Shown piece by piece: positions 1 to 64,000 of a stretch of 64,000 nucleotides of DNA (position 1 is the stretch's first letter; the number at the start of each line of letters is the position of its first letter). Where the stretch lies: the NCBI GenBank assembly GCA_035546615.1, contig DASZWM010000002.1, forward strand, positions 15,460-79,459, in the 5' to 3' direction. Below the pieces are notes generated by a model. The model was given only the letters and a program-made list of their open reading frames with translations. It ran no database searches and was not told where the DNA came from. The position numbers were made by a program, and so were the translations under genes. The DNA comes from Minisyncoccota bacterium (GTDB lineage Bacteria; Patescibacteriota; Minisyncoccia; Phycocordibacterales; SBAW01).

Positions 1-111
1 CTGGCCGCCGATGGTTTCGGCGATAAAGACGGTCTTGAGCTTTTTGCGCGCCGCATAGACGCCGGCCGCCACACCGGCGGGTCCGCCGCCGACTATCGCA
101 AGGTCATACAT
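1..111 (-). CDS. FAD-dependent pyridine nucleotide-disulfide oxidoreductase (thioredoxin reductase-like), first 37 codons only; gene runs off the left edge
   Basis: Own reverse-strand translation from ATG (111-109): MYDLAIVGGGPAGVAAGVYAARKKLKTVFIAETIGGQ, with a GGGPAG dinucleotide-binding motif. Absent from the ORF track because there is no stop in the window. Confidence 0.55.
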   Translation of the reverse strand, partial: MYDLAIVGGGPAGVAAGVYAARKKLKTVFIAETIGGQ

Positions 112-154
112 ATTGTGATTTTATCACAAATCCCGCCTTTCGGCGGGATTGTTC

Positions 155-1309
155 CTACTTCATTTTCGGCCTCCGGAGGAAGCTGGGCACCGCGCCCCAG
201 TCGTCGTCTTCCTTGTCCTCCGCCTTCGGCTTGGCCTCCGCGGGCTCCTTTATGGGCATGCTTGGAGCGTTGTATATCTTGCCGATGGGCTGGGCGTCCG
301 CGTCCTTGTCCTTGGCGAAGGTAAACAGCGGCGTGCCGCGGGGATTGATGCCAACCGCCGGGAAGCCGGTCGCGATGACGGTCACGCGTATCTCGTTCTT
401 CTTGAGCTTCTCGTCGCGCGTTGCGCCGAAGATAATCTTCGCGTTCGGGTCAACCGATTCCGTGATTATCTTGGCGGCCTCATGCACCTCTACCATGCCC
501 AGGTCCTCGCCGCCGGCGATGGCGAAGAGTACGCCCTTGGCGCCGTTGATGGAAAGCTCCAGAAGGGGGGAAGAGACCGCCGCCTTTGCAGCCGCCTGGG
601 CGCGGTTCTCGCCGGAGGCGATGCCGATGCCCATGAGCGCGGAGCCGGAGTTCTCCATGACCGCGCGCACGTCGGCGAAGTCCACGTTGATGATGCCGGG
701 ATTGGTGATGAGGTCGGAAATGCCCTCGACGGCCTGCTTGAGCACGTCGTCGCACATGGCGAATGCCTGCTTGAGCGTGGTCTCTTTGGCTACGGTTGCG
801 AGCAAACGGTCGTTGGGGATTACGATAAGCGCGTCAACCTCCTTGCGCAGCTCGTCGAGGCCGGCCTCAGCCAAGCGAAGGCGCTGCTGGCCTTCGAATG
901 AGAAGGGCTTTGTAACGACGCCCACTGTGAGCGCGCCGAGTTCCTTGGCGGTCTTTGCGACCACGGGCGCCGCGCCGGTGCCGGTGCCGCCGCCCATGCC
1001 GCACGCGATGAAGACCATGTCGGAACCCTTGAGCGCCTGCTGGATCTCCTCCTTGGTCTCGTCGGCCGCGCGCTTGCCGAGCTCGGGGTTCATACCGGTG
1101 CCGAGGCCCCGGGTCAGGTTCTTGCCGATGTGTATCTTCTTCTTGGCGCCCGAGTTGTGGAGGTCCTGCGCGTCGGTGTTGACGGCGATGAAATCCACGC
1201 CGCGCACCTTGCTTTCGACCATGTGGTTGACGGCGTTCTTGCCGGAGCCCCCGACGCCGACGACGCGGATGCGGGCGAACGCTTCGATTTCCGGTTGTAT
1301 CTGGGGCAT
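155..1309 (-). CDS. ftsZ: cell division GTPase FtsZ
   Basis: ORF 155..1351. Tubulin signature [13 protein letters not shown], plus [13 protein letters not shown] and NTDAQDL. Start trimmed to ATG (MPQIQPEIE); the GTG at 1351 is also possible. Confidence 0.95.
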
Positions 1310-1428
1310 AGGTAAAAGTAGTGGATTTCTGGTAAGTCTTGCGTCCACCACTATACCACTTATGGAGCTATTGCAAACTTTGACTTTTTTGCCTTTCGTT
1401 TCCCGCGGCCTAAAGCGTTTCTATAGCC

Positions 1429-2607
1429 CTACGGAAGGAATTTTTTGAACCAGCGCACGAATATCCGGAAGAGGTCGCGCAGGCCCGCGCCGGCGCCCGG
1501 CTCGGCTTCTTCGCCCTGGGTAAAGCCCCAAATAGTGAGGCCATACGCCACGGCCCACGAGCCGTCCTTCAAGTGCACTTTGGAGCCGACGCCTTCCTGA
1601 AGCGACGCGACGCGCGAAGGGAGCCGGAGCACGGCCTTGGCGAGGTCGGACACGGTCTGTATGGAAGAGCCGCCGCCGGTGAGCACGACACCCGCGGGCA
1701 GGAGCTCGTTCTTGCCTATTTTCTTGAGCTGCGCCTCGACCAGCTTGAACATGTCGGAGACGCGGCGCGAAATGAGGTCGTCGATTTTGCGCTGCGGGAA
1801 GGTGGAGCCCAGCACGACGCCCTGCTTGAGCTGCTCCGCGTCCTCGGGGCTGATGCGCAGGCCGAGCGCCAGGTCGTTGGTGATGTCGGCGGCGCCGACG
1901 GGGAACACGCGCATGGAAATGGGGATGCCGTCCTCGAACACGATTATGGAAAGGGTTTCGGAACCGATATTGGCAAGCACGCAGCCCACGCGCTTCTGCA
2001 TTTTGGAAAGGGCGACGAAGCTGGCGGCAAGCGGCGAGGCTGCGACGTCCTCCACCTCGATGCCTGCTTCCTCGGTGGCGGCGACAAGATCGTTCACATG
2101 GCGCTCAAGGCAGGTAATAAAGAGAGCCTCGGCGGAGAGCCGCTGACCCTTGAGCCCGGCAGGGCTGCGGCCCATGACGCGCACGCCGTCCACCGAGTAG
2201 CGCAAGGGAATCGTATGGAGCACTTTGCGGTTAAGGAGCGCCGCGGGCGACAGCCCGCTTTCGGCCGCCGACAGCACGCGCGCGATATCGCGGCCGGTCA
2301 CTTCGGAGTCGCCGCGCTCGATGACGGTTTCGCCGCGCGCGAACGCCTCGTCCAGCCCGACGCCGCCGATGCCTAAGTACGCGCGCTTCACCTTAACCTG
2401 TGCCGCCTTGCTGGCCTGCGCTACCGCCGCGGCAATGGAGCGCGAGACTTCCGGGATGGAAATGATATAGCCCTGCTTCATGCCGCGGCTCTCGGCATAG
2501 CCCGTGCCGAGTATCTGCGGCGCTTCGCGGGAAAGTCCCTGGTGCGCGGCGATGACTACCTTAACTTGATAGGTGCCGACGTCTATTCCCGTGACTATTT
2601 TTTGCAT
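1429..2607 (-). CDS. ftsA: cell division protein FtsA (actin-like ATPase)
   Basis: ORF 1429..2661. MQKIVTGIDVGTYQVKVV, LTGGGSSIQ. Lies directly upstream of ftsZ. Start set to the internal ATG at 2607. Confidence 0.9.
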   Translation of the reverse strand: MQKIVTGIDVGTYQVKVVIAAHQGLSREAPQILGTGYAESRGMKQGYIISIPEVSRSIAAAVAQASKAAQVKVKRAYLGIGGVGLDEAFARGETVIERGDSEVTGRDIARVLSAAESGLSPAALLNRKVLHTIPLRYSVDGVRVMGRSPAGLKGQRLSAEALFITCLERHVNDLVAATEEAGIEVEDVAASPLAASFVALSKMQKRVGCVLANIGSETLSIIVFEDGIPISMRVFPVGAADITNDLALGLRISPEDAEQLKQGVVLGSTFPQRKIDDLISRRVSDMFKLVEAQLKKIGKNELLPAGVVLTGGGSSIQTVSDLAKAVLRLPSRVASLQEGVGSKVHLKDGSWAVAYGLTIWGFTQGEEAEPGAGAGLRDLFRIFVRWFKKFLP

Positions 2608-2959
2608 ACGGTATGAAGCGCTCGAGCATGCGGGTCTCGAATCGCTCCATTGTAGCACCATGTTTGTGGCCTTTCAGATGAAGGGCGCCGTGGATAAAGA
2701 GGTAGGGCAGGCTAAAAGGCTTCGCGGCGGCCGGGCACAGGAGTATTTCGCCGGAGTTTTTTGAAAGGGGGAATGAGAGGACGTTGGAGACGTGGTCCTT
2801 CTTTTTCGTCGCAATAGTTATGCGGCGCATCTCGGCGGCCGGGATATATGCGACCGAAAGCTCGTAGTTCTTGCCTAAAATAGCATCCTTAATAGACGAG
2901 AAAAGCGCGCGGGGCATCCGCGCGCGCGTTTTGTTTGAAAAAGATACGGTGTCCCGCAT
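2561..2959 (-). CDS. ybeY: rRNA maturation endoribonuclease YbeY
   Basis: HGALHLKGHKH zinc-binding histidine motif and typical size. The 3' end overlaps the ftsA start. Confidence 0.8.
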   Translation of the reverse strand: MRDTVSFSNKTRARMPRALFSSIKDAILGKNYELSVAYIPAAEMRRITIATKKKDHVSNVLSFPLSKNSGEILLCPAAAKPFSLPYLFIHGALHLKGHKHGATMERFETRMLERFIPYAKNSHGNRRRHLSS

Positions 2960-2969
2960 CGAGAGGAGA

Positions 2970-3227
2970 TTAGCGGCGCGGACGGCGCTCGCCGGGCATG
3001 CGCTCCACCAGTTTGCCGAGCTTGATGAGTTCCTGTATTTCCTCGCGGCGCTTAATAGCCTTGAGCGCGTGCTTGCGGACTACCGCGGGGGACTTAACGC
3101 GGGCGCGGTAGCGGCGGGCGCGCATGCGGATGAGCACCTGCGCGCCTTGCACGCGCTTCGTAAAGCGGCGGATAAGATTTACCGCCGATTCGCCCTCGTT
3201 CTTCTGGACCTCCGCATTTACTGCCAT
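2970..3227 (-). CDS. rpsU: 30S ribosomal protein S21
   Basis: 85-aa, very basic. LIRRFTKRV...RARRYRARVKSPAVVRKHALK resembles S21. Confidence 0.65.
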   Translation of the reverse strand: MAVNAEVQKNEGESAVNLIRRFTKRVQGAQVLIRMRARRYRARVKSPAVVRKHALKAIKRREEIQELIKLGKLVERMPGERRPRR

Positions 3228-3258
3228 GTGTGATGCCTAGAATAGCACGCGGGGGGCC

Positions 3259-4422
3259 CTAACGCAAGGTGCGCAGGAAGCGGGGGACTTCGTTGACGCT
3301 GATTATGTGCTGGGAGCTGTTGCGGGTGGAACGGACGATGACCGTGCCGTCAAGCGCCTCGCGCTGGCCCATGATAAGGAGGTAGGGGACGCCGAGCTCT
3401 GCCGCGGCGGAGAGCTGCATCGAGAGCCGGCTGGCATCGAAGGACTGCAGCACCGGCACGTGCGCCGCGCGCAGCATATCCACGACCGCCAGGCCCTGCA
3501 GCTTGGCGCGCAGGCCGAGCTGGGCGAAATAGATCTTCGGCTTTATAGCAGGCGCGACGGTGGCGAAGTTCTGCTTGGAAACGCCTTTCTTGCGGAAGAA
3601 GATGCTCGCGCCCACGCCGGTTGAGTCCTTGCGGTGGCTTTCGCGCTTGAGGTACTCGTCATAGCGGCCGCCGAGCGCGCCCACGATAGTGGCGTCGTCT
3701 TCTTTGAAATCGAGCGCGAAGGCGATATGGGGGCCGCGCTCGTCGCCGCCCAAGAGGTCGTCGAGCTGATAGGGGATGCCAAGCTGCTCCAGATGCTCGA
3801 GCACGGAGCGGAAATGCACGCGGCTCTTTTCAGAAAGGAAGTGCATCGGCCGCGGACCGCCCTCAAGCAATGCCGTTATCTCCGGCGAGTGCAGGCGATA
3901 GACGGAGAACGGGTCGTCCATCACGCCTTTGCGCGCGGCTTCCTCGAACTGGTCGAGGTTGCGGCGCAGGTAGCTTCCGAGCTCGCGCCCGAAGCGCTGC
4001 TGGCTGTCGCGGTCGCCGAGTGCGTTGACGCGCACGCGCTCAACCTCGCTGCCCCATTCGGTGGCCACCATCGTTATGGTCTTGAGCAGGACTATTTCGC
4101 CGACGCTCTCCGGCGTGCCGATGACCTGGAGGCCGAACTCGCCCACGTCGCGCGGCGACATCCCGCCGGGCACGTGGCTGGGGGCGGGCGTAGCATAAAA
4201 TCCCAGTATCGGGTCCTGCGGCCGCGCGGCCGCGCGCATGGCGCCGAGCAATGCCGCGCTTTGGAACGAGTACACGCCCTGTGTACGGCGGTTGCCGACC
4301 TTCGCCTCGATGTGGCGCATATGGTCGCGCTCTATCTCGCGCATGGGGCGGAAGCCGTAGAACGACGCCACTTCCGACGCGTGCTTCAGGAACGATATCG
4401 GCGATGTTCGGGAGGTACTCAT
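3259..4422 (-). CDS. histidyl-tRNA synthetase-like protein (class II core plus anticodon-binding domain; motif 2 degenerate)
   Basis: GALGGRYDEYL matches the HisRS GGGRYD motif. The C-terminal KIYFAQLG...PYLLIMGQRE...VIVRS looks like a HGTP anticodon-binding domain. The RxERPQ motif-2 region reads FYATPAPSHVP. Confidence 0.6.
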   Translation of the reverse strand: MSTSRTSPISFLKHASEVASFYGFRPMREIERDHMRHIEAKVGNRRTQGVYSFQSAALLGAMRAAARPQDPILGFYATPAPSHVPGGMSPRDVGEFGLQVIGTPESVGEIVLLKTITMVATEWGSEVERVRVNALGDRDSQQRFGRELGSYLRRNLDQFEEAARKGVMDDPFSVYRLHSPEITALLEGGPRPMHFLSEKSRVHFRSVLEHLEQLGIPYQLDDLLGGDERGPHIAFALDFKEDDATIVGALGGRYDEYLKRESHRKDSTGVGASIFFRKKGVSKQNFATVAPAIKPKIYFAQLGLRAKLQGLAVVDMLRAAHVPVLQSFDASRLSMQLSAAAELGVPYLLIMGQREALDGTVIVRSTRNSSQHIISVNEVPRFLRTLR

Positions 4423-4434
4423 GCGTGGCAGCTG

Positions 4435-4989
4435 CTATTGCGACGAAAGGCTTCCGGGGAAAAGGCCGAGTTCCTGGACGGGGAGAAGCCGCACGAACGC
4501 GCGGCCGACGATATCGGCGCGCGGCAGCACGCCCCAGATGCGCGAATCGGAGCTCTCGGGCCGGTTGTCGCCCATGACGAAATACTCGCCGGCCTTGAGC
4601 GTGACGCTCATGTCGCCGCCGTTGCCCTGATGCGTGACATAGGATTCGTCCGGCGTGAGGATATTGCCGTTGGTCATCACCACAGACACTACTCCGCGCT
4701 GTATGCGCACGGTCTCTCCCGGAAGCCCGATGACGCGCTTGATGAAATACTGGGTCGGGTCCTTCGGATAGCGGAAAATGACGACATCGCCGCGCGCGGG
4801 CTCCTCGAACCGGTAGGAAAGCTCGTCGACGATAAGGTACTGGCCCGTCTCAAAGGTCGGCACCATCGACGCTCCCGAGACGATGAACGGTTTCGCGATG
4901 AAAAGTCGGACCGGAACGACGATGACGATTGCGATGAGTGCGAATTTCAGGAGTTCGATGAAAAAATTTTCACGTTTCTCCTCTTGCAT
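4435..4989 (-). CDS. lepB: signal peptidase I
   Basis: SGASMVPTF (catalytic Ser box), KRVIGLPGE, GDNRPESSDSR, and an N-terminal TM helix. Start ambiguous (4989 or 5016). Confidence 0.9.
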   Translation of the reverse strand: MQEEKRENFFIELLKFALIAIVIVVPVRLFIAKPFIVSGASMVPTFETGQYLIVDELSYRFEEPARGDVVIFRYPKDPTQYFIKRVIGLPGETVRIQRGVVSVVMTNGNILTPDESYVTHQGNGGDMSVTLKAGEYFVMGDNRPESSDSRIWGVLPRADIVGRAFVRLLPVQELGLFPGSLSSQ

Positions 4990-5213
4990 ACCGAGTATTG
5001 TACATCCGCCGTGCATTGATGCAAGCCCCGCACTGAAAATTGGCGTTGTTCATTTTGCAAAACCGTGTCATGAGGTGGTATGCGAGCGTGCAGGCGTCAA
5101 AAAATGGCGATTATCGGGAGATGAACATGTTTTGCGACGCCAATTACTAGTGTCGGGGCAAGCGCAAATGCGTTTTCTCGTGCGTTTTTTGCCGCCGTGC
5201 TATAGTTTTCGGC

Positions 5214-5744
5214 ATGCAGTGGATAGTCGCAGGCCTTGGAAATCCCGGCGAAGAGTACGTCGGCACGCGCCACAATGCGGGCCGCGACTTTTTGCATGCG
5301 TTTGAGGACAAATTGCCGAAGAACGTGAAGGCGATAACACCCGATGTCTACATGAACAACTCCGGCGGGCCGCTCAAGAAGCTTATTCCCTCCAAAAAGG
5401 CGGCCGAGAGGCTCATTGTGCTTCATGACGAGCTCGACTTGCCGGTCGGGCGCATCAAAATCTCCTATGGCTCATCCGCCGGCGGCCACAACGGCGTCAA
5501 ATCGGTACAAGCGGCGCTCAAAACGCAGGATTTCACGCGCATCCGCATCGGCATTTCTCCTTCAACCCCTTCCGGCAAGCTGAAGCGCCCTCAAGGCGCA
5601 AAGATAGTGGACTTCGTACTCGGCAAATTCAAGCCCGCCGACCAGGAGAAACTCAAGAAGGTCCGCAAGACGGTGCTTGAGGCTATCGAACTGATAGTAA
5701 AAGACGGCGTCCAGGCCGCGATGATGGAGATACATTCGCGGTAG
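5214..5744 (+). CDS. pth: peptidyl-tRNA hydrolase
   Basis: MQWIVAGLGNPGEEYVGTRHNAGRDFL is the canonical Pth N-terminus. Confidence 0.95.
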   Translation: MQWIVAGLGNPGEEYVGTRHNAGRDFLHAFEDKLPKNVKAITPDVYMNNSGGPLKKLIPSKKAAERLIVLHDELDLPVGRIKISYGSSAGGHNGVKSVQAALKTQDFTRIRIGISPSTPSGKLKRPQGAKIVDFVLGKFKPADQEKLKKVRKTVLEAIELIVKDGVQAAMMEIHSR

Positions 5745-5823
5745 ACGCGCCCGGGGCTTTTTGTATACTCGCAAAGGAATCCCGTCTGCTGTAGCCGGGA
5801 TGTAAAGCGCAAGGAGGCGGCAT

Positions 5824-6225
5824 ATGCGCCCGCGAGTGCTTATTGCAGACGAAGACGACAAGACACTAGCAGTGGCGGGAAGCCTGCTCAAGGAAGCAGG
5901 CATGGAATTCGTCCTGGCAAGAACCGGCAGGTCGGCTCTCAAGGCGGCGCAAAACGTCTTCGACCTTATCATCACCGAATGCGAGATCGAATTCGACCCT
6001 GCGAAGTCTCCAGGCGAAAAAATAAACCTGCTTGAGGCGTACAAGACAGCGTGCATCGCGACGCCCATCGTCCTGTATACGGCTCTCGAACATTCCTCCG
6101 TGATCGTCTCGGCGGCTGGCAGCCAACTCCCTCTGGTGAAGCAGATACTCCGCAAGCCGCTCGCGCTCAAGGAACCGCAGAACTTCCTGACTGCGGTCCG
6201 CGCGACGCTGATCGTGTCGTTGTAG
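5824..6225 (+). CDS. stand-alone response-regulator receiver domain (Glu at phospho-acceptor position)
   Basis: VLIADEDD acidic pocket, DLIITE (acceptor strand), VLYTA (Thr), LRKPL (Lys-Pro). AAGGAGG RBS lies 6 nt upstream. Confidence 0.75.
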   Translation: MRPRVLIADEDDKTLAVAGSLLKEAGMEFVLARTGRSALKAAQNVFDLIITECEIEFDPAKSPGEKINLLEAYKTACIATPIVLYTALEHSSVIVSAAGSQLPLVKQILRKPLALKEPQNFLTAVRATLIVSL

Positions 6226-6233
6226 GTAAAACG

Positions 6234-6266
6234 AATCGCCCGCCGGAGGAACTCCGGCGGGCGATT
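6234..6266. terminator. bidirectional hairpin between the receiver gene and rpsA
   Basis: AATCGCCCGCCGGA ggaac TCCGGCGGGCGATT, a perfect 14-bp stem followed by TTGTTGCGTTAGTTTTT. Confidence 0.6.
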
Positions 6267-6288
6267 GTTGCGTTAGTTTTTCACGGAA

Positions 6289-7410
6289 TTACTTCTTATC
6301 TCCGGCGAATGCCAGCGCCATGCGCATGTCCTTCGGCTCGAAGAGGGAAATGGTAAACGGGTAGCGCTTGCCGAGCTCGAGGCTTGCGCGGAGCTTTTCT
6401 TCGCTCCCGAACTCGCTGACGTGCACGAGGCCCGCGATGCCTTCCTCAATGGATGCGAGCGCGCCGTGCTTGTTGAACTTGATGACGACGCCCTCAACCT
6501 TATCGCCCTTGTTGTATTTGCCGGAGGCGACCTGCCACGGGTTTTCCTTGAGCTGTTTTGCGGAAAGGGATATTTTGCCGTCCTTGATGTCGATTATTTT
6601 CACCTTCACCTTGTCGCCGACCTTGTAGAAGTGGCGGGGATCGTCAACGAGGCCCCAGTCGATCTCGGAAATGTGGACCAGGCCTTCGAGGCCTTCCTCA
6701 AGCTTCACGAAGACGCCGAAGTCAACCATACCGGTCACCTCGCCCTCTACCGTGTCGCCGACCGCGTAAGACGCAATGAGCTCGCGCTTTTCCTTATCGT
6801 CAACGCCCTTCTCGGAGAATATCAGCTTGCCTTCCTTCGGGGTTGCGGAAATGATGGAAACGATAAGGCGGGTGCCCACCAGCTTGCGCAGCTCGTCGAG
6901 GATCTTGTCCTTGTCGCCGTCTACGACGCGCGGATAGTGCTCGGCTTTAAGCTGGCTGGCGGGGAGGAAGCCGGCGATGCCCTGCCACTCAAGTATGAGT
7001 CCGCCCTTGTTGGCTTCCTTAACCAGTATCTCCACCTGGCGCTTCTCCTTGACGGCAAGCTCGGCCTCGGCCCAGATGAGCGCCTGGCGCGCCTCCTTGA
7101 GGGAAAGCTCGATGTAGCCTTCTTTGCTGTCGGTCGAGATGACCTTGGCGGCGATGCGGTCGCCGACGTTCGTGCGCTTGATGACCTCGCGCGCGTTGAG
7201 GTATTCGCGGCCGAAGATGACGCCGGTGCCGAACGGAGGGAGGTCGATGTAGAGGCGCGCGCGGTCAAGAGCAATGACCGGACCCTCGACGATGTCTCCC
7301 GGCTGGGGAGGGGTAGGAGCACGCTCCATAAGCCCTGCCATGATGGTCGGGGCGGCTGCAGAATCTTCGATCTGGGACGCGTCTAAGACGGCCTCTTTTG
7401 CTTTTGCCAT
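6289..7410 (-). CDS. rpsA: 30S ribosomal protein S1 (four S1 RNA-binding repeats)
   Basis: Repeated G-x-V-x-G-x-V...GVFV/GAFV S1-domain motifs, e.g. GDTVEGEVTGMVDFGVFVKL and GDKVEGVVIKFNKHGALASI. Confidence 0.85.
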   Translation of the reverse strand: MAKAKEAVLDASQIEDSAAAPTIMAGLMERAPTPPQPGDIVEGPVIALDRARLYIDLPPFGTGVIFGREYLNAREVIKRTNVGDRIAAKVISTDSKEGYIELSLKEARQALIWAEAELAVKEKRQVEILVKEANKGGLILEWQGIAGFLPASQLKAEHYPRVVDGDKDKILDELRKLVGTRLIVSIISATPKEGKLIFSEKGVDDKEKRELIASYAVGDTVEGEVTGMVDFGVFVKLEEGLEGLVHISEIDWGLVDDPRHFYKVGDKVKVKIIDIKDGKISLSAKQLKENPWQVASGKYNKGDKVEGVVIKFNKHGALASIEEGIAGLVHVSEFGSEEKLRASLELGKRYPFTISLFEPKDMRMALAFAGDKK

Positions 7411-7572
7411 AGTCTAGTGAAGTAAGCGAAGTAAAAACTTGTTTTTATTTCGGAACGAACGACGACTATATAAGTCGCCGAGACTTCTATAATTATTGTG
7501 TTGTACGGTGAGGCCTCCAGGTCGGAGATTAGTCTCACTCGCGCTAATAAAGGATAGCCCTTTATTGCTTGC

Positions 7573-7601
7573 ACTATATATCAAAACTGCGTGAGGCGCA
7601 A
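7573..7601 (-). promoter_or_regulatory. candidate sigma70-type promoter for rpsA
   Basis: On the minus strand, TTGCGC-N17-TATAGT. This would give a ~155-nt AT-rich leader with two hairpins. Confidence 0.3.
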
Positions 7602-7607
7602 GGCTCT

Positions 7608-7651
7608 GAATTAAAGAAGAAACCCCGCCCCAGCAATGCGCTGGAACGGGG
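7608..7651 (-). terminator. rho-independent terminator of 7687..8277
   Basis: On the minus strand, CCCCG..CCAGC gcatt GCTGG..CGGGG followed by TTTCTTCTTT. Confidence 0.6.
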
Positions 7652-7686
7652 CCTCGGCGCCAGCGTGGGCCGCTGGTAACCGGAGA

Positions 7687-8277
7687 TCAGGAAGTGAGGA
7701 AGCCGAGCGGCATGTGCCCGACGCCGACGCCGTGAACGATGGCGCCCACCGTGTTGATGTCATTCGACGCGGCGACCAGCAGCGGGGGAGCGTGGCCGTG
7801 GCCGGCGCCCTTCTGCTTGTCGATGTCGAGGCCGTAGGCGTTCGAGATCGCGACGGTCCAGGTCGGAATGAGCGAGCCGGTGGCCGGGTAGGCCGCCGAA
7901 CCGTCGTTCCAGCCGCGGGACTTCACGAAGGCGACGTCGTAGATGCCGGCATGGCCGTCGATCACGCTCGGAATACGGTCGAGAATGACCCCGCCGTCAG
8001 CGACCTGGTCGATGTGCAGCGCGCCCTCCTTGAGGCCGAAGCCGCCGGTGATGGCGTACGTGTCGTCCAGCGCCGAGGCGGCCTTCAGAAGGTTCGGATT
8101 GCCGGTGATGTGGCCGATGACGAAGGCGTCGAAGGCGACCTGGTCGATGTCGAAATGTCCGCTATAGATACCCTTGTCGATCAGCGCGTGGCCGGGCGAC
8201 GAGCCGGCGAACGCGGCGGGAGCGGCGAGCAATGCGGCGGCAAACGATGCCGCAAGAGTCAGACGCAAGCTTTTCAT
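7687..8277 (-). CDS. secreted hypothetical protein
   Basis: Signal peptide MKSLRLTLAASFAAALLAAPAAFA/GS. AGGAGG RBS, own terminator. No recognisable family. Confidence 0.55.
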   Translation of the reverse strand: MKSLRLTLAASFAAALLAAPAAFAGSSPGHALIDKGIYSGHFDIDQVAFDAFVIGHITGNPNLLKAASALDDTYAITGGFGLKEGALHIDQVADGGVILDRIPSVIDGHAGIYDVAFVKSRGWNDGSAAYPATGSLIPTWTVAISNAYGLDIDKQKGAGHGHAPPLLVAASNDINTVGAIVHGVGVGHMPLGFLTS

Positions 8278-8412
8278 GCGCAGTCCTCCTGGTTGCAGTT
8301 CACTTCCAAATTGACGAATTACAGTTCCGCACTTGTCCTGGATTCAAGGTCCTGGCGTACGGAATACCAGCAGATAGTATGAAATCTTCACGTTTGTGTC
8401 AATATATGTTCT

Positions 8413-8448
8413 GAACAGGGTCAAAAAATAACAGTGCCCCGAGGCGGA
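8413..8448 (-). terminator. rho-independent terminator of 8483..8872
   Basis: On the minus strand, CCCCGAGG aatccg CCTCGGGG followed by CACTGTTATTTTTT. Confidence 0.55.
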
Positions 8449-8482
8449 TTCCTCGGGGCGGGCGAACAGATGCGAAACGGGG

Positions 8483-8872
8483 CTAGAAGCCCTCAACTTT
8501 CTTGTATTCCCGGTAGGCCGGGTCGTTGGGGTCAAAAGACGGCTTCTGCGGCTCGGGCGGATCGTCGCCGAGCGCGGCGTCCCGGCCAGTCTCCCCGCGA
8601 CGGCTGCCGTCGCCGAAGCCGCTTTCCGGATTGGGTGTCATATTGAACACCGAAGCGCCTTGCTGCGCCGTTGAGCGGTCGTCAGACATCGGCAATCCGC
8701 GCTGGTTGTGGGTTCCGGACATGTCGGCGTTCCCAACCATCCGTGCAGGGCCGGGGCCGCTGCCATTGGCGATCTCGCGAAGTTCTTCCATGCTTTCCCC
8801 GATATCGCAGATGCCGGGAATTGAGGTTCGGTCAGTGCCGCCGAAAGGGCCGGCGAATTTTGTAAGTCGCAT
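8483..8872 (-). CDS. hypothetical protein (Gly/Pro/Asp-rich)
   Basis: 129-aa ORF with a GGAGCAGG RBS-like sequence and its own terminator. Low-complexity sequence, no family recognised. Confidence 0.35.
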   Translation of the reverse strand: MRLTKFAGPFGGTDRTSIPGICDIGESMEELREIANGSGPGPARMVGNADMSGTHNQRGLPMSDDRSTAQQGASVFNMTPNPESGFGDGSRRGETGRDAALGDDPPEPQKPSFDPNDPAYREYKKVEGF

Positions 8873-9046
8873 CTTACCTGCTCCCTAAGATTTTGGTTTG
8901 CCCGATAGGGCGGAACATAGCCTCGTCATCAGCCTTTGCGTATACGCGCAAAAGTTGGAGGTATCCGCTTACTGTAGCGCAAGGGGCGCGCTCTTTCAAA
9001 CAGAGTAATCCCCCGCCGCGCCTAAAAGCGCGCCGGGGGATATGGC

Positions 9047-9289
9047 TCACACTGAGCCTTTGTCTTCGCCTCGGCGTTTGCCGTCGGGGTATTTGTGGTC
9101 GATAGCGTGCGGGCGATAGACGTCCTTTTCGGGAAGCGGTGTTCGATCCGGCCGAAGGCTCGCGTGCTCCGGCCCGGCAGGCAGACTGGCGCGTGCCCGG
9201 GCGAGCGCCTCGTCTATTTTCCGCTCCCGTTCCTCTTCTTCTGTTTCTGTTCGCACTGTTCGTACTCCTCGTAACCGACTCCGCATCAT
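9047..9289 (-). CDS. hypothetical charged protein (short form of ORF 9047..9517)
   Basis: MMRSRLRGV...EEEERERKIDEALARA. A hairpin (9008-9040) follows the stop. No clear RBS. Confidence 0.2.
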   Translation of the reverse strand: MMRSRLRGVRTVRTETEEEERERKIDEALARARASLPAGPEHASLRPDRTPLPEKDVYRPHAIDHKYPDGKRRGEDKGSV

Positions 9290-9376
9290 ACAACAAGGCG
9301 CGAATATGCAAAGTTCTGGGGCATCTGGGGGCGTTTTAAAGAGGCAAAATGCGGCAAAATATGCTATACTAAACGC

Positions 9377-9997
9377 ATGGTTATCAGCTATTTGGGGGGC
9401 CAGAATATCAAGGTCACGCAAGGGGATTTGACCCTTTCCTTCAACCCTCCGTCCAAGGACTCCGGCCTCAAGTCGGCGAAGTTCGGCTCCGACATCGTAT
9501 TCGTTTCGACCGACCACGAAGACTTCAACGGCGTTGAGAACGCGAGCTTCGGCGAACGTGAGCCGTTCGCGATAAAAGGCCCGGGCGAGTACGAGGTCCG
9601 GGGGGTCGCGGTGCGCGGCTTCGGCATGCCCACCGAATACGGCGGCAGCCCCGGCATCAATACTATATATAGCGTGGTGCTTGAAGGCATGAACCTCTGC
9701 TTCCTCGGCGCTCTCTCAAATTCAGAGCTTCCGCAGGCGGCCAAGCAGGAGCTCGACGACATCGATATCCTCTTCCTTCCCGTTGGCGGCGAAGGCATTG
9801 TCGATACGGCGGCCGGGTACAAGCTTGCGGTACAATTGGAGCCGAAAGCGGTCGTGCCCATGCCGATGGACGACGGGGCTTTGAAGAAATTCCTGAAGGA
9901 GGCGGGCGCGGAGGACACGAAGCCAACCGACAAGCTCACGCTTAAAAAGAAGGACCTCGACGGCAAACAGGGCGAAATAATGGTGCTCGCCGCATAA
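9377..9997 (+). CDS. metallo-beta-lactamase-fold hydrolase (UPF0173-like)
   Basis: VFVSTDHEDFNG, DILFLPVGG and a beta-rich layout typical of small MBL-fold proteins. Confidence 0.65.
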   Translation: MVISYLGGQNIKVTQGDLTLSFNPPSKDSGLKSAKFGSDIVFVSTDHEDFNGVENASFGEREPFAIKGPGEYEVRGVAVRGFGMPTEYGGSPGINTIYSVVLEGMNLCFLGALSNSELPQAAKQELDDIDILFLPVGGEGIVDTAAGYKLAVQLEPKAVVPMPMDDGALKKFLKEAGAEDTKPTDKLTLKKKDLDGKQGEIMVLAA

Positions 9998-10001
9998 CGA
10001 T

Positions 10002-10259
10002 ATGAAAAAGCTTATCGAAAAACTTCGCGCAGAAAGGACTCCGCATGAGCGGCGCCAAATTTCCATGCAGGTGGCCGGCGTCATGACCGCGATACTCTTT
10101 GTCGGCTGGATAGGCACGCTCGGCGTGCGCCTGGCCGGCAGCGCGCAGCCCGCAAGCGATTCGTCGCAGGCCGCGGCAACCCTGGAGGCGGTGCAGGGAA
10201 GCGCCACCTCGACATCGACGTTCCTTCCCGGGTACTCTGGATACTCAAACGGATTCTAA
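10002..10259 (+). CDS. small membrane protein
   Basis: One TM helix (VAGVMTAILFVGWIGTLGV). Packed between the MBL gene and gyrA. Confidence 0.45.
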   Translation: MKKLIEKLRAERTPHERRQISMQVAGVMTAILFVGWIGTLGVRLAGSAQPASDSSQAAATLEAVQGSATSTSTFLPGYSGYSNGF

Positions 10260-10265
10260 CCTTCC

Positions 10266-12749
10266 ATGGCTGACGACGAAACAAAGAAAGACCCCAAAGA
10301 CGGCCGCACTGACGGCGGCACCGGCATAGTCGGGCGCAACATCTCCACCGAGATGCGCGAGAGCTTCATCGACTACGCGATGTCGGTCATTACCGACCGC
10401 GCGCTTCCTGATGTGCGCGACGGATTGAAGCCCGTGCACCGCCGCATCCTCTACACCATGCATCGCCTGGGGCTCACGCCTTCGGCGCGCTTCCGCAAGT
10501 CGGCGCTCGTGGTGGGCGACGTGCTCGGCAAATACCATCCGCACGGCGACGCGTCCGTATACGACGCGATGGTAAAAATGGCGCAGGAGTTCTCCATGCG
10601 CTATCCGCTCGTGCTCGGCCAGGGCAACTTTGGTTCCGTGGACGGCGACTCGGCCGCCGCCATGCGCTACACCGAAGCGAAGATGTCCCGCATGGCGGAG
10701 CAGCTCCTCGGCGATATCGAAAAGGAAACTATCGACTGGCGCCCCAACTACGACGGCAGCCTCAAGGAGCCGGTGGTGCTTCCGGCCGCGGTGCCCAACA
10801 TTTTGCTTAACGGCACGCTCGGCATCGCTGTGGGTATGGCCACCTCTATCCCGCCGCACAACCTCACCGAGCTCTCAAACGCGCTCGTGCACCTTATTGA
10901 GAATCCCGAGGCGACGGTAGAGGACCTCATGCAGTTCGTCACCGGCCCCGACTTCCCAACAGGTGCGCTCGTATTTAATAAGAAGGACCTGCTCCACGCG
11001 TACACCACCGGCAAGGGCGGCGTGGTTACCCGCGGCGTTGCCGAAATTGTGGAGGGCAAGAAGGGCGACTATCAGATAGTCATTACCTCCATACCGTACC
11101 GCGTGAACAAGGCCGACATGATAATGCGCGTAGCCGACCTCGTGCACGAGAAGAAGCTCGAGGGCATCCGCGGCCTGCGCGACGAGTCCACCAAGGACAT
11201 CCGCATCGTAGTAGACCTGAAGCAGGGCGCGCATCCGCAGAAGGTGCTCAACTACCTCTACAAGCACACGGCGCTCGAGGACACGTTCCACTTCAACATG
11301 GTCGTGCTCGTGGACGGCGTGCCCCAGACCCTGTCGCTGAAGGGGATACTGCAGGAATTCATCAAGCACCGCCAGGACGTCGTGCGCCGCCGCACGCAGT
11401 ACGACCTTACGCAGGCGCAGGCCCGCGAGCATATATTGCTCGGCCTCAAGAAGGCGCTCGACCATATCGACGAGATAATCAAGCTCATCCGCGCATCCCG
11501 GGACGTGGCCGACGCACACGCAAACCTGATGAAGAAGTTCAAGTTCTCCGAACTGCAGGCGACCGCCATTCTTGAAATGCGCCTCCAGAAGCTCGCCAAC
11601 CTCGAGCGCAAGAAGATAGAGGACGAATTGAAAGAGGTTCAGGCCCTTATCGAAGAGCTCACGAGCCTGCTGAAGAGCGAAAAGAAGATGATGACGGTCA
11701 TCCGCGGCGAAATAGAGGACATCAACAAGAAATACGGCGACGAGCGCAACACCAAGGTGGTAAAGGGCGCGGCAGGCGTCATTAACGTCGAGGACCTCGT
11801 GCCCGACGAGGAGCAAGTGCTCGTGCTCACCCAGGGCGGCTATGTAAAGCGCACCAACCCCGACGAGTTCCGCAAGCAAAAGCGCGGCGGCGTGGGCGTC
11901 ATCGACCTCGATACCAAGGAGGAGGACTTCGTAACGAACTTCCTCACGACCTCGACGCACTCGGACCTGCTCTTTTTCACCAACGCGGGCAAGGCGTACC
12001 AGCTGAAGTTCTACGAGATCCCCGAAGGCAAGCGCTCCACCAAGGGCCGCCCTATTGTGAACTTCCTCTCCGTTACCCCCGAAGAGCGCGTTACCTCGGT
12101 GCTCCCTATGCGCAAGAACCAGAAGGAGGGCGAGAAATTCCTCTACATGATAACCAAGCAGGGCGTCGTGAAGAAATGCGACGCGACTGCCTTCCACGAT
12201 GTGCGCCGCTCCGGCCTCATCGCGCAGAAGCTCCAGAAGAACGACGAGCTCATCGCGGCACTCTTGGTGGAGAAGGGCGATGAAATATTCCTTTCGACCG
12301 CCAAGGGGCAGTCTATCCGCTTCAAGGAGTCCGACGTGCGCCCGATGGGCCGCGCGGCCGGAGGCGTGCGCGGCATGAAGCTCAGCGGCGGCGATACCAT
12401 CGTGGGTGCCGATGTGGTTAAGAAGGGAGTAAAGAACCAGGAAGTGCTCGTCATTTCACGCAACGGCTACGGCAAGACGACCGCGACCGAAGAATATAAG
12501 AACCAGAACCGCGGCGGCTCCGGCATCAAGACCATGAATATGACCCCCAAGACCGGCCCGCTTATCGCTGCGCGCATCATCACCAAGGAAGATGGCGTGG
12601 GTGAGGACGAGATCGTGGTCATATCTAAAAAAGGCCAGGTCATCCGCACCGAGCTTAAGGAGATCCCCAGCCTTTCCCGCAGCACGCAGGGCGTACGCGT
12701 TATGAAGCTCCGCGAAGGCGATGCGATAGCAAGCTTCGTTTGTCTATAG
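10266..12749 (+). CDS. gyrA: DNA gyrase subunit A
   Basis: [27 protein letters not shown] (active-site Tyr) and C-terminal beta-pinwheel repeats. Confidence 0.97.
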
Positions 12750-12752
12750 GAT

Positions 12753-13346
12753 ATGGATACTACCACTCAGGCGTATCTTGAAATTCTGGAGAAAACAAAT
12801 CAGCAATTAAGTCTTTGGTATAACCCATATGGTCTAATGGTGGCAGTATTGACTGGCCTAGTAGCGGCACTTGCAATTGTTTTTGCTTTTATTTTATGGA
12901 GACAGCAGAAAGAATATAAAGATGCTTTTAAAGATTTTCTCGCTGAACGTAAAAAGTTCGCCAATAGTGAGATAGCAAAGGCAATAGTAGAAGCCGGAAA
13001 AGTGCTTGACGATAAAATTATAGAAGCGGACAAACAACTCAAAGATATAAAAGACTCAAGTAGCAAAACAAAAAAAGACATTGAGAAGGAAATTCAAGAA
13101 CTCAAAAAGTCCAGAGAATCTTTGCAGTCAGGTAGTGCGATTTTTCGTAGTGGAGGTGTGAGCGGCCCAATATATGGCACCGCTGCGAGTTCTATTTTGG
13201 GAGTAGCTTCTGGCGCGAATAGTACAACCGTTTGGGATCCAACTTCTAGTGTATTTAGTGCTGTTGGTAAAATATGTGGTTTTTGTGGAACTCAGAATTA
13301 TCCTGGCGCACAATTCTGTTTCTCTTGTGGGAACCCCCTTGGATAA
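12753..13346 (+). CDS. membrane-anchored coiled-coil protein with C-terminal zinc ribbon
   Basis: TM helix MVAVLTGLVAALAIVFAFILW, a Lys/Glu-rich helix, and C-terminal CGFCGTQNYPGAQFCFSCGNPL. First gene of the AT-rich island. Confidence 0.6.
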   Translation: MDTTTQAYLEILEKTNQQLSLWYNPYGLMVAVLTGLVAALAIVFAFILWRQQKEYKDAFKDFLAERKKFANSEIAKAIVEAGKVLDDKIIEADKQLKDIKDSSSKTKKDIEKEIQELKKSRESLQSGSAIFRSGGVSGPIYGTAASSILGVASGANSTTVWDPTSSVFSAVGKICGFCGTQNYPGAQFCFSCGNPLG

Positions 13347-13383
13347 AAAGTTCTTGTCTTCCTAGAAAGAATCTAATCACTAT

Positions 13384-14358
13384 ATGAAAATAAAGATTGA
13401 AGAATTGCGGCAATTAATGGTTAAAATTCTTGCGGGCAAGTATTACTCGCAGGAGGAGGCAGAAAAGATTGCCGAAGTTTTTCTTTATGCTGAATTGTCC
13501 GGTAAAAATACACAAGGAGTTCTTAAACTTCTTGGTTCTGAGCCGGCTCAAAATATACAGCCCAAGTATCTTCCTAAGATTATAAAAGAGACAAAAGTAT
13601 CTGCGCTTGTAGACGGAGGCGGAGCGGCCGGACCTTTGGCAGCTCAATTTGCACTAGATAAGGCGATTTCATTGGCTAAAGAGACTGGAGTAGGAATTGT
13701 GGGTTTAAACAATACTTTTTCTAGCGTAGGAGTTATGGGATTTTATGCTCGCAAGATGGCCCAAGCAAATCTGATAAGTATTGTGAGTGCAAGTTCACCC
13801 AGAGCAATTGTTCCTGCGGGAGGTATTGAGCCAGCTTTTGGCACAAACCCCATAGCATTTGGTTTCCCTACAGAAGAATATCCAATCGTTTTTGATATGG
13901 CGTCTTCGGCTATCACTTGGTATGGGCTTGTTCGTGCAAAAGCCCTTGGTCAAAAGCTACCCGAAAATGTCGCGATTGATAAAGAAGGAAACATAACAAC
14001 TGATCCTGAGGCGGCAATGGCTGGAGCTATTTTACCTTTTGATCGCTCTTACAAAGGTTCTGGGCTGGCTATGGTCGTTGAACTCTTAGCGGGAGCTTTT
14101 ACAGGTGCATCGGTTGTATTTGACGAAGGTGACTGGGGAACTTCCTTTATTGCCTTTAGTCCCGATCTTGTTATTGGCACTGAGCAATTCAAGAAAAAGT
14201 CCTCAGAGCTGGTAAAGAAAGTAAAAGCAGGCAAAACCAAAGCAGGAGAGAGCATACATATCGCCGGTTATGACAGCGAGGCAAAGCTAAAAGAGATCAA
14301 TGATTCAGGAGAGATAGAGATTGAAGATAAAATTCTCGATCAACTAAAGACTTTGTAA
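13384..14358 (+). CDS. Ldh_2 family malate/L-lactate/sulfolactate-type dehydrogenase
   Basis: AEVFLYAELSGKNTQGV, GFPTEEYPIVFDMASS and SYKGSGLAMVVELLAG resemble the Ldh_2 family. Confidence 0.75.
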   Translation: MKIKIEELRQLMVKILAGKYYSQEEAEKIAEVFLYAELSGKNTQGVLKLLGSEPAQNIQPKYLPKIIKETKVSALVDGGGAAGPLAAQFALDKAISLAKETGVGIVGLNNTFSSVGVMGFYARKMAQANLISIVSASSPRAIVPAGGIEPAFGTNPIAFGFPTEEYPIVFDMASSAITWYGLVRAKALGQKLPENVAIDKEGNITTDPEAAMAGAILPFDRSYKGSGLAMVVELLAGAFTGASVVFDEGDWGTSFIAFSPDLVIGTEQFKKKSSELVKKVKAGKTKAGESIHIAGYDSEAKLKEINDSGEIEIEDKILDQLKTL

Positions 14359-14365
14359 TAAGAAT

Positions 14366-14905
14366 ATGAAATTTGGGAACTTGAAATTTGCGCCTGCCAT
14401 TGAACACCCAGAACTTTTGGCTGCTCCTGTTGCTAGTGCACTTACGAGTTTGTCCATCGCTGATGTTGGTGTCGCAGAAATCGACCCAGCTCTCTCCGAC
14501 ACCGCAGCATTTTGCGAGAAGTACGCCGTTGTGCCTGCCCAGGCTGCTAATTGTGTAGTGCTTAAGTACAAAAAAGGCGAAGAGTCGGCCTTTGTCGCAT
14601 GCGTGATTTTGGCAACCACTCGTGCTGATGTGAACGGCCTGGTGCGCAAGGTACTCGACATCAAAAAGATTTCTTTTGCGCCCATGGAGGAAGCCGTGGC
14701 AGGAAGCTCGATGGAATTTGGAGCAATAACTCCTATCGGTTTACCAGCTAATTGGCCAATTTTAATAGACAAAGCCGTTGTCGATTCTCCTGGGGTTATA
14801 ATCGGGAGCGGAATTCGCAAATCTAAATTAGGTTTACCGGGCAGAGTTCTTGCTTCACTGCCGAACATACAAATACTTGAAGGGCTAGGTCAGGTAAAGA
14901 CATAA
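14366..14905 (+). CDS. YbaK/EbsC-type aminoacyl-tRNA deacylase domain protein
   Basis: NCVVLKYKK..., FAPMEEAVAGSSMEFGAITPIGLP, IIGSG. Layout matches the YbaK/ProRS-editing family. Confidence 0.65.
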   Translation: MKFGNLKFAPAIEHPELLAAPVASALTSLSIADVGVAEIDPALSDTAAFCEKYAVVPAQAANCVVLKYKKGEESAFVACVILATTRADVNGLVRKVLDIKKISFAPMEEAVAGSSMEFGAITPIGLPANWPILIDKAVVDSPGVIIGSGIRKSKLGLPGRVLASLPNIQILEGLGQVKT

Positions 14906-14912
14906 TAAATAT

Positions 14913-15167
14913 ATGAGCAAAGGAGATACAGTACCGCCAGTTCCTTCGGACGCTCCTCAGGTAGGAGAGGTCTTTAAGCATTACAAAGGGGACCCATACC
15001 GCGTCGTAGCGCTCGCGCTCCATTCCAACGACGACGAGTGGATGGTGGTGTACGAGCCCATATACGAAAATCCGGCCGCGCCCATGTTTACCCGGCCGGT
15101 TCGGGAGTGGGGAGAGGAAGTAGAGTGGGAAGGCAAAAAAGTGAAGCGCTTTCAAAAAACAGCTTAA
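14913..15167 (+). CDS. DUF1653-like small protein
   Basis: FKHYKGDPYRVVALALHSNDDEWMVVYEPIY...MFTRPVREW matches the DUF1653 pattern. Confidence 0.6.
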   Translation: MSKGDTVPPVPSDAPQVGEVFKHYKGDPYRVVALALHSNDDEWMVVYEPIYENPAAPMFTRPVREWGEEVEWEGKKVKRFQKTA

Positions 15168-15199
15168 TTCTTTATTTTAGCTTTTTGCAAAAAACTAAA

Positions 15200-15604
15200 A
15201 TGAAAAAGACCGTCATCTTCGACATGTACGGCGTGCTGGTGCGCCGGAACTTTTTCATAAACGAGGAGGAAGATACGGAGATGGTCGCGCTTGTGCGGGA
15301 GCTTAAAGAAAGGGGAACTCAGCTTCTGCTACTTTCCAATATCTATATATGGAACTCGGCGCACTTCAAAAGGAAGTACCGCTTTTTGGAGCTGTTCGAC
15401 AGGCTCTACTTCTCTTCCGACACTCACTTTTCCAAGCCCGACCCGGCGGCATTCCGAATGGTGCTTGAGGAAAATAACCTAAGCTCCGAAGACTGCGTCT
15501 TTTTTGACGACACAAAGGCCAATGTAGAAGGGGCGAAAGCCCTCGGCATAGAAGCGTATGTGTTTGAAGGCCCGGATGCGACAAGAAAAGCATTGGGTAT
15601 GTAG
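15200..15604 (+). CDS. HAD-superfamily hydrolase
   Basis: MKKTVIFDMYGVL (DxYG motif I) and FFDDTKANVEGA (motif IV). Start moved to the internal ATG at 15200 of ORF 15038..15604. Confidence 0.75.
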   Translation: MKKTVIFDMYGVLVRRNFFINEEEDTEMVALVRELKERGTQLLLLSNIYIWNSAHFKRKYRFLELFDRLYFSSDTHFSKPDPAAFRMVLEENNLSSEDCVFFDDTKANVEGAKALGIEAYVFEGPDATRKALGM

Positions 15605-15670
15605 GAGAGGGACGAAAAGGGATATTTAATGCTATAACACCGGAAGATGAATAGTGGAAAGGGGGCAGCG

Positions 15671-16066
15671 ATGCCGAAAATCGAAATCGACAAGATGATG
15701 CTGGCTCGGGTGGAGGGGAGAAAGCTCCTGTTCGCCCGCACGCGCGGCCTGGATACCTTTTACAGCCTGGGCGGCAAGCGCGAGCCGGGCGAAACGGATG
15801 AGCAGGCACTGGTACGCGAAGTGCTGGAAGAGGCGAACGTCCGCATAGACCCCGCTACCATTAAGCACGTACAGACCTTTGAAGGGCCCGCCCCGGACGG
15901 CCGTTGGATGCGCATGACCTGCTACGACGCGGAATTTGAGGGCGTCATGACGCCTTCAAGCGAAATAGAGGAGTTCAAATATCTGAGCTCAACCGATAAG
16001 CAGCTGACAACCCAGATGGGCGCCATGCTCCTGGACTGGTTCAAGGAACAAGACCTCATCGACTGA
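15671..16066 (+). CDS. NUDIX hydrolase
   Basis: Nudix box GGKREPGETDEQALVREVLEEANV. A G-rich RBS lies before the ATG at 15671. Confidence 0.85.
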   Translation: MPKIEIDKMMLARVEGRKLLFARTRGLDTFYSLGGKREPGETDEQALVREVLEEANVRIDPATIKHVQTFEGPAPDGRWMRMTCYDAEFEGVMTPSSEIEEFKYLSSTDKQLTTQMGAMLLDWFKEQDLID

Positions 16067-16111
16067 CAATATTCGTTCTATACTATAGCCAGTCTGAACA
16101 GGGAGAAATAC

Positions 16112-16306
16112 ATGAGCGATCGGCGAGATTTCGACGACAGCGACTTTCCAATCCGCGGTGGGGGAAAGCAGCCGTGGAGCTTAAAGATCTCGCGCCAGGA
16201 AGTGGAAGCCGCCGTAGAGGAGGGCAACCTTCTGCGCATGCTCGACCAAGAAGTGACTGTGACGCCGGAGGTCATCCTGATGATCGAAGCAGCACGTCGC
16301 TTATAG
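16112..16306 (+). CDS. small hypothetical protein
   Basis: 64 aa, GGGAGA RBS, followed by a strong hairpin. Confidence 0.4.
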   Translation: MSDRRDFDDSDFPIRGGGKQPWSLKISRQEVEAAVEEGNLLRMLDQEVTVTPEVILMIEAARRL

Positions 16307-16326
16307 GCGACTTCGCCACTGAAAAC

Positions 16327-16359
16327 TAAAAGGCCGCCCATGGGCGGCCTTTTGCTTTT
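16327..16359. terminator. bidirectional terminator
   Basis: AAAAGGCCGCCCATGGGCGGCCTTTTGCTTTT, a perfect palindrome flanked by an A-run and a T-run. Confidence 0.75.
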
Positions 16360-16385
16360 GTCGTAAGGAACAGGTCGGGCCATAG

Positions 16386-17033
16386 CTAGGCCGTGCGGAA
16401 GCGCCCCGCGCCAACCCACTCGTCTTGGCCCTTGGGCTTGGGGTAGTCGTAGCGCTCGCGAGCCGACCAGACGTCGACCCGGTGACAGAACGAAGCTAGC
16501 TCGTTCATAACCCGGCGCTTGGACGAGTAGTCCGTGTACTCGCCCTCCACGTACGTCAGCGCGTTCATCTGGTAGTCGGTGAGAACGATTCCGTATTCGC
16601 GCAGCTTCTGCTCGCGGAAGCGCCGGAACGCCTCCTTGGTCTGCAAGCCTTCCGCGTTGCTGGCTTCTCCGTTCTTAACTTGGATTCGCCACGGCTTCTC
16701 CAGGTCGTGAAGGAAGAATATCAGCGTGAAATCGTCGAGCTCAAAGCGCATTGGCCTTCCGAAGGCCTTCTCGAACTCGTACAGGTGTCGCCCGTAGTTG
16801 AGGCCGTCGGTGATGTGGTCGATGTAGCCGCCTGCCCACGTTTGATGGTTGTGGGTTGAACCCTGAGCCTTCTCGAAGAGCTTGCGATTATCCTGCAGGA
16901 TGCGTTCGCAAGCGCCCCTCAGGCTGGTATCGCGGATATGAGTCAGGCATTCATCGATAGTTTCGTAGTCGAAACCGAGGTTTATGGTCCGCACGGCTGT
17001 CTCCCTGGGTTTTGAAAGGACTGTTTTTACCAT
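16386..17033 (-). CDS. hypothetical protein, possible HD-type metal-dependent phosphohydrolase
   Basis: STHNHQTWAGGYIDH ... FFLHDLEKP gives an H...HD pattern. Assignment is tentative. Confidence 0.45.
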   Translation of the reverse strand: MVKTVLSKPRETAVRTINLGFDYETIDECLTHIRDTSLRGACERILQDNRKLFEKAQGSTHNHQTWAGGYIDHITDGLNYGRHLYEFEKAFGRPMRFELDDFTLIFFLHDLEKPWRIQVKNGEASNAEGLQTKEAFRRFREQKLREYGIVLTDYQMNALTYVEGEYTDYSSKRRVMNELASFCHRVDVWSARERYDYPKPKGQDEWVGAGRFRTA

Positions 17034-17075
17034 ACCACCTTGTAAGGTTTTAATGAACGGCGCGTCAAAAGGGGT

Positions 17076-17495
17076 ATGAAATTACAATTTTTTGCGGGAT
17101 TTTTAGTAGCTATCTTGGCACTTGTGGGCGTTTGGGCGTATGCCTCTTGGGACCGCAACAAGATGCTGGACGGACAGGCGAACCAAAATATAGTTTCTAA
17201 TGACGCCTCATCTTCTCCCGCGACCGGCGGCAAAAAGTCGCCTACTTCGGAAACTTTGACCGGCACCATTGAGTGCCTCCCGCATAAGGGCGACGGCCCC
17301 CACACTATGGAATGCGCCGTCGGCATCAAGACCGACCAGGGCCAGCACTACGCCCTCACCATGTTCGACTATCCGTCCGCTGCCGACGTTGGCGACCATG
17401 TGAAGCTCGTCGGAGTTACCGTAACTACAGACGAACTTCATGCGAGCTATGACATAGTCGGTACATTCCAGGTCGCAAGCGTTGAAAAGATATGA
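17076..17495 (+). CDS. membrane-anchored hypothetical protein
   Basis: N-terminal TM helix FFAGFLVAILALVGVWAYA and a Cys pair (CLPH...MEC). Confidence 0.5.
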   Translation: MKLQFFAGFLVAILALVGVWAYASWDRNKMLDGQANQNIVSNDASSSPATGGKKSPTSETLTGTIECLPHKGDGPHTMECAVGIKTDQGQHYALTMFDYPSAADVGDHVKLVGVTVTTDELHASYDIVGTFQVASVEKI

Positions 17496-17608
17496 AAGCG
17501 CGCATCGTAAAAATGAAAAACGAATACGGAGGGGAGCTGACGGTCATCCTGATAGCGCTTGCGGCGGTATTGGCCTACGCGTTCTGGGGCTCGCTGCTCA
17601 TCAAGTAA
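17492..17608 (+). CDS. unannotated 38-aa single-TM micro-ORF
   Basis: Own translation: MKARIVKMKNEYGGELTVILIALAAVLAYAFWGSLLIK. ATGA overlap with the upstream stop, and a hairpin follows directly. Confidence 0.3.
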   Translation: MKARIVKMKNEYGGELTVILIALAAVLAYAFWGSLLIK

Positions 17609-17616
17609 TAACAGTA

Positions 17617-17636
17617 CAAGCCCCCGCGGGGGCTTG
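17617..17636. terminator. shared hairpin between convergent genes
   Basis: CAAGCCCCCGCGGGGGCTTG palindrome. The flanking T-run is weak. Confidence 0.4.
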
Positions 17637-17637
17637 T

Positions 17638-17901
17638 TTAGAATTCGCGACCGAACCATTTCCCCTGATGCGGAGGCGCATCGTCCTCCATATCGCCCGG
17701 GGATGTGCTGACCGCCGCCTTTCGCATAAGAGCCGTCTGGATGATGGTGTTGAGGTGCTCCGCTCTCGCGCGGTAGACAAGCACCGCGCCTCTCTTCACG
17801 TCATATCGCCGGTAGGCCTTGATCCCTGCCGCCGTCAATTCGCGGCGTATCGCCAGAACCGTTCTCTTGGCGGCTCTGACTTTTAGAACAGTCTCCTTCA
17901 T
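17638..17901 (-). CDS. hypothetical basic protein (87 aa)
   Basis: Internal ATG of ORF 17638..18249 preceded by AGGAG. MKETVLKVRAAKRTVLAIRREL... Confidence 0.35.
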   Translation of the reverse strand: MKETVLKVRAAKRTVLAIRRELTAAGIKAYRRYDVKRGAVLVYRARAEHLNTIIQTALMRKAAVSTSPGDMEDDAPPHQGKWFGREF

Positions 17902-17973
17902 TGCCGCTCCTGCCGCAGTATGCGCCTGAACCGACACGACTATACCATGCGTTCGTGGGGTATACTTATACGC

Positions 17974-18531
17974 ATGGCAGAGAGTACTTTTTTGCACCCG
18001 GGTGCGGCGGTGCGAGCGGCCGGCATACATGAGGGGCTGCTCGTAGCCGACTTCGGGGCGGGGTCCGGCTTTTTTACCCGGGCGGCGGCGCGCGAGGTAG
18101 GCGATGCGGGCGCAGTGTGGGCGGTAGACCAGAATCGCGACCTGTTGCCGCGCATCAAGAACCTTTCGGCAGGCGAAGGACTCAACAATGTAGAGGTTAT
18201 GCACGGCGATATCGAGGTGGTGGGCGGCACCAACCTGCCGGAGAACCATTTCGACTTCGTTATTCTCGCCAACGTGCTTTTCATGCTCTCCGAGCGCGGC
18301 GAATGCATGGCGGAGATGCGCCGTGTGCTCAAAAAGACCGGCCGCGTTCTTGTTATCGACTGGAAGGATTCATTCGGGGGCCTTGGGCCGCATCCGGACC
18401 ATGTGATCACTCAGGAAGCGGCACAGGCGCTGTTTGAAAAGCACGGCTTCACCATGGGCCCCGCGGTGCCGGCGGGCGAGTATCATTGGGGATTTGTCGT
18501 TCGCAAAAAAGCCGCGCAGGGCGCATTATAG
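17974..18531 (+). CDS. class I SAM-dependent methyltransferase
   Basis: VADFGAGSGFFT (motif I), VWAVD and DFVILANVLF. Start uncertain (17947 or 17974). Confidence 0.8.
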   Translation: MAESTFLHPGAAVRAAGIHEGLLVADFGAGSGFFTRAAAREVGDAGAVWAVDQNRDLLPRIKNLSAGEGLNNVEVMHGDIEVVGGTNLPENHFDFVILANVLFMLSERGECMAEMRRVLKKTGRVLVIDWKDSFGGLGPHPDHVITQEAAQALFEKHGFTMGPAVPAGEYHWGFVVRKKAAQGAL

Positions 18532-18540
18532 ATACAGGAT

Positions 18541-19842
18541 ATGTCCACGTTCCAAATCGTCGTCCTCGGCATCTTTTCTTCGCTTATCCTTATAGGCGTC
18601 GGCGTGTTCGCCGCCTTTGGCGGCGTGCTGGGCGGCGCGGCCATCGGCCCGGTTACTATTTGGGGCACGCTTGATAGGAACACGATGGACGGTCTTATAG
18701 AGGCCCTGCGCGCGGAGGACAAGGGCTTTGAAACCGTTACCTATGTGCAGAAAAGCGAAGCCGCGTACGAGGGCGACCTGGTAAACGCCATGGCATCCGG
18801 CTCCGGCCCCGATCTGTTCCTCCTTTCGGGCGACGAGGTGCTCCCGTTTTCCGACAAGATACTCACCATTCCGTACGGCTCCATTTCGCAGGGAAGCTAC
18901 TTAGCTTCGTACGTGGACGAGGCGCAGCTATTTTTGACGCCGCAGGGCGTGCAGGCGCTGCCCTTCACGCTCGACCCCCTCGTGATGTACTGGAATCGCG
19001 ACCTTTTCGCCTCCGCCGGCATCGCGTCGCCGCCGAGCGTCTGGAGCGAGTTTTTGACGCTGGCGCCCAAGATAACCTCGCTCGATACCCGGTCCACCGT
19101 GCAGAAAAGCGCGGTGGCACTCGGCGAATGGCGCAACATTCCGCACGCCAAGGATATTCTTGCCGCCCTGTTCATGCAGGTGGGGGACACTATCGTCGCC
19201 CGCGACGGTGCCGGAGCGCCTACGGTTACGTTCGGCTCGGAGCCCGAAGGCTCGGCCGGCAATCCGGCGGAGTCGGCCCTGCGCTTCTATACCGAGTTCG
19301 CAAATCCTTCAAAGACCAGCTACTCGTGGAACCGGGCGCTGCCTCCGGCGGCTGACGCGTTCGTGTCGGGCGACGTGGGCGTCTACTTTGGCTTCGCAAG
19401 CGAGTATACGGAAATTAGCCAGCGCAACCCTAACTTGCGGTTCGGCGTCGCGCTTCTGCCGCAGATAGACCAGGGCGGAAGCCGGGTCACCTACGGCGAC
19501 ATCACCGGCATCGCTATAGCGCGCACGGCAGCGAACGTTAAAGGCGCGCTTACGGTAGCGCAGATACTCTCGGGCAAAACATCGGTCGGCATTATCTCCG
19601 GAGCGCTCTCCTTGCCGCCCGTTCGGCGCGATGTCGCGGTGGATACCGCATCCAGCGCCACAGCGGGCGTCTTCGTGCAGTCGGGGCTTATCGCGCGCGG
19701 CTGGCTTGATCCGTCCCCGAAAGGAAGCGATACCGTGTTCCAGACCATGATAGAATCCGTGGTGAGCGGCAAGGAGGCGCCCGCCACTGCGGTAAGCGAA
19801 GGCAAGGGGGCGCTCAGCGAGCTGCTGCCGTCGACCAGATAA
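18541..19842 (+). CDS. extracellular solute-binding protein (family 1 SBP-like), N-terminal TM anchor
   Basis: GPDLFLLSGDEV, LPFTLDPLVMYWNRDLFASAGIASPPSVWSEF. No permease or ATPase gene adjacent. Confidence 0.7.
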   Translation: MSTFQIVVLGIFSSLILIGVGVFAAFGGVLGGAAIGPVTIWGTLDRNTMDGLIEALRAEDKGFETVTYVQKSEAAYEGDLVNAMASGSGPDLFLLSGDEVLPFSDKILTIPYGSISQGSYLASYVDEAQLFLTPQGVQALPFTLDPLVMYWNRDLFASAGIASPPSVWSEFLTLAPKITSLDTRSTVQKSAVALGEWRNIPHAKDILAALFMQVGDTIVARDGAGAPTVTFGSEPEGSAGNPAESALRFYTEFANPSKTSYSWNRALPPAADAFVSGDVGVYFGFASEYTEISQRNPNLRFGVALLPQIDQGGSRVTYGDITGIAIARTAANVKGALTVAQILSGKTSVGIISGALSLPPVRRDVAVDTASSATAGVFVQSGLIARGWLDPSPKGSDTVFQTMIESVVSGKEAPATAVSEGKGALSELLPSTR

Positions 19843-19845
19843 GCG

Positions 19846-20328
19846 ATGAAACTATTTTTCTTCAAGCATAAGGAAGTCATGCGCGTGCTATTTACGGTGA
19901 CAATATTCTTATTGCCAATCATAGCTCTTGGGGCAACTTCTTCGGGCGGCAATACGTTGCCCACGTCCTCCGGCGGCAACACCTTGCCGACCTCCTATGG
20001 CGGCAATACGGCAAATTCAGGCGACAACTGCGACCCCAGGGTCCAGGTATGCAACCCGCTCCAGTTCCATAGCATCTGCGGCCTGGTGACCGGCGTGTTG
20101 GATGCCATCATGGTAATCGGCATTCCGATAGCTATAATGTTCGTCGTATGGGCCGGATTTAAATTCGTCGTAGCGCAAGGCAATCCGGAATCCATTTCAC
20201 AGGCTAAAACCAATTTTCTGCATGTCATCATCGGCATCGCCATATTCGTGGGTGCTTCGCTAATCGCGCATGTCATCATGCAAACGATCGAAAATCTCGG
20301 AGTGACCGGCATTAGTTCCTGCCAATAA
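19846..20328 (+). CDS. VirB2/TrbC-like (T4SS-type) pilin family protein 1
   Basis: Signal/TM segment, Cys pair, then two hydrophobic helices around AQGNPESISQAKTN. Carries the SSGGNTLPT tandem repeat. Confidence 0.65.
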   Translation: MKLFFFKHKEVMRVLFTVTIFLLPIIALGATSSGGNTLPTSSGGNTLPTSYGGNTANSGDNCDPRVQVCNPLQFHSICGLVTGVLDAIMVIGIPIAIMFVVWAGFKFVVAQGNPESISQAKTNFLHVIIGIAIFVGASLIAHVIMQTIENLGVTGISSCQ

Positions 20329-20329
20329 T

Positions 20330-20686
20330 ATGCCGCTCACCGCCGCCGCTACGCTTTCAAACCAATCGTCGCTCAAAGATGTCGCATTATTCGCGGTGGA
20401 GATTCTCAACTCCCTGGTTCCGGTCCTCCTGGTGCTTATCCTCGTGCTCTTTCTCTGGATAGGGGTGCAGTATATCTACCGGGCCGACGGTGAGAACAAG
20501 GCCTCTACCCGGGAAGCGATTCTCTGGGGGCTTATAGCGCTATTTGTCGCCTTCTCAGTGTGGGGAATAGTGCGCCTGGCTTGCAGCACGCTTCTTGGCA
20601 CCAGCGAATGCAGTTCAGGCAGCAGCGGTGGAGGGGGAAATGCAAACCAGGCGCCGCTCAATATCATTCCCGAATCGGCCCGCTAA
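20330..20686 (+). CDS. VirB2/TrbC-like pilin family protein 2
   Basis: LVPVLLVLILVLFLWIGVQYIY...REAILWGLIALFVAFSVWGIVRL, a two-helix pilin layout. Confidence 0.6.
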   Translation: MPLTAAATLSNQSSLKDVALFAVEILNSLVPVLLVLILVLFLWIGVQYIYRADGENKASTREAILWGLIALFVAFSVWGIVRLACSTLLGTSECSSGSSGGGGNANQAPLNIIPESAR

Positions 20687-20765
20687 GCTAAAAACTATCC
20701 ACACGGCCGCCTTGTGCCGGAGCGCCCCGCGGCATACAGTTAAGCCATACCCATTTAATACTCGT

Positions 20766-21113
20766 ATGAAAAAAACAGCACTTATCTCATCTCTTTTGTT
20801 CGCCTTGCCGGCGTTCGCCTTCGCTCAGGTGCAGGGTAACAACCTCCAGGGGCTTATCGCATGGCTGGGCGATACGCTCAATATGCTCATTCCGGTCCTT
20901 ATCGCGCTCGCGCTCGTGGCATTCTTCTGGGGATTGGTCCGCTACGTTTGGGGTGCAGGCGGCGAAGGCGCAGCTGACGGCAAGAGCATCATGATAGCAG
21001 GGCTCCTTGGCCTTTTCATCATGGTGTCCGTCTGGGGCATCATCAAGCTCGCGCAGAATACCCTTGGCGTTAACAACAGCAACGCTCCTCAATATCCGCA
21101 GGTTCCGCGCTAA
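20766..21113 (+). CDS. VirB2/TrbC-like pilin family protein 3
   Basis: Signal peptide MKKTALISSLLFALPAFAFA, then LIPVLIALALVAFFWGLVRYVWG...IMIAGLLGLFIMVSVWGIIKL. Start is the internal ATG of ORF 20595..21113. Confidence 0.65.
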   Translation: MKKTALISSLLFALPAFAFAQVQGNNLQGLIAWLGDTLNMLIPVLIALALVAFFWGLVRYVWGAGGEGAADGKSIMIAGLLGLFIMVSVWGIIKLAQNTLGVNNSNAPQYPQVPR

Positions 21114-21119
21114 CCGGGT

Positions 21120-21419
21120 ATGAACAACGCGGCGGCGGTTACCGTGTCGGGCCAGTGCATAGACAGCGCGCGGCTCTTTGCGGGCTGCCTGGCTGACCTC
21201 ATCATCAATCCAATACTGCTGCTCATATTCGTAGCGGGGCTCGTCGTATTCATTTACGGCATTGTCGAGTTCGTCTGGGGCCTTTCCGCGAACGGCGAGG
21301 AAAAGGAGAAAGGGAAGCAGCACATGCTCTACGGCCTTATCGGCATGTTCATCATGGCGGCGGCCTTCAGCATCATAAAAATAATTGCCAACACGATCGG
21401 CGTCTCGGTGCCGCACTAG
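21120..21419 (+). CDS. VirB2/TrbC-like pilin family protein 4
   Basis: INPILLLIFVAGLVVFIYGIVEFVWG...HMLYGLIGMFIMAAAFSIIKII. Confidence 0.6.
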   Translation: MNNAAAVTVSGQCIDSARLFAGCLADLIINPILLLIFVAGLVVFIYGIVEFVWGLSANGEEKEKGKQHMLYGLIGMFIMAAAFSIIKIIANTIGVSVPH

Positions 21420-21436
21420 CTTTTAGAAATAGAAAA

Positions 21437-21462
21437 GGCGCGGGAAAGAAATTTCCCGCGCC
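21437..21462. terminator. hairpin terminator between the pilin array and the convergent SPFH operon
   Basis: GGCGCGGGA aagaaatt TCCCGCGCC. On the minus strand it is followed by TTTTCTATTTCT. Confidence 0.65.
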
Positions 21463-21480
21463 CTCAGTGTTGTTGACCTC

Positions 21481-22302
21481 CTAGTTGTACCGGGGAGGCG
21501 AGAGTGCGACCCCCAGTATGAAGGGAGTGTCGGCGCTCCATGCCCACTCGGCGTCGTTTGGGAGACTTCCTCCACACACCTCGTAAGGGGTGGTATCTCC
21601 CGTCCATGCGGCACGCTGGACGATAATGCAGTGCCCGTCGTGCCACAGGTCCGGCGCGCACATGCCGCCGGGATTGAAGTTAGTGGGCGTTTCAGTATCC
21701 AGCGCGTAGCTTGTCTTCGAGGAACATGAATCCTGCGGACCCACGCTTCCGACAGCTACCTGCTCCGGCGCGCCACTGCCGCTCATGAGCGAAGCCAGCA
21801 TCGGAATTGCGAAGAACCCGAGCAGGATGGTGAGGAAGACAGCGAATACCCGCCGCCCTCCTTTGCTGGTAAGTACCAGCACCGCCGTAGCCAACATGCC
21901 TGCAACGAGCAGACCTGTGAGCAATTGCGTTGTGAAGAACTTCGCTGCTGCCGTGCCTGTATTTCCTACGCTCGCCCAGATCGAAGCCTGGAATGAAGCA
22001 AGGAAGGCAAGCGGAGCGAGCAGCGCGGTGGCAAGCACAATCAGAGTGATCGCCACTGCCACCCAAAGCCACCGAGGCAAGGCATACCACCGGGGACCGG
22101 TATGGGTCGCGGGTTCTTCGTGCCCGTGGCCACCACCCGCCGCAGGAGCGGCGGGTGCAGCTGCAGGCGTATGTACTGCCGGGGGAAGAGTCGCTCTCCC
22201 GGCAGGTGTTCTTGTTCTGCGCCCCCTGCTGAGCATGGCTGCGGAAAATATGATCGCAACGATACCAGCAGAGGCGACAGCGATAATCCAACCCTGAAGC
22301 AT
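21481..22302 (-). CDS. multi-pass membrane protein with Pro/Ala-rich linker and Cys-containing C-terminal domain
   Basis: About 5 hydrophobic helices. The C-terminal ~90 aa contain 5 Cys residues. The start overlaps the stop of the upstream SPFH-like gene by 1 nt. Confidence 0.6.
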   Translation of the reverse strand: MLQGWIIAVASAGIVAIIFSAAMLSRGRRTRTPAGRATLPPAVHTPAAAPAAPAAGGGHGHEEPATHTGPRWYALPRWLWVAVAITLIVLATALLAPLAFLASFQASIWASVGNTGTAAAKFFTTQLLTGLLVAGMLATAVLVLTSKGGRRVFAVFLTILLGFFAIPMLASLMSGSGAPEQVAVGSVGPQDSCSSKTSYALDTETPTNFNPGGMCAPDLWHDGHCIIVQRAAWTGDTTPYEVCGGSLPNDAEWAWSADTPFILGVALSPPRYN

Positions 22303-23576
22303 TACGTTTCAGCTCCTTCTCTAAGTCTACGGACCTCGCGTATGAGAGCAGCCTGTCCTGGGTCGATTTGAGCTCCACCCAGGATTACGATGCCGCCGTT
22401 CCTTCCGGCCGCTTCGGCCGCGCGAACCGTACCTTCGATCTGGGGAATGACAGTGGCGTCGGGGTATTCCTTGAGCGCTGCGCCGGTTTCCCGTATCAGT
22501 GCCGCCTGCCCCTTCGCCCGTTCGATTTGGGCATCCTTGTCCACCCGGGCTATCGCGAGGTCGCCAAGGCGAGCTCCGATAGCCGGATTTGTCGGAGTAA
22601 TGTCCCGGATTTGCACCCGGACGTTCATTACGCCGAAGTCCAGCGTCGTACCGTCGGTGGTTTTTGCATCCACCGCCGGAGCCGGCTTTCCCGTGCGGGC
22701 GATGGCGTCTGCCAATTCCCGCGCCTCGTCTTCGTCCTGTGCTGATAGTACCGCGTTTAGGGAGTGCGACCTCGTGAACGCGGTTACAGCATCGGAAGTA
22801 GTAGTTAGCAGGCGGCGAGTCCAGTCATCATCCGTGTTATAGGCCGTATCGTACGGGTTGGTAACCCGCTCGATAAGGTCGACATGGATACTCACGGGAA
22901 TCTTGTCCTGCGTGTCCGCCTTGGGGATGATGATGGGATAGAGGAAGTCAGCGACACGATAGTGGTCGCTATAGTCCTCGACCCGTACGAAGTCAACTTC
23001 CCCGTCCGGTCGGGTAATTTCCTTGAAGCGTTCGACCGGATACACGCGGATGTTCTGGAAGGGCGGGATGCCGGTGAATATGGCACCCGTGATCCAGTAG
23101 GTCCAACGCTTCCATGCCCACCAGAGAACGCTGATAGGCGAGTAGAGCAGCCAGACGAAAAAGAACCACCCGCGTTTTCTTCCCGGAAAGGGTATAGGAT
23201 GAGAGTCGGTATAGCCGCCCTCGCCCGGCAGATTCGTTTCCTCCACCTTCCAATAGGCGTTATCACGCCGATGGAGGGGGTTATCTTTCTCGCCTTTGAA
23301 CTTATGCCCTTCGAATGCCATGATGGCATCGACGAACCGCTGCCCGCGCTCCTTGATCTTCACCCGGCCTGGTTGCAGGTAGGTGAAAAAGCCGGCACGC
23401 GACGGCGGGTAATTCAGCTCATTGTTCCAGTCGTCCGGACGATATTCGTTCGGGTCGTTGGTGAGCCGATCGACGGCATGCGGTATAAGCGGCAGAAGAA
23501 AGAGCACGGCAAAGATACCTGCTCCCGCCCATGCCACCCAACCAAGTACCGTTACGAGCGTGAACAGAATTTCCAT
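22302..23576 (-). CDS. SPFH/band-7-like membrane protein
   Basis: N-terminal TM helix. ADTQDKIPVSIHVDLIERVTNPYDTAYN, FGVMNVRVQIRDITP and a C-terminal Ala/Glu-rich helix resemble the SPFH domain plus coiled coil. Confidence 0.55.
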   Translation of the reverse strand: MEILFTLVTVLGWVAWAGAGIFAVLFLLPLIPHAVDRLTNDPNEYRPDDWNNELNYPPSRAGFFTYLQPGRVKIKERGQRFVDAIMAFEGHKFKGEKDNPLHRRDNAYWKVEETNLPGEGGYTDSHPIPFPGRKRGWFFFVWLLYSPISVLWWAWKRWTYWITGAIFTGIPPFQNIRVYPVERFKEITRPDGEVDFVRVEDYSDHYRVADFLYPIIIPKADTQDKIPVSIHVDLIERVTNPYDTAYNTDDDWTRRLLTTTSDAVTAFTRSHSLNAVLSAQDEDEARELADAIARTGKPAPAVDAKTTDGTTLDFGVMNVRVQIRDITPTNPAIGARLGDLAIARVDKDAQIERAKGQAALIRETGAALKEYPDATVIPQIEGTVRAAEAAGRNGGIVILGGAQIDPGQAALIREVRRLREGAET

Positions 23577-23651
23577 CTAGGTTACTCCTATTGAATTTTC
23601 AAGCATCTATTGCGAATAGCAGCCCAAAGGCAGCTACACGCTTCACCTACT

Positions 23652-23681
23652 ATTATATCATACTTAGTACCACTTTGTCAA
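23652..23681 (-). promoter_or_regulatory. near-consensus sigma70 promoter for the SPFH operon
   Basis: On the minus strand, TTGACA-N18-TATAAT. AGGAG RBS lies 8 nt before the ATG at 23576. Confidence 0.5.
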
Positions 23682-23736
23682 GCTACAAAAGCCTTGGAAT
23701 ATAAGGCCAAATCGAACGTTTTCCTACTGCTTTTTG

Positions 23737-23820
23737 TGCCGGGGGTGGGAATCGAACCCACACGAACTCGCGTTCTCAGGATTTTAAGTCCTGTATGTCT
23801 ACCAATTCCATCACCCCGGC
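23737..23820 (-). tRNA. tRNA-Leu (anticodon TAA)
   Basis: Hand-folded cloverleaf: acceptor GCCGGGG/CCCCGGC, anticodon loop CTTAAAA, long variable arm, T arm GTGGG TTCGATT CCCAC. Confidence 0.9.
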
Positions 23821-23873
23821 GTTTCATATTTTTACCACGAATTTATGCTCTGTATATGATACAGTGTCAGCAC

Positions 23874-23955
23874 GCTGGGGTGGCGGAATTGGTATACGCA
23901 CCTGCCTTAGGAGCAGACGGGGTAACCCATGGAGGTTCAAGTCCTCTCCCCAGCA
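23874..23955 (+). tRNA. tRNA-Leu (anticodon TAG)
   Basis: Acceptor GCTGGGG/CCCCAGC, anticodon loop CTTAGGA, long variable arm, T arm GGAGG TTCAAGT CCTCT. Confidence 0.88.
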
Positions 23956-24075
23956 CATTGTAAGAGATAAGTTTTTGTTGTATTTTGATTCATACGCGCC
24001 TATATCTTCCCCAGGTCGATATAGCCGTTCGTTCGGGGCGAATGCAAAACAGGATTTTGCGCTCTTCCTCACTTC

Positions 24076-24148
24076 GCGCCTATAGCTCAGCTGGTAGAGC
24101 TGCTCCCTCTTAAGGAGAAGGTCCCAGGTTCGAATCCTGGTGGGCGCA
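24076..24148 (+). tRNA. tRNA-Lys (anticodon CTT)
   Basis: GCGCCTA TAGCTCAGCTGGTAGAGC, anticodon loop CTCTTAA, T arm CCCAG GTTCGAAT CCTGG. Confidence 0.92.
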
Positions 24149-24159
24149 CAGACGACAGT

Positions 24160-24184
24160 AAAATCCCGCTTGAGCGGGATTTTC
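24160..24184 (+). terminator. rho-independent terminator after tRNA-Lys
   Basis: AAAATCCCGC ttga GCGGGATTTT. Confidence 0.7.
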
Positions 24185-24278
24185 TGCGCTGTGCGGGGCG
24201 CAGCCATGTCCCGCACTGGCGGGACGGCGAGCCGGGGTCGCGAAACTATTTCGCGACGGCGAAATAGTATTTGTGACC
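24184..24278 (+). repeat. tRNA-linked structured element, copy D (short form, 3' of tRNA-Lys)
   Basis: CTGCGC tgtgcggg GCGCAG; CCCGC actg GCGGG; ACGGCGAGCCGGGGTCGCG; ACTATTTCGC gacg GCGAAATAGT; ATTTGTGACC. Shares the core, GACG-loop hairpin and tail with copy E. Confidence 0.55.
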
Positions 24279-24301
24279 ACAAAGTGCGAGACGCTTTTTT
24301 G

Positions 24302-24447
24302 AGGCCAGGAGAAATCGATCAGGCGTTCAAAAATTGTCGTCACAATTTTTGCCGCACGACCCTGCCTCGCTCCCAAGTCTGCTGACTTGGGGCCCGCTCC
24401 GGCTTGCGATTCCCGACGAGAAGCACCCCGTGCTTCTCTCCATGGCC
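24302..24447 (-). repeat. tRNA-linked structured element, copy A (long form, 3' of tRNA-Cys)
   Basis: Three perfect hairpins plus the conserved core GCCGGAGCGGG..GGGAGCGAGGCAGGGTCGTG shared with copies B and C. The arms derive from the tRNA-Cys 3' end. Confidence 0.8.
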
Positions 24448-24469
24448 GCTTGCGTCGAAGACTCCTTAG

Positions 24470-24541
24470 AGGCCACGGCGGGAATCGCACCCGCGTATAA
24501 AGGATTTGCAGTCCCTTGCCTTACTACTTGGCTACGTGGCC
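24470..24541 (-). tRNA. tRNA-Cys (anticodon GCA)
   Basis: GGCCACG/CGTGGCC acceptor, anticodon loop CTGCAAA, T arm GCGGG TGCGATT CCCGC, discriminator U. Confidence 0.9.
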
Positions 24542-24593
24542 ATTGCCTAGCGGCAGGCACGTGCCCGCACGCGTAGGTGTAATTACAATACCG

Positions 24594-24911
24594 TTACTGC
24601 GAGAGTTCGTCGAGGCGCTGCCGGTTCTTTTCGCCCATATCTATTTCGAATACGATGTCCGGCGGAAGCGCACCCTTGATGCGCGTCTTGAAGAAATCCT
24701 TCATCTCGGTGCGATTGCGATTGGCGAATGACAACGCGTTCTCCTCCGCAGTCTCAGGCAGTACGGTCATATAAATAGTCGCGTGCTTGTTGTCTTCGGT
24801 TAACATGGCGCGGGTAATGGTGATGAGCGAGCCGCGGCCCGCTTCGCGCACCATGAATTCCGCCGCGACATCGCGCAGTCCTGCCTCAAGCCGTTCGTGT
24901 CGGTTGTCCAT
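24594..24911 (-). CDS. rbfA: ribosome-binding factor A
   Basis: 105 aa. LITITRAMLTEDNKHATIYMTVL..., downstream of infB as in most bacteria. Confidence 0.8.
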   Translation of the reverse strand: MDNRHERLEAGLRDVAAEFMVREAGRGSLITITRAMLTEDNKHATIYMTVLPETAEENALSFANRNRTEMKDFFKTRIKGALPPDIVFEIDMGEKNRQRLDELSQ

Positions 24912-24922
24912 ACGTTTCTATA

Positions 24923-26443
24923 CTATTTGTATACGATCGTAAACGCCTGGAGAATATCACCGGCAGCCGGTTCGGCCTGCGTTTTTATCTGCGCGCCGAA
25001 TTCGTTTCCGGCCTCTACCTTTTTAGTAGGCGCCTTCTGCGTCTGGAGGCTTACGACCGTGCCGCGCCCGAGCTCCATGTCGCGGCGCATGATCTTCACT
25101 TCCTCGCCCTGTATCAATTCGCCCTCCTCGACGCGGCCGCCGAGTATCACTTTGCCTTTGGCCGTGCTGAATACCTTGAGCACTTTGGCGGTGCCGGTGG
25201 CTTCCTCAGCACGCTCCTGCGGCACACGCTTCCGGATTTCCTCCCCAAGCCATTCGGATAATTTGTAGATGATGTCAAAGAGGCCTATCGAGACGCCAAG
25301 GCGGTCGGCCAAATCGCGCGCGACGCCTTCGGCCTTCACGTTGAAGCCGACCACAAGGCCCGGCGGCGTGCCGGAGCCCGCGAGCTTCACGTCCGATTCC
25401 GATATGGGGCCCACCGCCTTCGAGACGATGCGCACTTCGAGGCGCTCGTCTTGCGGCAATTTCTCAAGCTCGTGCATGACCGCGTCGGCGGTGCCGGCTA
25501 CGTCGGTTTTGATGACGAGCGGGAGTATGATGTGCGTCTTTTCCTCCTCGCCCTCGACGGTCTGCTGCTGGGCGGCGCGCGCAGGAGGCGCTTTGACCGG
25601 CGTCACGGCCGCCTCTTCCGCCTCTTTCTTCGATTTCACCGCGCGCCACTTGGCGCCCACTGCCGGAAGTATTGAAAAGCCCACGATGCCGATGGCGCTC
25701 CCGGCCGAAGCTTCCTTGATAGGCTTGCCGAGGAAATTTTCCATGATGCGCACGGGCGCGGTCGCGGCTCCGGAGACGATATGCTCGCCGCTGTGGATAG
25801 TGCCGTTTTGCACAATAAGTGTAGCGGTATTGCCGCGGCGGTTGTCGACATGCGCTTCTATGACAAGCCCTTCGGCTGCGGCGTTCGGATCAGCAGTGAT
25901 TCCTTCAAGCTCGCCGGCAAGCAAAATAAGGTCGAGCAGTTCAGGAATGCCTTCGCCGGTTTTGCCGGACACGGGGATGTAGGGGACGCTGCCGCCCAGG
26001 CCCTCGAGATATATATTGTGTTCAAGCAGAGACATCTTCGCTTTCTCGACATTGGCGCCTGGCTTGTCGACTTTCGTGAGCGCTACAACGTACGGGATCT
26101 TCGTCTCCTCGATAAGTTTCAGCGCTTCGACCGTCTGCGGTTTGACGCCTTCTTCGGCGGATACAACGAGTATCGCGACGTCGGCGACTTCGAGACCGCG
26201 CGAGCGCATCGCCTTGAACGCCTCGTGGCCCGGCGTGTCGAGGAAGGTAATGCGGTGTTCGCCGGTCGCATTTTTGTGGACGGCTTCGTAGGCCGAAAGA
26301 TGCTGGGTGATGCCGCCCGCTTCGCCGGCCACGACGTTGGTTTTGCGGATATAGTCAAGAAGCGTCGACTTGCCGTGGTCGATGTGTCCTACAATAGCAA
26401 CGATAGGGGGCCGCGCCCCCGCTGTGGGCTTCTGTTCAGGCAT
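24923..26443 (-). CDS. infB: translation initiation factor IF-2 (short form lacking the long N-terminal region)
   Basis: PPIVAIVGHIDHGKSTLLD, DTPGHEAF and TKVDK GTPase motifs, plus C-terminal IF-2 domains. Confidence 0.95.
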   Translation of the reverse strand: MPEQKPTAGARPPIVAIVGHIDHGKSTLLDYIRKTNVVAGEAGGITQHLSAYEAVHKNATGEHRITFLDTPGHEAFKAMRSRGLEVADVAILVVSAEEGVKPQTVEALKLIEETKIPYVVALTKVDKPGANVEKAKMSLLEHNIYLEGLGGSVPYIPVSGKTGEGIPELLDLILLAGELEGITADPNAAAEGLVIEAHVDNRRGNTATLIVQNGTIHSGEHIVSGAATAPVRIMENFLGKPIKEASAGSAIGIVGFSILPAVGAKWRAVKSKKEAEEAAVTPVKAPPARAAQQQTVEGEEEKTHIILPLVIKTDVAGTADAVMHELEKLPQDERLEVRIVSKAVGPISESDVKLAGSGTPPGLVVGFNVKAEGVARDLADRLGVSIGLFDIIYKLSEWLGEEIRKRVPQERAEEATGTAKVLKVFSTAKGKVILGGRVEEGELIQGEEVKIMRRDMELGRGTVVSLQTQKAPTKKVEAGNEFGAQIKTQAEPAAGDILQAFTIVYK

Positions 26444-26477
26444 ACTCAGAGGCAGTATATAGTAGATTAGACAAAGT

Positions 26478-27668
26478 ATGAAGTTATGGCAAAAAAATAT
26501 CTATGCCGACGCGGCGGCGGCAACGCCGGTGTCCGGCGAGGTGCGGCGCGAGCTTGTACGCCTGCTGGGGCTTTTTGGCAACCCCGGCGGGCTCCATGCG
26601 GAAGCTAACGAGGCCAAACGCGAGCTGGATGCCGCGCGAGAGCGGACCGCGGCGGCAATCGGCGCGCATGCGGACGAAATAGTCTTCACCTCGGGCGGAA
26701 CGGAAGCGAACAATCTCGCGGTTTTCGGGGCCCTGCGGCGGATGCTGCGCGTGGGGGAGGACGTGCATGCGATAACAAGCGCGATAGAGCACTCGTCGGT
26801 GCTGGAGCCCCTGCGCGCGCTTGAAAAAGAGGGTCTGCGGCTTACGGAGCTTCCGGTCGATATGAGCGGATTCGTGTCGCACAAGGATCTGCGCGAAGCG
26901 CTGGAGGCGCGCACGGTCTTTGTTTCCATACAAATGGTCAACAGCGAAGTGGGTACCGTGCAGGACATCCGCGAGCTTGCCAAAGAGATCCGGCACCAGC
27001 GCAAGGCGCGCGAAGGCGTAGGCGCGCCGCTGTATTTCCATACCGACGCCGCGCAGGCGCCGCTGTGGCTCCCTCTTAATGTCGAAAAGCTCGGCGTCGA
27101 TCTGCTGACGCTGGACGCGCAAAAAATGCTTGGCCCCAAGGGCGCGGGGCTTTTGTACGTCCGCCGGGGCACCCGGCTGGAGCCGCATATATGTGGAGGG
27201 GGACAGGAGCGCGGATTGCGCAGCGGCACCGAGAACGTCGCAATGGCCGGGGCATGCGCGCTCGCGCTTTTGCGGGCGCAGGAAGCCGCCGAAGCCCGGG
27301 CAGAAAAGATATCACGCGTACAGGACTATCTATTGGAATCGATACAGAAACTCCTTCCGGGAGTAATGCTCAACGGCCCAAAGGGGGAAGGCCGGATAGC
27401 GAACAACATCAATATTTCCCTGCCGAACCTGAACGGCGACATGGCGGTTGTTGCCATGAGCGCGCAAGGCGTGGCCATTTCCACACGCTCGGCGTGCGAT
27501 ACCGACGACGAGGCCCCTTCGCATGTGCTTCAGGGGATCGGAGTCTTGCCGGAGAGGGCAAAAAATACCGTCCGCATCGCGCTTTTGCCCGACGCGACGC
27601 GACGCGACGCCCGATGCATTGCCCGGACGCTTTTTAAAGTCGCAGCGCGATACGCTAAGACGCCGTAG
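26478..27668 (+). CDS. cysteine desulfurase / class V aminotransferase (IscS/NifS-like)
   Basis: FTSGGTEANN, HTDAAQA, LDAQKMLGPKGAGLLYVR (PLP-Lys region), SGTENV, STRSAC (active-site Cys loop). Confidence 0.85.
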   Translation: MKLWQKNIYADAAAATPVSGEVRRELVRLLGLFGNPGGLHAEANEAKRELDAARERTAAAIGAHADEIVFTSGGTEANNLAVFGALRRMLRVGEDVHAITSAIEHSSVLEPLRALEKEGLRLTELPVDMSGFVSHKDLREALEARTVFVSIQMVNSEVGTVQDIRELAKEIRHQRKAREGVGAPLYFHTDAAQAPLWLPLNVEKLGVDLLTLDAQKMLGPKGAGLLYVRRGTRLEPHICGGGQERGLRSGTENVAMAGACALALLRAQEAAEARAEKISRVQDYLLESIQKLLPGVMLNGPKGEGRIANNINISLPNLNGDMAVVAMSAQGVAISTRSACDTDDEAPSHVLQGIGVLPERAKNTVRIALLPDATRRDARCIARTLFKVAARYAKTP

Positions 27669-27710
27669 CACTGGCAAATCCGCGCTTAAGTGCTATAATA
27701 TCCAGTAAGT

Positions 27711-28475
27711 ATGGATCTCGAAAAGCTGACAAAACACCAAATCGTCCTCCTAACCCTCCTGGTGTCCTTCGTCACGTCCATCGCTACCGGCATCGTTACC
27801 GTTTCCCTTATGGACCAGGCGCCGGCGGGCGTGACTCGGGTGGTGAATCAGATAGTCGAGCATACGGTAGAGAAGGTCGTGCCGGCCACGCAAAGCGCCG
27901 CCGCGATAACGACCACGGAAAAGACGGTTGTGGTGAAGGACGACGACCTGGCCGCGCAGTCGATAGCGAAAGTGCAGAAGTCGATAGCGCGCGTGGTGCT
28001 TCCGGGCGGAAACGTTCTGGTCTCCCGCGGGATTATTATCGATGCCAAGGGGACCGTGCTCGCCGACAAGGCGGCGCTTGCCGCGGCGAACGTTCGGAAC
28101 TTCGAAGTCCTGCTGCCGGACGGGACCCGCGCTTCGGCCAAGTGGCGCGACCCGAAGGCAACCTCGACGCTCGCGACGCTGGATGTGAACGTCGGCACCT
28201 CGACCGGCTTCGCGCCGGCAACGATAGCCGACTCGAGTAAGCTTGCCCTGGGCCAATCCGTCATTCGCATAGGCGGAACGGGCGGCGACCAGGTAGGCAC
28301 CGGTGTTGTTGCCTCGCTTCCCGGGGGCGCGGCGCATTCGGTGGACGCGAGCATTTCCTCGGCTACTCCCGGCTCGCTGCTTATGACTTTATTCGGCGAA
28401 GTCGTCGGCCTCTCGACCACGGCCGCGATACAAGCCGGCGGCAGCCTTTACACGACACTCTCGCTACCAAGCTAA
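27711..28475 (+). CDS. membrane-anchored trypsin-fold (HtrA-like) protein, catalytic triad not recognisable
   Basis: N-terminal TM helix. The fold-level pattern GIIIDAKGTVLADKAAL ... TLATLDV ... ISSATPGSLLMTLFGEVVGL parallels HtrA, but the His and Asp positions are substituted and the GNSGG box reads TPGSL. Confidence 0.5.
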   Translation: MDLEKLTKHQIVLLTLLVSFVTSIATGIVTVSLMDQAPAGVTRVVNQIVEHTVEKVVPATQSAAAITTTEKTVVVKDDDLAAQSIAKVQKSIARVVLPGGNVLVSRGIIIDAKGTVLADKAALAAANVRNFEVLLPDGTRASAKWRDPKATSTLATLDVNVGTSTGFAPATIADSSKLALGQSVIRIGGTGGDQVGTGVVASLPGGAAHSVDASISSATPGSLLMTLFGEVVGLSTTAAIQAGGSLYTTLSLPS

Positions 28476-28488
28476 CTACTAAAAAACC

Positions 28489-31188
<2,700 letters not shown>

Positions 31189-31201
31189 AAAGAAAAAGCG
31201 G

Positions 31202-31235
31202 AGCCCGTCGCGCATCGAAAAATGCGCGACGGGCT
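31202..31235. terminator. bidirectional terminator after clpB / GNAT gene
   Basis: AGCCCGTCGCGCAT cgaaaa ATGCGCGACGGGCT, a 14-bp perfect stem preceded by an A-run. Confidence 0.65.
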
Positions 31236-31594
31236 TATGCGTGGTGGTATAGGAAATCATTCGTGACGTTCCCGACCCTGGAGAACCTGTTCTTTTCCCA
31301 GAATCGCTCGCTTTGGCGCTGGACTTGCACGGCGCGAATGTCCCGCAATCCGGCCTCCCAGGCTTGTTCGAGCAGTACAGCCAGCGCTTGGCTCCCGAAG
31401 CCGCGTCCATATGCCGTATGGGGTATGACGGTCATATTGGTAATGACCAGGTCGGCCCCGGTCTGCCGGTCGTTGAACACGATGCGGATGTGCGCCCGCA
31501 CGGCGTTAGGGAAGGGAAAATGCAGGATGTATGCTTCTTCCGCGCGGTCGTCGGGTTCGATCTCGCAATACTCAGCCAGCTTCTTGATCAGCAT
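31235..31594 (-). CDS. GNAT-family N-acetyltransferase (short, 119 aa)
   Basis: YGRGFGSQALAVLLEQA (acetyl-CoA motif A) and FWEKNRF. Confidence 0.7.
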   Translation of the reverse strand: MLIKKLAEYCEIEPDDRAEEAYILHFPFPNAVRAHIRIVFNDRQTGADLVITNMTVIPHTAYGRGFGSQALAVLLEQAWEAGLRDIRAVQVQRQSERFWEKNRFSRVGNVTNDFLYHHA

Positions 31595-31602
31595 GGTCCC
31601 TC

Positions 31603-31806
31603 CTAGTGTTTCGGTTGGGTTTTGGCGTAGAGCATGACCGCAACGGCATATACGGCCGTTAGGGTCGGCGCGCCCGTGGGGTACGTCTTCACCGCATGCT
31701 TGCCCTGATTGATCTCCTCAAGCGCCCGCTCGATGTATTCTCGCGGAACAGGAGTATCTCCCCGGCCTTGCGCCGTATCCTCGACTAGTTTTACCATGTC
31801 CGACAT
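31603..31806 (-). CDS. small hypothetical protein upstream of the GNAT gene
   Basis: Internal ATG (MSDMVKLVEDTAQ...) preceded by AAGGAG. 8-nt gap to the GNAT start. Confidence 0.4.
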   Translation of the reverse strand: MSDMVKLVEDTAQGRGDTPVPREYIERALEEINQGKHAVKTYPTGAPTLTAVYAVAVMLYAKTQPKH

Positions 31807-31919
31807 CCGCAGATTCTCCTTACTAACGCGTTCTGCCTCCAAAATGCACTATACGGCACCGGAGCGGAATGGGAAAGGCGAGACAGTTTTATAGTGGATA
31901 GAATAGTGGACCAAGATAG

Positions 31920-31953
31920 AAAAAGCTGGCAATAAGCCAGCAGTTTCTTTTTT
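31920..31953. terminator. hairpin flanked by A- and T-runs at the distal end of element B
   Basis: AAAAAGCTGGC aataa GCCAGC AGTTTCTTTTTT. Confidence 0.5.
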
Positions 31954-31954
31954 A

Positions 31955-32107
31955 GTGCGCCGGGGAGGAATCGGTCAGGAATAAAGTGTTCGCCGTCGCG
32001 AATACTTTTTCACGACCCTGCCTCGCTCCCGCATCTGGTGATGCGGGGCCCGCTCCGGCTTGCGAATCCTCACGCAAGGTATCCCATACCTTGCTCCCGC
32101 GCAGCAC
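31955..32107 (-). repeat. tRNA-linked structured element, copy B (long form, 3' of tRNA-Tyr)
   Basis: Same three-hairpin architecture and core as copies A and C. It ends with a 15-nt exact copy of the tRNA-Tyr 3' end (31955-31969 = 32152-32166). Confidence 0.8.
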
Positions 32108-32114
32108 ATAACGC

Positions 32115-32144
32115 AAAAAGTCCTAGCAAGAGCTAAGACTTTTT
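32115..32144. terminator. terminator between tRNA-Tyr and element B
   Basis: AAAAAGTCCTAG caagag CTAAGACTTTTT (7 of 8 bp), with an A-run and T-run on either side. Confidence 0.55.
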
Positions 32145-32152
32145 GACGTTTG

Positions 32153-32235
32153 TGCGCCGGGGAGGATTCGAACCTCCGTAGCCCGAAGGCGACAGGTTTA
32201 CAGCCTGTTGTAATTGACCACTCTACCACCGACGC
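32153..32235 (-). tRNA. tRNA-Tyr (anticodon GTA)
   Basis: GCGTCGG/CCGGCGC acceptor, anticodon loop CTGTAAA, long variable arm, T arm GGAGG TTCGAAT CCTCC. Confidence 0.9.
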
Positions 32236-32313
32236 GTTTCAATAGAACGTTCTTACTTTACACTGTTTGCTTTTCCTTGTCAGCAGGCGAAAATTGGGTG
32301 CTACAATATTGGC

Positions 32314-33414
32314 ATGCGCAATAGGGGTGCCGTACTCATATTTGCGGGAGGGCTGCTCTTTACCCTCTTGCCGTTTATCGCCTCGGCCGCCGGGATTGTT
32401 CCATGTGGCGATACCACGGGCCTTGCGCCAGGTACTCCTCAGTATTACGCGGCCGCAACAAGTTGTCAGGCATGCAGCGTAATTCAACTGATTCAGACCC
32501 TTATTAACTTCATGATAGGACTCTCCATTCCTATCGCGATGGCGCTCTTCGCCTGGGCCGGCGTCCTGTATTTTACAGCCGCTACCAAGGAGGAGAATAT
32601 ATCAAAGGCAAAGAGCATTTTCCGCAGCGTATTTGTCGGATTCATCATAGTTCTCGGCGCATACCTTATGGTAGAGACGCTCCTGCACGCCATTCTTAAT
32701 CAGGATTACTTTACCGGCTGGAACAAGATCGAATGCGTTGATAATACCAAGCGCCCAACCCAGGGCACGCTCGGTCAACTGATAAATGAAGTAATAGGCC
32801 ATCCGGAAGATTCTTTAGTTGTTGGGAAGGCTCCTGTCGCGGTAAGCGATCCGTCTACATGTACCGGCAAACTGAGCTACGACAGCTCTATCAATCAGTA
32901 TTACTGCTTGAATACAGTCAGCGGCATGGTCAGTCAAACAGGCTCTGGACAGTGTGCGCCCGGCAGCATACAAGCTGCTGCTGCGGCGGGAGGATATCCC
33001 ATTACACCAGCACAAGCTCAGACCTTTTCCTGCCTTGCGGCTCCGGAAAGCGGTTGCCAAGGGAATCCTGGCCAAGCCAGGACGCCGACCGGCGACCCGA
33101 CAAGCGCTTCCGGCCATTTTCAGATCGTCCTTGGCCTCAATGATCAGTGTCATAATCTGAATATTCCTGCATGCACCCAGGCTGCGCAAGCAGCCGGCTA
33201 TTCGGTAAGCGGGAATCTCAATTGCTCCAGCCACTTCAGGGGAGGCGTTCCTATAGACGCAGTAGGACAGGCATGCAAGGCGGCGGCAAGCAACTTTACC
33301 TGCAATGCTTCGGCTGCGGCTTGTCTGGTAACGCAGAATCCAAGCTTTAGCGACTGGACGGCGGACCCTCGCAGCAGTTCACAGAAATCATGCGTCAATA
33401 CGTATAATCATTAG
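32314..33414 (+). CDS. pilin-like N-terminal module fused to a Cys-rich extracellular domain (possible lytic transglycosylase-like)
   Basis: N-terminus has IVPCG...SCQACSVIQLIQTLINFMIGLSIPIAMALFAWAGVLYF...KAKSIF..., the pilin layout of 19846-21419. The C-terminal ~240 aa carry many Cys residues and APESGC...SASGHFQI, which resembles the SLT E-S ... G-x-x-Q motif. Confidence 0.6.
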   Translation: MRNRGAVLIFAGGLLFTLLPFIASAAGIVPCGDTTGLAPGTPQYYAAATSCQACSVIQLIQTLINFMIGLSIPIAMALFAWAGVLYFTAATKEENISKAKSIFRSVFVGFIIVLGAYLMVETLLHAILNQDYFTGWNKIECVDNTKRPTQGTLGQLINEVIGHPEDSLVVGKAPVAVSDPSTCTGKLSYDSSINQYYCLNTVSGMVSQTGSGQCAPGSIQAAAAAGGYPITPAQAQTFSCLAAPESGCQGNPGQARTPTGDPTSASGHFQIVLGLNDQCHNLNIPACTQAAQAAGYSVSGNLNCSSHFRGGVPIDAVGQACKAAASNFTCNASAAACLVTQNPSFSDWTADPRSSSQKSCVNTYNH

Positions 33415-33417
33415 GAT

Positions 33418-34026
33418 ATGAAAAGCACTACTCTATATGGACTTATAGGATTGGGGGTCATCGCAGTGCTTTTTGCGGGCATATGGATCTGGCGCACGAC
33501 GTCCGCTGCGCCTGCGGAACAAATTCCCTCCAATGACGGAACCCCGGTATCCATCGGCGGAAATTCCTCTTCTGTAAATGTTCCGGTAAACCCGTCAAAT
33601 CCATCTTCCGGCAGGGATACGGAGCCGACTATCTCAATTAGCGGTCAAAACGGAAGTTCTTTCGTAACGAAAGACTTCATCCATAACGGGGAGACCGCTT
33701 CTGACGTGGTAAATCCGGGCAATTACTATCTGGCAGGCTCTATCGGATACTGCCTTGCTGACGGCAGATGTCCGGCAGGAGCCACCACTACGGATTTTAA
33801 CGTGAGCTATGACAGCAACCACAGCTCATTCAGTATATTGTTGCTGGAAGAACCGCTGGGCCAATCCCGACTCCATGCCGAAACATTCCTTGAGGAAAAG
33901 CTCGGCCTTACGGAGGCTCAATTGTGCGGCCTCAATTATTGGCTGGGCACGACCTATTGGGTAAACGAGATCTACGCCGGCAAGAACCTCGGATTCAGCT
34001 TCTGCCCGGGCGCGACCCAGCTCTAG
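33418..34026 (+). CDS. membrane-anchored hypothetical protein
   Basis: N-terminal TM helix LYGLIGLGVIAVLFAGIWIW and a Ser/Asn/Pro-rich linker. 3-nt gap after the pilin-fusion gene. Confidence 0.55.
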   Translation: MKSTTLYGLIGLGVIAVLFAGIWIWRTTSAAPAEQIPSNDGTPVSIGGNSSSVNVPVNPSNPSSGRDTEPTISISGQNGSSFVTKDFIHNGETASDVVNPGNYYLAGSIGYCLADGRCPAGATTTDFNVSYDSNHSSFSILLLEEPLGQSRLHAETFLEEKLGLTEAQLCGLNYWLGTTYWVNEIYAGKNLGFSFCPGATQL

Positions 34027-34085
34027 GATGGTCCTGGCGCGCCTGGGTTGCGCAAAAGGCCCTTATACGGTATAGTCTTCTGGTC

Positions 34086-34244
34086 ATGTCACAAGATAGG
34101 CTTATACGGCTCGCCTGCACCAAGTGCAAGCGCATAAACTACTGGTCTTCCAAGAATAAGAAGCTGGTGACCCGCAAGATAGAGCTCAAGAAGTGGTGCA
34201 AATGGTGCCGGGCTCAAACCGTGCACAAAGAGGCAAAAAAGTAG
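34086..34244 (+). CDS. rpmG: 50S ribosomal protein L33
   Basis: MSQDRLIRLACTKCKRINYWSSKNKK...KKWCKWCRAQTVHKEAK with four Cys. This is the last 52 codons of ORF 33924..34244. Confidence 0.85.
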   Translation: MSQDRLIRLACTKCKRINYWSSKNKKLVTRKIELKKWCKWCRAQTVHKEAKK

Positions 34245-34259
34245 TATCCTAAGCCGTAC

Positions 34260-34330
34260 GGGCCTATAGTTTAACGGTAGAACGTCGGTCTCCAAAACCG
34301 TCGGTCGAGGTTCAATTCCTCGTGGGCCCG
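34260..34330 (+). tRNA. tRNA-Trp (anticodon CCA)
   Basis: GGGCCTA/TGGGCCC acceptor, anticodon loop CTCCAAA, T arm CGAGG TTCAATT CCTCG. Confidence 0.88.
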
Positions 34331-34371
34331 CAAAAGACGCAAAATGCAACCTTCGTTGCTTTTTGTGCGTT

Positions 34372-34459
34372 GCGGGAGACGGAGCGATGCCGCGCAATGG
34401 CGCGGCCGCGAGTCGGGGTCGCGAAAATTTTTTGCGACGGCAAAAAGTTATTTGTGACC
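34372..34459 (+). repeat. tRNA-linked structured element, copy E (divergent short form, 3' of tRNA-Trp)
   Basis: GGAGCGATGCC; GCCGCGC aatg GCGCGGC; CGCGAGTCGGGGTCGCG; AAAATTTTTTGC gacg GCAAAAAGTT; ATTTGTGACC. Confidence 0.5.
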
Positions 34460-35341
34460 GCTCAAAAATTTTTTTGCGAGCCGCATAGCCTTCGCTTTGT
34501 TCCCGATCCAGATAATGTCCTTGTTCCGCTTGAACCAGCGCATCTGGCGCTTGGCATAATCCCAGTTTCCCCGTTCTATTTCCGCTACAAGCGCCTCTTT
34601 GTTCAGCAAGCCTTGCAGATACTGCGCAAGAGAACGGTATTCAAGCCCCAGCTCATGCATGCGCTTGTATGACACTCCTGCCTTGTGCAAACGTTTTGCT
34701 TCCATCACCATGCCTGCTTTCATGCGCCGGATGGTGCGAAGATGGATATTTTTCTTGAGCTTTTTCTCATCTGGCGCCAGCCCCAGCCACAGGACGTCAT
34801 ATTTCTGTTCAGGCTTGGGTAGAGGGCTTTTGCCGATAGCCTTGGCTATCTCTATCGCGCGTATGATACGCCGCTTGTGTCCGGGTTCAATAGTGCCAGC
34901 GCGGCGCAGGTCGAGCTTTTTAAGAATTGACAGCAGCTCTTCGGCGCTCTTTTTCTCGAGCCGCGCACGAAGTGCGGGGTTAGGCGCCACATTGGGCATA
35001 GTCATGCGGCCCAGGAGCATATCGATATACAGCCCCGTTCCACCAACTACTATGGGGAAAGTATGATATATCATACTTTTTTCGATCACGTTTTGCGCCT
35101 TCTTTACGAAGTCGTCGACGGAGAACTGCCTTTTAGGCGACGCGACGTTGAGCAGGTGGTGGGGGATGCCGGCCATCTCTTTTTTTGTAACTTTGCCGGT
35201 CGCAATATCGAGGCCGCGGTAGACTTGCCGCGAGTCGGCGGAGATTATCTCGCCGCCCAACTTTTGCGCAAGAAAAATACCAAGGGCGCTCTTGCCCGAA
35301 GCGGTCGGTCCGACTATAGCGATAACTTTAGGCTTTGACAT
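34448..35341 (-). CDS. miaA: tRNA dimethylallyltransferase
   Basis: IVGPTASGKSALGIFLA, ISADSRQVYRGLDIATGK. Confidence 0.93.
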   Translation of the reverse strand: MSKPKVIAIVGPTASGKSALGIFLAQKLGGEIISADSRQVYRGLDIATGKVTKKEMAGIPHHLLNVASPKRQFSVDDFVKKAQNVIEKSMIYHTFPIVVGGTGLYIDMLLGRMTMPNVAPNPALRARLEKKSAEELLSILKKLDLRRAGTIEPGHKRRIIRAIEIAKAIGKSPLPKPEQKYDVLWLGLAPDEKKLKKNIHLRTIRRMKAGMVMEAKRLHKAGVSYKRMHELGLEYRSLAQYLQGLLNKEALVAEIERGNWDYAKRQMRWFKRNKDIIWIGNKAKAMRLAKKFLSGHK

Positions 35342-35439
35342 CTCGACACTTTTACACTGTTTGTATAAAAAGGGAAGAGAAGCTAGAATGCCCTCGGCTC
35401 GTACAAAGTACTGTACGGCAGCAATACGGAGGTGTATCA

Positions 35440-36171
35440 GTGAAAGACATAGGAAGGAAAGCGATAATCCTTGCTCTAGACGAGCTTACGCTCGACCAGG
35501 CCTTGGAACTCTGCTCCAAAGTGGGCGACCGGATATTTGCCGTTAAGGGCCACAGTATTGTGGACCACTACGGCCCCGGTGTCGTTTCGCAGCTTCTCCA
35601 AGCGGGCGCTCCGCAATTTTGGGAAGATGCCAAACTTCTCGATATCCCGAACACGGTGCGGCTGCGCGCTCAAGCAATCGCTTCGTCGGGCGTCAACATA
35701 CTTACCCTGCAAGCAGAGGGAGAAATCGAAATGATGCTGGCCGGCCGCAAGGGCGGGTCTGGCATGAAGCTCTACGCCATTACCGTGCTAACCTCGCTCT
35801 CCGAAGAAGAAGTGCAGCTCCAGTCCGGACACTCGGTGAAAGCGACGGTGCTCTACCGCGCGCGTCTTGCCAAGCTGGCGGGAATGGACGGCATCGTTTG
35901 TTCGCCTCAGGAAGTTGAGCTCATTGCGAAACGCCCCGAGCTAAATGGGCTTGAGATCGTCGTTCCCGGCAGCAGATCTGCCGGCAAGGACCATGGCGAC
36001 CAAAAGCGGGTCGGCACGCCAACGGCAGTGATCAAAGCGGCAGGCGATCGGCTTGCACGTCTGGTTATTGGGCGGCAAGTTACGCAGGCTTCCGACCCGA
36101 TTGCTGCCCTTGAAGAACTCGAAGCCGAGATTGCAGCGGCGATCAAAGAGAAGGAAGCAGGAGTACCATGA
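35440..36171 (+). CDS. pyrF: orotidine 5'-phosphate decarboxylase
   Basis: IILALDELTLDQA, FAVKGHS, EDAKLLDIPNTV. Start placed at a GTG preceded by GGAGG (the ORF track starts at an upstream TTG, 35335). Confidence 0.75.
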   Translation: MKDIGRKAIILALDELTLDQALELCSKVGDRIFAVKGHSIVDHYGPGVVSQLLQAGAPQFWEDAKLLDIPNTVRLRAQAIASSGVNILTLQAEGEIEMMLAGRKGGSGMKLYAITVLTSLSEEEVQLQSGHSVKATVLYRARLAKLAGMDGIVCSPQEVELIAKRPELNGLEIVVPGSRSAGKDHGDQKRVGTPTAVIKAAGDRLARLVIGRQVTQASDPIAALEELEAEIAAAIKEKEAGVP

Positions 36172-36884
36172 TACACGCTACGGACGTTCTCAAAATGGGT
36201 CTCCCGGAACTTCGTAAGCTGCAGGTGGACGACTTTGGTGTCCTCATGTCGCGAGCGGAGTTCGACCACATCCTCGAGACATGCCAGGCCCTCTGGCTCC
36301 ACTCCGGGAAGCCACAGGACCCGCACGCACTTCTCACCAGTCTTCGGCACAGTGACGGGTTCGTCGACACGCTCCGAATGCTCCGGTATGCCAACCTGTG
36401 CATGATCATGGCCCAGCAGGTCGTGCTCAGGTTGCAGGAGTGCTACGACGACCGGGTCGATTGGGTCATCGGCTCCGACCACGCAGGCGCGACGCTCTCG
36501 TTTGCGGTTGCGTACCTGCTGGGTGCCAAGCACGACTTCAGCGAAAAAGACCCGAAGAACGACAAGAAACAGATCTGGAAGCGCTTCGAGATCGAACCGG
36601 GCGAAGTCGTCCTCCAGGTGGAGGAACTTGTAACCACTACGCAGACCCTGCACGCGGTGCGGGACGCTATCCGCGCCGGCAACTCGACACCGGTCCAGTT
36701 TGCGCCGATTGTCATGACGCTGGTCCACCGCTCCGATACCCTAGAGTTTGAGGGCGGACCGATCGGCCACGTCGTGCATTACGACATCAAGAGCTGGACA
36801 GCGGAAGAATGTCCTCTGTGCGCAGGGGGCTCGAAGGTACTTCCGCCGAAGAAGAATTGGTTGGAACTCACCCGGAAGGAATGA
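36168..36884 (+). CDS. type I phosphoribosyltransferase (PyrE-like, atypical)
   Basis: PRPP loop VVLQVEELVTTTQTL. ATGA overlap with pyrF. Extra C-terminal CPLC segment. Confidence 0.55.
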   Translation: MIHATDVLKMGLPELRKLQVDDFGVLMSRAEFDHILETCQALWLHSGKPQDPHALLTSLRHSDGFVDTLRMLRYANLCMIMAQQVVLRLQECYDDRVDWVIGSDHAGATLSFAVAYLLGAKHDFSEKDPKNDKKQIWKRFEIEPGEVVLQVEELVTTTQTLHAVRDAIRAGNSTPVQFAPIVMTLVHRSDTLEFEGGPIGHVVHYDIKSWTAEECPLCAGGSKVLPPKKNWLELTRKE

Positions 36885-36897
36885 TATGCAAGATCGA

Positions 36898-36938
36898 GGG
36901 TGTACGCGAATTGTCTCGCGCACACCCTTTTGCTTTTT
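36898..36938 (+). terminator. rho-independent terminator after the PRTase gene
   Basis: GGGTGTACGCGA attgtc TCGCGCACACCC followed by TTTTGCTTTTT. Confidence 0.7.
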
Positions 36939-36939
36939 A

Positions 36940-37053
36940 TGGCGGGGGGAATCGGCTACCACGTAGCCAGGTACTTTTCGATCTCGATGACTCGATAACG
37001 AAAAGTCTTTCGATTCTCCCATGGAAGCAAATCAATTTGCTTCCTCCCCGGAC
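36940..37053 (-). repeat. tRNA-linked structured element, copy F (variant core, 3' of tRNA-Leu-CAA)
   Basis: hp1 is GGAAGCAAA ttga TTTGCTTCC. GGGAGAATCGAA is the exact reverse complement of the tRNA T arm. The distal CCGATTCCCCCCGCCA is a decayed copy of the tRNA 3' end. Confidence 0.55.
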
Positions 37054-37060
37054 TCCAGAC

Positions 37061-37088
37061 AGAAAAAGAGCCGGGCGGTAAGCCTGGC
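37061..37088 (-). terminator. terminator after tRNA-Leu(CAA)
   Basis: On the minus strand, GCCAGGC ttacc GCCCGGC followed by TCTTTTTCT. Confidence 0.6.
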
Positions 37089-37098
37089 CTGTTTTCTG

Positions 37099-37185
37099 TG
37101 GTGCCGGGGGGGAGAATCGAACTCCCATGCCATTGCTGGCGCGGGATTTTGAGTCCCGTGCGTCTACCAATTCCGCCACCCCGGC
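37099..37185 (-). tRNA. tRNA-Leu (anticodon CAA), CCA encoded
   Basis: GCCGGGG/CCCCGGC acceptor, anticodon loop CTCAAAA, long variable arm, T arm GGGAG TTCGATT CTCCC, 3' ACCA. Confidence 0.9.
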
Positions 37186-37214
37186 TTGTGTTGGCTCGTG
37201 TTAGAATATCGTTT

Positions 37215-38213
37215 ATGGCAGGGTTTTACAATAACGCTATTTTCTGGGTCGAAGTAGAGAAGATACGGCCGAATCCCTTTCAGCCGCGCAAGGAATTCGA
37301 CGAGGCGAAATTGCGCGATTTGGCAAACTCCGTGCGCCAGTACGGCGTAATCCAGCCGCTTACCGTCACGCGACACGAGGTGCAGAAGGAGGACGGCGGG
37401 CTGGCTTCCGAATACGAGCTTATCGCCGGCGAGCGCCGGCTGCGCGCGGCGAAGATGGCGGGCATCACCTCGGTGCCCGTGCTTATCCGCGACTCGTTCG
37501 ACGACGACAAGACCAAGCTGGAGCTCGCGATAATCGAGAACCTTCAGCGCGAGGACCTCAATCCCATAGACCGTGCGCTGGCCTTCGACCGGCTGGTGAA
37601 GGAATTCAGCTTCAAGCACGCCGAAGTTGCCGAAAAGATAGGCAAGAGCCGCGTGTACGTCTCCAACACCATCCGCCTGCTGGGAATGCCTCCGGAAATG
37701 CAGCAGGCGCTTTCGGAAGGCAAGATAAGCGAAGGCCACACACGGCCGCTCCTCATGCTTGCCGACCGGCCGCAGGAGCAGAGCGTGCTCTTCCGCGAAA
37801 TAATGCTGAAGCGGCTCACCGTGCGCGACACAGAAAGCATTGCGCGGCGCATCGCCTTCGACCGCGTGCGCAAGAAGGAATATCTCTATTCGCCGCAGAT
37901 ACTCGAAATGGAGCGCGAGCTGACCGAGGCGCTCGGCACCCGCGTTGCCATAGAGCCCAAGGAGAACGGCGGCAAAGTGTCCATAGATTTTATGAGCGAG
38001 GAGGACTTGCAGATACTTTTCGCGCACCTGGCGGCCAAGATCAATGCTTCAAAAGAGGTGTCGACACAGCTGATACCCGCAGCCGCCACAGCTCTTGCTG
38101 AGGAACAGCCGGCGGCTTCCGACGTGCCGCTGGCGCAAAGCCTCGACGATCGTTCGCGCGACGAAATCACGAAGGACGAAAACACCTTCGACCCGACGAA
38201 TTTCTCTATCTAG
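37215..38213 (+). CDS. parB: chromosome partitioning protein ParB/Spo0J
   Basis: IRPNPFQPRKEFDE, GVIQPLTV, LIAGERRLRAA and an HTH region. Start is the internal ATG of ORF 37098..38213, whose 5' part overlaps the tRNA. Confidence 0.9.
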   Translation: MAGFYNNAIFWVEVEKIRPNPFQPRKEFDEAKLRDLANSVRQYGVIQPLTVTRHEVQKEDGGLASEYELIAGERRLRAAKMAGITSVPVLIRDSFDDDKTKLELAIIENLQREDLNPIDRALAFDRLVKEFSFKHAEVAEKIGKSRVYVSNTIRLLGMPPEMQQALSEGKISEGHTRPLLMLADRPQEQSVLFREIMLKRLTVRDTESIARRIAFDRVRKKEYLYSPQILEMERELTEALGTRVAIEPKENGGKVSIDFMSEEDLQILFAHLAAKINASKEVSTQLIPAAATALAEEQPAASDVPLAQSLDDRSRDEITKDENTFDPTNFSI

Positions 38214-39760
38214 CCGCTCTTCTCCGCTTCAAGCGCATTCCGGATGTGCCTTCGGGCAAGAGTGGTTTTGGCGAAGTCGAGCCATTTCTGCTTGGGCCGC
38301 GCGTTCTTCTTAGTCTGTATCTCAACGATGTCGCCGTTGTGAAGCTCGGTATCAAGCGGAACCATCTTGCCGCCCACTTTTGCGCCGAACAGGCGGTCGC
38401 CCAGGTCGGAGTGTATGGCGTATGCGAAATCCACGGGGGTTGCGGCAACCGGCAGGTCTACCACGTCGCCGTGCGGCGTAAAGACGAACACGCGGTGGGA
38501 AAATATGTCGCCGCGCACCGCGGTGTCGAAGTCAGGGTCCTCAAGCTCGTTTTCCTCAAGGCCCGAAAGCCATTCAGGCACCGGCGCGGAGCCGTAGCGC
38601 GTGCGCTCGGGGCCTTTTGGCGCGGCATCGGCCTCCGGCTTTTTCTCGGGCGCGCGGCGGAAACCCGGCAGGAGCGAGCGTATCCAATCGAAGCTGGAAC
38701 CGCGGCCGCGCGCCGGATCGCCGGCCCCGCCGCGTTCTTTATAGATAACGTGGGCGGCGATGCCGAAGAGCGCGTCGCGATGCATCTCTTTGGTGCGTAT
38801 CTGGACCTCGACGATGCCGCCGTCGCCCGCGAACACCGTGGTATGGAGCGACTGGTAGCCGTTGGGCTTCGGGAAGGCGATATAGTCCTTGATTTTGTAG
38901 GGAAGCGGCTGCCAGAGATTGTTCACGAGCCCCAGCACGCGGTAGCAGTCCGCGACGTTCTCCACCACGACGCGCAGCGCGGCAATGTCGTAGACCTTGT
39001 CGAGCTCGCCGCCTTTGCGCTTGAGCTTCTGCCACAGGCTCCAGAGGCCCTTCACGCGGAAGTCGGTCTCGAAGTTGCGGATATCGTTCTTGCCGAGCTC
39101 TTTCTTGAGCGTGCGGCTCATCTCCTCGAGCCTGTTCTGCGTTTCTTTGGACTTCTCGGTCAGGAGCTTGCGCGCCTCGGCATATTCTTCCGGGTACGCG
39201 TACTCGAACGCGAGGTCTTCCAATTCCTTGCGCACCACTCCCATGCCTAAACGGTGGGCGATAGCGGCGTATATCTCGAGCGTTTCGAGCGCGATACGCT
39301 TTCGTTTCTCGGGCGGGACATGCTTGAGCGTGCGCATGTTGTGGAGCCTGTCCATCAGCTTGATGATAAGCACGCGCACGTCCTTGCCGGTCGCCACCAG
39401 CAGCTTGCGCAAGGACTCGCGATGGCGCTCCGCGCCGCGGTACTTGAGGTGTCCGAGCTTGGTAACGCCTTCCACCAAAAACAGCACATCCTTGCCGAAC
39501 TCTTTCTCAATAGTGGCGGCTTCGACGCCCATATCCTCGATGGTGTCGTGGAGCAGTCCGGCGGCGATAGTGCGCGCGCTCATGCCTATTTCGGCGAGCG
39601 ACTCGGCCGTGGCGGCCAGGTGGGTGATGTACGGCGCGCCGGAGAAGCGCTTGTGGTCGCGGTGCGCGTGCGCCGCGAACGCGTACGCTTTTTCAACCAG
39701 CGCCCTATCCTCCGCGGTGGGGGAGCTCATCTTGCCCAGTATGTCTTTCACTTCGGGCAT
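38210..39760 (-). CDS. bifunctional (p)ppGpp synthetase/hydrolase (RelA/SpoT homolog)
   Basis: HD hydrolase domain (HRDHKR...HDTIED), synthetase domain (YIAFPKPNGYQSLHTTV), TGS domain (GDIVEIQT). Confidence 0.92.
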   Translation of the reverse strand: MPEVKDILGKMSSPTAEDRALVEKAYAFAAHAHRDHKRFSGAPYITHLAATAESLAEIGMSARTIAAGLLHDTIEDMGVEAATIEKEFGKDVLFLVEGVTKLGHLKYRGAERHRESLRKLLVATGKDVRVLIIKLMDRLHNMRTLKHVPPEKRKRIALETLEIYAAIAHRLGMGVVRKELEDLAFEYAYPEEYAEARKLLTEKSKETQNRLEEMSRTLKKELGKNDIRNFETDFRVKGLWSLWQKLKRKGGELDKVYDIAALRVVVENVADCYRVLGLVNNLWQPLPYKIKDYIAFPKPNGYQSLHTTVFAGDGGIVEVQIRTKEMHRDALFGIAAHVIYKERGGAGDPARGRGSSFDWIRSLLPGFRRAPEKKPEADAAPKGPERTRYGSAPVPEWLSGLEENELEDPDFDTAVRGDIFSHRVFVFTPHGDVVDLPVAATPVDFAYAIHSDLGDRLFGAKVGGKMVPLDTELHNGDIVEIQTKKNARPKQKWLDFAKTTLARRHIRNALEAEKSG

Positions 39761-39789
39761 ATCCTCTAATACTACTCCTTTTGCAGTAA

Positions 39790-42009
39790 TTATTCCGCTT
39801 TTTTCTTTGCAAAGCCTCTGCGCTTCTTTTCTTCGCTCAGTATCTCAAGCGCGCGATCGAGCGTAATCGCATATACGTCATCGGTTTTGAGTGAGCGGAA
39901 GTCGGGTTTGGGCTTCGTATTGTGGGCGATATAGGGACCAAAACGGCCGATGTTTGCAGTAATGGTCTCCTCGGTATCGGGGTGTACACCGAGCACGCGT
40001 GGGAGGCTCAAATACTTAAGAGCATCTTCAAGCGTAACTTCTTCGGGCACTTTTTCTTTGGGGATGGAGCCGCGCTTGGGCTTGTTCTTGGACTTCGAGC
40101 CCTTGCCGGTCGGCGTTTCGCCCACCTGCACGTACGGGCCGAATCGTCCGGTCAGCACGTAAATGGGCTCGCCGGTCTCCGGATAATTGCCGATGGGCTT
40201 GGGCGGCTCGTTTGAAATAACTTCGCCGGTCTCCGTGCGCGCGCCGAGGCAGTCGGGGAAGCGCGAGCAGGACATGAACTTGCCCTGGCGCGAGAGCTTG
40301 AACACCATGGGGCTGCCGCAGAGGGGGCATTTGAACTCTTCCGGCGCGGGACCGAGATCGGTAATCTTACCGGCCTCCTTATCCTTCAATTTAACGTCCT
40401 TAAGGAACGGGGTGTAGAAATCGCCGAGGGTCTTGGCATATTCGCGCTTGCCCTGCGCGATGTCGTCGAGCTCGTCTTCCATCTCGGCGGTAAAGGTATC
40501 TGAAATATAGTTGGCGAAGTTATCCTCGAGGAAGCTCGATACCACGTCGCCGGTGTCGGTGGGCATAAGCGTGCGGCCTTCCTTCAATACGTAGCCGCGG
40601 TCCTGGAGCGTCTTCATGATGCTCGCGTACGTGGACGGGCGGCCGATGCCGCGCTTCTCAAGCTCCTTTATGAGGCCGGCCTCGGTATAGCGGTTGGGCG
40701 GAGTGGTAGCCTTTTCCTCGGCCGACACGTCCTTAACGTCGAGCACTTCCTTGGCCGATACTTTCGGCAGTTCCACATCCTCGCCGCGGGCCGCAGGGTC
40801 GGCCTTGAGCCAGCCGTCGAATACGACGCGCGAGCCGTTGGCCGCAAATTGGGGGATCTTGGCGTTCTTGGTCTCGGCTACGACTTTCGTCTTGAGGAGC
40901 TTTGCATCCGCCATCTGGGAGGCGATTGTGCGCGCCCAGATAAGCTCGTAGAGCTTTTTCTGGTCCGGGGTCGTGCCGACCGACTCCTTTTCTATGTGGG
41001 TGGGACGCACCGCCTCGTGGGCTTCCTGCGCGTTCTTGGACTTGGCGGCGAAGGTATGCGCCTCGACATAGTTCTTGCCGTACTTCTTTTCGGCGTGGGC
41101 AAGTATGGAGGCGCGCGCCGGAGCGCCGAGGTTGGTCGAGTCGGTGCGCATGTAGGTGATATGCCCGGCTTCATACAGCTTCTGCGCGATGCGCATAGTA
41201 TTGGAAGGGGAATACCCGAGGCGCGTCGAAGCCGCCTGCTGGAGGGTGGAAGTGGTGAACGGCGCCCGGGGTGCGCGCTTCATTTCGCTTTCGGTCACGT
41301 CCAAGACGGTAAGCCCGTCCTTTTTGACGGCCTCTAGTATCTTGTCAGCCTCGTCCTTCTTGCGCGGCTCCTCGACGCAGGTAAGCATCAGGTCATCCTT
41401 TGCCTCGGTCTTCGTCGCCGCAGTTATTACATAAAACGTTTCGGGTACGAAGGCGCGTATCTCGCGCTCGCGCTCCATGATGATGCGCAAGGCGGGGCTC
41501 TGCACGCGTCCGGCCGAAAGCCCGTAGCGCACTTTCTTCCAAATGAGGCCGGAGAGGTCGTAGCCCACGAGGCGGTCGAGCACGCGGCGGGCCTCCTGGG
41601 CGAAGCGGAGGTTCTGGTCTATCTGGCGCGGATTCGCGAGCGCCTCGGCAATGGCTTCCTTGGTAATTTCGTGGAATACGATGCGCTCGGGCTTTTTGAG
41701 CTTAAGCTCCTGGCCGATGTGCCAGGCGATAGCCTCGCCCTCGCGGTCGGGGTCGGTCGCGAGTATGACCTCGTCGGCCTTCTTGGCGAGATGCGCCAGC
41801 TCGTCGATGACCTTGGCCTTGCCGGGCACGACCTCGTAGTGGGGGACGAAGCCCGCCGGAATGTCGATGGCTTTCTTATTGGACTTCGGCAGGTCGCGCA
41901 CGTGGCCCACGGATGCCCGCACGACGAAATCGCCTTTCTTGTCTATTTCGGAAAGGTACTTCTCAATAGTTTTCGCCTTGGCGGGCGACTCGACGATGAC
42001 CAGTTTCAT
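39790..42009 (-). CDS. topA: DNA topoisomerase I
   Basis: Toprim domain MKLVIVESPAKAKTIEKYL, active-site region GHITYMRTDS, C-terminal Cys4 zinc ribbons. Confidence 0.96.
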   Translation of the reverse strand: MKLVIVESPAKAKTIEKYLSEIDKKGDFVVRASVGHVRDLPKSNKKAIDIPAGFVPHYEVVPGKAKVIDELAHLAKKADEVILATDPDREGEAIAWHIGQELKLKKPERIVFHEITKEAIAEALANPRQIDQNLRFAQEARRVLDRLVGYDLSGLIWKKVRYGLSAGRVQSPALRIIMEREREIRAFVPETFYVITAATKTEAKDDLMLTCVEEPRKKDEADKILEAVKKDGLTVLDVTESEMKRAPRAPFTTSTLQQAASTRLGYSPSNTMRIAQKLYEAGHITYMRTDSTNLGAPARASILAHAEKKYGKNYVEAHTFAAKSKNAQEAHEAVRPTHIEKESVGTTPDQKKLYELIWARTIASQMADAKLLKTKVVAETKNAKIPQFAANGSRVVFDGWLKADPAARGEDVELPKVSAKEVLDVKDVSAEEKATTPPNRYTEAGLIKELEKRGIGRPSTYASIMKTLQDRGYVLKEGRTLMPTDTGDVVSSFLEDNFANYISDTFTAEMEDELDDIAQGKREYAKTLGDFYTPFLKDVKLKDKEAGKITDLGPAPEEFKCPLCGSPMVFKLSRQGKFMSCSRFPDCLGARTETGEVISNEPPKPIGNYPETGEPIYVLTGRFGPYVQVGETPTGKGSKSKNKPKRGSIPKEKVPEEVTLEDALKYLSLPRVLGVHPDTEETITANIGRFGPYIAHNTKPKPDFRSLKTDDVYAITLDRALEILSEEKKRRGFAKKKAE

Positions 42010-42047
42010 TGGATGCCTTGGATACTACAGTAGCACAGTGCGGAACA

Positions 42048-45000
42048 TTACCCTTTTTCCACTTCGCTTGGCAAGCGCCCCGGCCAGCGGTACACGAGCG
42101 TCGGAATGAGAATGAGCGTCAGTATCATCGCGAAGGAAAGCCCGAAAAGAATGGCGAACGCCAGCGGCCCCCACAGGGCGGACGCGAAGGTGAGCGGTAT
42201 CATGCCGATCACCGTGGTGATGGTCGTGAGGACGATGGGGCGCAGGCGCGAGGTCGCCGCCTCGACCACGATGTCGGAGAATGTGCGGCCCGCTCCCGCG
42301 TGGAGGCGCTGGAGTATGGAGTCCATGAGGATGATGGCGTGGTTGATAATGACGCCCGCGAGCGCAATGACGCCCAGAAGCGAGGAGAACGAGAGCGTCT
42401 GGCCGGTCAGCACCAGGCCGCCGAACACGCCGATGAGAGAAAGCGGGATAATGGCGAGCAGATACGTGGTGTAGCGGAATGAGTTGAAGGCAAGCACGAG
42501 AATGACGAACATAAGCGCCATGCCCGCCAACAGCGCGATACCCATCTCGGCGAAGGACTGATTGGTCTCTTCGTTCTCGCCGCCGATAGATACCGTGACG
42601 CCCACGGGAAGCTCGACGCTCTTCATCTTCTCGTTGTACGCGGCAAGCACCGCTCCGGCGGTGTAGCCCGGCAGCGTATTGGCCGACAAGGTTACTATGC
42701 GCTCCCGGTCCTCGTGGTTGATTGTCGAGTCGTTGCGCGCCACGCTTTCCTCAAGGAGCGAGCCGAGCAGTATCGTAGTCCCGCTCTGGGTGGTGATAGG
42801 CACCTGATGAAGCGCGTCTATGGTGGCGTTTGAGGCGTCATGCGGGTCAATGTAGGACGGGTTTAGATTGAGAAGCACGTTTATGTCCACGTCGCGCTCG
42901 GCGCCCGAAATGGACGTTGCCTTCATGCCCGACACCGCGGTGCGCAGGGTAGAGGCCACTTGCGCGGCCGTCACGCCCGCCTGCGCGAGCCGCGAGCGGT
43001 CGATGCGAAGCTCGAACTGAACGGTCTCGTTCTTGTTTGAAGCGTCGACGCTGGTGGCGCCGGGTGTCGACTCGAGCACGCCGCGCGCGGCCGCCACCGC
43101 CGCATCCAGCGCGTCGCGGTCGGAGCCGAGGAACTTAATAAGTACGGGCGCGCCCACGGGCGGGCCGCCGGTCGGCTGGTCGGACGTTACCTTGGCGCTC
43201 CGGATGCCGGAAAGCTCTTTCCGGACTTGGCTCAGCACTTCGGTGCTGGTCTTCGAGCGGCCTTTCGGCAAATTGATGGTGAGGCTCGCAAATCGCGGAT
43301 CGGACTGGGGATTGCCGCTGAATTCGCTGGTGCGGCCGACGGTCGTCACGAAGGACGCGATGTCGTGGTCGTTGTACAGCACTTCCTCCACCTGGCGCGC
43401 GACCAGATCGCTCTGATTGAGCGACGAGCCCGGCGGAAGCTCAATATCGGTATATAAAAAGTCTATGTCATCCTGCGGGAAAAAGCTCACGGGAAGCAGT
43501 CCCGCGATGGGCAGGGCGAGGGCCAGAACGAACGCGAGCGCCATGCCCCACAGGAAGCGGTTCTGGTTCTTCTTGTGATGCAGGAAGCTTTTCAGCTTCG
43601 CGGAGTACCAGGTACGCGCCGCCTCGGCGTACTCTTCCTGCTTGTCCAAGAGCCAGCCGCGCGCGCCTATCTTCTGCGAGAACATCATGGTGAGCGTCGG
43701 CACCAGCCCCAGCGCCACGAAAATGGAGGCGATGAGCACGAATATGAGCGTGTACGGGATGCCGGCGATGAATTTGCCCACGATGCCCGAAATAAAGAAG
43801 AGCGGGAAGAACACCGCGACGGTCGTCATCGTGCCGCCGATGAGCGGCCAAGCGTACTCGCGGAGGGCCTCGAAGGCAGCCACTTTTTTGTCGCCGAACG
43901 TGCGTATGCGGGTGTGTATGGCTTCGACGACGACGATGCCGGAGTCCACGAGGATGCCGATGGCGAGAATGAGCGAGAAGAGGGAAATAAAGTTGAGCGT
44001 GTTGCCGGTGTAGAGGAGCCCGACGAACGCGATAAGGAACGAAAGGGGAATGGAAAGGCCCGCGACTATCGCCTCGCGCCAGCCGATGGTCGCAAAGAGC
44101 ACGAGCATCACGAGCACGACGGTCTCAAGCCCCGTGCGGGTAAGCTCGGTCAGGTCCTGCTGCACCTCGTCGCCGGCGTCCAGCGACACCACGACCTGGC
44201 TGCCGTCCAGAAGCCCTGCCTTGAGCGTATCAAGCCTTGCCTTCACCGCGCGGGTCACAGCGGTCACGTCCTGTCCGCGCACTTTGTATACCAAAAGGGT
44301 CATGGCCTGCTCGGAGGGCGCGCCCGCAACCGAGATGCGCGAGTAGGAGGTCGCCTTCTCGACGCCGTCGGACACGTCGGCGATATCGCGCACGTAGATG
44401 ACCTGCCCGCCGACGTTCAGTATCGCCACCGAGCCGATGTCCTCGGTCGTATCGAAGCTGCCGTCGAAGGCGATATTGTAGTTGATGTCATTGACCTCGA
44501 TGGAGCCCACCGGAAGCGACGAGTTCGCAGCGCCTATGGCCGCCACGACCTGGGGGAGCGAAATGCCGTAGCGCGCGAGGTCCTCCTTGCGCACGACGAC
44601 GTCTATCTCGCGGTTGCGCACACCGGAGATGTCTACGCGCTGGACTCCCTTCACGGCCTGGAGCTCGTTCTGTACCTGATCGGCCAGTTCCGCCAGCTGG
44701 GCGAAGGGCTCGTTGGCGGAAATGGAGATTATCTGTATAGGCTGGTCGACGAAGTTCACGTCAGATACCGTCGGGTCCTTCGCTTCCGCCGGGAGGTCCA
44801 CTTTCGCCTTATCGACCTCGTCCTTGAGCTTCTGGATGGACTTGTCGAGGTCGGCCGACGCGAGGAACTGCACGGTCACGACCGAGATGCCGTCGCGCGA
44901 TGTCGAGGTGAGCGTGTCGAGGTTCTCGATGTTGGCCAGATGCTCTTCAAGCTTGTTAGTGACCAGGCGCTCGACGTCCTCGGCCGATGCGCCCGGAAGC

Positions 45001-45152
45001 ACGGTCGATACGATGCCCACCGGGATGGATACTTCCGGCGCCGACTCCTTGGTGATGCGTACGGCCGCGAAGACGCCCGATATCGTGACCGCCGCGATGA
45101 CGAGCAGGGTGAACTGGCGCTTTTCTATGAAGAATTTCCAGAATGACAGCAT
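42048..45152 (-). CDS. RND-family efflux transporter (AcrB/AcrD/AcrF type)
   Basis: 1034 aa, 12-TM layout with two large periplasmic loops, typical RND N-terminus FFIEKRQFTLLV. Confidence 0.9.
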   Translation of the reverse strand: MLSFWKFFIEKRQFTLLVIAAVTISGVFAAVRITKESAPEVSIPVGIVSTVLPGASAEDVERLVTNKLEEHLANIENLDTLTSTSRDGISVVTVQFLASADLDKSIQKLKDEVDKAKVDLPAEAKDPTVSDVNFVDQPIQIISISANEPFAQLAELADQVQNELQAVKGVQRVDISGVRNREIDVVVRKEDLARYGISLPQVVAAIGAANSSLPVGSIEVNDINYNIAFDGSFDTTEDIGSVAILNVGGQVIYVRDIADVSDGVEKATSYSRISVAGAPSEQAMTLLVYKVRGQDVTAVTRAVKARLDTLKAGLLDGSQVVVSLDAGDEVQQDLTELTRTGLETVVLVMLVLFATIGWREAIVAGLSIPLSFLIAFVGLLYTGNTLNFISLFSLILAIGILVDSGIVVVEAIHTRIRTFGDKKVAAFEALREYAWPLIGGTMTTVAVFFPLFFISGIVGKFIAGIPYTLIFVLIASIFVALGLVPTLTMMFSQKIGARGWLLDKQEEYAEAARTWYSAKLKSFLHHKKNQNRFLWGMALAFVLALALPIAGLLPVSFFPQDDIDFLYTDIELPPGSSLNQSDLVARQVEEVLYNDHDIASFVTTVGRTSEFSGNPQSDPRFASLTINLPKGRSKTSTEVLSQVRKELSGIRSAKVTSDQPTGGPPVGAPVLIKFLGSDRDALDAAVAAARGVLESTPGATSVDASNKNETVQFELRIDRSRLAQAGVTAAQVASTLRTAVSGMKATSISGAERDVDINVLLNLNPSYIDPHDASNATIDALHQVPITTQSGTTILLGSLLEESVARNDSTINHEDRERIVTLSANTLPGYTAGAVLAAYNEKMKSVELPVGVTVSIGGENEETNQSFAEMGIALLAGMALMFVILVLAFNSFRYTTYLLAIIPLSLIGVFGGLVLTGQTLSFSSLLGVIALAGVIINHAIILMDSILQRLHAGAGRTFSDIVVEAATSRLRPIVLTTITTVIGMIPLTFASALWGPLAFAILFGLSFAMILTLILIPTLVYRWPGRLPSEVEKG

Positions 45153-45169
45153 GGGATGATGCGGCGGGA

Positions 45170-46699
45170 TTACTGCGCTACTTCTACCGTTTCCCTCGCG
45201 CGCAGGCCCCGGGCGTCCGTGACTATCAGCATGTCGGGAGTGGCGCCGTCGAGTATGACCACGCGGTCGCCGAGCAGCTCGCCTATCGTTACTGTATGCG
45301 CCACGAGCATATTGTTCGCGTCCACCGTAAAGACGCTCATGCCGCCCTGGCCAATCTTAAGCGCCGCAAGGGGAATGACGAGGCGCGCGGGAGCGGCGGC
45401 CGTGGCGGCGTTTTGCGCGCGGGCAAGCTCGACCGTGACCGACTGGCCGTTGATGAGAGCGGTCGCGGAGCCGCTGATGCCGACGCGCACCTCTATTTTC
45501 TTGGTGACGGGGTCAATGGCGGGCGCGATGCGGGTTATGACGCCGTCTGCCGAGCCGCCGAGCTTCGCCTTGCCGCCTACCGCAAGCTGGCGGGCGTCGG
45601 ATTCGGTGACATAGGCTACCACTTCAAGCGCGCCGTTGTTGGCTACCGTAAGGACCGCGGAGCCGAGCTGGACGTAGTCGCCGCGCTTCAGCGACAGGGA
45701 ATTGATAGTGCCGGAAATGGGGGCGCGGATGAGCGTATGCTCAAGGTTGGCGCGCGCGGAGGCGAGGCCCGCCTGGGCCTGCTTTACCGCCGCGGCGCTG
45801 ACCGAGGCGTTTGCGCCGGTGCCCGCGATGCTCTGGCGGGCGCTGCCGAGCGCGGTTATGGAGGCGGTCACGGCCGTGCGCGCCGCGATAGTGGCAGCCT
45901 TATAGCCGTCCAGCACCGATGCGGTCACGACCTCGTCGGGCTCGCCGGCGTTAAGCGCGCGCAGGAGGGCATCGAGGAAGTTGCGCACCTGCTGGAGCTC
46001 GGCTTCGGTTTGAGCAAGCTCGCCGCTTTGGTCTGAGGCGGAAGAGATCTGCGCCGATGCGGCCTTCTGCCTGTCGAGCGCGGCATCGAGCGCGCTGCGC
46101 AGGCTTTCGGCCTCGCGTTTGGAGGCGGAATCTTCCGTCTTTACGCGCAGGTAATACGTGTGCGGCGTGGTATCCGGATTGATGAACATAGGGTCCGCCG
46201 CGTTGTGCACCGCGTTGTCTGCCGCCGCGTAGGCGGAGAGGAGCGCGCTTGCGGCGCTGGTGCCTGAAATGCCGGCGGAGGCCTGCGCCGCCTCGACGCC
46301 GGCCTGCGCCTGGAGCACCGCCGCGCGCTCGGACGCGTTCTCGACTTCCGCTACCACCGCGCCCGCGCCGACGTAGTCGCCGAGCTGGTAGTTGAGCGAG
46401 GTAATCTCGCCGGATTTCTCCGCGCGCACGGTAGCCTCGGACTTGGAGCTCACGGTGCCCGCTACCGAAAGCCCGGAGGTCTGGTTGGAAAGGTCGGCGA
46501 TGGAGCGCAGCTCAACGCTGCGGGTATTGTTCGGCGCCGCCGCTTCGGAAGCGCCGCCTGAGAACGCCGCGTGGAGGACGATAAGCAGGACGACCAGAAC
46601 GCCCGCCCCCGCGGCGAGTTTTTTCCAGCCCAGACGCTTGGCTGTACGGGTCAGATACGAAACGAAGTCCTGGAGGCGCGCGAAAATAGATTGCAACAT
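45170..46699 (-). CDS. efflux transporter periplasmic adaptor (MFP/HlyD family)
   Basis: N-terminal TM helix, lipoyl-like and coiled-coil hairpin regions (TVRAEKSGEITSLNYQLGDYV). Lies directly upstream of the RND gene. Confidence 0.8.
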   Translation of the reverse strand: MLQSIFARLQDFVSYLTRTAKRLGWKKLAAGAGVLVVLLIVLHAAFSGGASEAAAPNNTRSVELRSIADLSNQTSGLSVAGTVSSKSEATVRAEKSGEITSLNYQLGDYVGAGAVVAEVENASERAAVLQAQAGVEAAQASAGISGTSAASALLSAYAAADNAVHNAADPMFINPDTTPHTYYLRVKTEDSASKREAESLRSALDAALDRQKAASAQISSASDQSGELAQTEAELQQVRNFLDALLRALNAGEPDEVVTASVLDGYKAATIAARTAVTASITALGSARQSIAGTGANASVSAAAVKQAQAGLASARANLEHTLIRAPISGTINSLSLKRGDYVQLGSAVLTVANNGALEVVAYVTESDARQLAVGGKAKLGGSADGVITRIAPAIDPVTKKIEVRVGISGSATALINGQSVTVELARAQNAATAAAPARLVIPLAALKIGQGGMSVFTVDANNMLVAHTVTIGELLGDRVVILDGATPDMLIVTDARGLRARETVEVAQ

Positions 46700-46708
46700 A
46701 TGAAAATA

Positions 46709-46960
46709 TTATCTGTTCTTCTTAATAATACCCTGAATGACGTTGAGCCGCTTGGACAGGTGGGTGGCGAACTTCTCGACGCCCGATAGCTTCGCGAAGG
46801 TCACCATCTCGCCGCCCATGCCGAACACAAGCAGTTTCTGGCCCTTCTTGAGGCCCATCGCCTCGCGGGCGTCCGCGGGAATGACTATCTGGCCCTTTTC
46901 GCCCAAGGTCGTGATGCCGTATATCTTCTCCGCGGGGTGGTGAGCATGGTTCTTAAGCAT
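46709..46960 (-). CDS. AbrB/MazE/SpoVT-family DNA-binding protein
   Basis: TTLGEKGQIVIPADAREAMGLKKGQKLLVF is a swapped-hairpin AbrB-type motif. First gene of the efflux operon. Confidence 0.7.
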   Translation of the reverse strand: MLKNHAHHPAEKIYGITTLGEKGQIVIPADAREAMGLKKGQKLLVFGMGGEMVTFAKLSGVEKFATHLSKRLNVIQGIIKKNR

Positions 46961-47029
46961 AGTATGAAATGTATTACTTTTCCTACACTGTACCGCAGGA
47001 AGGCCGTGCGGTCAATGAAGGCTTACGTG

Positions 47030-47068
47030 GCGTAAAAAATGCCCCGCGCGACTATGAGTCGCGCGGGG
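47030..47068 (-). terminator. rho-independent terminator of the gcrA-like gene
   Basis: On the minus strand, CCCCGCGCGACT cat AGTCGCGCGGGG followed by CATTTTTTACGCC. Confidence 0.75.
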
Positions 47069-47083
47069 TGATGTTGTCTGGGC

Positions 47084-47611
47084 CTAGTAGGCCCCATACT
47101 GCGGATTGACCGGCGTTGCGGCCTGCCGTCCATAATGCGCGTGATAGAGGCAATACTGATTCCTTTTTCCTCCCGTATCCGCGCCGCAGTACAGCGCGGG
47201 GCTCGTTTCCGTCTGGTCGCGCACGATAGTGTGACACATCCCTTCCTCAACCTGCAGGAGCGTCACGTTGATGCTCTTCGGTTGCGGGATTTCCATGACG
47301 GCACGGGGCAGCGCAGCCTGCCGCGCGGCTTCCGGATGCAGCTTGGGCGGCTCGCGCCTTGCTTTTATCCGTAACCGCATGAGCGCGGCATTGTTTGTTG
47401 AGCCTGTTCGCGGTTTGCGCGGCCGGGCCTGGCTGGGTGCGGGCTTCGGCCGTCCGGAAAGGTTGAGACGGTGGATTTTTCCAATGACGGCATTCGCCGT
47501 AACTCCGCCCAGCTGGGCGGCTATCTGGCTTTTGGAAAATCCCTCGCTCCAGAGCTTTTTGAGCAATTCAATGCGCTCGTCCGTCCAGCCATGATTCTTG
47601 GTAGAACCCAT
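47084..47611 (-). CDS. gcrA: GcrA-family cell-cycle regulator-like protein
   Basis: WTDERIELLKKLWSEGFSKSQIAAQLGGVTANAVIGKIHRLNLSGR closely parallels the Caulobacter GcrA N-terminus. C-terminal C...YCG...YCLYH motif. AAGGAG RBS and own terminator. Confidence 0.8.
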   Translation of the reverse strand: MGSTKNHGWTDERIELLKKLWSEGFSKSQIAAQLGGVTANAVIGKIHRLNLSGRPKPAPSQARPRKPRTGSTNNAALMRLRIKARREPPKLHPEAARQAALPRAVMEIPQPKSINVTLLQVEEGMCHTIVRDQTETSPALYCGADTGGKRNQYCLYHAHYGRQAATPVNPQYGAY

Positions 47612-47664
47612 AGGCTTTTACTCCTTGTACTGATAGTGGAACAAATGTCCTGTCCTTACTATAA

Positions 47665-48525
47665 CTATGTCCGTACTATCTTGCCAAGACGCTCTTCTAC
47701 GAGCCCGCGGATCTGCAGCGATGAAAGCGCGATGTTCGCTTCCTGAGCGGAAAGCCCCGCGCGCTCAATAAGCTCGTCTTTTTCGAGTGCTTCGGCCAAT
47801 GCCTCGAGTATTTTCGCTTCGGCAGGCGTCAGATCGGACGGGAAGGAGGCTTCCGCAGCATCTTCGACTTTCAGTCCGAGCGCTTCAAGAATATCTTCGC
47901 TGTTGCGAACGAGCGTTGCGCCTTCGCGAATCAGCCGGTTGACGCCCGCGCCGCTCTCGCGCCCCAGCTCGTGCGGCACGGCGAGCACTTCGCGGTTGTA
48001 GTCAAGCGCGAGCCGCGCGGTAATAAGCGTGCCGGACTTTTCTCCCGCTTCTATTATGAGCGTGGCAAGCGCCATGCCGGCCCCGATGCGGTTTCGCTTG
48101 GCGAAATCGAACAGCTGGGGCCGGTAGGGGCCGGGATTCTCGCTTACGAGCGCGCCGCCCTTCTCAAGTATCCGCTGCGCCAGCCCGCGGTTGCTTGCGG
48201 GATATATAGAAGAGTCATCGCATGAGGAGGGGAGCACCGCTACGGTTGCCAGCCCGGCATCGAGCGCCGCCTTGTGCGCTTCGGCGTCTATGCCTAAAGC
48301 GAGGCCCGAGACTATCGCGACCGGATACCGCGCTAGCCCCGCGATAAGCGCTTGGCACATACGCCTTCCATATATAGACGTAGCGCGCGAGCCCACGACG
48401 CACAGGAGCTTGTACTCGGGCGGGGGAAGTTCGCCGCGTAGGTACAGCATTTTCGGCTTGTCCGGAATTTCCCTCAAAAGGTCGGAAAATCCGTCAGGCG
48501 GCAGTTGTCGGATAGGGAAAGCCAT
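47665..48525 (-). CDS. dprA: DNA processing protein DprA (Smf)
   Basis: VVGSRATSIYG, IVSGLALGIDAEAHKAAL, GTLITARLALDYNREV. Confidence 0.9.
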   Translation of the reverse strand: MAFPIRQLPPDGFSDLLREIPDKPKMLYLRGELPPPEYKLLCVVGSRATSIYGRRMCQALIAGLARYPVAIVSGLALGIDAEAHKAALDAGLATVAVLPSSCDDSSIYPASNRGLAQRILEKGGALVSENPGPYRPQLFDFAKRNRIGAGMALATLIIEAGEKSGTLITARLALDYNREVLAVPHELGRESGAGVNRLIREGATLVRNSEDILEALGLKVEDAAEASFPSDLTPAEAKILEALAEALEKDELIERAGLSAQEANIALSSLQIRGLVEERLGKIVRT

Positions 48526-48550
48526 TGTATTCTATGGATATTCTGAACAT

Positions 48551-49822
48551 ATGTTAGATATCACGTTCATCCGCGAGAATCTAGAGCTCGTGAAGGCCGG
48601 CGCCAAGAAGAAGCATATCGAGGTCGACCTCGACCGGCTCATGTCCGTGGACGAAAAGCGCCGCGCGCTCCTGGTGGAGATAGAGACCATGCGCGCCAAG
48701 CAGAACGAGGTGTCCGACATGGTGGTCAAGGCGAGCCCCGAGGAAAAAGAAAAGGCTATCGGCGAAATGCGGGTGCTCAAGGAGACGCTTCAGGGCAAAG
48801 AGAAGGAAATGGAGGAGGTGATGCATGAATGGCAGCTCCTTATGGTGGCGGTGCCGAACATTCCGGATTTGTCAGTGCCCGACGGCGACTCCGACGCGGA
48901 CAATAAAGAGGTGAAGGTGTGGGGCGGAAAGCCGCAGTTCGCTTTTACCCCGAAGAGCCACGTCGAATTGATGCAGGACCTCGAGATGGCGGACTTCGAG
49001 CGCGGCACCAAGGTCGCCGGATTCCGCGGCTACTTCCTCAAGGGCGACGGGGCGCTCTTATCTTTCGCTATCTGGCGCTACGCGCAGGATTTTTTCCTGA
49101 AAAAGGATTTTACGCCGATGATAGTGCCGAGTTTGGTAAAGCGCGTCGCATTTTTGGGCAGCGGGTACCTGCCCCAGGGCGAGGACGACCTGTATAAGAC
49201 GCAGGACGGCGATTTTTTGGCCGGCACCGCGGAAGTGGCGACGATGGGGTACTACATGAACGAAGTATTGCCGAAAGAAAAACTGCCGATGAAATTCCTT
49301 TCCTTCTCGCCGTGCTTCAGGCGCGAGGCGGGCGCGCACGGCAAGGACGTCAAAGGCCTTATCCGGGTACACGAATTCTTCAAATGGGAGCAGGTCATCG
49401 TGTGCGAGGGCACGCATGAGGAGTCGGTCAAATGGCACGAATGGGTGAATCGCAACACGGAAGAGTTCATCGAGTCGCTTGAGATCCCGTACCACACGGT
49501 GCTCAACTGTGGCGGTGACCTCGGGCTGGGCCAGGTAAAAAAGTATGACATCGAGCTGTGGGTGCCGGGCGAGAATACGTATCGCGAGATAAGCTCGGCC
49601 TCGTACTTCCATGACTTCCAGACCCGCCGTCTTAACATCCGCTATCGCGACGAGAACGGAAAGATGCAGTACTCGCATTCGCTTAATTCCACCGCCATTC
49701 CGACTCCGCGTATCCTCGTGTCTTTGATAGAGAATTACCAGCAGGAAGACGGCTCCATCCTCATCCCGAAAGCCCTGCAGCAGTACATGGGCAAGGAAAA
49801 AATAGAAAAAGCGAAAGCGTAA
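48551..49822 (+). CDS. serS: seryl-tRNA synthetase
   Basis: MLDITFIRENLELVK, a coiled-coil arm, class II motifs (FRREAGAHGKD, GLIRVHEF, TAIPTPRILV). Start is the internal ATG of ORF 48191..49822. Confidence 0.95.
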   Translation: MLDITFIRENLELVKAGAKKKHIEVDLDRLMSVDEKRRALLVEIETMRAKQNEVSDMVVKASPEEKEKAIGEMRVLKETLQGKEKEMEEVMHEWQLLMVAVPNIPDLSVPDGDSDADNKEVKVWGGKPQFAFTPKSHVELMQDLEMADFERGTKVAGFRGYFLKGDGALLSFAIWRYAQDFFLKKDFTPMIVPSLVKRVAFLGSGYLPQGEDDLYKTQDGDFLAGTAEVATMGYYMNEVLPKEKLPMKFLSFSPCFRREAGAHGKDVKGLIRVHEFFKWEQVIVCEGTHEESVKWHEWVNRNTEEFIESLEIPYHTVLNCGGDLGLGQVKKYDIELWVPGENTYREISSASYFHDFQTRRLNIRYRDENGKMQYSHSLNSTAIPTPRILVSLIENYQQEDGSILIPKALQQYMGKEKIEKAKA

Positions 49823-49824
49823 GT

Positions 49825-50664
49825 ATGGCACGCGTGCAACTGCCGGTCTCCAAGCTCAAGGCGCGCAAGCGCCGCAGGCGCGTGCTTGCGCTGGTGTTCG
49901 CGCTTGCGGGCGCCCTCGCGCTTGCGGCAGGCGCGATAGCGCTTACATGGGCGCCGTTCCTGCGCATCCAGAAGCTTGAGGTAGCAGGAGTGTCGTCGGT
50001 AAATAAAGAGCTGGTGGAGGAGCAGATCCGCAAAAGCCTCAGCGGCGCGTATTGGGGCGTATTTCCGCGCGACAATATCTTTTTGTATTCCAAAGCCGAG
50101 ATGCGCGCGCGGCTGCTTTCGCAGTTTCCGGTGTTCGCAAGCGCGAGCCTTTCTTCCGAGGGCTTCGACGGCCTGCGCGTAGACCTGGTCGAGCGCAAGC
50201 CGGCGGCGCTTTGGTGCGGCGAGGGGCCGGAGCTTTCAGGCTCATGCCTTACGCTCGACGAAAGCGGCGCGGCGTATACCCTCGCGGCGGATTTCTCCGG
50301 CTCGGTATATGCGCGGTACACCGGAGCGCTTCCGCAAGGGCCTTTGCCGCGGCAGTTCCTGGCGCCCGAGCAGTTCCGCGGCCTTGCAGCCTTCGTGAGC
50401 GAGCTGTCGGGCAAGCTTTCAAGCACGTCGATAAGCGTCGTCGCTGTCGGCGGGGACGGCGACGTGCAGGTGGTGTGCGAGAACGGCTTCAGGCTGGTGT
50501 TCTCGCTGGATGATAACGGCGCCGATGTGCTTGAGCGCTTCGCGCTGGCGCTGACCGCGGGGCCGTTCGCAACCCACAAGCTTTCGGACTTTGAATATCT
50601 CGACCTTCGCTTTGGCGACAAGCTGTACTACAAGCTGAAAGGGGAGGAAAAAGCGGAAGAATAA
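49825..50664 (+). CDS. FtsQ/DivIB-like cell division protein (POTRA domain)
   Basis: N-terminal TM helix, then LRIQKLEVAGVSSV...VDLVERKPAALW, a POTRA pattern. Confidence 0.7.
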   Translation: MARVQLPVSKLKARKRRRRVLALVFALAGALALAAGAIALTWAPFLRIQKLEVAGVSSVNKELVEEQIRKSLSGAYWGVFPRDNIFLYSKAEMRARLLSQFPVFASASLSSEGFDGLRVDLVERKPAALWCGEGPELSGSCLTLDESGAAYTLAADFSGSVYARYTGALPQGPLPRQFLAPEQFRGLAAFVSELSGKLSSTSISVVAVGGDGDVQVVCENGFRLVFSLDDNGADVLERFALALTAGPFATHKLSDFEYLDLRFGDKLYYKLKGEEKAEE

Positions 50665-50668
50665 AAGA

Positions 50669-50700
50669 GGGCGCGCCGTACGGCGCGCCCCGCTTCGTTT
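50669..50700 (+). terminator. terminator after the ftsQ-like gene
   Basis: GGGCGCGCCG ta CGGCGCGCCC followed by CGCTTCGTTTT. Confidence 0.6.
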
Positions 50701-50946
50701 TCATCGCCCGGTGAGATTTCCCCACCAGTCGTCTATTCGCTTCAGCAGCCGCCGGAGTTTGCCCGGCTCCTTCTGCTTTTGCTGCATGGGCTCTTCGGGA
50801 TCCTCGGGTTCAGGCTTCATGACCTCAAGGCAGCTTGCCTCCCAATCATAGTGAATGCCCTGCTTTCCGGGCGGGATTTGCTTTAAAGCCCGTTCTGCCG
50901 GGGAATCACCCGGGTTGATCGGACCCAGTCCTATTCTGGCTGTCAC
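50701..50946 (-). CDS. hypothetical protein (81 aa, Pro/Glu-rich)
   Basis: ORF only. No family recognised. Confidence 0.3.
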   Translation of the reverse strand: MTARIGLGPINPGDSPAERALKQIPPGKQGIHYDWEASCLEVMKPEPEDPEEPMQQKQKEPGKLRRLLKRIDDWWGNLTGR

Positions 50947-51007
50947 GTCGATTGCTCCTCGTACTGGTTCAGTTGACTATTACACCGCCGCTCGGTAGCC
51001 TTGTCAA

Positions 51008-51985
51008 ATGAAGTCAAAAGAAAGCTTCTGGAACGGCCTTCCCAAGCCCTTGTTCGTGCTCGCGCCTTTGGCGAACGTCACCGACGCGGCGTTCCGGCGC
51101 ATAATCGCCAAGTACAGCAAGCCGGCGGGGCCGCACGTGTTCTGGACTGAATTCGTCTCGGCGGACGGGCTTGTCCTCGCCAATGAGGAAGGGAAGGCAA
51201 AGCTCATGCGCGACCTTATATATACGGAAGCGGAGCGGCCCATAGTGGCGCAGTTCTTCACCTCGACTCCGGCGCATATGGAGAAAGCCGCCGCGCTTGC
51301 GGCCGAGCTTGGCTTCGACGGCATCGATATAAACATGGGATGCCCCGACAAAAGCATTGAGAAGCAGGGTGCGGGGGCGAAGCTCATTCAGACCCCTGAA
51401 GTTGCGCAAGAACTCATTGCCGCGGCAAAGCGCGGGGCGCCGAATCTGCCCGTTTCGGTCAAAACGCGGCTCGGCTACAACAAGGATATTCTTGAAGAAT
51501 GGCTGCCTAAGCTGCTTGCCGCTGAACCGGCTGCCCTGACCTTGCACGCGCGCACGCGCAAGGAGATGTCGGCCGTGCCCGCGCATTGGGACAGAGTGAA
51601 GCGCGCGGTTGAGATCCGCAACGAGCTCGGAAGCAAAACTCTCATCATCGGCAACGGCGATGCGATGGACCTCGAAGATGCTAAAAAGAAGGCGGAAGAG
51701 TCGGGAGCTGACGGTGTTATGCTCGGCCGCGCCATTTTCGGCAAGCCGTGGCTCTTCAGCGGGGCCGAGGCACCCGCGCTTACGGAGCGGCTGCGCATCG
51801 CGGTGGAGCACAGCAAGCTCTTTGAGGAGCTTTTGGGCGATATCAAGAATTTTGCCATCATGAAAAAGCACTTCAAAGCATATGCCGAAGGGTTTCCGGG
51901 CGCGAAGGAGCTTCGCATGGAGCTGATGGAGACGAAAAGCGCCGCGGAGATAGAAAAGGTGGTTGAATACTTTCTCGCATCCTGA
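51008..51985 (+). CDS. tRNA-dihydrouridine synthase
   Basis: LAPLANVTDAAFRR, GFDGIDINMGCP (catalytic Cys), VSVKTRLG. Confidence 0.9.
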   Translation: MKSKESFWNGLPKPLFVLAPLANVTDAAFRRIIAKYSKPAGPHVFWTEFVSADGLVLANEEGKAKLMRDLIYTEAERPIVAQFFTSTPAHMEKAAALAAELGFDGIDINMGCPDKSIEKQGAGAKLIQTPEVAQELIAAAKRGAPNLPVSVKTRLGYNKDILEEWLPKLLAAEPAALTLHARTRKEMSAVPAHWDRVKRAVEIRNELGSKTLIIGNGDAMDLEDAKKKAEESGADGVMLGRAIFGKPWLFSGAEAPALTERLRIAVEHSKLFEELLGDIKNFAIMKKHFKAYAEGFPGAKELRMELMETKSAAEIEKVVEYFLAS

Positions 51986-52020
51986 TATAAAAACTGTAGG
52001 CAGTAGGCAGGGAGGCTTCA

Positions 52021-52335
52021 GTGAAGCAGGGACAGAAAAAGCCAATCACTACGGGTAGTCTGCTCCGGGCTGCCCGGGAGCTAAAGGCGGAGGGCCAAAA
52101 GGTCACGTATTCGAGTTTGGGAAAAAAGACTGGCCAACACGGCCATTCGATCAAACGTTTTTTAGATCGAGTGCCGTGGATAATTGCTGAACTCGAAATA
52201 GTACGGGTAGCAAAGGGATATGCTCCCCAAGAACCTGACCGGCTCAGACGGCTTATCTTGACGTTTCCTGAGGATGGAGCGTTCGGCTGGCTCGCCCAAA
52301 GGATCGGGCCTCGTATCTTTCAGGAAAGCTTGTGA
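52021..52335 (+). CDS. hypothetical protein (GTG start)
   Basis: 104-aa ORF. No family recognised. Confidence 0.3.
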   Translation: MKQGQKKPITTGSLLRAARELKAEGQKVTYSSLGKKTGQHGHSIKRFLDRVPWIIAELEIVRVAKGYAPQEPDRLRRLILTFPEDGAFGWLAQRIGPRIFQESL

Positions 52336-52415
52336 GTCCGCCCGCAGCCACGACCGATGGTAGGAATACTATCGGTCGTTTTCGTTCCTCTTAATTAGTA
52401 GCGTATACTAAGGCC

Positions 52416-52727
52416 ATGAACGAGCTGGTGCATGCCGATATCTTCTTTTTTATAACGTCCGTTGCTGTCATAGCACTGTCGGCCGCCATGCTCGTCCTCC
52501 TCTTGTATCTTATTCCGGCCGCACGCGATCTGCGGTCGATTACGGCCAAAGTGCGGAAGGCCGGCGACGAGATGGAGAAGGATTTCGAGGACCTTCGCGC
52601 GAATCTGCGGGCGGAAGGTAGCAAGGGAAAGATGCTGGTAGATATCGTGCTCGGCTGGGCGGGCCACGTACTCAAGGCGCCCGCCGCGCGTCGGGCAAAG
52701 AAACAGCCGCCTTCATCCGAAGTTTAG
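52416..52727 (+). CDS. small membrane protein (DUF948-like)
   Basis: N-terminal TM helix followed by a charged helical region. Confidence 0.45.
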   Translation: MNELVHADIFFFITSVAVIALSAAMLVLLLYLIPAARDLRSITAKVRKAGDEMEKDFEDLRANLRAEGSKGKMLVDIVLGWAGHVLKAPAARRAKKQPPSSEV

Positions 52728-52784
52728 GTTAGGGCTGTATTGTGAAGAAGAGCGGAAATATTCATTAACCTAATTACTGTTACT

Positions 52785-53192
52785 ATGGCAAAGAAAAATT
52801 CTGGAATGGGCATGTCAGTGGGCGTCGGGGCGGGGCTCGCTGCGGCTGCTACGGCTGGAGCGGCGGCGTACTGGCTCTACGGCTCCAAGCACTCGGCACA
52901 GCACCGCAAATTGGCCAAGAGCTGGATGCTCAAGGCGCGCGCCGAGGTAATGGAGGCGATAGAGAAGATACAGGACATAGACAAGGAGCAGTACATGGCT
53001 GCGGTCAACGGCGTGCTCAAGAACTACGCGGGCGCAAGCTCAACCGAGATGGCGGCCATGATGCGCGATTTCAAGACCGCATGGACCCACATGCAGGCCG
53101 CGCAGAAGAGCGGCAGCAAGGGCGCAAAGAGCGCCAAGCGCACCGGCAAGAAGATGGTGAAAAGCGCTCGTAAAATGGTCCGCGGAAAGTAA
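52785..53192 (+). CDS. YtxH-like small membrane-associated protein
   Basis: Gly/Ala-rich N-terminal helix and a Lys-rich C-terminal tail. Confidence 0.45.
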   Translation: MAKKNSGMGMSVGVGAGLAAAATAGAAAYWLYGSKHSAQHRKLAKSWMLKARAEVMEAIEKIQDIDKEQYMAAVNGVLKNYAGASSTEMAAMMRDFKTAWTHMQAAQKSGSKGAKSAKRTGKKMVKSARKMVRGK

Positions 53193-53211
53193 TACTTTAA
53201 TCAGCAAGCAA

Positions 53212-53246
53212 AAGGTCGTCGAGGAAGGTTCCCGGCGGCCTTTTGT
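53212..53246 (+). terminator. rho-independent terminator
   Basis: AAGGTCGTCG aggaaggttcc CGGCGGCCTT (two G-U pairs) followed by TTGTT. Confidence 0.5.
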
Positions 53247-53260
53247 TATATACTGGCTTC

Positions 53261-54319
53261 ATGGCAAAGGGCTCCAAGGAAGAAATCGCTGCGCCTATGG
53301 CGCTGTATCGCAAATACCGGCCTTCCGGCTTTGCGGAAGTGCGCGGGCAGGAAGAGGTCGTTTCGGTCCTTGAGGCCGCTATAAAGAAGAACGAAATCGC
53401 GCACGCCTACCTTTTCTCCGGCGGGCGCGGCACCGGCAAGACCTCGATGGCGCGCATTTTGGCCCGCGCGGTCGGGACCAGCGAGCAGGATATCTACGAG
53501 ATGGACGCCGCATCCAACCGCGGTATCGACGAGATACGCGAGCTTCGCGAAGGTGTCTCGACGATGCCGTTCGATTCCAAATACAAGTTCTATATCATCG
53601 ACGAGGCTCACGCGCTCACCAAAGACGCCTGGGGAGCGTTTCTCAAGACCCTTGAGGAGCCGCCGGCGCACGCGATATTCGTGCTTGCGACGACCGAGCT
53701 CGACCGCGTGCCCGAAACCATCCAGTCGCGCTGCCAGGTGTTCCGTTTCAAGAAGCCCAGCCACGAAACGCTTAAGAAGCTCGTCCTCGATGTAGCCAAG
53801 AAAGAAGGCGTCGCGCTTGCGCCCGCAGGTGCGGAGCTTGTCGCTTTGGTAGGGGAAGGCTCGTTCCGCGACACACTCGGCACGCTCCAGAAGGCGCTTA
53901 CGATTTCGGAAGACAAGAAACTGACGGAAGAGGAGATAGCGAAGGTAATTGGTGCGCCATCGGCCGGGCTGGTAAATAATTTTATCTCGGCGCTTGCCCA
54001 GAAAAATATAGACGACGCGCTTGCCGCCTTCTCGGCCGCGGTAAAAAACGGCTCGGAGCCGCAGATATTCATCTTGCTCGCCGTTGCGAAAGTGCGCGGG
54101 ATATTGCTCCTGCGCTTTGCCCCCAAAATGCGCGGAGAGCTTGCCGAGCAGTTCGGCGAGGACGATATGAAGCTGCTTGAGTCGCTCGCAAAGGGCGAGG
54201 GCGCAAGCATTAACTCCCAAACCCTGGCAGAATTCCTGACCGCGCTCATTGAAACTCCGCGCGCTCCGCTTCCGACTATTCCGCTGGAGCTTGCTCTGTA
54301 CCGCCTCTTCCAACAATAG
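53261..54319 (+). CDS. dnaX: DNA polymerase III subunit gamma/tau (short form)
   Basis: YRKYRPSGFAEVRGQE, GGRGTGKTS, IIDEAHALT, SRCQVFRF. Start placed at the ATG after the terminator. Confidence 0.9.
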   Translation: MAKGSKEEIAAPMALYRKYRPSGFAEVRGQEEVVSVLEAAIKKNEIAHAYLFSGGRGTGKTSMARILARAVGTSEQDIYEMDAASNRGIDEIRELREGVSTMPFDSKYKFYIIDEAHALTKDAWGAFLKTLEEPPAHAIFVLATTELDRVPETIQSRCQVFRFKKPSHETLKKLVLDVAKKEGVALAPAGAELVALVGEGSFRDTLGTLQKALTISEDKKLTEEEIAKVIGAPSAGLVNNFISALAQKNIDDALAAFSAAVKNGSEPQIFILLAVAKVRGILLLRFAPKMRGELAEQFGEDDMKLLESLAKGEGASINSQTLAEFLTALIETPRAPLPTIPLELALYRLFQQ

Positions 54320-54321
54320 AT

Positions 54322-54987
54322 ATGGAATTTATACAGTCATCGAATCCGAGCGAGGGCGCCCAGGCTATGGCGCAGAAGATAGTTGAATCTTTGCGGAAGG
54401 GAAAAGTGCTGTGGCTGATATGCGGCGGCTCGAACGTGCCGCTTTCGGCGGAGGCCATGGATGCCGTACGCGCCGCAGTTTCTGCGGATGAATTGCGGAA
54501 CCTAACGGTCGGCATGACGGATGAGCGGTACGGGCCGCTTGGGCACGCCGACTCCAACTGGAAGCAGCTTGAGGATGTTGGGTTCAATATAGAAGGAGTC
54601 ACGGCTATTCCGGTACTTACGGGAAAGCCGCTTGAAGAGACTGTTTCGGAATATGCTCAGAAGCTCGAAGATGCGCTGCAAGAAGAACCGCTTGTTATCG
54701 CGCAATTCGGCATCGGCGCGGACGGGCATATCGCGGGCATGCTTCCGCACAGCCCCGCGGTCTCAAGCACGGACACTATATACGCATACGAAGCCGCGCC
54801 ATTCACGCGCATTACAATAACCCAGCCGGTATTCAAGAAAATATCCGTCGCGTATGCGATAGTATTCGGCGAGTCCAAAAAAGCCGCCATCGACCGCCTC
54901 AAGAACGAGGACCTTCCGGTTGAGGAAATGCCCTGCCAGTTGCTTAAGCAAATCCCCGAAGCGTATTTTTATACCGACCAGCTTTAA
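54322..54987 (+). CDS. 6-phosphogluconolactonase / glucosamine-6-P isomerase family protein
   Basis: VLWLICGGSNVP, MTDERY, FGIGADGHIAGMLP. Confidence 0.8.
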   Translation: MEFIQSSNPSEGAQAMAQKIVESLRKGKVLWLICGGSNVPLSAEAMDAVRAAVSADELRNLTVGMTDERYGPLGHADSNWKQLEDVGFNIEGVTAIPVLTGKPLEETVSEYAQKLEDALQEEPLVIAQFGIGADGHIAGMLPHSPAVSSTDTIYAYEAAPFTRITITQPVFKKISVAYAIVFGESKKAAIDRLKNEDLPVEEMPCQLLKQIPEAYFYTDQL

Positions 54988-54992
54988 GAAAA

Positions 54993-55015
54993 ACATCCTT
55001 ACAAACTTGAGAATG
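54993..55015. repeat. left copy of the 23-bp inverted repeat bracketing the ArsR-family gene (also part of a terminator hairpin)
   Basis: ACATCCTTACAAACTTGAGAATG. Its first 9 nt pair with 55016-55024 (TAAGGATGT), flanked by AAA/TTTTT. Confidence 0.7.
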
Positions 55016-55026
55016 TAAGGATGTTT

Positions 55027-55311
55027 TTAGAGATTCTGGAAGGATTTTAGGAAGCGGACGAATATCTTACCGTAGGGCGAAAGCCGGTGCTCCACGAACT
55101 TGCCGCGATACTTTTTTGCGATAAGGCCGGCCACATAGAGCCGCCTGGTGTGCTCGCCGATGGTCTTCTCGTTCGCATTAAGGGTCGCCGCAATAGTATC
55201 GAGCGTAACGCCCTCGTGCCGGGCGATAAGAAGCAGTATCTCGATGCGGTAATGATTTGCCATGCCCTTGAGATGGCGTTCCATCTGCTTTGCCGTCTTC
55301 GTATTTTTCAT
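55027..55311 (-). CDS. ArsR/SmtB-family winged-helix transcriptional regulator
   Basis: LKGMANHYRIEILLLIARHEGVTLDTIAATLNANEKTIGEHTRRLYVAGLI. An alternative GTG start lies at 55332. Confidence 0.75.
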   Translation of the reverse strand: MKNTKTAKQMERHLKGMANHYRIEILLLIARHEGVTLDTIAATLNANEKTIGEHTRRLYVAGLIAKKYRGKFVEHRLSPYGKIFVRFLKSFQNL

Positions 55312-55337
55312 GCGGGAGAGTATACATGACACCCCAA

Positions 55338-55360
55338 CATTCTCAAGTTTGTAAGGATGT
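55338..55360. promoter_or_regulatory. right copy of the 23-bp inverted repeat, in the ArsR-family gene promoter region (candidate operator)
   Basis: CATTCTCAAGTTTGTAAGGATGT is the exact reverse complement of 54993-55015. Confidence 0.5.
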
Positions 55361-55431
55361 GTGGAAAGGGAAGAGGCGGGGCTGGAAGCGTTTTGTGAAG
55401 GAGCCTTAAATTTGCTATCCTCAGATTGTAT

Positions 55432-55502
55432 TGCCCGATCGTCTAATGGTAGGACAGAGGCCTTTGAAGCCTTTAATTGGGGTTCGAATCCCTGTCGGGC
55501 AG
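55432..55502 (+). tRNA. tRNA-Gln (anticodon TTG)
   Basis: TGCCCGA/TCGGGCA acceptor (U1-A72), anticodon loop CTTTGAA, T arm TGGGG TTCGAAT CCCTG. Confidence 0.9.
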
Positions 55503-55523
55503 CAAATGTAGCGAAGCGTAATT

Positions 55524-55664
55524 TGCGCCCGAAGGAAGCAATGGGATTGCTTCCGGCAGGGATTCGAAAGCCGGAGCGGGACCCGCATCAGCAGATGCGG
55601 GAGCGAGGCAGGGTCGTGCGGCTAAAGTTGCGACGGCAACTTTAGAACGCCTGACCGAATCCCT
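55524..55664 (+). repeat. tRNA-linked structured element, copy C (long form, 3' of tRNA-Gln)
   Basis: hp1 is GGAAGCAAT ggg ATTGCTTCC, hp2 is CCCGCATC agca GATGCGGG, hp3 is CTAAAGTTGC gacg GCAACTTTAG. The core is near-identical to copies A and B. CAGGGATTCGAA is the exact reverse complement of the tRNA-Gln T arm. Confidence 0.8.
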
Positions 55665-55726
55665 AAGAAGTTTCTAGTTTTCTCTGTCTCTAGGCAGAAT
55701 CACTTTTTGATGGTAAATCTGTCCTG

Positions 55727-57400
55727 ATGCCGTATTCGACTGATATGTCAGTGTATTTAGATTTGGGCGGCGCTTTAGCTGCTTTTGGCCTTTTATTTAC
55801 TGTTTACCAACTTCGGCGACCAAGGTGGGAGGTAATTTTGCGAATTAGAAATAATTGGCAAAGTGATATTTTCTGGATATTAGGTTTTATAGGTTTGTTT
55901 TATGCCCTAGTTGGCGTGCTTGTATCTGAACTCCCAATTAATTCTTTCAACTTTCCGTTTAATACCCCATTACTTTACGAGGTGGCAGCGTACCTATCGT
56001 TTGTAGCTTCACCTCTGTCATTAATATATTTTGCGACCAATGACAAAAAGTTATTTAACGCAAAAACTGCAGAAACTTTCTACGAAGTAATCTTGCAAGA
56101 AATTTCTAAATCTAGTGATGTAAACCTAGATGCGGCATTGGAAATAGTCTTGAGAAACTTTAATGAAATTTGTGATGCAACTCTTCAAAATACAGATAAA
56201 GATTTGCGCTCATACGCAAGGTCAATTTTAGACGTTGTACTAAGTGACGAGTCTGTAGTAAAAGTGCTCACTACCAAGAGGCTTGATGCTTTGCAATATA
56301 TCTTTTATTTAATAAAGGAAAAGAATATCACTCGTGCTCATTCGGGGATAGGTATACCGAGAATTGTAAATAATCTTTTCTTTGACGAAAATTCCTTCCT
56401 CTATAAACAACTCGATAGAAAAGGGTTGGCACTTTCATCAAATATATACACGAGCATTTTTGAATCTCCAGTTATACTCACCAACTTTGATCTGTTTGGG
56501 TACCCGACTATCGGTTATGGAATGAGTAGAGATACTGGCAATGCTGGTATAAGAGTATTTATCAAAGCCTTATCTCTAAGCATTGAAACTTACTTTAAAA
56601 CAGGGAGCGTGCCTCCGAGGCACATTAATAATGGGTTGTCTTACTTAAGCAATATATTTGGAGGGTTGTGTGCAAAAATTGCCATCAAAGAAAATAAAGG
56701 TGTTGATACTAAATCTAGTTTAGAAGATGAGTGGTGGGGCTTACATCAAATAGCCTCCTTTTTAGGACATGATTATATTTTTCTTGCCTATGAAGAAAAA
56801 CTAAATCAGCAAGTTCTGGAAAACGAAAAAACTGCCCATGAGGCTCGATTTGGCTCAAATGCAACTATAAATGAGGGTATTGCAGCTGTTATCTATAAAG
56901 CTTTTGAGCAGCTTTCACAAATTAAAAAAACCACAGACATATATCATACAGTTCTGGAGCTCTTGCATGGAATGATGAATGAGCCTACCTACAAGGAAGG
57001 TTATAGACCGCCTTTTGAAAAGAGACTCTGGCAACAAATCGGTGCAAATGTTGCTAAACGTTATTATCCTGCCGTCGTTAGAACGTATTTAACCTTTGTT
57101 GGGTTCTGTCTTGGCGCAGATGCAAACCAACGACAAGGTTGGATTGGCGAACAAGCGGAACGTATGAGACGACTTTTGTATATTGACCTTAAGCCTTTAT
57201 TTGATAAGAATGAAAAAATGATAAATAAGGAATTTATGAAAGACGTTTTGCTCCCAGATTCCATGTCCTATAAAGATGGTAAATTTACTTATACCTCTGG
57301 ATTCGGAGAAGGTACAACCACTGAAGTAGCACCACCCCCTGAGGGTGCGACATCAGGTTTGGAAGGAATAGATTTAGAGAGTATGCCTCACTTCGTCTAG
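55727..57400 (+). CDS. ORFan membrane protein (3 N-terminal TM helices plus a ~450-aa helical domain)
   Basis: 557-aa ORF in the AT-rich island. No motif recognised. Confidence 0.65.
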   Translation: MPYSTDMSVYLDLGGALAAFGLLFTVYQLRRPRWEVILRIRNNWQSDIFWILGFIGLFYALVGVLVSELPINSFNFPFNTPLLYEVAAYLSFVASPLSLIYFATNDKKLFNAKTAETFYEVILQEISKSSDVNLDAALEIVLRNFNEICDATLQNTDKDLRSYARSILDVVLSDESVVKVLTTKRLDALQYIFYLIKEKNITRAHSGIGIPRIVNNLFFDENSFLYKQLDRKGLALSSNIYTSIFESPVILTNFDLFGYPTIGYGMSRDTGNAGIRVFIKALSLSIETYFKTGSVPPRHINNGLSYLSNIFGGLCAKIAIKENKGVDTKSSLEDEWWGLHQIASFLGHDYIFLAYEEKLNQQVLENEKTAHEARFGSNATINEGIAAVIYKAFEQLSQIKKTTDIYHTVLELLHGMMNEPTYKEGYRPPFEKRLWQQIGANVAKRYYPAVVRTYLTFVGFCLGADANQRQGWIGEQAERMRRLLYIDLKPLFDKNEKMINKEFMKDVLLPDSMSYKDGKFTYTSGFGEGTTTEVAPPPEGATSGLEGIDLESMPHFV

Positions 57401-57402
57401 AT

Positions 57403-57960
57403 ATGAATCCAAACATTTGGTTTTACACTTTTAGTACAGCAGCCCAAGTAATGGCGGCTTTGGCCGGTTTATTTGCAGTATTTGTTGTATATAAGATTCA
57501 AGATTTTAGTCAGCTTATAAAAGACGCCCGCTCTAGTCTGTCCCGGTTGATTCCATACAATTCAGCGAATACGGGCGGAGATACAATCTCTAAGCAGGAA
57601 GTATTAGATATGACTGATAGAGAATTGGTTACTACGCTTGCCGAGTTGTTAGTACTTGAGACATCTCAGAATGGAGCGTTCTTTAGCGGACATTCAGAAA
57701 CTATAGATGGCACAACGATAGCTGTAAACTCGAATACCTACGACTATTTCGCAGCCCTTGTTGATAAAAAGGAAAGAATACTAAAACGTCTGATTTTTGT
57801 CTTGGGTTTAAGTTTAGGAACTATTTGTGTTTGTCTAGTATCATTGGTGCTAATTGACGTGTTATCAAAGTTTGAGTGGTTTATTTGGATGTGTTTGGCT
57901 TTATTTATATACACCCTTTGGACAATCGGAATGGATATTTACAAGATAACCCTAGAGTAA
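57403..57960 (+). CDS. ORFan membrane protein (1 N-terminal and 2 C-terminal TM helices)
   Basis: 185 aa, starting 3 nt after the previous stop. The N-terminal helix MAALAGLFAVFVVYKI resembles that of the 557-aa protein (LAAFGLLFTVYQL). Confidence 0.6.
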   Translation: MNPNIWFYTFSTAAQVMAALAGLFAVFVVYKIQDFSQLIKDARSSLSRLIPYNSANTGGDTISKQEVLDMTDRELVTTLAELLVLETSQNGAFFSGHSETIDGTTIAVNSNTYDYFAALVDKKERILKRLIFVLGLSLGTICVCLVSLVLIDVLSKFEWFIWMCLALFIYTLWTIGMDIYKITLE

Positions 57961-57969
57961 TCTTTCTCT

Positions 57970-58293
57970 ATGAAAGGAATAATTATCGAAAATAGTCTCA
58001 AAGACAAAAGTATTATCACCGAAGCTGAAATTATTCGAACTTGGGAAGATGGAAGTTGGAAGTTGCGGGAGGTAAAAGTTTCAACAGAATGGGCTGAAAA
58101 ATTTGGAGGATACTTAAATGATGGACCCTGGTATGTTCACTTTTGGGAATCCGACAGCGACGATGTACTAGTAGTATTTAAAGACAAAAGCTTCTGGATC
58201 AAACATTCGGACAAGAATACTTGGCAAGATGCTATTGCTCATGGAAAGTCGTTACATATACCCGTGGAGCAATTAGACTTTCCTATTGATTGA
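57970..58293 (+). CDS. small soluble ORFan protein
   Basis: 107 aa, Trp/Asp-rich, same operon-like spacing. Confidence 0.5.
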   Translation: MKGIIIENSLKDKSIITEAEIIRTWEDGSWKLREVKVSTEWAEKFGGYLNDGPWYVHFWESDSDDVLVVFKDKSFWIKHSDKNTWQDAIAHGKSLHIPVEQLDFPID

Positions 58294-58331
58294 GATTTCG
58301 ATTTCTCCCTTTTATATTATATAATCAAGAT

Positions 58332-58715
58332 ATGAAGTATTTGCTAATCACGGCTTTATTTTTGGTTGTCTTTGTGTTTGCTACTCCAGCAAAGGCCGCA
58401 CCATTAACCCAATCCCAAGTAAATGCAATAATTACTATTATGCAGTCTTTCGGTGTAGATAGTGCTACGATTTTAAATATCAAAACAACACTCTCTAATT
58501 CGACTTCCGCTAAGGTAGAATCCGTCGTCAAAACTACTTTTAAAGGAGTTCCTACCTACGCACAAGTGAAAAGAGAGTTAGCAAAATCACGCAATAAGGA
58601 GGTGACTTATATGGAGAATGGATGTGTATACTCAATAAACCATTTAGTGAGTGAACATATTTTCAAAACACGCGATATGAGTATTCGCGATCTTGCATCT
58701 GGAGCAAGTTGTTAG
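58332..58715 (+). CDS. secreted ORFan protein
   Basis: Signal peptide MKYLLITALFLVVFVFATPAKA/AP. Start is the internal ATG of ORF 58290..58715. Confidence 0.5.
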   Translation: MKYLLITALFLVVFVFATPAKAAPLTQSQVNAIITIMQSFGVDSATILNIKTTLSNSTSAKVESVVKTTFKGVPTYAQVKRELAKSRNKEVTYMENGCVYSINHLVSEHIFKTRDMSIRDLASGASC

Positions 58716-58758
58716 TGCTCCTTGGTGTATAAAGTTTAAAAATATAGTTAATCTTCTC

Positions 58759-59241
58759 TTACCCCCGTCGCGCCGCATCAATAGCGGCAACGTCGAGCTT
58801 TTTCATCGTCATCATCGCGTCAAACGCGCGTTTTGCCTCATCGCCGCCCTTGGCAAGTGCTTCGGTCAGCGTGCGCGGCGTTATTTGCCACGATACTCCC
58901 CAGCGGTCCTTGCACCAGCCGCACTCGCTCTCCTGGCCGCCGTTTCCGACGATGGCATTCCAGTAGCGGTCCGTCTCTTCCTGATCGTCCGTCGCTATCT
59001 GGAAGGAAAACGCCTCGCTTTGCTTGAAATACGAGCCGCCGTTAATGCCCATGCAAGGAATCCCGCAGACCGTGAACTCTACCGAGAGCACGTCGCCTTT
59101 CTTGCCCGACGGGAAATCGGCAGGCGCATGGAAGACGCCCGTTACCTTGCTGTCGGGGAACGTAGCGGCATAGAAATTCGCCGCCCCTTCCGCATCCTTA
59201 TCAAACCAGAGGCAAATAGTGTTTTTTGGTATCATATACAT
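58759..59241 (-). CDS. VOC/glyoxalase-fold protein (PhnB / 3-demethylubiquinone methyltransferase-like domain)
   Basis: ICLWFDKDAEGAANFYAATFPDS..., FSFQIATDDQEETDRYWNAI, CGWCKDRWGVSWQI. Confidence 0.75.
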   Translation of the reverse strand: MYMIPKNTICLWFDKDAEGAANFYAATFPDSKVTGVFHAPADFPSGKKGDVLSVEFTVCGIPCMGINGGSYFKQSEAFSFQIATDDQEETDRYWNAIVGNGGQESECGWCKDRWGVSWQITPRTLTEALAKGGDEAKRAFDAMMTMKKLDVAAIDAARRG

Positions 59242-59341
59242 ATATTTTATAGCACCTCAGGATAATCTACAAAATAAGCGGAGGCTCCGGAAAAGGCCCG
59301 ACATCGTCCCAGAGGATCCATCCTTTGCTATACTGGCCACT

Positions 59342-59695
59342 ATGAAGGCTTTGATAAGACGCCTCTCACACCCGTTTCGCGGGCTTAAGTACGCCCTTAT
59401 GCACGATTTCGCCGTACGCTTCGAAGTATTTGTCTTCGGGGGAATCGGCCTGCCGGCTGCGTACTTCTTTTTCGGGCCGTTTTCAGCGCGCGAAATGCTG
59501 CTGCTCATATTCTGCTGGTTTTTTGTGGTAGTGGCGGAACTGCAGAATTCGGCTATCGAAGTTGCCCTCGACAAGATTCATCCCGAACGCCATGAGGCGA
59601 TTGGCCGTAGCAAAGACCTGGCTGCAGCGGCCGTGGTGTGGGCGTCGTTTTTCGGCATTATAAGTTTTATTTTTGTAGTGACCGGATTGATCTAA
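59342..59695 (+). CDS. dgkA: diacylglycerol kinase family membrane protein
   Basis: FRGLKYALMHDFAVRFE, VVVAELQNSAIEVALD, three TM helices. Start is the internal ATG of ORF 59219..59695. Confidence 0.8.
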   Translation: MKALIRRLSHPFRGLKYALMHDFAVRFEVFVFGGIGLPAAYFFFGPFSAREMLLLIFCWFFVVVAELQNSAIEVALDKIHPERHEAIGRSKDLAAAAVVWASFFGIISFIFVVTGLI

Positions 59696-59701
59696 AGGAG
59701 T

Positions 59702-59953
59702 ATGACTACCCAAAAAATCGCCGGAGGCGTGGTTCACACCATGCCGGACGACTTGCGAAAGGCGATTGCCTCGGTGCCTGCGGCGCTGGCCGTGTGGGAG
59801 GACGTCACGCCGCTGGCGCGCAACGAGTGGATCTGCTGGGTCATCTCCGGCAAAAAAACGGAGACGAGAAGCATTCGCATCAAGAAGGCGATATCGAAGA
59901 TGAAGAGCGGCATGCGCAGGCCTTGCTGCTGGGCGGGCTGTCCGCATCGGTAA
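59702..59953 (+). CDS. YdeI/OmpD-associated family protein
   Basis: MPDDLRKAI...AVWEDVTPLARNEWICWVISGKKTETRSIRIKKAISKM. Confidence 0.65.
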   Translation: MTTQKIAGGVVHTMPDDLRKAIASVPAALAVWEDVTPLARNEWICWVISGKKTETRSIRIKKAISKMKSGMRRPCCWAGCPHR

Positions 59954-60054
59954 AATCTGCGCGAGGATATACACGCTCGGAAGGTATCTATAGACATTTT
60001 ATAAATTCCATTGTAGAGTACTCCCTGGATTGAAATACAAGATGGGAGCGAAGG

Positions 60055-60804
60055 ATGTATCTACCGACACAACCGGTTTTGGCTTCTCGCGTGATTAGGG
60101 GAATGGGCGGCGTGGGCAACTACGAGCTCTACCCCAGCAACGGCTCATACCTGCGTACGCCGGAGGGGAAGATGCTCCGCAAGGCGCCTCTCAAAAAGTG
60201 GCTCGCCTATATGTTCGAGACCGACAGCGGAATATACCGCGGAGCGATAACGGATACGATCCTTGTCGAGCGCATCATGGAGTACATGGCGCGCTATCAT
60301 GGCAAGCATTTCACGAACTGCTCCGCGCTCGCGCACTTTCTGACCACCGGCGAGTTCGTCGAATGCTCGGAAGATCGAGGCCTGCTGGTTGCCGAACAGG
60401 GCATGCGCCTCTATACAGGCCAGACGGTCGGCGTAGGAGACATGCTGTGCATCTTCTATGCGAATGAGCGCCGCTTACGGTCCCGCAAGGAGCCGTGGCG
60501 CAGGCTCTACTTGAATTCGCAAAAGGGCCGGCATGAAGACGGGCGGTTCAGTCACGGATGCGTGCCGGCGCAGAAAGTCTTCACTGCGCAGGACCTGCAC
60601 AAAATCCAAAAGGACTATCGCGTCGACGACTATCACTTTCTCGTGTGCGTCGCGAAGCATAACGGCGAGCCCGTTTGGATCGCGCAGTGGGGCTATTCTC
60701 GCCCTAATGAGGCGCCCGCCTCGCTGGTGCTTACGGTGGGAGAGCATGACGGCTACCATATCCGTACGCCATTCCTAGTGTTCATCAAGAAACGCAGGAA
60801 CTGA
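60055..60804 (+). CDS. hypothetical protein
   Basis: 249-aa ORF at backbone G+C. No family recognised. Confidence 0.45.
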   Translation: MYLPTQPVLASRVIRGMGGVGNYELYPSNGSYLRTPEGKMLRKAPLKKWLAYMFETDSGIYRGAITDTILVERIMEYMARYHGKHFTNCSALAHFLTTGEFVECSEDRGLLVAEQGMRLYTGQTVGVGDMLCIFYANERRLRSRKEPWRRLYLNSQKGRHEDGRFSHGCVPAQKVFTAQDLHKIQKDYRVDDYHFLVCVAKHNGEPVWIAQWGYSRPNEAPASLVLTVGEHDGYHIRTPFLVFIKKRRN

Positions 60805-60858
60805 AGATCTTGAAGCGTTGGCGGCCGCGCAAGCGGCTGCCATTTCTTTTTTACGTAC

Positions 60859-61365
60859 TTACTTAGCCAGTTGTTTGTATTCCCGAAAGAGCAGTGTACA
60901 CGCCGCGGCCACGCCCGCAAAAATAGCCGCCGTGCCGGTTGCATACAGCGTGCCGGCTACTTGCGGCGTCCAGTACAAAAAGTTAGTCGTGCTCAGCAGG
61001 TAGTGCCAGTCGTGCATCACGCCATCGCCGCCCAGAAGCGGCAGCTGCATGGCAAGGGCATCGCCGGCGTATATGGAGACGTTCACCAAGCTTTGACCCG
61101 CCCACATGAGGCACACGGCCGCGGAGAGCTTTTGGCCGGTGTAGAAAAAATATCCGGCTAGGAACGCGGGGAGGGCAACCTGAAAACCGGAACCCATCAG
61201 GACATGGATGAACTGCCCGAAGAATATGAATATAGCGTGGCCGGCCTCGTGGAAGATAAGGTTGGCGCCGTCGATAAAGTGCCATTGCGCGGGCGTTGCG
61301 GCGCAGCGCAGAAAATATATGCTTGCGAGCGCGACTCCGGCCGCCCGGGCGTACCAGGAATTCAT
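60859..61365 (-). CDS. integral membrane protein with HExxH motif (putative intramembrane metalloprotease)
   Basis: LIFHEAGHAIFIFFG within a multi-TM protein. Confidence 0.5.
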   Translation of the reverse strand: MNSWYARAAGVALASIYFLRCAATPAQWHFIDGANLIFHEAGHAIFIFFGQFIHVLMGSGFQVALPAFLAGYFFYTGQKLSAAVCLMWAGQSLVNVSIYAGDALAMQLPLLGGDGVMHDWHYLLSTTNFLYWTPQVAGTLYATGTAAIFAGVAAACTLLFREYKQLAK

Positions 61366-61396
61366 GCTGGTAGTATACTTCCTCTAAAAAACGTAC

Positions 61397-61436
61397 GAAA
61401 AAGCGCCGCTTACTGAGAAGGTGAGCGGCGCTTTTT
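61397..61436. terminator. bidirectional terminator
   Basis: AAAAAGCGCCGCTTAC tgagaag GTGAGCGGCGCTTTTT. Confidence 0.7.
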
Positions 61437-61455
61437 AGCAATTCAGAACAAGTGG

Positions 61456-61920
61456 TCAGGCTACTGCGATGGCGAGCGACTGAGGCATGCGGCCTCCTAT
61501 GCGCACATTCTCACCGCCGGCCGATTGCAGTTTCTCCAGGAACGGAAGGTACCAGAGCAGCCACACGACGTCTGCAGGGCTGTCGATGTATCCTTCAAAC
61601 GCGTCGGCAACCTGTGCAGGTAACGGGGCAGAAGCCGGCATCGTACGCAAGCCGTCGGTTCCGGTCCTCACAAACGCGCCGAACTGGCCGATAATAGTCA
61701 GTACGAATTCCTCGTCCGGATTCAGGCTGCCACCGGCATACCATACGCTTTTCAGCGTTCCGTCGAGGAATAGGCGAGCTATCGCGGCCCGTTTCTGCGA
61801 AGGCCAGCCGTGCTTTAGGCCAATCCTTATCAGATGCGCATGATACGGCAGCCAAATGGCCAAGAACCAGAAAGCGGCTAAGCCTCCGCAGATCAGCAGG
61901 CAAATTTTCCAAAGAGACAT
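61456..61920 (-). CDS. membrane-anchored hypothetical protein
   Basis: N-terminal TM helix ICLLICGGLAAFWFLAIW, followed by a terminator. Confidence 0.45.
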   Translation of the reverse strand: MSLWKICLLICGGLAAFWFLAIWLPYHAHLIRIGLKHGWPSQKRAAIARLFLDGTLKSVWYAGGSLNPDEEFVLTIIGQFGAFVRTGTDGLRTMPASAPLPAQVADAFEGYIDSPADVVWLLWYLPFLEKLQSAGGENVRIGGRMPQSLAIAVA

Positions 61921-62023
61921 GTCGCGTCCTCCGTGCTATCCAGGCGCGATTAAACCATACAAATCAGCCTAACAAAAGCAATACCCTCGCTTCTTTCTTT
62001 TGCTACAATAGCCCCACTATCCA

Positions 62024-63289
62024 ATGCCCCAAAAAAATTCATACGATGTCATAGTGGTGGGCGGCGGGGCCTCGGGCCTTATGGCCGCGGGCCGGGCCGC
62101 GGAGCGGGGGTTCAAAGTGCTTTTGTTGGAGAAAAATCGCAAAGTGGGGGAGAAGCTCAGGATAACCGGCGGGGGGCGGTGCAATATCACGAATGCCGAG
62201 GAAGACGCGCAGGCGCTTTTGCGCGCGTACGGCAAGGCGGAGCAGTTTCTGTACTCGCCGTTCTCGCAATTCGGCGTGAAGGATACGTTCGCGTTTTTCG
62301 AATCGCGGGGATTGCCGCTTGTCGTGCAGGCCCGCAAACGCGCGTTCCCAAAGAGCGAGAAAGCGGCAGATGTCCTCGCGGTGCTCGAGAAATACACGAA
62401 AGATGGCGGGGTAATTTTCAAAACTGGTTCTCCGGTGACGGAAGTGCACGCGGCAGGAGAAGGAATCACGGGTATTTCCTGCGGCAAGGAAACATACGCC
62501 GCTTCCAACTATATTTTCGCGACCGGCAGCGTATCGCACCCGGAGACCGGCTCAAGCGGCGACGGGCTCAAGTGGCTCACTCAGCTTGGGCACACGGTAG
62601 AAGAGCCCACTGCGGCAATCGTGCCGCTTGCGGTGAAAGAAGACTGGAGCAAGGCGCTTGCGGGCACGACTATCTCGGGCATGAAATTGACGTTTTTCGT
62701 AGAAGGTAAAAAGGCGTTTTCTGAAACGGGCGGGCTTTTATTCACTCACTTCGGCCTTTCAGGGCCGCTTGTCCTCAATAGCGCGCATAAAGTCGCGGAC
62801 TTGCTTCATGGCGGGGTGGTGACCGCAGCCATAGACCTCTACCCGCAGACCGACTTGGGGGCGCTTGAGAAAAAGATACTCGCGGCGTTCGATGCGAACA
62901 AGAACAAGGCGCTCAAGAATGTCGTGAAGGAATTCGTACCGGAAGGAACGCACAAGGGCGTTGCGATGCTCATCGCCGCGCAAACGGATATCGAGAAAAA
63001 AGTGCATCTCGTGAGCCGCGCTGAGCGCAAGCAGATGGCGAGGCTGCTCAAAGCCCTGCCGCTCACTATCGTGGGGCTCATGGGGTTCGATAGGGCGGTC
63101 ATCGCCGACGGCGGCGTCGTGCTTGAGGAAGTGGACACGCGCACGATGCGCTCCAAAAAAGTGCCGAACTTGTACGTGACCGGCGATTTGCTGCATATCA
63201 ACCGGCCTTCAGGCGGCTACAGCCTCCAGCTGTGCTGGTCCACCGGCTTCGTGGCAGGGGACCATGTCGGGGAGAAAGAGCCTCTCTGA
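62024..63289 (+). CDS. NAD(P)/FAD-dependent oxidoreductase, HI0933/BaiN-like
   Basis: YDVIVVGGGASGLMAAGRAAERG, ITGGGRCNITN, YVTGDLLHINRPSGGYSLQ. Confidence 0.85.
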   Translation: MPQKNSYDVIVVGGGASGLMAAGRAAERGFKVLLLEKNRKVGEKLRITGGGRCNITNAEEDAQALLRAYGKAEQFLYSPFSQFGVKDTFAFFESRGLPLVVQARKRAFPKSEKAADVLAVLEKYTKDGGVIFKTGSPVTEVHAAGEGITGISCGKETYAASNYIFATGSVSHPETGSSGDGLKWLTQLGHTVEEPTAAIVPLAVKEDWSKALAGTTISGMKLTFFVEGKKAFSETGGLLFTHFGLSGPLVLNSAHKVADLLHGGVVTAAIDLYPQTDLGALEKKILAAFDANKNKALKNVVKEFVPEGTHKGVAMLIAAQTDIEKKVHLVSRAERKQMARLLKALPLTIVGLMGFDRAVIADGGVVLEEVDTRTMRSKKVPNLYVTGDLLHINRPSGGYSLQLCWSTGFVAGDHVGEKEPL

Positions 63290-63301
63290 TACAATGGATA
63301 G

Positions 63302-64000
63302 GTGAAGCATCTTCTTTATATAGGAATATGCGCCGCGGCCTTCTTCGCCTTTTTTCCTCAGGCCTCTTTTGCCGCCGCAGTTACGGCTCCTTCAATACTC
63401 GTTTCTTCAAGCACTCCGCTTCAGGGCGAGCCGGTGCTCGTGACGTTTGAGGGCGTCACCGCCACATCTTCCATACAAAGCATTTCGTATAACGGCGGCA
63501 AGCCGGGCACCTTCTTATACGCGGGCAAGGTCCATGCGCTTTTGGCTGTCGACCTGCATCAGAAGCCGGGGCCGTATGCTGTCTCGGCGCTTCTGGCCAC
63601 GGGCAAGAAGCTCGAAAAGATTATTACGGTCATAGAGCGGCCGCAGGTAAAAGCCCCGCTGGGCATTCCGGAAAAGCTCGGCGGAAATACGGCGGCGAGC
63701 CAGGCGACGCTGGTATCCACGCTTGCGAGCGAGAATGCGAGCCTTGCGAACATTTGGACCGGCACGAAGGCGTTCTGGTCGCAGAACTTCCAGTGGCCGC
63801 TTAAAAGTATTACCGTGACCGACCCGTACGGCTACTCGCGGGAAACCGGCGCGTATTCGATCGCCCATAAGGGCACCGACCTTCGCGCGGCGGAAGGCAC
63901 GCCCGTTGCGGCGATAAACCGCGGGGTAGTGCGCGTTGTGCACGAGTATCGCGACTACGGAAAGACGATAGTGGTCGACCACGGGCTCGGGCTGATGTCC
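63302..64000 (+). CDS. M23-family metallopeptidase (5' part; runs off the right edge)
   Basis: Own translation from GTG 63302. Signal peptide VKHLLYIGICAAAFFAFFPQASFA, then HKGTDLRAAEGTPVAAINRGVV...YGKTIVVDHGLGLMS (M23 HxxxD / HxH region). Not in the ORF track because there is no stop in the window. Confidence 0.7.
   Translation, partial: MKHLLYIGICAAAFFAFFPQASFAAAVTAPSILVSSSTPLQGEPVLVTFEGVTATSSIQSISYNGGKPGTFLYAGKVHALLAVDLHQKPGPYAVSALLATGKKLEKIITVIERPQVKAPLGIPEKLGGNTAASQATLVSTLASENASLANIWTGTKAFWSQNFQWPLKSITVTDPYGYSRETGAYSIAHKGTDLRAAEGTPVAAINRGVVRVVHEYRDYGKTIVVDHGLGLMS

Follow-up and report, generated by a model that had tools for sequence, protein, structure and literature searches.

Structured repeats with target-matched arms behind tRNA genes in Patescibacteria, most likely insertion cassettes that home to gene 3' ends

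In the 64,000-nucleotide stretch of DNA analysed here (the window), two structured elements face each other between the genes for tRNA-Lys and tRNA-Cys, and the question is what such elements are and how they came to lie behind these genes. They had been described in an initial annotation as two copies, A and D, of a tRNA-linked element at positions 24184-24447. The sequence is as described there, and a covariance model of the conserved core, designated R1, matches both copies with scores far beyond chance (A, 74.4 bits, E 3.6e-14; D, 80.0 bits, E 2.3e-15). Exactly five matches to this model were found in the 64 kb, scoring 74-82 bits, with the next best at 12, and core patterns sought elsewhere in the window were absent outside the copies.

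Copy A follows its target gene tRNA-Cys(GCA) (24469..24541, minus strand; ARAGORN and Rfam) on the same strand. Its left arm (24405..24447, minus strand) is composed of LA1 GGCCATGGAG (24447..24438), a hairpin hp1 with the strands GAGAAGCAC/GTGCTTCTC (24438..24418), and LA2 CGGGAATCGCA (24415..24405), which is an exact 11-nt reverse complement of the T-loop/T-stem of tRNA-Cys. This agrees with the initial annotation, in which the left arm was seen as the reverse complement of the tRNA-Cys 3' end, with an exact run of 11 nt and with hp1 near the acceptor/T-stem junction. The arm is followed by a long-form (class I) R1 core (24317..24404, minus strand), which contains hp2 and a hairpin hp3 with a GACG loop (24404..24317), and by the right arm CGATTTCTCCTGGCCTC (24301..24317, minus strand), correctly recognised as repeating the tRNA-Cys 3' end in direct orientation and decayed form (CGATTTCTCCTGGCCT, 24317..24301). 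This right arm begins at position C56 of the T-loop, and a perfect 19/19 copy is present in the equivalent place in the closest relative, locus L119. The hp2 stem of copy A differs from that of copies B and C at three of eight base pairs, all of them compensated as reported (CCCAAGTC/GACTTGGG versus CCCGCATC/GATGCGGG).

Copy D, 3' of its target gene tRNA-Lys(CTT) (24076..24149, plus strand; ARAGORN; Rfam tRNA 67.4 bits), is a genuine short form (class II) with its core at 24196..24278 on the plus strand. Gene and core are separated by a GC hairpin with A/U flanks, read from the sequence as AAAATCCCGC ttga GCGGGATTTT (24160..24183, plus strand), and by a left arm CTGCGCTGTGCG (24184..24195, plus strand) that is antisense to the tRNA-Lys end plus trailer (CGCACAGaCGaCAG). 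The hairpin is the centre of a longer one, whose outer part is formed by the tRNA-Lys 3' end and the left arm. Two details of the earlier description had to be revised. The supposed acceptor-like mini-hairpin CTGCGC..GCGCAG was a misreading, as GCGCAG lies in the conserved 5' strand of the core (G-GGC-GCAGC) and CTGCGCTGTGCG is instead the left arm that extends the terminator-like hairpin at 24160-24183. The GCTTTTTTGAGG tract on which both elements were said to converge is not a functional shared element. AGGCC.. is the end of the right arm of A, and ACAAAGTGCGAGACG (24279..24293, plus strand) contains the P1 3' strand (CACAA) and, by comparison with the tandem linkers GTGACC-ACAAAGTGGAAG-ACGGAGCG in L004 and other loci, appears to be a further D-type copy in tandem of which only the start is left; two tandem copies are present at the site of copy D in L119.

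Three further R1 copies are found in the window. Copy B (31955..32107, minus strand, 78.9 bits), 3' of tRNA-Tyr, consists of LA1 (32107..32094), hp1 (32093..32075), LA2 (32070..32061), the core (32060..31973) and a right arm (31973..31955) with a 15-nt exact copy of the tRNA end. Copy C (55524..55664, plus strand, 79.7 bits), 3' of tRNA-Gln and homologous to the tRNA-Gln element of L242, contains hp1 (55534-55554), LA2 (55557-55568), the core (55569-55656) and a right arm CCGAATCCCT that is cut short at 55664. A low-GC block of unknown ORFs is located 3' of copy C. Copy E (34365..34459, plus strand, 82.3 bits) is a short form 3' of tRNA-Trp, with a left arm followed by the core (34377-34459). 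In addition, element F (36930..37065, minus strand), 3' of tRNA-Leu(CAA), has LA1, hp1, LA2, AAAG and a right arm placed around a different core ending in ACCTGGCTACGTGGTAGCC; it was not matched by the R1 model in the search of the window, and a homologue follows tRNA-Phe in L030. A second core family thus uses the frame of the R1 elements.

The R1 core is a conserved 87-nt unit of two hairpins, which together with P1 form a three-way junction. In an alignment of 93 copies (A2), 91.4% of the cells are paired, compared to 31-41% with slid partners; double-change cells number 728 against 197 in shuffles, and the covariation score is 0.575 versus 0.17. Compensated stem changes are therefore well above controls, as the initial annotation had anticipated, and the same fold was recovered independently by RNAalifold. 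On the tRNA strand there are 180 G.U wobble pairs against 16 A.C, and one G.U pair is invariant in 93/93 copies. In an otherwise invariant helix, the pair U50-A91 is replaced by C-G in two copies of L119. Across the phylum, 22 positions of the core are invariant. The compensatory changes and the strand-specific wobbles show that the tRNA-sense strand is selected to fold.

The R1 core could be identified in more than 200 public contigs, almost all from Patescibacteria (CPR bacteria). All five matches in the window lie directly 3' of a tRNA gene and on its strand, and among 137 R1 matches in 100 related loci, 77 lie behind a tRNA, 14 behind another copy and at least four behind a tmRNA. Seen from the side of the genes, 78 of the 156 tRNAs in the 100 loci, of all amino-acid types, are trailed by a copy, and the same pattern of placement was observed in 120 metagenome contigs. 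The preference for tRNA 3' flanks is thus strong, neither of the two outcomes named as refuting in the initial annotation was obtained, and the description as a repeated, structured and tRNA-linked element stands, but not its specificity for tRNA genes: other targets are tmRNA, the stop codon of rpsI and the 3' part of topA. The arms are matched to those sequences too, which means that they are not intrinsically tRNA-like but correspond to whichever gene lies upstream. ORFs upstream of the non-tRNA copies are ordinary genes, e.g. topA and rpsI. A 'protein C-terminus' target upstream of L001, L035, L050 and L080 was considered and rejected; this stretch is conserved at the nucleotide level and was re-read as a fossil, apparently a tRNA-Asp-like 3' end carried along with the cassette. 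The window cores at different tRNAs are closer to each other than to cores at the same tRNA in other genomes.

The left arm is antisense to the last 8-20 nt of the upstream gene and the right arm repeats these nucleotides, so that the two arms are reverse complements of each other and their sequences differ from target to target. The duplication measures about 8-15 nt in class II, 19-22 nt in class I and about 80 nt at topA. Across genomes, class I elements are found at Ser, Tyr, Asp, Pro, Cys and Gln tRNAs and class II elements at Lys-CTT and Ala tRNAs; in the short form, the arm finds its partner in the trailer and the final few nucleotides of the tRNA, and not in an acceptor mimic. The left arm additionally covers tRNA positions 54-55, which are absent from the right arm. 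This was read by hand in informative cases with a non-UU T-loop (copy A, L082, L098, L113, L089), because most T-loops have UU and the junction reads AAAG, which makes an automatic test uninformative. Moreover, the left arm often matches the living tRNA better than it matches its own decayed right arm (copy A, L025, and L030 with 12/12 and 11/11 matches to the tRNA).

Several observations bear on the origin of these units, a matter of insertion events that the initial annotation had not considered. First, about 17 copies have a right arm that is near-perfect over 17-23 nt, and progressive decay is seen in others, many right arms being truncated (copy C, L030). Secondly, at topA the native 3' end is displaced to beyond the element and retains its stop codon and terminator there, and in L077 the element is flanked on both sides by the final 11 nt of rpsI. 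Thirdly, in L121-L123 the genes of the orthologous tRNA-Cys/Leu/Lys cluster stand close together without any element, whereas the cluster is occupied in the window and in L119, where the flank beyond the right arm resembles the flank at the empty L121 site. Two different cores lie in tandem in L085, with right arms that are identical to each other (20/20) and differ from the tRNA at two positions. Finally, 1-1.5 kb of genes are present between tRNA and element in three cargo loci (L080, L147 and L242), where a perfect 19-22-nt repeat of the tRNA end is found 1.2-1.55 kb downstream, directly after the R1 core. Most units are 130-200 nt long and have no ORF. Copies have therefore been gained or lost between related genomes, their arms are target-matched, they stack in tandem, and a copy can close a cargo of 1-1.5 kb. 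The empty orthologous sites, the duplicated target ends before the native flank, the tandem copies and the cargo point to insertion events, and because the 3' segment of the target is duplicated, the gene stays intact.

Known families offer no match. At the gathering threshold, Rfam 15 identifies only the 8 tRNAs in the window, and with E up to 10 no match falls on the elements in the window at 23600-24700 or in L025:7600-7900. No recombinase, transposase or reverse transcriptase was detected among 26 ORFs scanned against Pfam (20 from the window, 6 from L080), and no gene for an RNA-guided recombinase or nuclease among the ORFs scanned near copies. A GIY-YIG protein is present in L080, but as a linked enzyme it was rejected, being found at only 4 loci and in inconsistent positions. 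Hammerhead, HDV-like and kink-turn readings of the junctions were rejected by eye, as cleavage-site nucleotides are not conserved, the GAAA and CUGA-like strings are either paired or part of the T-loop complement, and a 3-nt bulge is missing from the GA/GA internal loop. A diversity-generating retroelement (VR/TR) was dismissed since the two topA 3' copies differ in ways that are not specific to adenines, and a phage origin since none of 2.9 million viral contigs searched matches R1. Neither an excised or circular form nor polymorphism within a species was seen. Full-text literature searches returned no description of the family, and PMC5737381 contains no such motif; the R1 family is apparently undescribed.

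The reading towards which we lean, with somewhat more confidence than doubt, is that A and D are small non-autonomous insertion cassettes, with the folded single strand and the target-matched arms as integration module. The family most likely homes to gene 3' ends in Patescibacteria, mostly of tRNA, also of tmRNA and occasionally of protein genes. In the direction of the target gene, a unit would comprise the intact gene end (X2'), a short A/U-flanked hairpin, a left arm antisense to X2, the 87-nt core R1, a right arm that is the second direct copy of X2, and the native downstream flank. We propose that the fold and the arm duplex act in cis as the integration module and that the site is chosen by complementarity of the arms to conserved target sequence, class I probably recognising the T-loop UUCGAWUCC and class II CACAA(A) at the tRNA end. 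Target choice by base-pairing would explain both the matched arms and off-target sites of similar sequence, such as the topA site CACAAAAAC, which resembles the tRNA-end site CACAAAAG. The chemistry would be carried out by a putative enzyme acting in trans, and the active form may be RNA (a read-through transcript, guide or ribozyme) or folded single-stranded DNA. As a side effect for the host, hairpin and U-rich left arm might supply a terminator-like structure directly after the tRNA. A simple cut-and-paste unit cannot explain arms for a new tRNA, as the left arm is interleaved with hp1 and the core; the correlation of element class with tRNA identity fits long residence at a site. Further points stand against the cassettes: the 22 invariant positions are unusual for a purely selfish repeat, the topA duplication of about 80 nt contrasts with a 10-nt arm, and the scanned ORFs and viral contigs gave neither an enzyme nor a match.

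A more far-reaching form of this proposal, which we consider rather doubtful, holds that R1 is the scaffold of a naturally programmable insertion. Through its arms, the folded single strand (RNA or ssDNA) would pair with both strands of a gene 3' end, a putative trans-acting enzyme or the fold itself would perform the insertion, and the target would be duplicated so that the gene survives, with the arms re-templated from the new target.

The strongest rival is still an unlikely one, if less so than programmable insertion: R1 could be a host-functional RNA, produced by read-through from the tRNA promoter, with a left arm that pairs with the tRNA 3' end or trailer and a core that recruits a protein. 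Such an RNA could act in termination or quality control, guide the modification of the T-loop or acceptor region, or take part in 3'-end processing, for which the long hairpin might be cut by an RNase III-type enzyme; the right arm would mimic the tRNA end or compete with it within the same molecule. The sense-strand fold with its invariant G.U pair and 22 invariant positions agrees with this, as does the presence of a copy at about half of the tRNAs in positive genomes. In 35 short-form copies, which share the same hairpin layout, the core lies at a constant 46-51 nt from the tRNA end, and a promoter-like site between tRNA and core was looked for in the window and not found. Compensatory differences between the window and L119 in the hairpin 3' of tRNA-Lys are likewise favourable, as is the correlation of element class with tRNA identity. 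A function involving the tRNA itself would also fit a left arm that covers 54-55 and, next to a decayed right arm, still tracks the living tRNA (copy A; L030). On the other hand, related genomes manage without the element at the same tRNAs, and the core is also found behind rpsI and topA, where its arms match coding sequence. Displaced gene ends, graded arm decay, tandems and cargo would be unexpected for a processing signal. Read-through also has to contend with a terminator-like hairpin between tRNA and core in many copies; A- and U-rich sequence flanks the hairpins before the short-form cores, and a simple consensus terminator scan called none at 23650-24650.

Elements that integrate into tRNA genes are classically marked by direct repeats of the tRNA 3' end with their start in the T-loop, and the copies might accordingly be scars or att sites of integrase-driven islands or prophages, with the repeats as attL/attR and R1 merely att-proximal. 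The three loci with 1.2-1.55 kb of accessory genes between repeats, the use of tmRNA as a target and the low-GC block after copy C would be in line with such an origin; the second tRNA-Gln repeat that would bound an island beyond copy C was sought and not found. We nevertheless regard it as improbable, as most units measure only 130-200 nt and lack an ORF, the cargo of L080, L147 and L242 contains no integrase, and the viral contig collection has no match. An att flank would not give helix covariation with strand-specific wobbles, an integrase att site needs no inverted target copy, and dozens of different targets are used per genome. Least probable are tRNA pseudogenes or tRNA-like RNAs whose acceptor/T-arm mimics are processed, CCA-tailed or charged: long-form arms do recreate both the acceptor stem and the T stem of their cognate tRNA, with hp1 emerging where the D and anticodon arms would be, but the left arm is a true reverse complement including the T-loop and not a copy of the tRNA 5' half, short and protein-gene forms have no acceptor-like helix, right arms are often truncated, and no tRNA or tRNA-like Rfam match was obtained on the elements with E up to 10.

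Genomes of Patescibacteria are tiny and thought to be poor in mobile DNA. R1 would add to them a major repeat or RNA class, which here takes up as many as half of the tRNA loci, and its covariance model allows the annotation of stretches that so far go unlabelled 3' of tRNA and tmRNA genes and of some protein genes. Should target choice indeed depend on pairing of the arms, this would be a natural gene-sparing programmable insertion of clear interest for engineering. If R1 is a host RNA instead, it points to a new step in the handling of tRNA 3' ends; an encoded CCA is mostly absent in the organisms that carry R1.

Among known systems, tRNA-linked small RNAs (dicistronic tRNA-snoRNA; 3'ETS sRNAs) also lie directly 3' of a tRNA on the same strand and share with R1 a probable co-transcription, but they have no copy or anti-copy of the tRNA end and show neither target duplication nor insertion polymorphism. 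REP/BIME sequences and MITEs are similarly short, ORF-less, multicopy, strongly structured, sometimes tandem, and located 3' intergenically between gene end and terminator. The constant terminal inverted repeats of MITEs, related to those of a parent IS, and their fixed-length target-site duplication are absent here, as the terminal repeats of R1 are copied from each target; its insertion position is precise to the gene end and its three-way junction is conserved across the phylum. Group I introns occur in the anticodon loops of tRNAs in Patescibacteria (PMC13011429). By covering tRNA positions 54-55 as well as 56 onward, the R1 left arm bridges the junction as an intron guide does when it pairs with the 5' and 3' exons. 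It is not a group I intron, however: the tRNA is uninterrupted, R1 lies at the T-loop/3' end instead of the anticodon loop, an 87-nt core cannot hold the P3-P9 catalytic core, and no intron family of Rfam matches.

Islands and prophages in tRNA and tmRNA genes share with R1 the targets (T-loop to 3' end, tmRNA), a duplicated 3' segment that keeps the gene intact, and the decay of the displaced copy. Direct repeats of the tRNA end are thus common to both, but R1 units are not of kilobase size and lack an integrase and phage or plasmid genes; they carry an inverted target copy and a covarying fold, can occupy nearly every tRNA type in a genome, and are absent from viral contigs. The architecture of integron cassettes, with a core site, cassette, inverse core site, single-strand-folding region and core site, resembles R1 in layout (an architectural match only). 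In both systems one strand is selected to fold, cassettes are empty or contain co-oriented promoterless ORFs, and arrays form at one anchor site (for R1 in L080, L109 and the tandem copies). The R1 'core site', however, is formed by the last 8-22 nt of the upstream gene and not by a fixed GTTRRRY with its RYYYAAC counterpart, and its three-way junction is strongly conserved in sequence, whereas attC conserves shape and not sequence; no IntI or attI was seen for R1 among the ORFs scanned, and the hosts are Patescibacteria.

The homing crRNA of type V-K CRISPR-associated transposons targets tRNA genes. In these transposons, in IS110/IS1111 bridge RNAs and in TnpB/IscB guides, a structured scaffold adjoins about 20 nt that are identical or complementary to the target, as in R1, and the element comes to lie beside an intact tRNA gene; the likeness seen here is one of sequence layout. 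R1 differs from them in that its target is duplicated, its guide-like segment is paired with its own complement, its scaffold is unrelated to the described families, and no recombinase or nuclease gene is linked to it among the ORFs scanned. Programmable insertion by R1 would thus be base-pairing-guided and gene-sparing, and distinct from integrons, bridge-RNA recombinases and CRISPR-associated transposons.

Between tRNA-Lys (24076–24149, plus strand) and tRNA-Cys (24469–24541, minus strand), two of the eight tRNA genes in the window, the initial annotation had recognized two converging repeats, and both are borne out by the sequence. Copy A, read with tRNA-Cys, consists in order of a first left-arm segment LA1 (GGCCATGGAG), a hairpin of 9 bp (hp1), a second left-arm segment LA2 (CGGGAATCGCA), a conserved core and a right arm. 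LA2 is the exact reverse complement, over 11 nt, of the tRNA-Cys T-loop and T-stem, and the right arm directly repeats, in decayed form, the final 18–19 nt of this tRNA. Copy D, behind tRNA-Lys, shares the core of copy A; ahead of this core stand a GC hairpin with A/U flanks and a left arm of 12 nt that is antisense to the tRNA-Lys end and trailer. The earlier description needed two local corrections; its interpretation holds in outline and was too narrow in scope. Behind tRNA-Tyr, tRNA-Gln and tRNA-Trp lie copies B, C and E, respectively; A, B and C represent a long form (class I), and D and E a short form (class II). An element F behind tRNA-Leu-CAA has the same frame with a different core. 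Most tRNA genes in the window do not encode CCA (e.g. 24149–24152, 32152, 24469), and in many only CA or C comes next. Genes with a T4SS-pilin-like domain (PF18895) are found near tRNA clusters, both in the window (32314–33411) and in the flanks of the related loci L121–L123.

The 87-nt two-hairpin core, designated R1, is a conserved fold. A covariance model of R1, run on the window with filters off, recovers exactly the five copies at 74–82 bits, and everything else scores at most 12 bits. Folding of all copies lies far below that of shuffled controls, and in copies D, E, A and C the tRNA strand is clearly more stable than the opposite strand. An alignment of 93 core sequences (A2) has the consensus A-GNC-GGAGC-GAUG-(hp2)-C-GCGAG-N'C-N-GGGUCG-(long stem with tandem G.A, loop GACG)-UGACC. 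For the structure that we specified, 91.4% of cells in A2 are paired, versus 31–41% when partners are slid by 1–3 columns; double-sided changes occupy 728 cells versus 197 in shuffles, and the covariation score is 0.575 versus 0.17. The N/N' pair alone occurs as GC (38 sequences), CG (34) and AU (16). RNAalifold, unguided, returns the same structure, with compensatory change in 21 of 31 predicted pairs. In two copies of L119, the closest relative of the window (RbfA 84% identical), the elsewhere invariant GGUCG/UGACC helix has become GGCCG/UGGCC, a compensated change. Since one G.U pair is invariant in 93/93 sequences and wobbles total 180 G.U versus 16 A.C, the selected fold is that of the strand sense to the upstream gene.

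A degenerate pattern derived from the five window cores, scanned against public contigs, matches at least 118 genome contigs and at least 120 metagenome contigs. The matches listed are nearly all from Patescibacteria (Paceibacterota, Nomura-, Kaiser-, Adler-, Zambryski-, Yonath- and Vogelbacteria), and also include MAGs labelled Saccharibacteria. About 15 matches in actinobacterial ORFs are chance matches. A few high-scoring copies (L073, L075, L053) come from contigs assigned to Elusimicrobia or Bdellovibrionales bins, reflecting either a wider distribution or mis-binned Patescibacteria contigs. Placement is strongly patterned: of 137 copies found by the R1 model in 100 fetched loci, 77 lie at most 200 nt 3' of a same-strand tRNA, 14 behind another copy, at least 4 behind tmRNA (Rfam-confirmed in L014 and L060), 17 at a locus edge and 25 elsewhere, the last group including the topA and rpsI copies described below. 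Half of the tRNAs in these loci (78/156) have a copy behind them, with every amino-acid type represented, and the metagenome set has the same placement pattern. In three genomes, a conserved promoter-like stretch (GAAAAAAGTTCGCGCAAAG.GTATAAT) lies directly upstream of an R1 copy with no tRNA in front (L004:1–310; L067:150–430; L078:5740–5950, minus strand).

The arms are matched to the upstream gene. A helix, P1, always closes the core. Its 3' strand, the right arm, directly repeats a segment (X2) from the 3' end of that gene, and its 5' strand, the left arm, is the complement of X2. In class I, X2 spans 19–22 nt, beginning at C56 of the T-loop and ending 0–2 nt past the discriminator; about 17 copies have a near-perfect right arm, and in the others it shows progressive decay. 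The left arm is either simple, comprising the T-loop/T-stem complement alone (GGAAUCGAA), or bipartite (LA1-hp1-LA2), with hp1, bordered by conserved GAG...CGU, at the acceptor/T-stem boundary. In long class I forms a terminator-like hairpin has its stem prolonged by LA1 into the acceptor 3' strand; in L030 the result, built from tRNA end, terminator and LA1, is a perfect hairpin of 29 bp. Judged from the informative non-UU cases (window copy A, L082, L098, L113, L089), tRNA positions 54–55 are covered by the left arm and absent from the right arm. In class II the core starts a nearly constant 46–51 nt behind the tRNA, and the spacer is a single long hairpin around a GC stem, commonly with a C-CUGC-G or C-CUUC-G loop, in which the last 3–6 tRNA nucleotides and an A-rich arm pair with a U-rich arm and the left arm. 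The pairing partner of class II arms is exactly the C72-A73-C-A stretch at tRNA ends.

Some insertion signatures are seen where the target is a protein-coding gene. R1 follows topA in five loci, with arms matched to the topA coding sequence, and lies within or after the last zinc-ribbon (L037:6500–6900; L025, L059, L099, L101). Downstream, about 80 nt of displaced original 3' end can still be recognized, reaching its own stop codon and terminator; it decays by frameshifts, and the functional copy is upstream. The topA sites, (G)CAC(C)AAAAAC, are similar to CACAAAAG, the site at tRNA ends in class II. In one locus (L077, 4590–4950) R1 follows the rpsI stop codon with arms matched to the rpsI coding sequence; 11 nt are duplicated, stop codon included, and the native terminator lies beyond the right arm. 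More generally, the native flank of the upstream gene is found downstream of the right arm.

Copies are gained or lost between relatives of the window, which itself comes from a Paceibacterota MAG. L119 carries a short, degenerate copy with a perfect right arm (19/19) behind tRNA-Cys and two tandem copies behind tRNA-Lys, and in three more distant relatives (RbfA 75% identical) the four tRNAs stand 21–46 nt apart and are element-free. The L119 flank beyond the right arm resembles that behind tRNA-Cys at the empty site of L121. L085 has a tandem of two clearly different cores whose right arms agree fully with one another (20/20) and depart from the tRNA at two positions; duplication was therefore templated on the target copy then present. 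Window cores at different tRNAs have common subtype features (GCGGGCC...GGGAGCGAGGCAGGG) that are lacking at the same tRNAs in other genomes, which argues for intragenomic spread or homogenisation. At the 5' end of tRNA-Lys, the window (23996–24075) and L119 (3858–3910, minus strand) have a 42–78-nt insertion relative to L121 and L123. It is flanked by duplicated GCGCCTATA (23996–24004, 24076–24084) and holds TATAGCCG (24020–24027), the complement of this repeat, a mirror-image 'copy plus anti-copy' arrangement.

Some elements carry cargo. In L080 (1–3820), L147 (8948–10300) and L242 (92–1590), a perfect tRNA-end repeat of 19–22 nt lies 1.2–1.55 kb downstream, directly behind an R1 core, and between tRNA and core are co-oriented accessory genes (a GIY-YIG nuclease, TauE, an NYN-domain protein, a hydrolase-like ORF and unknowns). 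An older, decayed tRNA-end copy is located just ahead of the element's hairpin. L080 and L109 (2030–2850) resemble short arrays of cassettes. In four different genomes the conserved fossil GTTCTAACATCNTCCACNAGNCCGCGC stands ahead of the tRNA-Asp-linked copies. Directly behind copy C, whose right arm ends abruptly after 9 nt, lie five ORFs without Pfam match (55727–59262; GC 37–48% versus a window average of about 58%). This block may be an island inserted into that right arm; a search for a second tRNA-Gln repeat found none. The frame is also used by a second core family, the F-type, behind tRNA-Leu-CAA in the window (36930–37065, minus strand) and behind tRNA-Phe in L030 (4415–4570, plus strand): LA1, hp1 with a CUGC loop, LA2, AAAG and right arm surround a core unrelated to R1, with terminal sequence ACCTGGCTACGTGGTAGCC.

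We propose, with moderate confidence, that R1 elements are small non-autonomous insertion cassettes with fold and arms as integration module. The conserved single-strand fold and P1 duplex, as RNA or ssDNA, would act in cis, and arm complementarity to a conserved target (T-loop UUCGAWUCC in class I, CACAA at the tRNA end in class II) would select the site. Insertion duplicates the target's terminal segment and thereby spares the gene, and the hairpin and U-rich arm would provide a new terminator-like end. The chemistry would be performed in trans by an enzyme encoded elsewhere. The sequences themselves show the fold and its strand, its placement, arms matched to the target, target duplication, gain and loss among relatives, tandem copies and forms with cargo; site selection through pairing, action in trans and the RNA or ssDNA nature of the active form are inferred. 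A gene-sparing insertion system programmed by base pairing, as a reading of the whole, we regard as rather unlikely.

The following observations all fit a host role tied to the tRNA transcript. No mobility enzyme is present among 26 ORFs scanned, linkage to GIY-YIG is not consistent, and a search of 2.9 million viral contigs gave no R1 matches. Core conservation spans the phylum, tRNA-to-core spacing is constant, the left arm often fits the living tRNA more closely than the decayed right arm does, and class tracks tRNA identity across genomes (class I: Ser 7/7, Tyr 4/4, Asp 4/4; class II: Lys-CTT 5/5). Moreover, conserved parts alternate with those of the left arm, and a simple transposable unit therefore cannot bring correct arms to a new tRNA. 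Candidate routes for arm writing are guide-defined staggered nicks, copy-back synthesis, template-switch correction of a quasi-palindrome against the neighbouring tRNA end, and RNA-level capture of the target's 3' end. The host-function and insertion-cassette readings can both hold, since features of both kinds would be expected in a domesticated insertion element.

Rfam 15 contains no match to the element, even at E up to 10, and literature searches yielded no description. R1 departs from group I introns, MITEs/REPs and tRNA-linked snoRNAs in a defining feature of each. Guide-RNA elements (IS110 bridge RNA, TnpB/IscB RNAs, the tRNA-homing crRNA of type V-K CASTs) likewise place a scaffold beside a target-matched segment, but no partner gene was found for R1 among the ORFs scanned, and to our knowledge their targets are not duplicated. 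Islands integrating into tRNA genes share target and gene-sparing duplication, but differ in size, inverted copy, covarying fold and the integrase that R1 is missing. In architecture, R1 comes closest to the integron cassette with attC, through the succession of core site, cassette, inverse core, folded region and core site and through the arrays; in R1, however, core sites are target-specific, the folded region is conserved in sequence, and no IntI was seen among the ORFs scanned. As each analogue differs in key features, we file the element under no known family: R1 is a large, uncatalogued family with an anatomy unmatched among described systems.

What the first reader, a model, noticed from the sequence alone, without database searches (positions are those of the whole stretch)
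31955..32144. Element copy B: exact duplication of the tRNA-Tyr 3' end, bracketed by two terminator-like hairpins
Downstream of tRNA-Tyr (minus strand) the order is as follows. First comes a terminator (32115-32144). Next is the left arm GTGC(T)GCGCGGGAG, then hp1 (GCAAGGTAT ggg ATACCTTGC), then GT-GAGGATTCG, then the conserved core with hp2 (CCCGCATC acca GATGCGGG) and hp3 (AAAGTATTCGC gacg GCGAACACTTT). The right arm CCGATTCCTCCCCGGCGCAC follows, and a second hairpin plus T-run (31920-31953) closes the unit. The right arm reproduces the tRNA 3' end TCGAATCCTCCCCGGCGCAC, including 15 consecutive identical nt (31955-31969 = 32152-32166). The left arm is the imperfect reverse complement of the same sequence. 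On the DNA this gives both a direct repeat with the tRNA and 13-14-nt terminal inverted repeats. A direct repeat of a tRNA 3' end is the classical signature of site-specific integration. Here, however, the enclosed segment is under 200 bp, has no genes, and belongs to a family found at other tRNA species. Being boxed between two terminators also fits an independent small transcription unit.
Basis: seen in the sequence. Interest (0 to 1): 0.7.

Follow-up and report, generated by a model that had tools for sequence, protein, structure and literature searches.

The report
Gene-less mini insertion behind tRNA-Tyr
The segment behind tRNA-Tyr is one copy of a widespread, undescribed family of about 130-260-base, gene-free, highly structured elements that insert into the ends of tRNA, tmRNA and some protein genes of Patescibacteria, replace the gene's tail with their own copy, and appear to pick their target by base pairing.

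Summary
The repeat of the tRNA-Tyr 3' end is 18/19 nt, with 15 nt in a row identical. The integration reading is supported, but the boundaries move. The element most likely runs from the tRNA T-loop (C56) through the present tRNA 3' end (S), hairpin X ("terminator 1"), an antisense arm split by hairpin hp1 (AS-a, AS-b), and an 86-nt core. The "right arm" (S') is the displaced original tRNA end.

- **Core:** it has very strong covariation, including an invariant G·U, and matches no Rfam family.
- **Spread:** a covariance model finds 5 copies in this window and about 130 in Patescibacteria (plus three Elusimicrobia loci). They lie behind more than 30 tRNA species, tmRNA and the 3' end of topA.
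- **topA:** the two copies of the coding tail differ mostly synonymously (pN/pS 0.03-0.10).
- **Mobility:** relatives show empty tRNA-Trp sites, two insertion sublocations and tandem arrays. Near-identical cores sit at different targets.
- **Arm:** the antisense arm tracks S at each target.
- **Missing:** no recombinase or larger autonomous version was seen.

Best reading: a non-autonomous, guide-directed, site-specific insertion element. Its mechanism (RNA or folded single-stranded DNA, and the enzyme) is unknown.

The parts
32152..32235 (-). tRNA-Tyr(gta), the target gene, intact
   Evidence: ARAGORN. Rfam tRNA 59.3 bits. A promoter-like site lies at 32283-32255 on the minus strand.
32152..32170 (-). 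S: the present last 19 nt of the tRNA (T-loop C56 to the end), inferred to have been brought in by the element (attL side)
   Evidence: 18/19 identical to S'. The breakpoint at C56 is constant: the duplicated block starts 19 nt before the tRNA end (-19) and S' starts at offset 0 in about 20 loci, and within 2 nt of that in about 10 more. That S is the element-borne copy is inferred from the topA cases and from AS matching S better than S'.
32110..32150 (-). X: A-run, GC hairpin, U-run ('terminator 1'), the tip of the long S-X-AS palindrome
   Evidence: Folds at -24 kcal/mol, z = -8.7. Equivalent hairpins occupy this position in most family members. The terminator scan did not call it.
32094..32107 (-).
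   Evidence: Read from the sequence. In the fold of 32062-32171 it pairs with the tRNA 3' end (-66 kcal/mol, z = -9.9). The antisense arm tracks the local tRNA in all class-2 loci.
32074..32094 (-). hp1: 9-bp hairpin splitting the antisense arm near the acceptor/T-stem boundary
   Evidence: It is present in many class-2 members of both core families, and its loop is often AACUGCUU.
32063..32073 (-). AS-b: antisense to CGAAUCCUC (T-loop and T-stem 3' strand), the 5' strand of helix P1
   Evidence: Exact complement of S; it has one U·U mismatch with S'. P1 shows changes on both sides in 7 of 8 pairs.
31974..32059 (-). Conserved structured core (P2 GXC/GYC, tandem G·A, hp2, P4 with invariant G·U and a bulged A, hp3 with GACG loop)
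   Evidence: R1 hit 31961-32072 at 95.7 bits. Covariation on 97 sequences: 87% of cells paired against 66% when shuffled and 34-43% when slid; 879 double-change cells. No Rfam family matches.
31955..31973 (-). Its first bases form the 3' strand of P1, and it starts at the invariant core C (31973).
   Evidence: It is degenerate in other copies (Gln_C, Cys_A, L036), as expected for a useless fragment.
31920..31953 (-). Hairpin plus U-run after S', most likely the original terminator of tRNA-Tyr
   Evidence: The terminator scan calls 31925-31941 on the minus strand. Folds at -16.5 kcal/mol, z = -6.3.
24305..24416 (-). Sister copy Cys_A, behind tRNA-Cys (24469-24541, minus strand)
   Evidence: R1 90.8 bits. 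Sequence.
55557..55668 (+). Sister copy Gln_C, behind tRNA-Gln (55432-55503). The antisense arm still matches the tRNA, while S' is kept for only 9 nt.
   Evidence: R1 100.9 bits. Sequence.
24184..24290 (+). Sister copy Lys_D (class 1: inserted at the very 3' end of tRNA-Lys 24076-24149)
   Evidence: R1 80.8 bits. Sequence.
34365..34471 (+). Sister copy Trp_E (class 1, behind tRNA-Trp 34260-34331)
   Evidence: R1 81.5 bits. Sequence.
36940..37075 (-). Related element behind tRNA-Leu(caa), with the same S-X-AS-a-hp1-AS-b-AAAG scaffold but a different core ('core2')
   Evidence: Sequence. R1 does not hit it. The core2 pattern finds 28 metagenome loci with the same architecture, and L021 has it behind tRNA-Phe.

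Best explanation
Copy B is a small (about 197 bp), gene-less, site-specific insertion element sitting in the tRNA-Tyr gene. The element starts at T-loop position C56. It supplies a replacement 3' end for the tRNA (S) and a terminator-like hairpin (X). Next comes an antisense arm complementary to S, split by hairpin hp1 (AS-a, AS-b). It ends with an 86-nt conserved, intricately folded core. The tRNA end that was there before (S') was pushed downstream, just ahead of its old terminator.

Shown:
- The same core, in the same orientation, sits behind more than 30 tRNA species, behind tmRNA, and inside the 3' end of topA and other protein genes.
- The breakpoint is always the last C of the core.
- The gene tail is always present twice.
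- The antisense arm always matches the local target.

Inferred:
- The target is chosen by base pairing of AS-b (5-10 nt next to the core) with the sequence immediately 3' of the insertion point. Two generic tRNA features are used: the T-loop CGAAUCC, or the end-plus-trailer CAC-AAAA. A look-alike of the latter, CAC(C)AAAAC, is used in topA.
- The fold acts on one strand (RNA, or single-stranded DNA) and brings the two junctions together. A trans-acting enzyme, or possibly the core itself, would then exchange strands there.
- Once established at a target, the unit can also spread between related genomes by ordinary recombination, using the gene body and S' as homology arms.
For: 1. **Architecture.** The tRNA is intact and a displaced 3' fragment lies in direct orientation 128-258 nt away in 25 loci, 15 of them 18/18 exact. 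The breakpoint is constant at C56 (class 2) or C72 (class 1).
2. **Other targets.** Four elements sit just 3' of tmRNA. Five sit in the topA 3' end, where the 60-100-nt coding tail is present twice.
3. **topA divergence.** S and S' differ mostly synonymously: 86% nt identity and pN/pS 0.03 in L027; 67% and 0.10 in L097. In L017, L080 and L078, S' carries frameshifts or a deletion. Two once-functional alleles are therefore juxtaposed, and the downstream one decays.
4. **Gain and loss.** tRNA-Trp is empty in the syntenic loci L121-L124. It carries a T-loop insertion with a 19/19 repeat in L120, and a 3'-end insertion in the window, L088 and L092.
5. **Tandem accretion.** Three copies of the tRNA-Asp end occur in L087. 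L126 and L137 carry two successive core2 units.
6. **Retargeting.** Nearest-neighbour cores with at least 80% identity sit at different tRNA amino-acid types in 34 of 38 cases. They also cross insertion classes and reach topA.
7. **Guide-like arm.** AS matches S better than S' in 53 of 62 loci, with 5 ties. P1 covaries. The topA site resembles class-1 sites, and the topA cores are closest to class-1 cores.
8. **The core is a selected fold on the tRNA-sense strand.** 87% of cells pair, against 66% when shuffled and 34-43% when slid. G64·U101 is invariant, and pair 66:99 is G-C in 48 and G·U in 47 sequences.
9. **A second core family uses the same scaffold**.
Against: - No recombinase, transposase or reverse transcriptase was found inside or consistently near the elements, so the moving machinery is unknown.
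- No excised form, circle junction or empty allele of this exact locus was found. The one metagenome scan for the empty junction gave 0 hits, with low power.
- For tRNA targets I cannot prove which repeat copy came with the element. That is extrapolated from topA and from the AS-to-S match.
- In L025 and L078, AS matches S' better than S (my reading).
- Hairpin X looks like a terminator, which argues against efficient transcription of the core from the tRNA promoter. That leaves RNA versus single-stranded DNA open.
- Covariation in P1 would also arise if the fold merely needs a closing helix, without any role in targeting.
- Only 8-kb stretches of one genome per species were examined, and the literature search covered open-access text only.
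Confidence: 0.62

Rival explanations
1. Deletion scars. Each unit is what remains (attL plus one island end plus attR) after a normal integrase-encoding island or prophage integrated into the tRNA and lost its interior. The core is just the conserved end of that island.
For: The regenerated-gene and displaced-fragment signature and the T-loop or 3'-end sublocations are those of tyrosine-integrase islands (principle stated in PMC4383910, listed). Non-autonomous attL-attR remnants are known in other bacteria (my own knowledge).
Against: - About 130 copies were examined and every repeat partner is 128-258 nt away. None is kilobases away.
- 6 of the 8 tRNAs in this 64-kb window carry a unit.
- The core is under strong selection for a fold.
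- Near-identical cores occur at different targets with re-matched arms.
- Two unrelated cores share the same scaffold.
- No hit in phage, plasmid or viral collections.
Confidence: 0.1
2. Host-beneficial structured RNA. The element is a vertically inherited non-coding RNA co-transcribed with tRNAs. It could be a tRNA top-half mimic (acceptor-like and T-like helices) acting in tRNA 3' processing, quality control or regulation. Its arms match the neighbouring tRNA because the function requires it.
For: The element always lies on the tRNA-sense strand directly behind tRNA or tmRNA. It has strong covariation with G·U pairs. AS-a, AS-b and S' build an acceptor/T-stem-like stack with hp1 near the 65/66 junction. 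The antisense arm can pair either with the tRNA's own 3' end or with S', which looks like a switch.
Against: - Close syntenic relatives have bare tRNA-Trp.
- The same tRNA is hit at two different positions in different genomes.
- Tandem arrays occur.
- Elements sit in topA and other protein genes and displace coding tails.
- S' is often degenerate.
- Cores do not cluster by tRNA type.
- A terminator-like hairpin separates the tRNA from the core.

A mobile element whose core RNA also does something for or to the host is not excluded.
Confidence: 0.12
3. Local duplication. The repeats arose in place by replication slippage or fold-back synthesis at tRNA terminators. The similarity between copies reflects gene conversion, not transposition.
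For: The S-X-AS segment is one long palindrome, a structure prone to template switching. Copies in the window are mosaics: Tyr_B shares hp2 with Gln_C, while Gln_C shares hp3 with Cys_A.
Against: It does not explain how an 86-nt conserved core with 23 invariant positions comes to lie at more than 30 unrelated sites in many genomes. It does not explain the synonymous-only divergence of the topA duplicates, the sequence after S being unrelated to that after S', or near-identical cores in different species at different targets.
Confidence: 0.05

Closest known systems
tRNA/tmRNA-targeting integrative genetic elements (genomic islands and prophages with tyrosine integrases; Islander-type definition, PMC4383910)
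   Same: The insertion splits a conserved gene near its 3' end. The element carries a replacement tail, so the gene stays intact. The displaced fragment marks the far end. T-loop and extreme 3'-end sublocations are used, tmRNA and protein-gene 3' ends are also targets, and tandem arrays form at one site.
   Different: These elements are 128-258 bp rather than 5-100 kb and contain no integrase or any other gene. They carry an antisense copy of the target and a covarying, RNA-like folded core at the junction. One core family serves dozens of targets.
Non-autonomous derivatives of mobile elements (MITEs; cis-mobilizable attL-attR elements derived from integrative conjugative elements)
   Same: They are short, gene-less, multi-copy, and presumably moved by something encoded elsewhere.
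   Different: MITEs have family-wide conserved terminal inverted repeats and a fixed short target duplication. Here the 'inverted repeat' is target-specific and the duplication runs 5-100 nt, up to the end of the target gene. No parent element or cognate enzyme is known.
Folded single-strand recombination sites (integron attC; CTX-phi attP hairpin used by XerCD)
   Same: A strand-specific fold has two complementary arms that rebuild a duplex resembling the target, and G·T/U pairs are tolerated. After integration the hairpin arms end up spread out in the double-stranded chromosome.
   Different: No attC R/L boxes or dif-like sequence are evident. The core is much more elaborate (three-way junction, tandem G·A, invariant loop). 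The recombinase is unknown.
Guide-bearing mobile RNAs (group I/II introns with IGS/EBS, IS110 bridge RNA, IscB/TnpB omega RNA)
   Same: A short guide segment next to a conserved scaffold is complementary to the target at the insertion point, and specificity changes by changing the guide.
   Different: There is no intron-encoded protein, recombinase or nuclease gene. No Rfam model matches. The guide pairs with the sequence 3' of the insertion point, and the target tail is duplicated, which splicing-type or bridge-type mechanisms do not produce.
tRNA-like RNA modules (tmRNA tRNA-like domain, bacterial Y RNA YrlA)
   Same: AS-a/S' and AS-b/S' can stack into an acceptor/T-stem-like helix carrying the neighbouring tRNA's own 3' sequence.
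   Different: The resemblance follows from duplication of the target. It is lost where S' has decayed. No T-loop is present (the core replaces it), and the Rfam models do not match.

Membership tests
tDNA-type integrative genetic element | Intact regenerated target gene plus a displaced 3' fragment in direct orientation | tested here: met
   Tyr_B is 18/19. 25 loci have a repeat partner and 15 are exact. topA tails are duplicated.
tDNA-type integrative genetic element | Crossover at a defined sublocation of tRNA or tmRNA (T-loop or 3' end) | tested here: met
   S' starts at core C105, which corresponds to C56 in class-2 loci and to C72 in class 1. tmRNA targets were found.
tDNA-type integrative genetic element | Integrase (tyrosine or serine recombinase) encoded within the element | tested here: not met
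   The unit is 128-258 nt with no ORF. 10 flanking ORFs are housekeeping or have no Pfam match. No recurrent recombinase cluster appears in about 110 loci.
tDNA-type integrative genetic element | Presence/absence polymorphism at the same target among related genomes | tested here: met
   tRNA-Trp is empty in the syntenic loci L121-L124 and occupied in L120, the window, L088 and L092, at two sublocations. For the tRNA-Tyr locus itself no empty allele was found.
tDNA-type integrative genetic element | Excision to a circular form that restores attB | not testable with these tools
   This needs raw reads or experiments.
MITE | Terminal inverted repeats conserved across copies of the family | tested here: not met
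   The arms differ at every target and match the local tRNA.
MITE | Short target-site duplication of fixed length, identical at birth | tested here: not met
   The duplication is 5-8 nt (class 1), 19-29 nt (class 2) and 60-100 nt (topA). The topA copies are 67-86% identical with pN/pS 0.03-0.10.
Any Rfam 15 family (including known ribozymes, riboswitches, group I/II introns, tmRNA, Y RNA) | Match at or near the family's gathering score | tested here: not met
   Only tRNAs reach the gathering score in the window. The E<=10 scan of 31500-32600 gives only chance-level hits.
Conserved structured RNA (generic) | Base pairs supported by compensatory changes beyond shuffled and slid controls | tested here: met
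   87.2% of cells pair against 66.0% when shuffled. 879 cells change on both sides against 284 in shuffles (0 of 500 shuffles reach it). Slid controls give 34-43%.
Folded single-strand att site (attC or CTX-phi type) | Strand-specific imperfect hairpin that mimics the target duplex | tested here: inconclusive
   S-X-AS folds into one branched hairpin at -66 kcal/mol, and G·U/T pairs mark one strand. RNA and single-stranded DNA cannot be told apart from sequence.
Folded single-strand att site (attC or CTX-phi type) | Dependence on an integron integrase or XerCD; conserved R/L or dif-like boxes | not testable with these tools
   No such boxes were noticed. Enzyme dependence needs experiments.
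Intrinsic terminators flanking the unit | GC-rich hairpin followed by a U-run | tested here: met
   The scan calls hairpin 2. Hairpin 1 folds at -24 kcal/mol and is followed by UUUUU, but the scan did not call it.

The most novel reading that the evidence does not exclude
A protein-gene-free, guide-directed mobile element. The folded core would be either a ribozyme or the scaffold of a guide RNA (or guide single-stranded DNA) for an unlinked host enzyme. The adjacent 5-10-nt antisense arm would program insertion immediately 5' of any complementary sequence. The S/AS/S' arrangement would bring both junctions together for strand exchange. This would be a new, naturally programmable class of site-specific insertion system, abundant in the smallest bacterial genomes.
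Probability: 0.22. Interest if true: 0.95.

Novelty: new variant of a known kind. Interest (0 to 1): 0.8.

Why it matters
Patescibacteria have tiny genomes and few recognised mobile elements. Yet 6 of the 8 tRNA genes in this window carry one of these units, and related units were found in more than a hundred species-level genomes. If the reading is right, these are the smallest known elements that integrate site-specifically while repairing their target gene, and they do so without encoding any protein.

The antisense arm next to a conserved scaffold suggests target choice by base pairing. That would make the system naturally reprogrammable and would point to an unknown trans-acting enzyme or a catalytic RNA.

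There are practical consequences too. The displaced tRNA fragments and terminator-like hairpins affect tRNA and tmRNA annotation. The duplicated topA tails show how such units can be mistaken for gene fragments. The core is also a ready-made candidate for a new RNA family.

Tried and rejected
- **Rfam.** The gathering-score scan of the whole window and the permissive scan of 31500-32600 found only tRNAs and chance hits. The Rfam scan of 17 loci lacking a detected upstream tRNA found the tmRNA targets.
- **Phage and plasmid collections.** The core pattern gave 0 hits in viral contigs. BLAST against phages and plasmids gave no match.
- **Chance pattern hits.** Hits in Thauera, Actinomycetes and Thermoanaerobaculia were not confirmed by the covariance model and are chance.
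- **Pseudo-tRNA with an insertion in its T-loop.** Rejected. The 5' strand (GGAUUCG, GGAAUCG) is the antisense of the 3' strand, not the sense T-stem (GGGUUCG).
- **Hammerhead, box C/D, kink-turn, group I or II intron resemblance.** I considered each by eye and none fits. The GGAGC/GCGAG motif is a tandem G·A loop without the 3-nt bulge of a kink-turn.
- **Larger autonomous version.** No repeat partner lies more than 260 nt away, and no recurrent mobile-element ORF was found.
- **Recombinase near the window's elements.** The 10 ORFs tested include MiaA, PyrF, ParB, IF-2, a pilin and an SPFH-domain (Band 7) protein; four have no Pfam match. The rest of the window was not scanned.
- **The window's own topA as an empty site.** It lacks the C-terminal zinc ribbon that carries the target, so it is not comparable.
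- **Exact-protein lookup for near-identical strains.** It returned only a 2-kb contig without the tRNA.
- **Empty-allele junction search in metagenomes.** 0 hits.
- **Do cores cluster by genome?** Only sometimes. They do not cluster by target either.
- **Literature.** Six full-text searches found nothing describing this element. The paper on group I introns in Patescibacteria tRNAs concerns the anticodon loop, and TIGR-Tas is unrelated.
Full report
**1. The observation**

- tRNA-Tyr(gta), 32152-32235 (ARAGORN; Rfam 59.3 bits).
- An A-run/hairpin/U-run, 32110-32150 (-24 kcal/mol, z = -8.7).
- GTGCTGCGCGGGAG, 32094-32107.
- hp1, 32074-32094.
- GTGAGGATTCG, 32063-32073.
- A core containing hp2 (32028-32047) and hp3 (about 31983-32010).
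- CCGATTCCTCCCCGGCGCAC, 31955-31974.
- A second hairpin with a U-run, called as terminator-like at 31925-31941 (-16.5 kcal/mol).

31955-31969 equals 32152-32166. From T-loop C56 to the end of the tRNA the two copies agree at 18 of 19 positions.

**2. It is one copy of a large family**

A degenerate pattern taken from the core hits five times in the window, with 0 expected. It does not hit viral contigs. A neighbouring protein of the window is recorded from a 125,660-nt contig of a 'Candidatus Paceibacterota' MAG.

I aligned 97 cores with flanks (alignment A2) and proposed a fold:
- P1 closes the core.
- P2 is GXC/GYC.
- A tandem G·A loop separates P2 from a GC/GC step.
- hp2 follows.
- P4 (GGUCG/UGACC) carries a conserved bulged A.
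- hp3 has an invariant GACG loop.

Under this fold 87.2% of cells pair, against 66.0% after shuffling and 34-43% when partners are slid. 879 cells change on both sides, against 284 in shuffles, and 0 of 500 shuffles reach the observed values. X:Y in P2 is G:C 39, C:G 38, A:U 15. G64·U101 is invariant. Pair 66:99 is G-C in 48 and G·U in 47 sequences. The folded strand is therefore the tRNA-sense strand, as RNA or as single-stranded DNA.

Covariance model R1 finds exactly five strong copies in the window at 81-101 bits: 24184-24290 (+), 24305-24416 (-), 31961-32072 (-), 34365-34471 (+) and 55557-55668 (+). The next hit scores 15.8 bits. R1 finds 109 copies in L001-L100 and 23 more in the other loci. 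It rejects the pattern hits in unrelated phyla. No Rfam family matches.

**3. Where the copies sit**

- 62 of the 99 copies with at least 200 nt of upstream sequence in the 260-nt extracts have a same-strand tRNA ending 58-186 nt before the pattern. These cover 31 anticodons.
- Four of the remainder lie just 3' of tmRNA.
- Five (L017, L027, L078, L080, L097) lie in the 3' end of topA.
- Others lie at the ends of other coding genes (my reading).

Two insertion sublocations exist in tRNAs.
- **Class 2**, as at tRNA-Tyr: the sequence right after the core repeats the tRNA from T-loop C56 to the end, and sometimes up to 10 nt beyond. The breakpoint is constant.
- **Class 1**, as at the window's tRNA-Lys and tRNA-Trp: the repeat starts at C72 and covers CAC plus a few trailer bases.

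In 25 loci the first 18 nt after the core recur 128-258 nt upstream, and 15 are exact. None recurs kilobases away.

**4. Which copy belongs to the element**

In topA the last 60-100 nt of the reading frame occur twice. The order is: an upstream copy S that completes the gene, a small hairpin, the antisense arm, the core, and a second copy S'.
- In L027, S and S' are 86% identical, with 8 synonymous and 1 non-synonymous differences (pN/pS 0.03).
- In L097 they are 67% identical, both frames are intact, and pN/pS is 0.10.
- In L017 and L080, S' has frameshifts, and in L078 it has an internal deletion.

The two copies therefore diverged while each was a working gene end. They were then brought together, and the downstream one has been decaying since. 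This is what is expected if the element arrives carrying a replacement tail from a related genome, the principle used to map islands in tRNA genes (PMC4383910, listed).

Two further results agree with this. The antisense arm matches S better than S' in 53 of 62 tRNA loci, with 5 ties. In the window's Gln copy and in L036 (tRNA-Tyr of another genome) the arm is still an exact antisense of the tRNA while S' is kept for only 8-9 nt.

By this reading, element B spans 31974-32170. Its parts are S, X, AS-a, hp1, AS-b, a 3-nt linker and the core. S-X-AS-a-hp1-AS-b folds into one branched hairpin of -66 kcal/mol, z = -9.9.

**5. Evidence that the units move**

- Syntenic relatives share the gene order ClpB, pilin, 190-aa protein, MiaA. 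Of these, L121-L124 have a bare tRNA-Trp whose trailer runs into the next gene. L120 has a T-loop insertion with a 19/19 repeat. The window, L088 and L092 have 3'-end insertions.
- The tRNA-Asp end is present three times in L087. L126 and L137 carry two successive units.
- Core sequences do not follow their targets. Among nearest neighbours with at least 80% identity, 34 of 38 pairs sit at tRNAs for different amino acids. Pairs also cross the two classes and reach topA. Examples: L078 topA with L021 tRNA-Arg, 90%; the window's Cys copy with L010, 92%, where L010's displaced fragment differs.
- Copies within one locus are only sometimes each other's closest relatives.

**6. Target choice**

The constant feature of all copies is AS-b. 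This is 5-10 nt separated from the core by three bases (usually AAA). It is complementary to the bases that follow the breakpoint, and the invariant last C of the core is the first base of the repeat.

The two tRNA sublocations are generic sequences: CGAAUCC in the T-loop, and CAC followed by an A-rich trailer. The topA site, CAC(C)AAAAC, resembles the second. The topA cores are closest to class-1 cores.

I infer that pairing of AS-b with the target selects the insertion point. This is an inference. The same covariation would arise if the fold simply needs a closing helix.

**7. What is not known**

No recombinase, transposase or reverse transcriptase lies in or consistently near the units, and no larger autonomous relative was seen. 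No match exists in phage or plasmid collections. A scan of metagenome contigs for the empty tRNA-Tyr junction found nothing, with low power.

Sequence alone cannot say whether the active form is RNA or single-stranded DNA. The invariant G·U, the tandem G·A motifs and the invariant loop favour RNA. The terminator-like hairpin between the tRNA and the core argues against efficient transcription.

Once a unit exists at a target, it could also spread between relatives by homologous recombination. The gene body would serve as one arm and S' as the other. That would fit the topA data and needs no special enzyme. It cannot explain the retargeting.

**8. A second family**

The unit behind tRNA-Leu(caa) (36940-37075, minus strand) has the same scaffold: S, X, AS-a, hp1, AS-b and AAAG. 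Its core is different and ends in ACCUGGCUACGUGGUAGC. The same core lies behind tRNA-Phe in L021. Its pattern finds 28 metagenome loci, and 26 of 30 matches lie behind a same-strand tRNA, many with exact 19-nt repeats. L120 shows a third, degenerate core behind tRNA-Tyr. The scaffold is therefore shared by several cores.

**9. Comparison with known systems and verdict**

The behaviour is that of site-specific integrative elements of tRNA and tmRNA genes. The defining integrase is absent, and the size is one to two orders of magnitude smaller. It is not a MITE, because the arms are target-specific and the duplication is variable and diverged. It matches no Rfam family. Resemblances to folded single-strand att sites and to guide-bearing mobile RNAs are functional analogies only.

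I found no description of it in six full-text searches, though that corpus is incomplete.

I rate it a new variant of a known kind: a non-autonomous, structured, apparently guide-directed integrative element. There is a real chance (about 0.2) that its mechanism is categorically new.

Noticed in passing
window 36940-37075 (-); L021 4415-4560; L125-L152: A second family ('core2') uses the same S-X-AS-a-hp1-AS-b-AAAG scaffold behind tRNAs. Its core is different and simpler: GRCUUUUC, a variable hairpin, then GAAAAGYACCUGGCUACGUGGUAGC. The A/G after AAAG covaries with the U/C before ACC. Many copies have exact 19-nt repeats, and L126 and L137 carry a tandem double unit.
   Followed up: partly
L133, L141, L143, L146, L148, L150 (core2 loci); L046 (tmRNA locus): In several displaced fragments a 13-14-nt block interrupts the T-loop copy right after CGAA or CGAT. 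Its sequence is AAGCGTACTCGCGG, AAATGTACTCATGG or AGCGTAATCGCGG. It could be a footprint, a further mini-insertion, or a way of disabling the old target. It is unexplained.
   Followed up: no
hp1 of many copies (e.g. L016, L018, L033, L058, L136, L143, L146): The hp1 hairpin that splits the antisense arm often has the same loop (AACUGCUU), in both the core1 and core2 families, while its stem varies. This suggests hp1 is a recognised module of its own. The window's copies have GGG or UUG loops instead.
   Followed up: no
window 24150-24468: Two elements meet tail to tail. Lys_D (plus strand, behind tRNA-Lys) and Cys_A (minus strand, behind tRNA-Cys) are convergent and only about 15-25 nt apart. 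They lie within a cluster of four tRNA genes at 23736-24541.
   Followed up: partly
A2 columns 58, 65 and 100 (window Tyr_B about 32019, 32012 and 31978): The R in C-R-GGGUCG covaries with the Y in GUCG-Y-G (G with C, A with U). Meanwhile Y's P4 partner is G, C or A. This hints at a base triple or an alternative CAGG/CCUG helix. The invariant hp3 loop CGAC is also complementary to the GUCG of P4.
   Followed up: no
window 54993-55024 and 55329-55360: A 32-nt inverted repeat (91% complementary) brackets a 101-codon ORF (55027-55332, minus strand) just upstream of tRNA-Gln. Each arm is itself hairpin-like.
   Followed up: no
window 39790-42009 (-): The window's topA ends ...RRGFAKKKAE* and lacks the C-terminal zinc-ribbon tail that carries the element's target site in L017, L027, L078, L080 and L097.
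   Followed up: partly
L002 about 100-210; L051 about 230-330: In two loci the unit is preceded not by a gene end but by a promoter-like sequence (GTTCGCGCAAA, a spacer, then TAGAAT or TATAAT) a few bases before CACAAAAAC. It may be a copy with its own promoter or a different kind of target.
   Followed up: no
L120 1661-1900: tRNA-Tyr of a Kaiserbacteria relative carries the same scaffold (X, AS-a, short hp1, AS-b). Its core is degenerate: it keeps GCCGGAGC...GCGAG but lacks hp2 and P4. Two successive displaced T-arm fragments follow.
   Followed up: partly

Follow-up and report, generated by a model that had tools for sequence, protein, structure and literature searches.

A candidate ORF-less insertion cassette with target-derived arms downstream of tRNA-Leu(CAA) in a Patescibacteriota genome

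The element lying directly 3' of tRNA-Leu(CAA) in the 64,000-nt stretch of DNA analysed here (the window), termed copy F, may well be a member of a group of modular, horizontally spreading insertion cassettes that carry no ORF and whose arms derive from the gene beside which they lie. This reading, the preferred one, builds on the architecture of the cassettes, their breadth over genomes and targets, the target-derived arms, the covariation of the cores and the existence of nested and tandem copies. Accepting it, the cassettes would form a superfamily of ~110-200 bp, specific to Patescibacteria (mainly Paceibacteria), that lodges at the 3' ends of tRNA genes, tmRNA genes and a small number of protein genes and leaves these genes active. 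From left to right, each cassette comprises a terminator and a distal arm (both optional), a hairpin (hp1), a proximal arm ('guide') and one interchangeable conserved core predicted to fold in a strand-specific manner, copy F representing the second core type; next comes a direct repeat of the target, which begins at the junction and reaches the gene end or beyond. The family is widespread in candidate-phyla-radiation bacteria and apparently undescribed.

Anatomy of copy F and of its sister cassettes

A preliminary description of this DNA had listed several motifs 3' of tRNA-Leu(CAA), all of which were found on the minus strand, arranged as follows:

37099..37185, minus strand: target gene tRNA-Leu(CAA) (ARAGORN; Rfam tRNA, 58.9 bits)
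37063..37089, minus strand: terminator-like intrinsic hairpin GGCCAGGC-ttacc-GCCCGGC, then TCTTTTT (from the sequence)
37046..37052, minus strand: distal arm TCCGGGG, in which CCGGGG is the reverse complement of the acceptor 3' strand CCCCGG (tRNA positions 66-71)
37023..37044, minus strand: hp1 hairpin GGAAGCAAA-ttga-TTTGCTTCC (sequence and fold), a module common to the core types
37009..37020, minus strand: proximal arm (guide) GGGAGAATCGAA, the exact reverse complement of tRNA positions 54-65
37007-37008, minus strand: linker AG ahead of core hairpin A
36973..37006, minus strand: AT-rich core hairpin A, ACTTTTCG...CGAAAAGT (fold; five covarying pairs over 30 family members)
36954..36972, minus strand: linker ACCT and core hairpin B, GGCTAC-gtg-GTAGCC (sequence and fold)
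36954-36968, minus strand: core hairpin B alone, GGCTACgtgGTAGCC
36940..36953, minus strand: DR2 GATTCCCCCCGCCA, the direct copy, now decayed, of the tRNA sequence beginning at position 57 (GATTCTCCCCCCCGGCACCA)

Copy F begins 10 nt past tRNA-Leu(CAA) on the same (minus) strand, and its terminator (37063-37089) constitutes the spacer separating the tRNA from the cassette. Spacer terminators equivalent to this one were present in many family members. The guide matched the reverse complement of the T arm (TTCGATTCTCCC) at 12 of 12 positions, as had been described, covering the T-loop and the 3' strand of the T-stem and reaching leftward past the repeat junction by 3 nt. The cassette ends in ...GCC, exactly at the repeat junction. 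The distal arm had been likened to the 5' end of the tRNA, but it is instead the complement of the tRNA 3' strand; it adjoins hp1 at the 65/66 boundary, and the same was found in three relatives (L130, L138 and L146). Regarding the hp1 stem, the swapped closing pair reported for the comparison with the tRNA-Gln copy (GGAAGCAAT-ggg-ATTGCTTCC, 55534-55554) was recovered, the loop being the one other difference. Moreover, the RNA fold computed for copy F (-45.8 kcal/mol, z = -3.9) presented the predicted hairpins and the anticipated pairing of the two arms.

Cassettes were found at six of the eight tRNA genes of the window: copy F and five others with a G+C-rich core (type 1). The absence of that core from copy F, claimed beforehand, was borne out, as the covariance model R1 (P1, internal loop, hp2 and a GGUCG...UGACC hairpin) matched the five other copies only and, with its filters off, gave no match at 36940-37088. 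These five were:

55534..55670, plus strand: cassette 3' of tRNA-Gln (R1, 78 bits), with hp1 at 55534-55554, guide at 55557-55568, type-1 core at 55570-55656 and DR2 at 55657-55670
31955..32093, minus strand: cassette 3' of tRNA-Tyr (R1, 78.9 bits), with hp1 at 32075-32093, guide at 32061-32071, type-1 core at 31973-32059 and DR2 at 31955-31972
24301..24437, minus strand: cassette 3' of tRNA-Cys (R1 match, sequence), with hp1 at 24419-24437, guide at 24405-24415, type-1 core at 24317-24403 and DR2 at 24301-24316
24150..24280, plus strand: short-form cassette 3' of tRNA-Lys (R1, 81.3 bits), with a terminator hairpin, guide GTGCG at 24191-24195, type-1 core at 24197-24278, then AC
34332..34461, plus strand: short-form cassette 3' of tRNA-Trp (R1, 82.1 bits), with a terminator hairpin, 5-nt guide GCGGG at 34372-34376, type-1 core at 34378-34459, then GC

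In particular, DR2 of the tRNA-Tyr cassette is a near-perfect copy of the tRNA 3' end, and the guide of the tRNA-Cys cassette tracks the unusual TGCGATT T-loop of that tRNA. In the two short forms, the 5-nt guide GTGCG is the reverse complement of positions 70-74 of tRNA-Lys, and the final GC of the tRNA-Trp cassette tracks the G discriminator. The cores of both had their nearest relatives at tRNA-Arg of another genome, with 87-88% identity.

One left-hand module is combined with several conserved cores

Copy F belongs to a conserved, covarying family and is no degenerate one-off. The 19-mer typical of its core (ACCTGGCTACGTGGTAGCC) was found at 48 metagenome loci laid out as copy F is, against roughly 4 expected according to a rough estimate of our own, and ~40 of them lay directly 3' of same-strand tRNAs of at least 11 isotypes. 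In the copy-F-type core, AG precedes a covarying hairpin (RNUUUUC...GAAAANY), after which come ACCU and GGCUACgugGUAGCC, and copy F conforms to this scheme; furthermore, it could be aligned end to end with 29 relatives, the resulting 30-member alignment containing five covarying pairs.

The type-1 core pattern was detected at 118 genome loci at least, nearly all of them in Patescibacteria, with a same-strand tRNA of any isotype situated 60-350 nt 5' of the match in 80 out of 120; tRNAs, tmRNAs, topA and rplL were the targets. These cores were uniform in length (82-88 nt), with 93.7% of cells paired (70.9% in shuffles) and a covariation score of 0.563 (0.148 in shuffles and 0.136 or less in slid controls), some of the 'invariant' core columns being forced by the search patterns. 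The G.U wobble of the closing helix GGUCG/UGACC was kept in variants beyond the search pattern, such as GGCCG/UGGCC, which points to one functional strand.

The modular design proposed in the preliminary description was supported. The left-hand module, made up of hp1 and a target-complementary proximal arm with a terminator and a distal arm as optional parts, was found with at least three unrelated cores, namely the G+C-rich type 1, the copy-F type and a third, 'CUGUAAG' core, the 3' end of the target being repeated in direct orientation to the right of the core. All types together, the cores measured 55-90 nt. The hp1 consensus GCAAACUGCUUUGC recurred in the copy-F-type and type-1 families, and its apical octamer AACUGCUU appeared in the upstream regions of 23 of 38 copy-F-type and 11 of 82 type-1 loci.

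The arms follow the adjacent target

The arms are derived from the 3' end of the target, in direct and inverted orientation, and this is not specific to tRNAs. At positions 59-65, the guides presented 1.1 mismatches to their own tRNA and 3.4 to other tRNAs (0 of 10,000 permutations), which upheld across the family, in a test fixed beforehand as able to refute it, the claim that arm sequences track the adjacent tRNA. The guide followed the T-loop even where this has an unusual TGC sequence, as in Cys and Met tRNAs, and, in cases of non-Watson-Crick T-stems, it was the reverse complement of the 3' strand. It spans the junction, with 3 nt to the left and 2-18 nt to the right. Position 57 of the tRNA is the exact starting point of the direct repeat, which has a length of 17-27 nt, is perfect in younger relatives and may extend 8-16 nt into the non-tRNA flank. 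In the short forms (38 cases), a 5-nt guide corresponds to tRNA positions 70-74 and N73-C74 alone is repeated. Overall, the duplications measured 2-4 nt, 17-27 nt or up to ~85 nt.

These data bear on chance resemblance, as might arise from conserved T-loop sequence and a C-rich composition. For copy F alone, the inverted 12-mer was the best match among the eight tRNAs of the window, and the direct 3' copy, with a score of 10, tied with two other tRNAs and was equalled by shuffles. Across the family, the guide clearly tracked the target, which answers the objection raised in advance that the matches would be no better than chance. Given that permutation result, the perfect repeats of 17-27 nt in many relatives, and the common architecture of loci far exceeding the expected number (48 vs. 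roughly 4), chance is refuted as an explanation of the family and its probability is practically negligible.

As for the later fate of the arms, 59 sites were found at which DR2 was unlike the tRNA; the guide agreed with the tRNA at 51 of these and with DR2 at 4. Divergence from the tRNA was similar in the guide (48 of 399 sites) and in DR2 (59 of 399), and no guide:DR2 compensation was seen as the arms decay. The arms look like insertion footprints, not a selected helix. On the other hand, recurrent non-Watson-Crick positions were observed opposite G57 and A58 (GCGAA, GAGAA), and this recurrence, together with the tRNA-like three-way junction, suggests selection on the RNA fold as against pure copying.

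A rival explanation, considered rather unlikely, is that the cassettes benefit the host as RNAs that act in cis within the 3' trailers of tRNA transcription units. Here the arm would pair with the tRNA 3' end or its downstream copy into an acceptor/T-stem-like minihelix, in which hp1 replaces the D and anticodon arms and which RNase P, RNase Z or the CCA-adding enzyme would handle; alternatively, the minihelix would govern termination, 3' maturation or stability. Arms and tRNA would evolve in concert, and a mobile origin would be compatible with this role. Besides the systematic pairs opposite G57 and A58, it accounts for the occupied ends of tRNA transcription units (at six of the eight window tRNAs, often with a terminator carried along), for the position of hp1 exactly at the 65/66 boundary, which makes the arm strand topologically like the tRNA 5' strand, for the strong, RNA-like covariation of the core with its retained G.U pair, and for the closed three-way structure that folds in copy F (z = -3.9). 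However, these cores are also found at topA and rplL, where tRNA mimicry is impossible, and the short forms have a mere 5-nt arm behind strong terminators. Moreover, the arms decay at about the rate of the dispensable downstream repeat and without guide:DR2 compensation, the repeats run into the flank, orthologous tRNAs differ in form and core type between genomes, and the core phylogeny ignores tRNA identity.

Cassettes occur beyond tRNA genes and are exchanged between genomes

The layout seen at tRNAs was also found at tmRNA (four loci) and at two protein genes, topA and rplL; eight of the nine sites differing between the topA repeat copies were synonymous. In locus L143, both guide and DR2 matched the tRNA-Leu of another lineage. 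Tandem units were present in L123/L139, L140 and L168, and nested elements in L083, L076 and L133. Furthermore, core similarity ignored tRNA identity, and orthologous tRNAs of different genomes carried different cassette forms and core types. These observations are evidence of mobility at the DNA level; horizontal exchange is evident from them, as is the decoupling of core lineage from target identity.

No transposase, integrase or reverse transcriptase was detected in or beside any cassette, and transposases, recombinases and reverse transcriptases were absent among the 25 of 54 Pfam families of the window that were listed. Autonomous versions, sought at ~170 loci as tRNA 3' ends repeated 0.4-7 kb downstream, were not found. 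Among 2.9 million viral contigs there were no true copies: the degenerate type-1 pattern had a single match, by chance in a coding region, and the copy-F-type 18-mer had none. For copy F itself, synteny was not kept in relatives: its neighbour, a pyrE-like gene, has relatives of no more than 63% identity that do not adjoin tRNA-Leu, and no pair of an empty and a filled site was found.

The cassettes could also be imagined as scars of classical integrase-mediated integration that used the T-loop or the 3' terminus of tRNA/tmRNA genes, the repeats being attL and attR of prophages or islands later deleted and attP-proximal sequence being left behind. A direct repeat of the tRNA/tmRNA 3' end beginning in the T-loop or at the 3' end is a hallmark of integrative elements, as are displaced 3' ends of protein genes, and both sublocations are known integrase sites. 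Integrase sublocations at the T-loop and the 3' end were reportedly set out in Williams 2002, and mycobacteriophage Ms6 is said to use a T-loop attB. This origin is nevertheless highly improbable, as neither integrase nor other cargo lies between the repeats at ~170 loci, the type-1 cores have a uniform length of 82-88 nt with hairpin covariation, att sites lack an inverted target copy, true copies are missing from the viral contigs and several copies occur within 64 kb.

Relation to known elements

Rfam 15, which includes group I/II introns, HDV-like and other ribozymes, tmRNA, Y RNA-like RNAs and the T-box, matched nothing but the tRNAs at the gathering threshold. At E-values up to 10, no family was found in copy F, the tRNA-Gln copy or the Lys/Cys region, the sub-threshold matches being terminator-like stretches or stretches overlapping a tRNA. 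No description of these cassettes was found in full-text searches of the literature, in which work on group I introns of Patescibacteria tRNAs, on theta ribozymes and on TIGR-Tas came closest. The design, a conserved core with a target-complementary segment and a duplication of the target 3' end, has no known match among described elements.

Integrative elements (prophages, islands), whose attP supplies a replacement for the 3' end of the gene, resemble the cassettes in leaving the tRNA or tmRNA gene intact with the displaced 3' end as a direct repeat, in their T-loop and 3'-end sublocations, in also targeting tmRNA and protein-gene 3' ends, and in having repeat copies that may stem from different lineages. 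The cassettes differ from them in size (~110-200 bp), in lacking an integrase or any ORF, in adding an inverted target copy and a conserved covarying single-strand fold, and in that one core family serves dozens of targets. A target 3'-end direct repeat bounding the insert is present; a tyrosine or serine recombinase, insert-encoded or adjoining, and longer repeat-bounded inserts were absent over ~170 loci.

With integron attC sites and the CTX-phi attP(+) hairpin, used by XerCD, the cassettes share the lack of ORFs, a size of ~60-150 nt and a function tied to the imperfect hairpin that one strand forms; moreover, the two inverted arms in CTX-phi likewise rebuild a double-stranded copy of the chromosomal target site. 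In contrast, cassette arms change with the target instead of forming one fixed site, and the loop is a conserved structured core. By inspection, neither R''/R' (RYYYAAC...GTTRRRY) nor a dif-like consensus was present in the cassette stems.

MITEs and REPINs are similarly small, abundant, ORF-less, hairpin-forming and intergenic, often terminator-like and presumably reliant on a factor supplied in trans. However, the cassettes lie strictly at gene 3' ends and have modular cores, their inverted arms are target copies and not element-specific terminal repeats, and their duplication (2 to ~85 nt) has no fixed short length. Shared terminal inverted repeats and a fixed short target-site duplication, which define MITEs, were not found.

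Short programmable segments that lie within a structured RNA and complement the target over the junction of insertion or ligation are also known from the internal guide of group I introns, the EBS of group II introns and the bridge RNA loops of IS110. The cassettes, unlike these, have no intron-size catalytic core, adjacent recombinase or intron-encoded protein, and their target is uninterrupted and duplicated. In particular, the P3-P9 core of group I introns (at least 200 nt) is absent, the cassette core measuring 55-90 nt and matching no Rfam intron; the guide layout is analogous to the group I internal guide, with the upstream gene uninterrupted. With regard to IS110 bridge RNA and IS200-605 omega RNA, the cassettes are solitary, and no cognate family appeared among the listed 25 of 54 window Pfam families.

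Another rival is an intron-like or self-processing ribozyme, in which the arm would be the internal guide sequence for the ligated junction. The guide would complement 3 nt of the '5' exon' along with the first part of the '3' exon'. Cleavage and ligation by the core would take place at two C|R junctions, of which the target provides one (NNC|R) and the 3' end of the core the other (...CC|R), and the unit removed would be [repeat 1 - hp1 - guide - core], spreading by reverse splicing into RNA or DNA. Indeed, the 5' part of the guide pairs with the downstream side and its 3' part with the upstream 3 nt, which is the group I P10/P1 arrangement, a C precedes both junctions and the core-terminal helix has a conserved G.U. 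Patescibacteria tRNA genes are also unusually rich in group I introns (PMC13011429), and HDV-like theta ribozymes, adjoining phage tRNAs, provide a precedent (PMC10879173). This mechanism is regarded as very unlikely, considering that the cores span just 55-90 nt and fall into three or more unrelated types, that no Rfam ribozyme or intron model matched even at E = 10, and that the upstream gene is already complete, which makes splicing unnecessary. Furthermore, the non-transcribed-looking flank in the repeats and the variable left ends favour DNA-level events, and fixing an RNA event in DNA would require a reverse transcriptase, none of which was seen.

tRNA-like RNAs (the tRNA-like domain of tmRNA, viral tRNA-like structures and tRNA-derived SINEs) also combine acceptor/T-stem-like pairing with a foreign domain, and tRNA-derived SINEs have a comparable modular head-core-tail organisation; the cassettes differ in lacking a T-loop and in copying their arms from whatever gene neighbours them. 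Theta and HDV-like ribozymes are likewise structured RNAs directly downstream of tRNA genes, but the cassettes lack the HDV-like pseudoknot and any Rfam match, and a spacer or terminator separates them from the tRNA.

Several other candidates were discarded. Neither ARAGORN nor Rfam called a tRNA in the element, which speaks against a tRNA gene or pseudogene, and contrary to a pseudogene with a T-loop insertion, the arm holds the T-loop complement and, at non-Watson-Crick pairs, tracks the complement of the 3' strand and not the 5' strand. By inspection, a hammerhead was rejected as CUGA is not conserved (GUGA in the short forms), an HDV-like ribozyme for want of the nested pseudoknot topology, and box C/D or H/ACA guides for want of in-register boxes. 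Diversity-generating retroelement VR/TR pairs do not fit, the topA differences being mostly synonymous transitions and not adenine-specific, with no reverse transcriptase seen. Finally, simple snap-back copying at the terminator hairpin cannot account for arms that are interrupted by hp1, nor for topA, whose guide is ~110 nt from its complement.

Possible mode of insertion and implications

Under the preferred reading of horizontally spreading cassettes, the arms would be copied from the target on insertion and would decay later. Spread between homologous loci of different genomes could proceed by DNA uptake and homologous recombination alone, with the gene body and the repeat serving as homology arms. 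De novo insertion would involve a single-stranded intermediate (RNA or top-strand DNA) whose guide pairs with the target beside the ...CC-3' end of the cassette; the universally conserved, partly palindromic T-loop would be the usual crossover or template-switch point, and an enzyme acting in trans would presumably take part. None of the models tested explains how both arms, split by hp1 at the T-stem/acceptor boundary, gain specificity for a new target.

A bolder version, judged unlikely, is a guide-programmed mobile element, in which a structured RNA or single DNA strand of 55-90 nt with a guide of 5-20 nt directs its own insertion. It would insert beside any complementary sequence ending in C|R, writing the direct and inverted target copies in the process without ever breaking the gene, and would rely for this on a catalytic fold of its own or on a small, conserved enzyme of the host.

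If the preferred reading is correct, structured cassettes of a previously unrecognised class stand behind between a third and a half of the tRNA genes over much of the CPR, including some of the smallest bacterial genomes; so high a frequency in very small genomes could equally point to a function for the host. The duplication of the target 3' end keeps essential genes whole, and the design may point to a new sequence-directed, non-disruptive form of DNA insertion of possible interest for genome engineering. Moreover, as mimics of att sites and tRNA fragments, the cassettes can cause errors in the prediction of prophages and islands, in tRNA annotation, and when these genomes are assembled or binned. 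As a minor observation, confirming an earlier remark, tRNA-Leu(CAA) is the only one of the eight tRNA genes of the window that encodes its CCA end, the others being followed by CAA, CAG, CAT or CTA.

Copy F and the other cassettes of the window

The cassette 3′ of tRNA-Leu(CAA), copy F (36940-37088, minus strand), was composed of the following elements, listed from the tRNA gene onwards:

37099-37185, minus strand: tRNA-Leu(CAA), target gene of copy F
37063-37089, minus strand: terminator-like hairpin and T run, first element 3′ of tRNA-Leu(CAA)
37046-37052, minus strand: TCCGGGG, after the terminator
37023-37044, minus strand: hp1 (GGAAGCAAA-ttga-TTTGCTTCC), followed by AT
37009-37020, minus strand: arm GGGAGAATCGAA, exact reverse complement of tRNA TTCGATTCTCCC, followed by AG
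36973-37006, minus strand: AT-rich hairpin of the core, followed by ACCT
36954-36968, minus strand: hairpin GGCTAC-gtg-GTAGCC of the core
36940-36953, minus strand: GATTCCCCCCGCCA, last element

This is the order of the preliminary description, which proved correct, since its elements were all recovered at their coordinates and the RNA fold of copy F (-45.8 kcal/mol, z = -3.9) reproduced the folding that it had drawn. The inverted 12-mer was the top match among the eight tRNAs of the window, while the direct copy was decayed and, taken alone, had no significance. As had also been noted, tRNA-Leu(CAA) alone among the eight tRNA genes encodes its CCA end; the other seven lack it, all having C-A right after the discriminator (CAA, CAG, CAT, CTA).

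A 3′ flank element was also found at five further window tRNAs, all with the type-1 core. The long form (Tyr, Cys and Gln) comprised hp1, an arm complementary to the T-loop/T-stem of its own tRNA, an 82-88-nt G+C-rich core and a copy of its own 3′ end. The short form (Lys and Trp) comprised a terminator hairpin, a 5-nt arm (GTGCG or GCGGG) that is the complement of the five nucleotides at the tRNA 3′ end, a G+C-rich core as in the long form, and AC or GC. A type-1 covariance model recovered precisely these five copies in the 64 kb, and no cassette was found at tRNA-Leu(TAA) or tRNA-Leu(TAG) in the window. The latter two genes are divergent (23736-24149), and tRNA-Lys follows tRNA-Leu(TAG) by 120 nt in one unit with a cassette only after its last gene, which suggests that cassettes mark the end of a tRNA transcription unit. 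Between the convergent tRNA-Lys (+) and tRNA-Cys (-), at 24150-24468, a short type-1 cassette on the plus strand and a long one on the minus strand stand tail to tail, apparently with a weak bidirectional terminator in common (~24285-24300).

The window is part of the chromosome of a candidate-phyla-radiation bacterium, with housekeeping genes (miaA, pyrF, relA/spoT, topA, clpB and a short IF-2) plus type IV secretion system pilins. One of its proteins has an identical counterpart annotated in a 'Candidatus Paceibacterota' MAG, and a contig identical to it is present in SRR12170516. Its IF-2 gene (24923-26443, minus strand) encodes an unusually short protein (506 aa) without the long N-terminal region, as is typical of reduced genomes.

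Core families

A degenerate pattern built from the five type-1 window copies matched at least 118 stretches in contigs of one genome per species, nearly all of Patescibacteria; a small number were chance matches in high-G+C genomes. The hosts were Kaiser-, Adler-, Nomura-, Yonath-, Lloyd-, Taylor- and Zambryskiibacteria, Paceibacterota and many MAGs labelled Saccharibacteria. A same-strand tRNA of practically any isotype lay 60-350 nt upstream of 80 out of 120 matches. The alignment of 106 cores presented two domains, the first being a helix G-N-C/G-N′-C with an internal loop GGA/GA and a variable hairpin cap, and the second a long hairpin closed by GGUCG...UGACC with apical GYGACGRC. Paired cells amounted to 93.7% (70.9% in shuffles) and the covariation score to 0.563 (0.148 in shuffles, at most 0.136 in slid controls), with some invariant columns being forced by the search pattern itself. 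However, the G.U wobble was kept in independently found variants while neighbouring pairs covaried (GGCCG/UGGCC), an indication that a single strand is functional, RNA being the simplest case.

Contigs binned to MAGs from outside Patescibacteria also carried genuine type-1 cassettes whose arms match (L055 and L068, in a MAG labelled Elusimicrobiales, and L036, in one labelled Bdellovibrionales), which could reflect either mis-binning or true presence outside the phylum. Upstream of four orphan type-1 elements (L003, core 2206-2291, -; L023, core 1105-1188, +; L033; L051), ARAGORN and Rfam detected neither a tRNA nor any other known RNA gene; their arm and downstream repeat resemble a tRNA T-arm and acceptor end (e.g. 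GGTAGGACTCGAA / GAGTCCTACCC), and they may have targeted tRNAs that were lost or rearranged or that contain an intron. A Patescibacteria contig bearing a type-1 cassette, L092, matched the Rfam LOOT RNA at 5621-5752 (+) with 51.9 bits.

A near relative of the copy-F core was found among the genome loci 3′ of tRNA-Phe (L019), and the copy-F-type 19-mer ACCTGGCTACGTGGTAGCC matched 48 metagenome loci, compared to ~4 expected by chance in our rough estimate. About 40 of the 48 were directly 3′ of a tRNA (Arg, Leu, Pro, Ala, Thr, Glu, Gly, Phe, Ile, Ser or Cys), in the order spacer/terminator, optional distal arm, hp1, proximal arm, AG, hairpin A (with five covarying pairs), ACCU, hairpin B and tRNA repeat from position 57. 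A third core type, consisting of a long hairpin and then a small one with a UGUAA loop, occupied the equivalent position at other tRNAs and one tmRNA. The modular design read from copy F is thus borne out, and copy F is a regular member of the second core family.

In seven copy-F-type elements (L149, L133, L161, L158, L164, L151 and L126), the downstream repeat contained, just after ...GTAGCC and between tRNA positions 58/59 and 60, ~15 extra nt (AAGCGTACTCGCGGT or AAATGTACTCATGGT) with a GCG-tact-CGC mini-hairpin, which looks like one more optional module. At L076 (~7718, -) and L133 (3750-4010, +), a third-type core (…TACAGATTCTGTAAG) was fused to a type-1 3′ tail (…TATCCGTGATC) before the repeat, and L133 carried a third-type and a copy-F-type element serially 3′ of one tRNA-Glu. 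These fusions and series indicate repeated insertion at cassettes or recombination between them.

Arms, hp1 and downstream repeat

The arms were compared in 34 long type-1 and 32 distinct copy-F-type elements. The core-adjoining arm corresponded to tRNA positions 54 to 64 or 65 in reverse complement, with one or two purines between it and the core. Mismatches at positions 59-65 were 1.1 against the own tRNA and 3.4 against others, none of 10,000 permutations being as good; thus, the arms track the adjacent tRNA, a check that the preliminary description had proposed. Where Cys and Met tRNAs had the rare TGC T-loop, the arm matched this as well. At non-Watson-Crick T-stems, the arm was the complement of the 3′ strand and not the tRNA 5′ strand, so the two arms are an inverted and a direct copy of the target 3′ end, and the likening of the 5′ arm to the tRNA 5′ end was not upheld. 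The distal arm, where present, was complementary to the acceptor 3′ strand, with hp1 exactly at the 65/66 boundary (L130, L138, L146 and copy F). hp1 is a conserved module in itself: its apical octamer AACUGCUU appeared in 23 of the 38 upstream regions of copy-F-type elements and in 11 of the 82 of type-1 elements, and changes in the stem were compensated. In the short forms (n = 38), the 5-nt arm matched tRNA positions 70-74 and N73-C74 was repeated after the core.

The downstream repeat started at tRNA position 57, directly after ...TGACC (or ...GTAGCC), and was 17-27 nt long. At L028, L053, L055, L096, L111 and L119 it extended 8-16 nt past the tRNA into unconserved flank, and no conserved sequence was found at the left end of the cassettes, which argues for a repeat made at the DNA level. 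Chance resemblance was excluded (0/10,000 permutations, perfect repeats of 17-27 nt in many relatives, and the shared architecture of the copy-F-type loci). At 51 of the 59 sites where repeat and tRNA differed, the arm agreed with the tRNA, and at 4 with the repeat. Since arm and repeat drift from the gene at similar rates (48/399 and 59/399 sites) and without mutual compensation, footprints written at insertion fit the arms better than a maintained arm-to-arm helix. However, a pure copying origin is opposed by recurrent non-Watson-Crick positions (many copy-F-type elements have G opposite A58, and one type-1 subclass has GAGAA for TCGAA) and by hp1 splitting the arm always at the same place.

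Such recurrent non-canonical pairs, together with the large number of cassettes, a location at transcription-unit ends and a tRNA-like three-way junction, make a host-beneficial cis-RNA or tRNA mimic plausible, and it may coexist with mobility, but it leaves unexplained the uncompensated arm decay, the short forms behind strong terminators and the copies at topA and rplL. The guide geometry of the proximal arm also suggested an intron-like ribozyme with an internal guide, although no catalytic core is recognisable and gene function has no need of splicing.

Targets other than tRNA genes and signs of movement

The type-1 core with matching arms was also found after tmRNA genes (L009, L017, L039 and L060), topA (L025, L057 and L085) and rplL (L100 and L118). 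In the topA cassettes, a 9-nt arm was complementary to coding sequence ~85 nt ahead of the stop codon, and the gene end from the arm-matched point was repeated after the core. The two topA copies of L025 differed at nine sites, eight being synonymous third positions, a pattern that a decaying pseudogene would not give. They are orthologous ends of different lineages, which means that the cassette came together with a foreign gene end.

At L143, the arm and downstream repeat matched the tRNA-Leu(GAG) of the L123 lineage better than the adjacent gene. Whole units were doubled in tandem (L123/L139, L140 and L168), and different types were nested at one tRNA (L083, L076, L133 and L156). Moreover, the form found at orthologous tRNAs (long, short or other) varied between genomes, and core similarity was independent of tRNA identity: the window Lys and Trp cores were nearest to tRNA-Arg elements of another genome (87-88%), and those of Gln and Cys to each other.

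Nature and possible spread of the cassettes

The cassettes are best read as a superfamily of modular elements without ORFs, which settle at the 3′ ends of genes and do not disrupt them. No ORF in the cassettes and no candidate enzyme were found, nor any longer repeat-bounded insert in ~170 loci, nor a recombinase among the window Pfam families displayed, which are part of the full list. In viral contigs, the copy-F-type 18-mer had no match and the degenerate type-1 pattern had one, a chance match within coding sequence. Uniform size, covarying cores, an inverted arm and the lack of integrases all contradict integrase scars, to which flanking repeats of a gene end might be attributed. tRNA-integrating elements, attC and CTX-phi hairpins, intron and bridge-RNA guides, MITEs and REPINs, and tRNA-like RNAs each have one or two features in common with the cassettes, but differ from them in at least one defining feature that was tested. 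Because, in addition, no family of Rfam 15 matched type-1 or copy-F cassettes and no description was found in the full-text literature, they were judged to be elements of a new kind, for whose mechanism there are candidate ideas.

Spread between homologous loci could proceed by recombination after DNA uptake, with the gene body and downstream repeat as homology arms, which would explain the chimeric repeats. For arms matching a new target, four ideas may be considered: a single strand that folds and pairs through its arm with the target, next to the ...CC-3′ end of the cassette; a template switch or recombination within the T-loop, which is universally conserved and partly palindromic; copying primed by the target, with a 3′ junction that is precise and a 5′ junction that varies; and Campbell-type integration of a small circle. 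Each covers part of the anatomy and none all of it. The window also encodes proteins relevant to DNA uptake, namely DprA and two that resemble type IV secretion system pilins, one pilin gene being mapped at 32314-33414.
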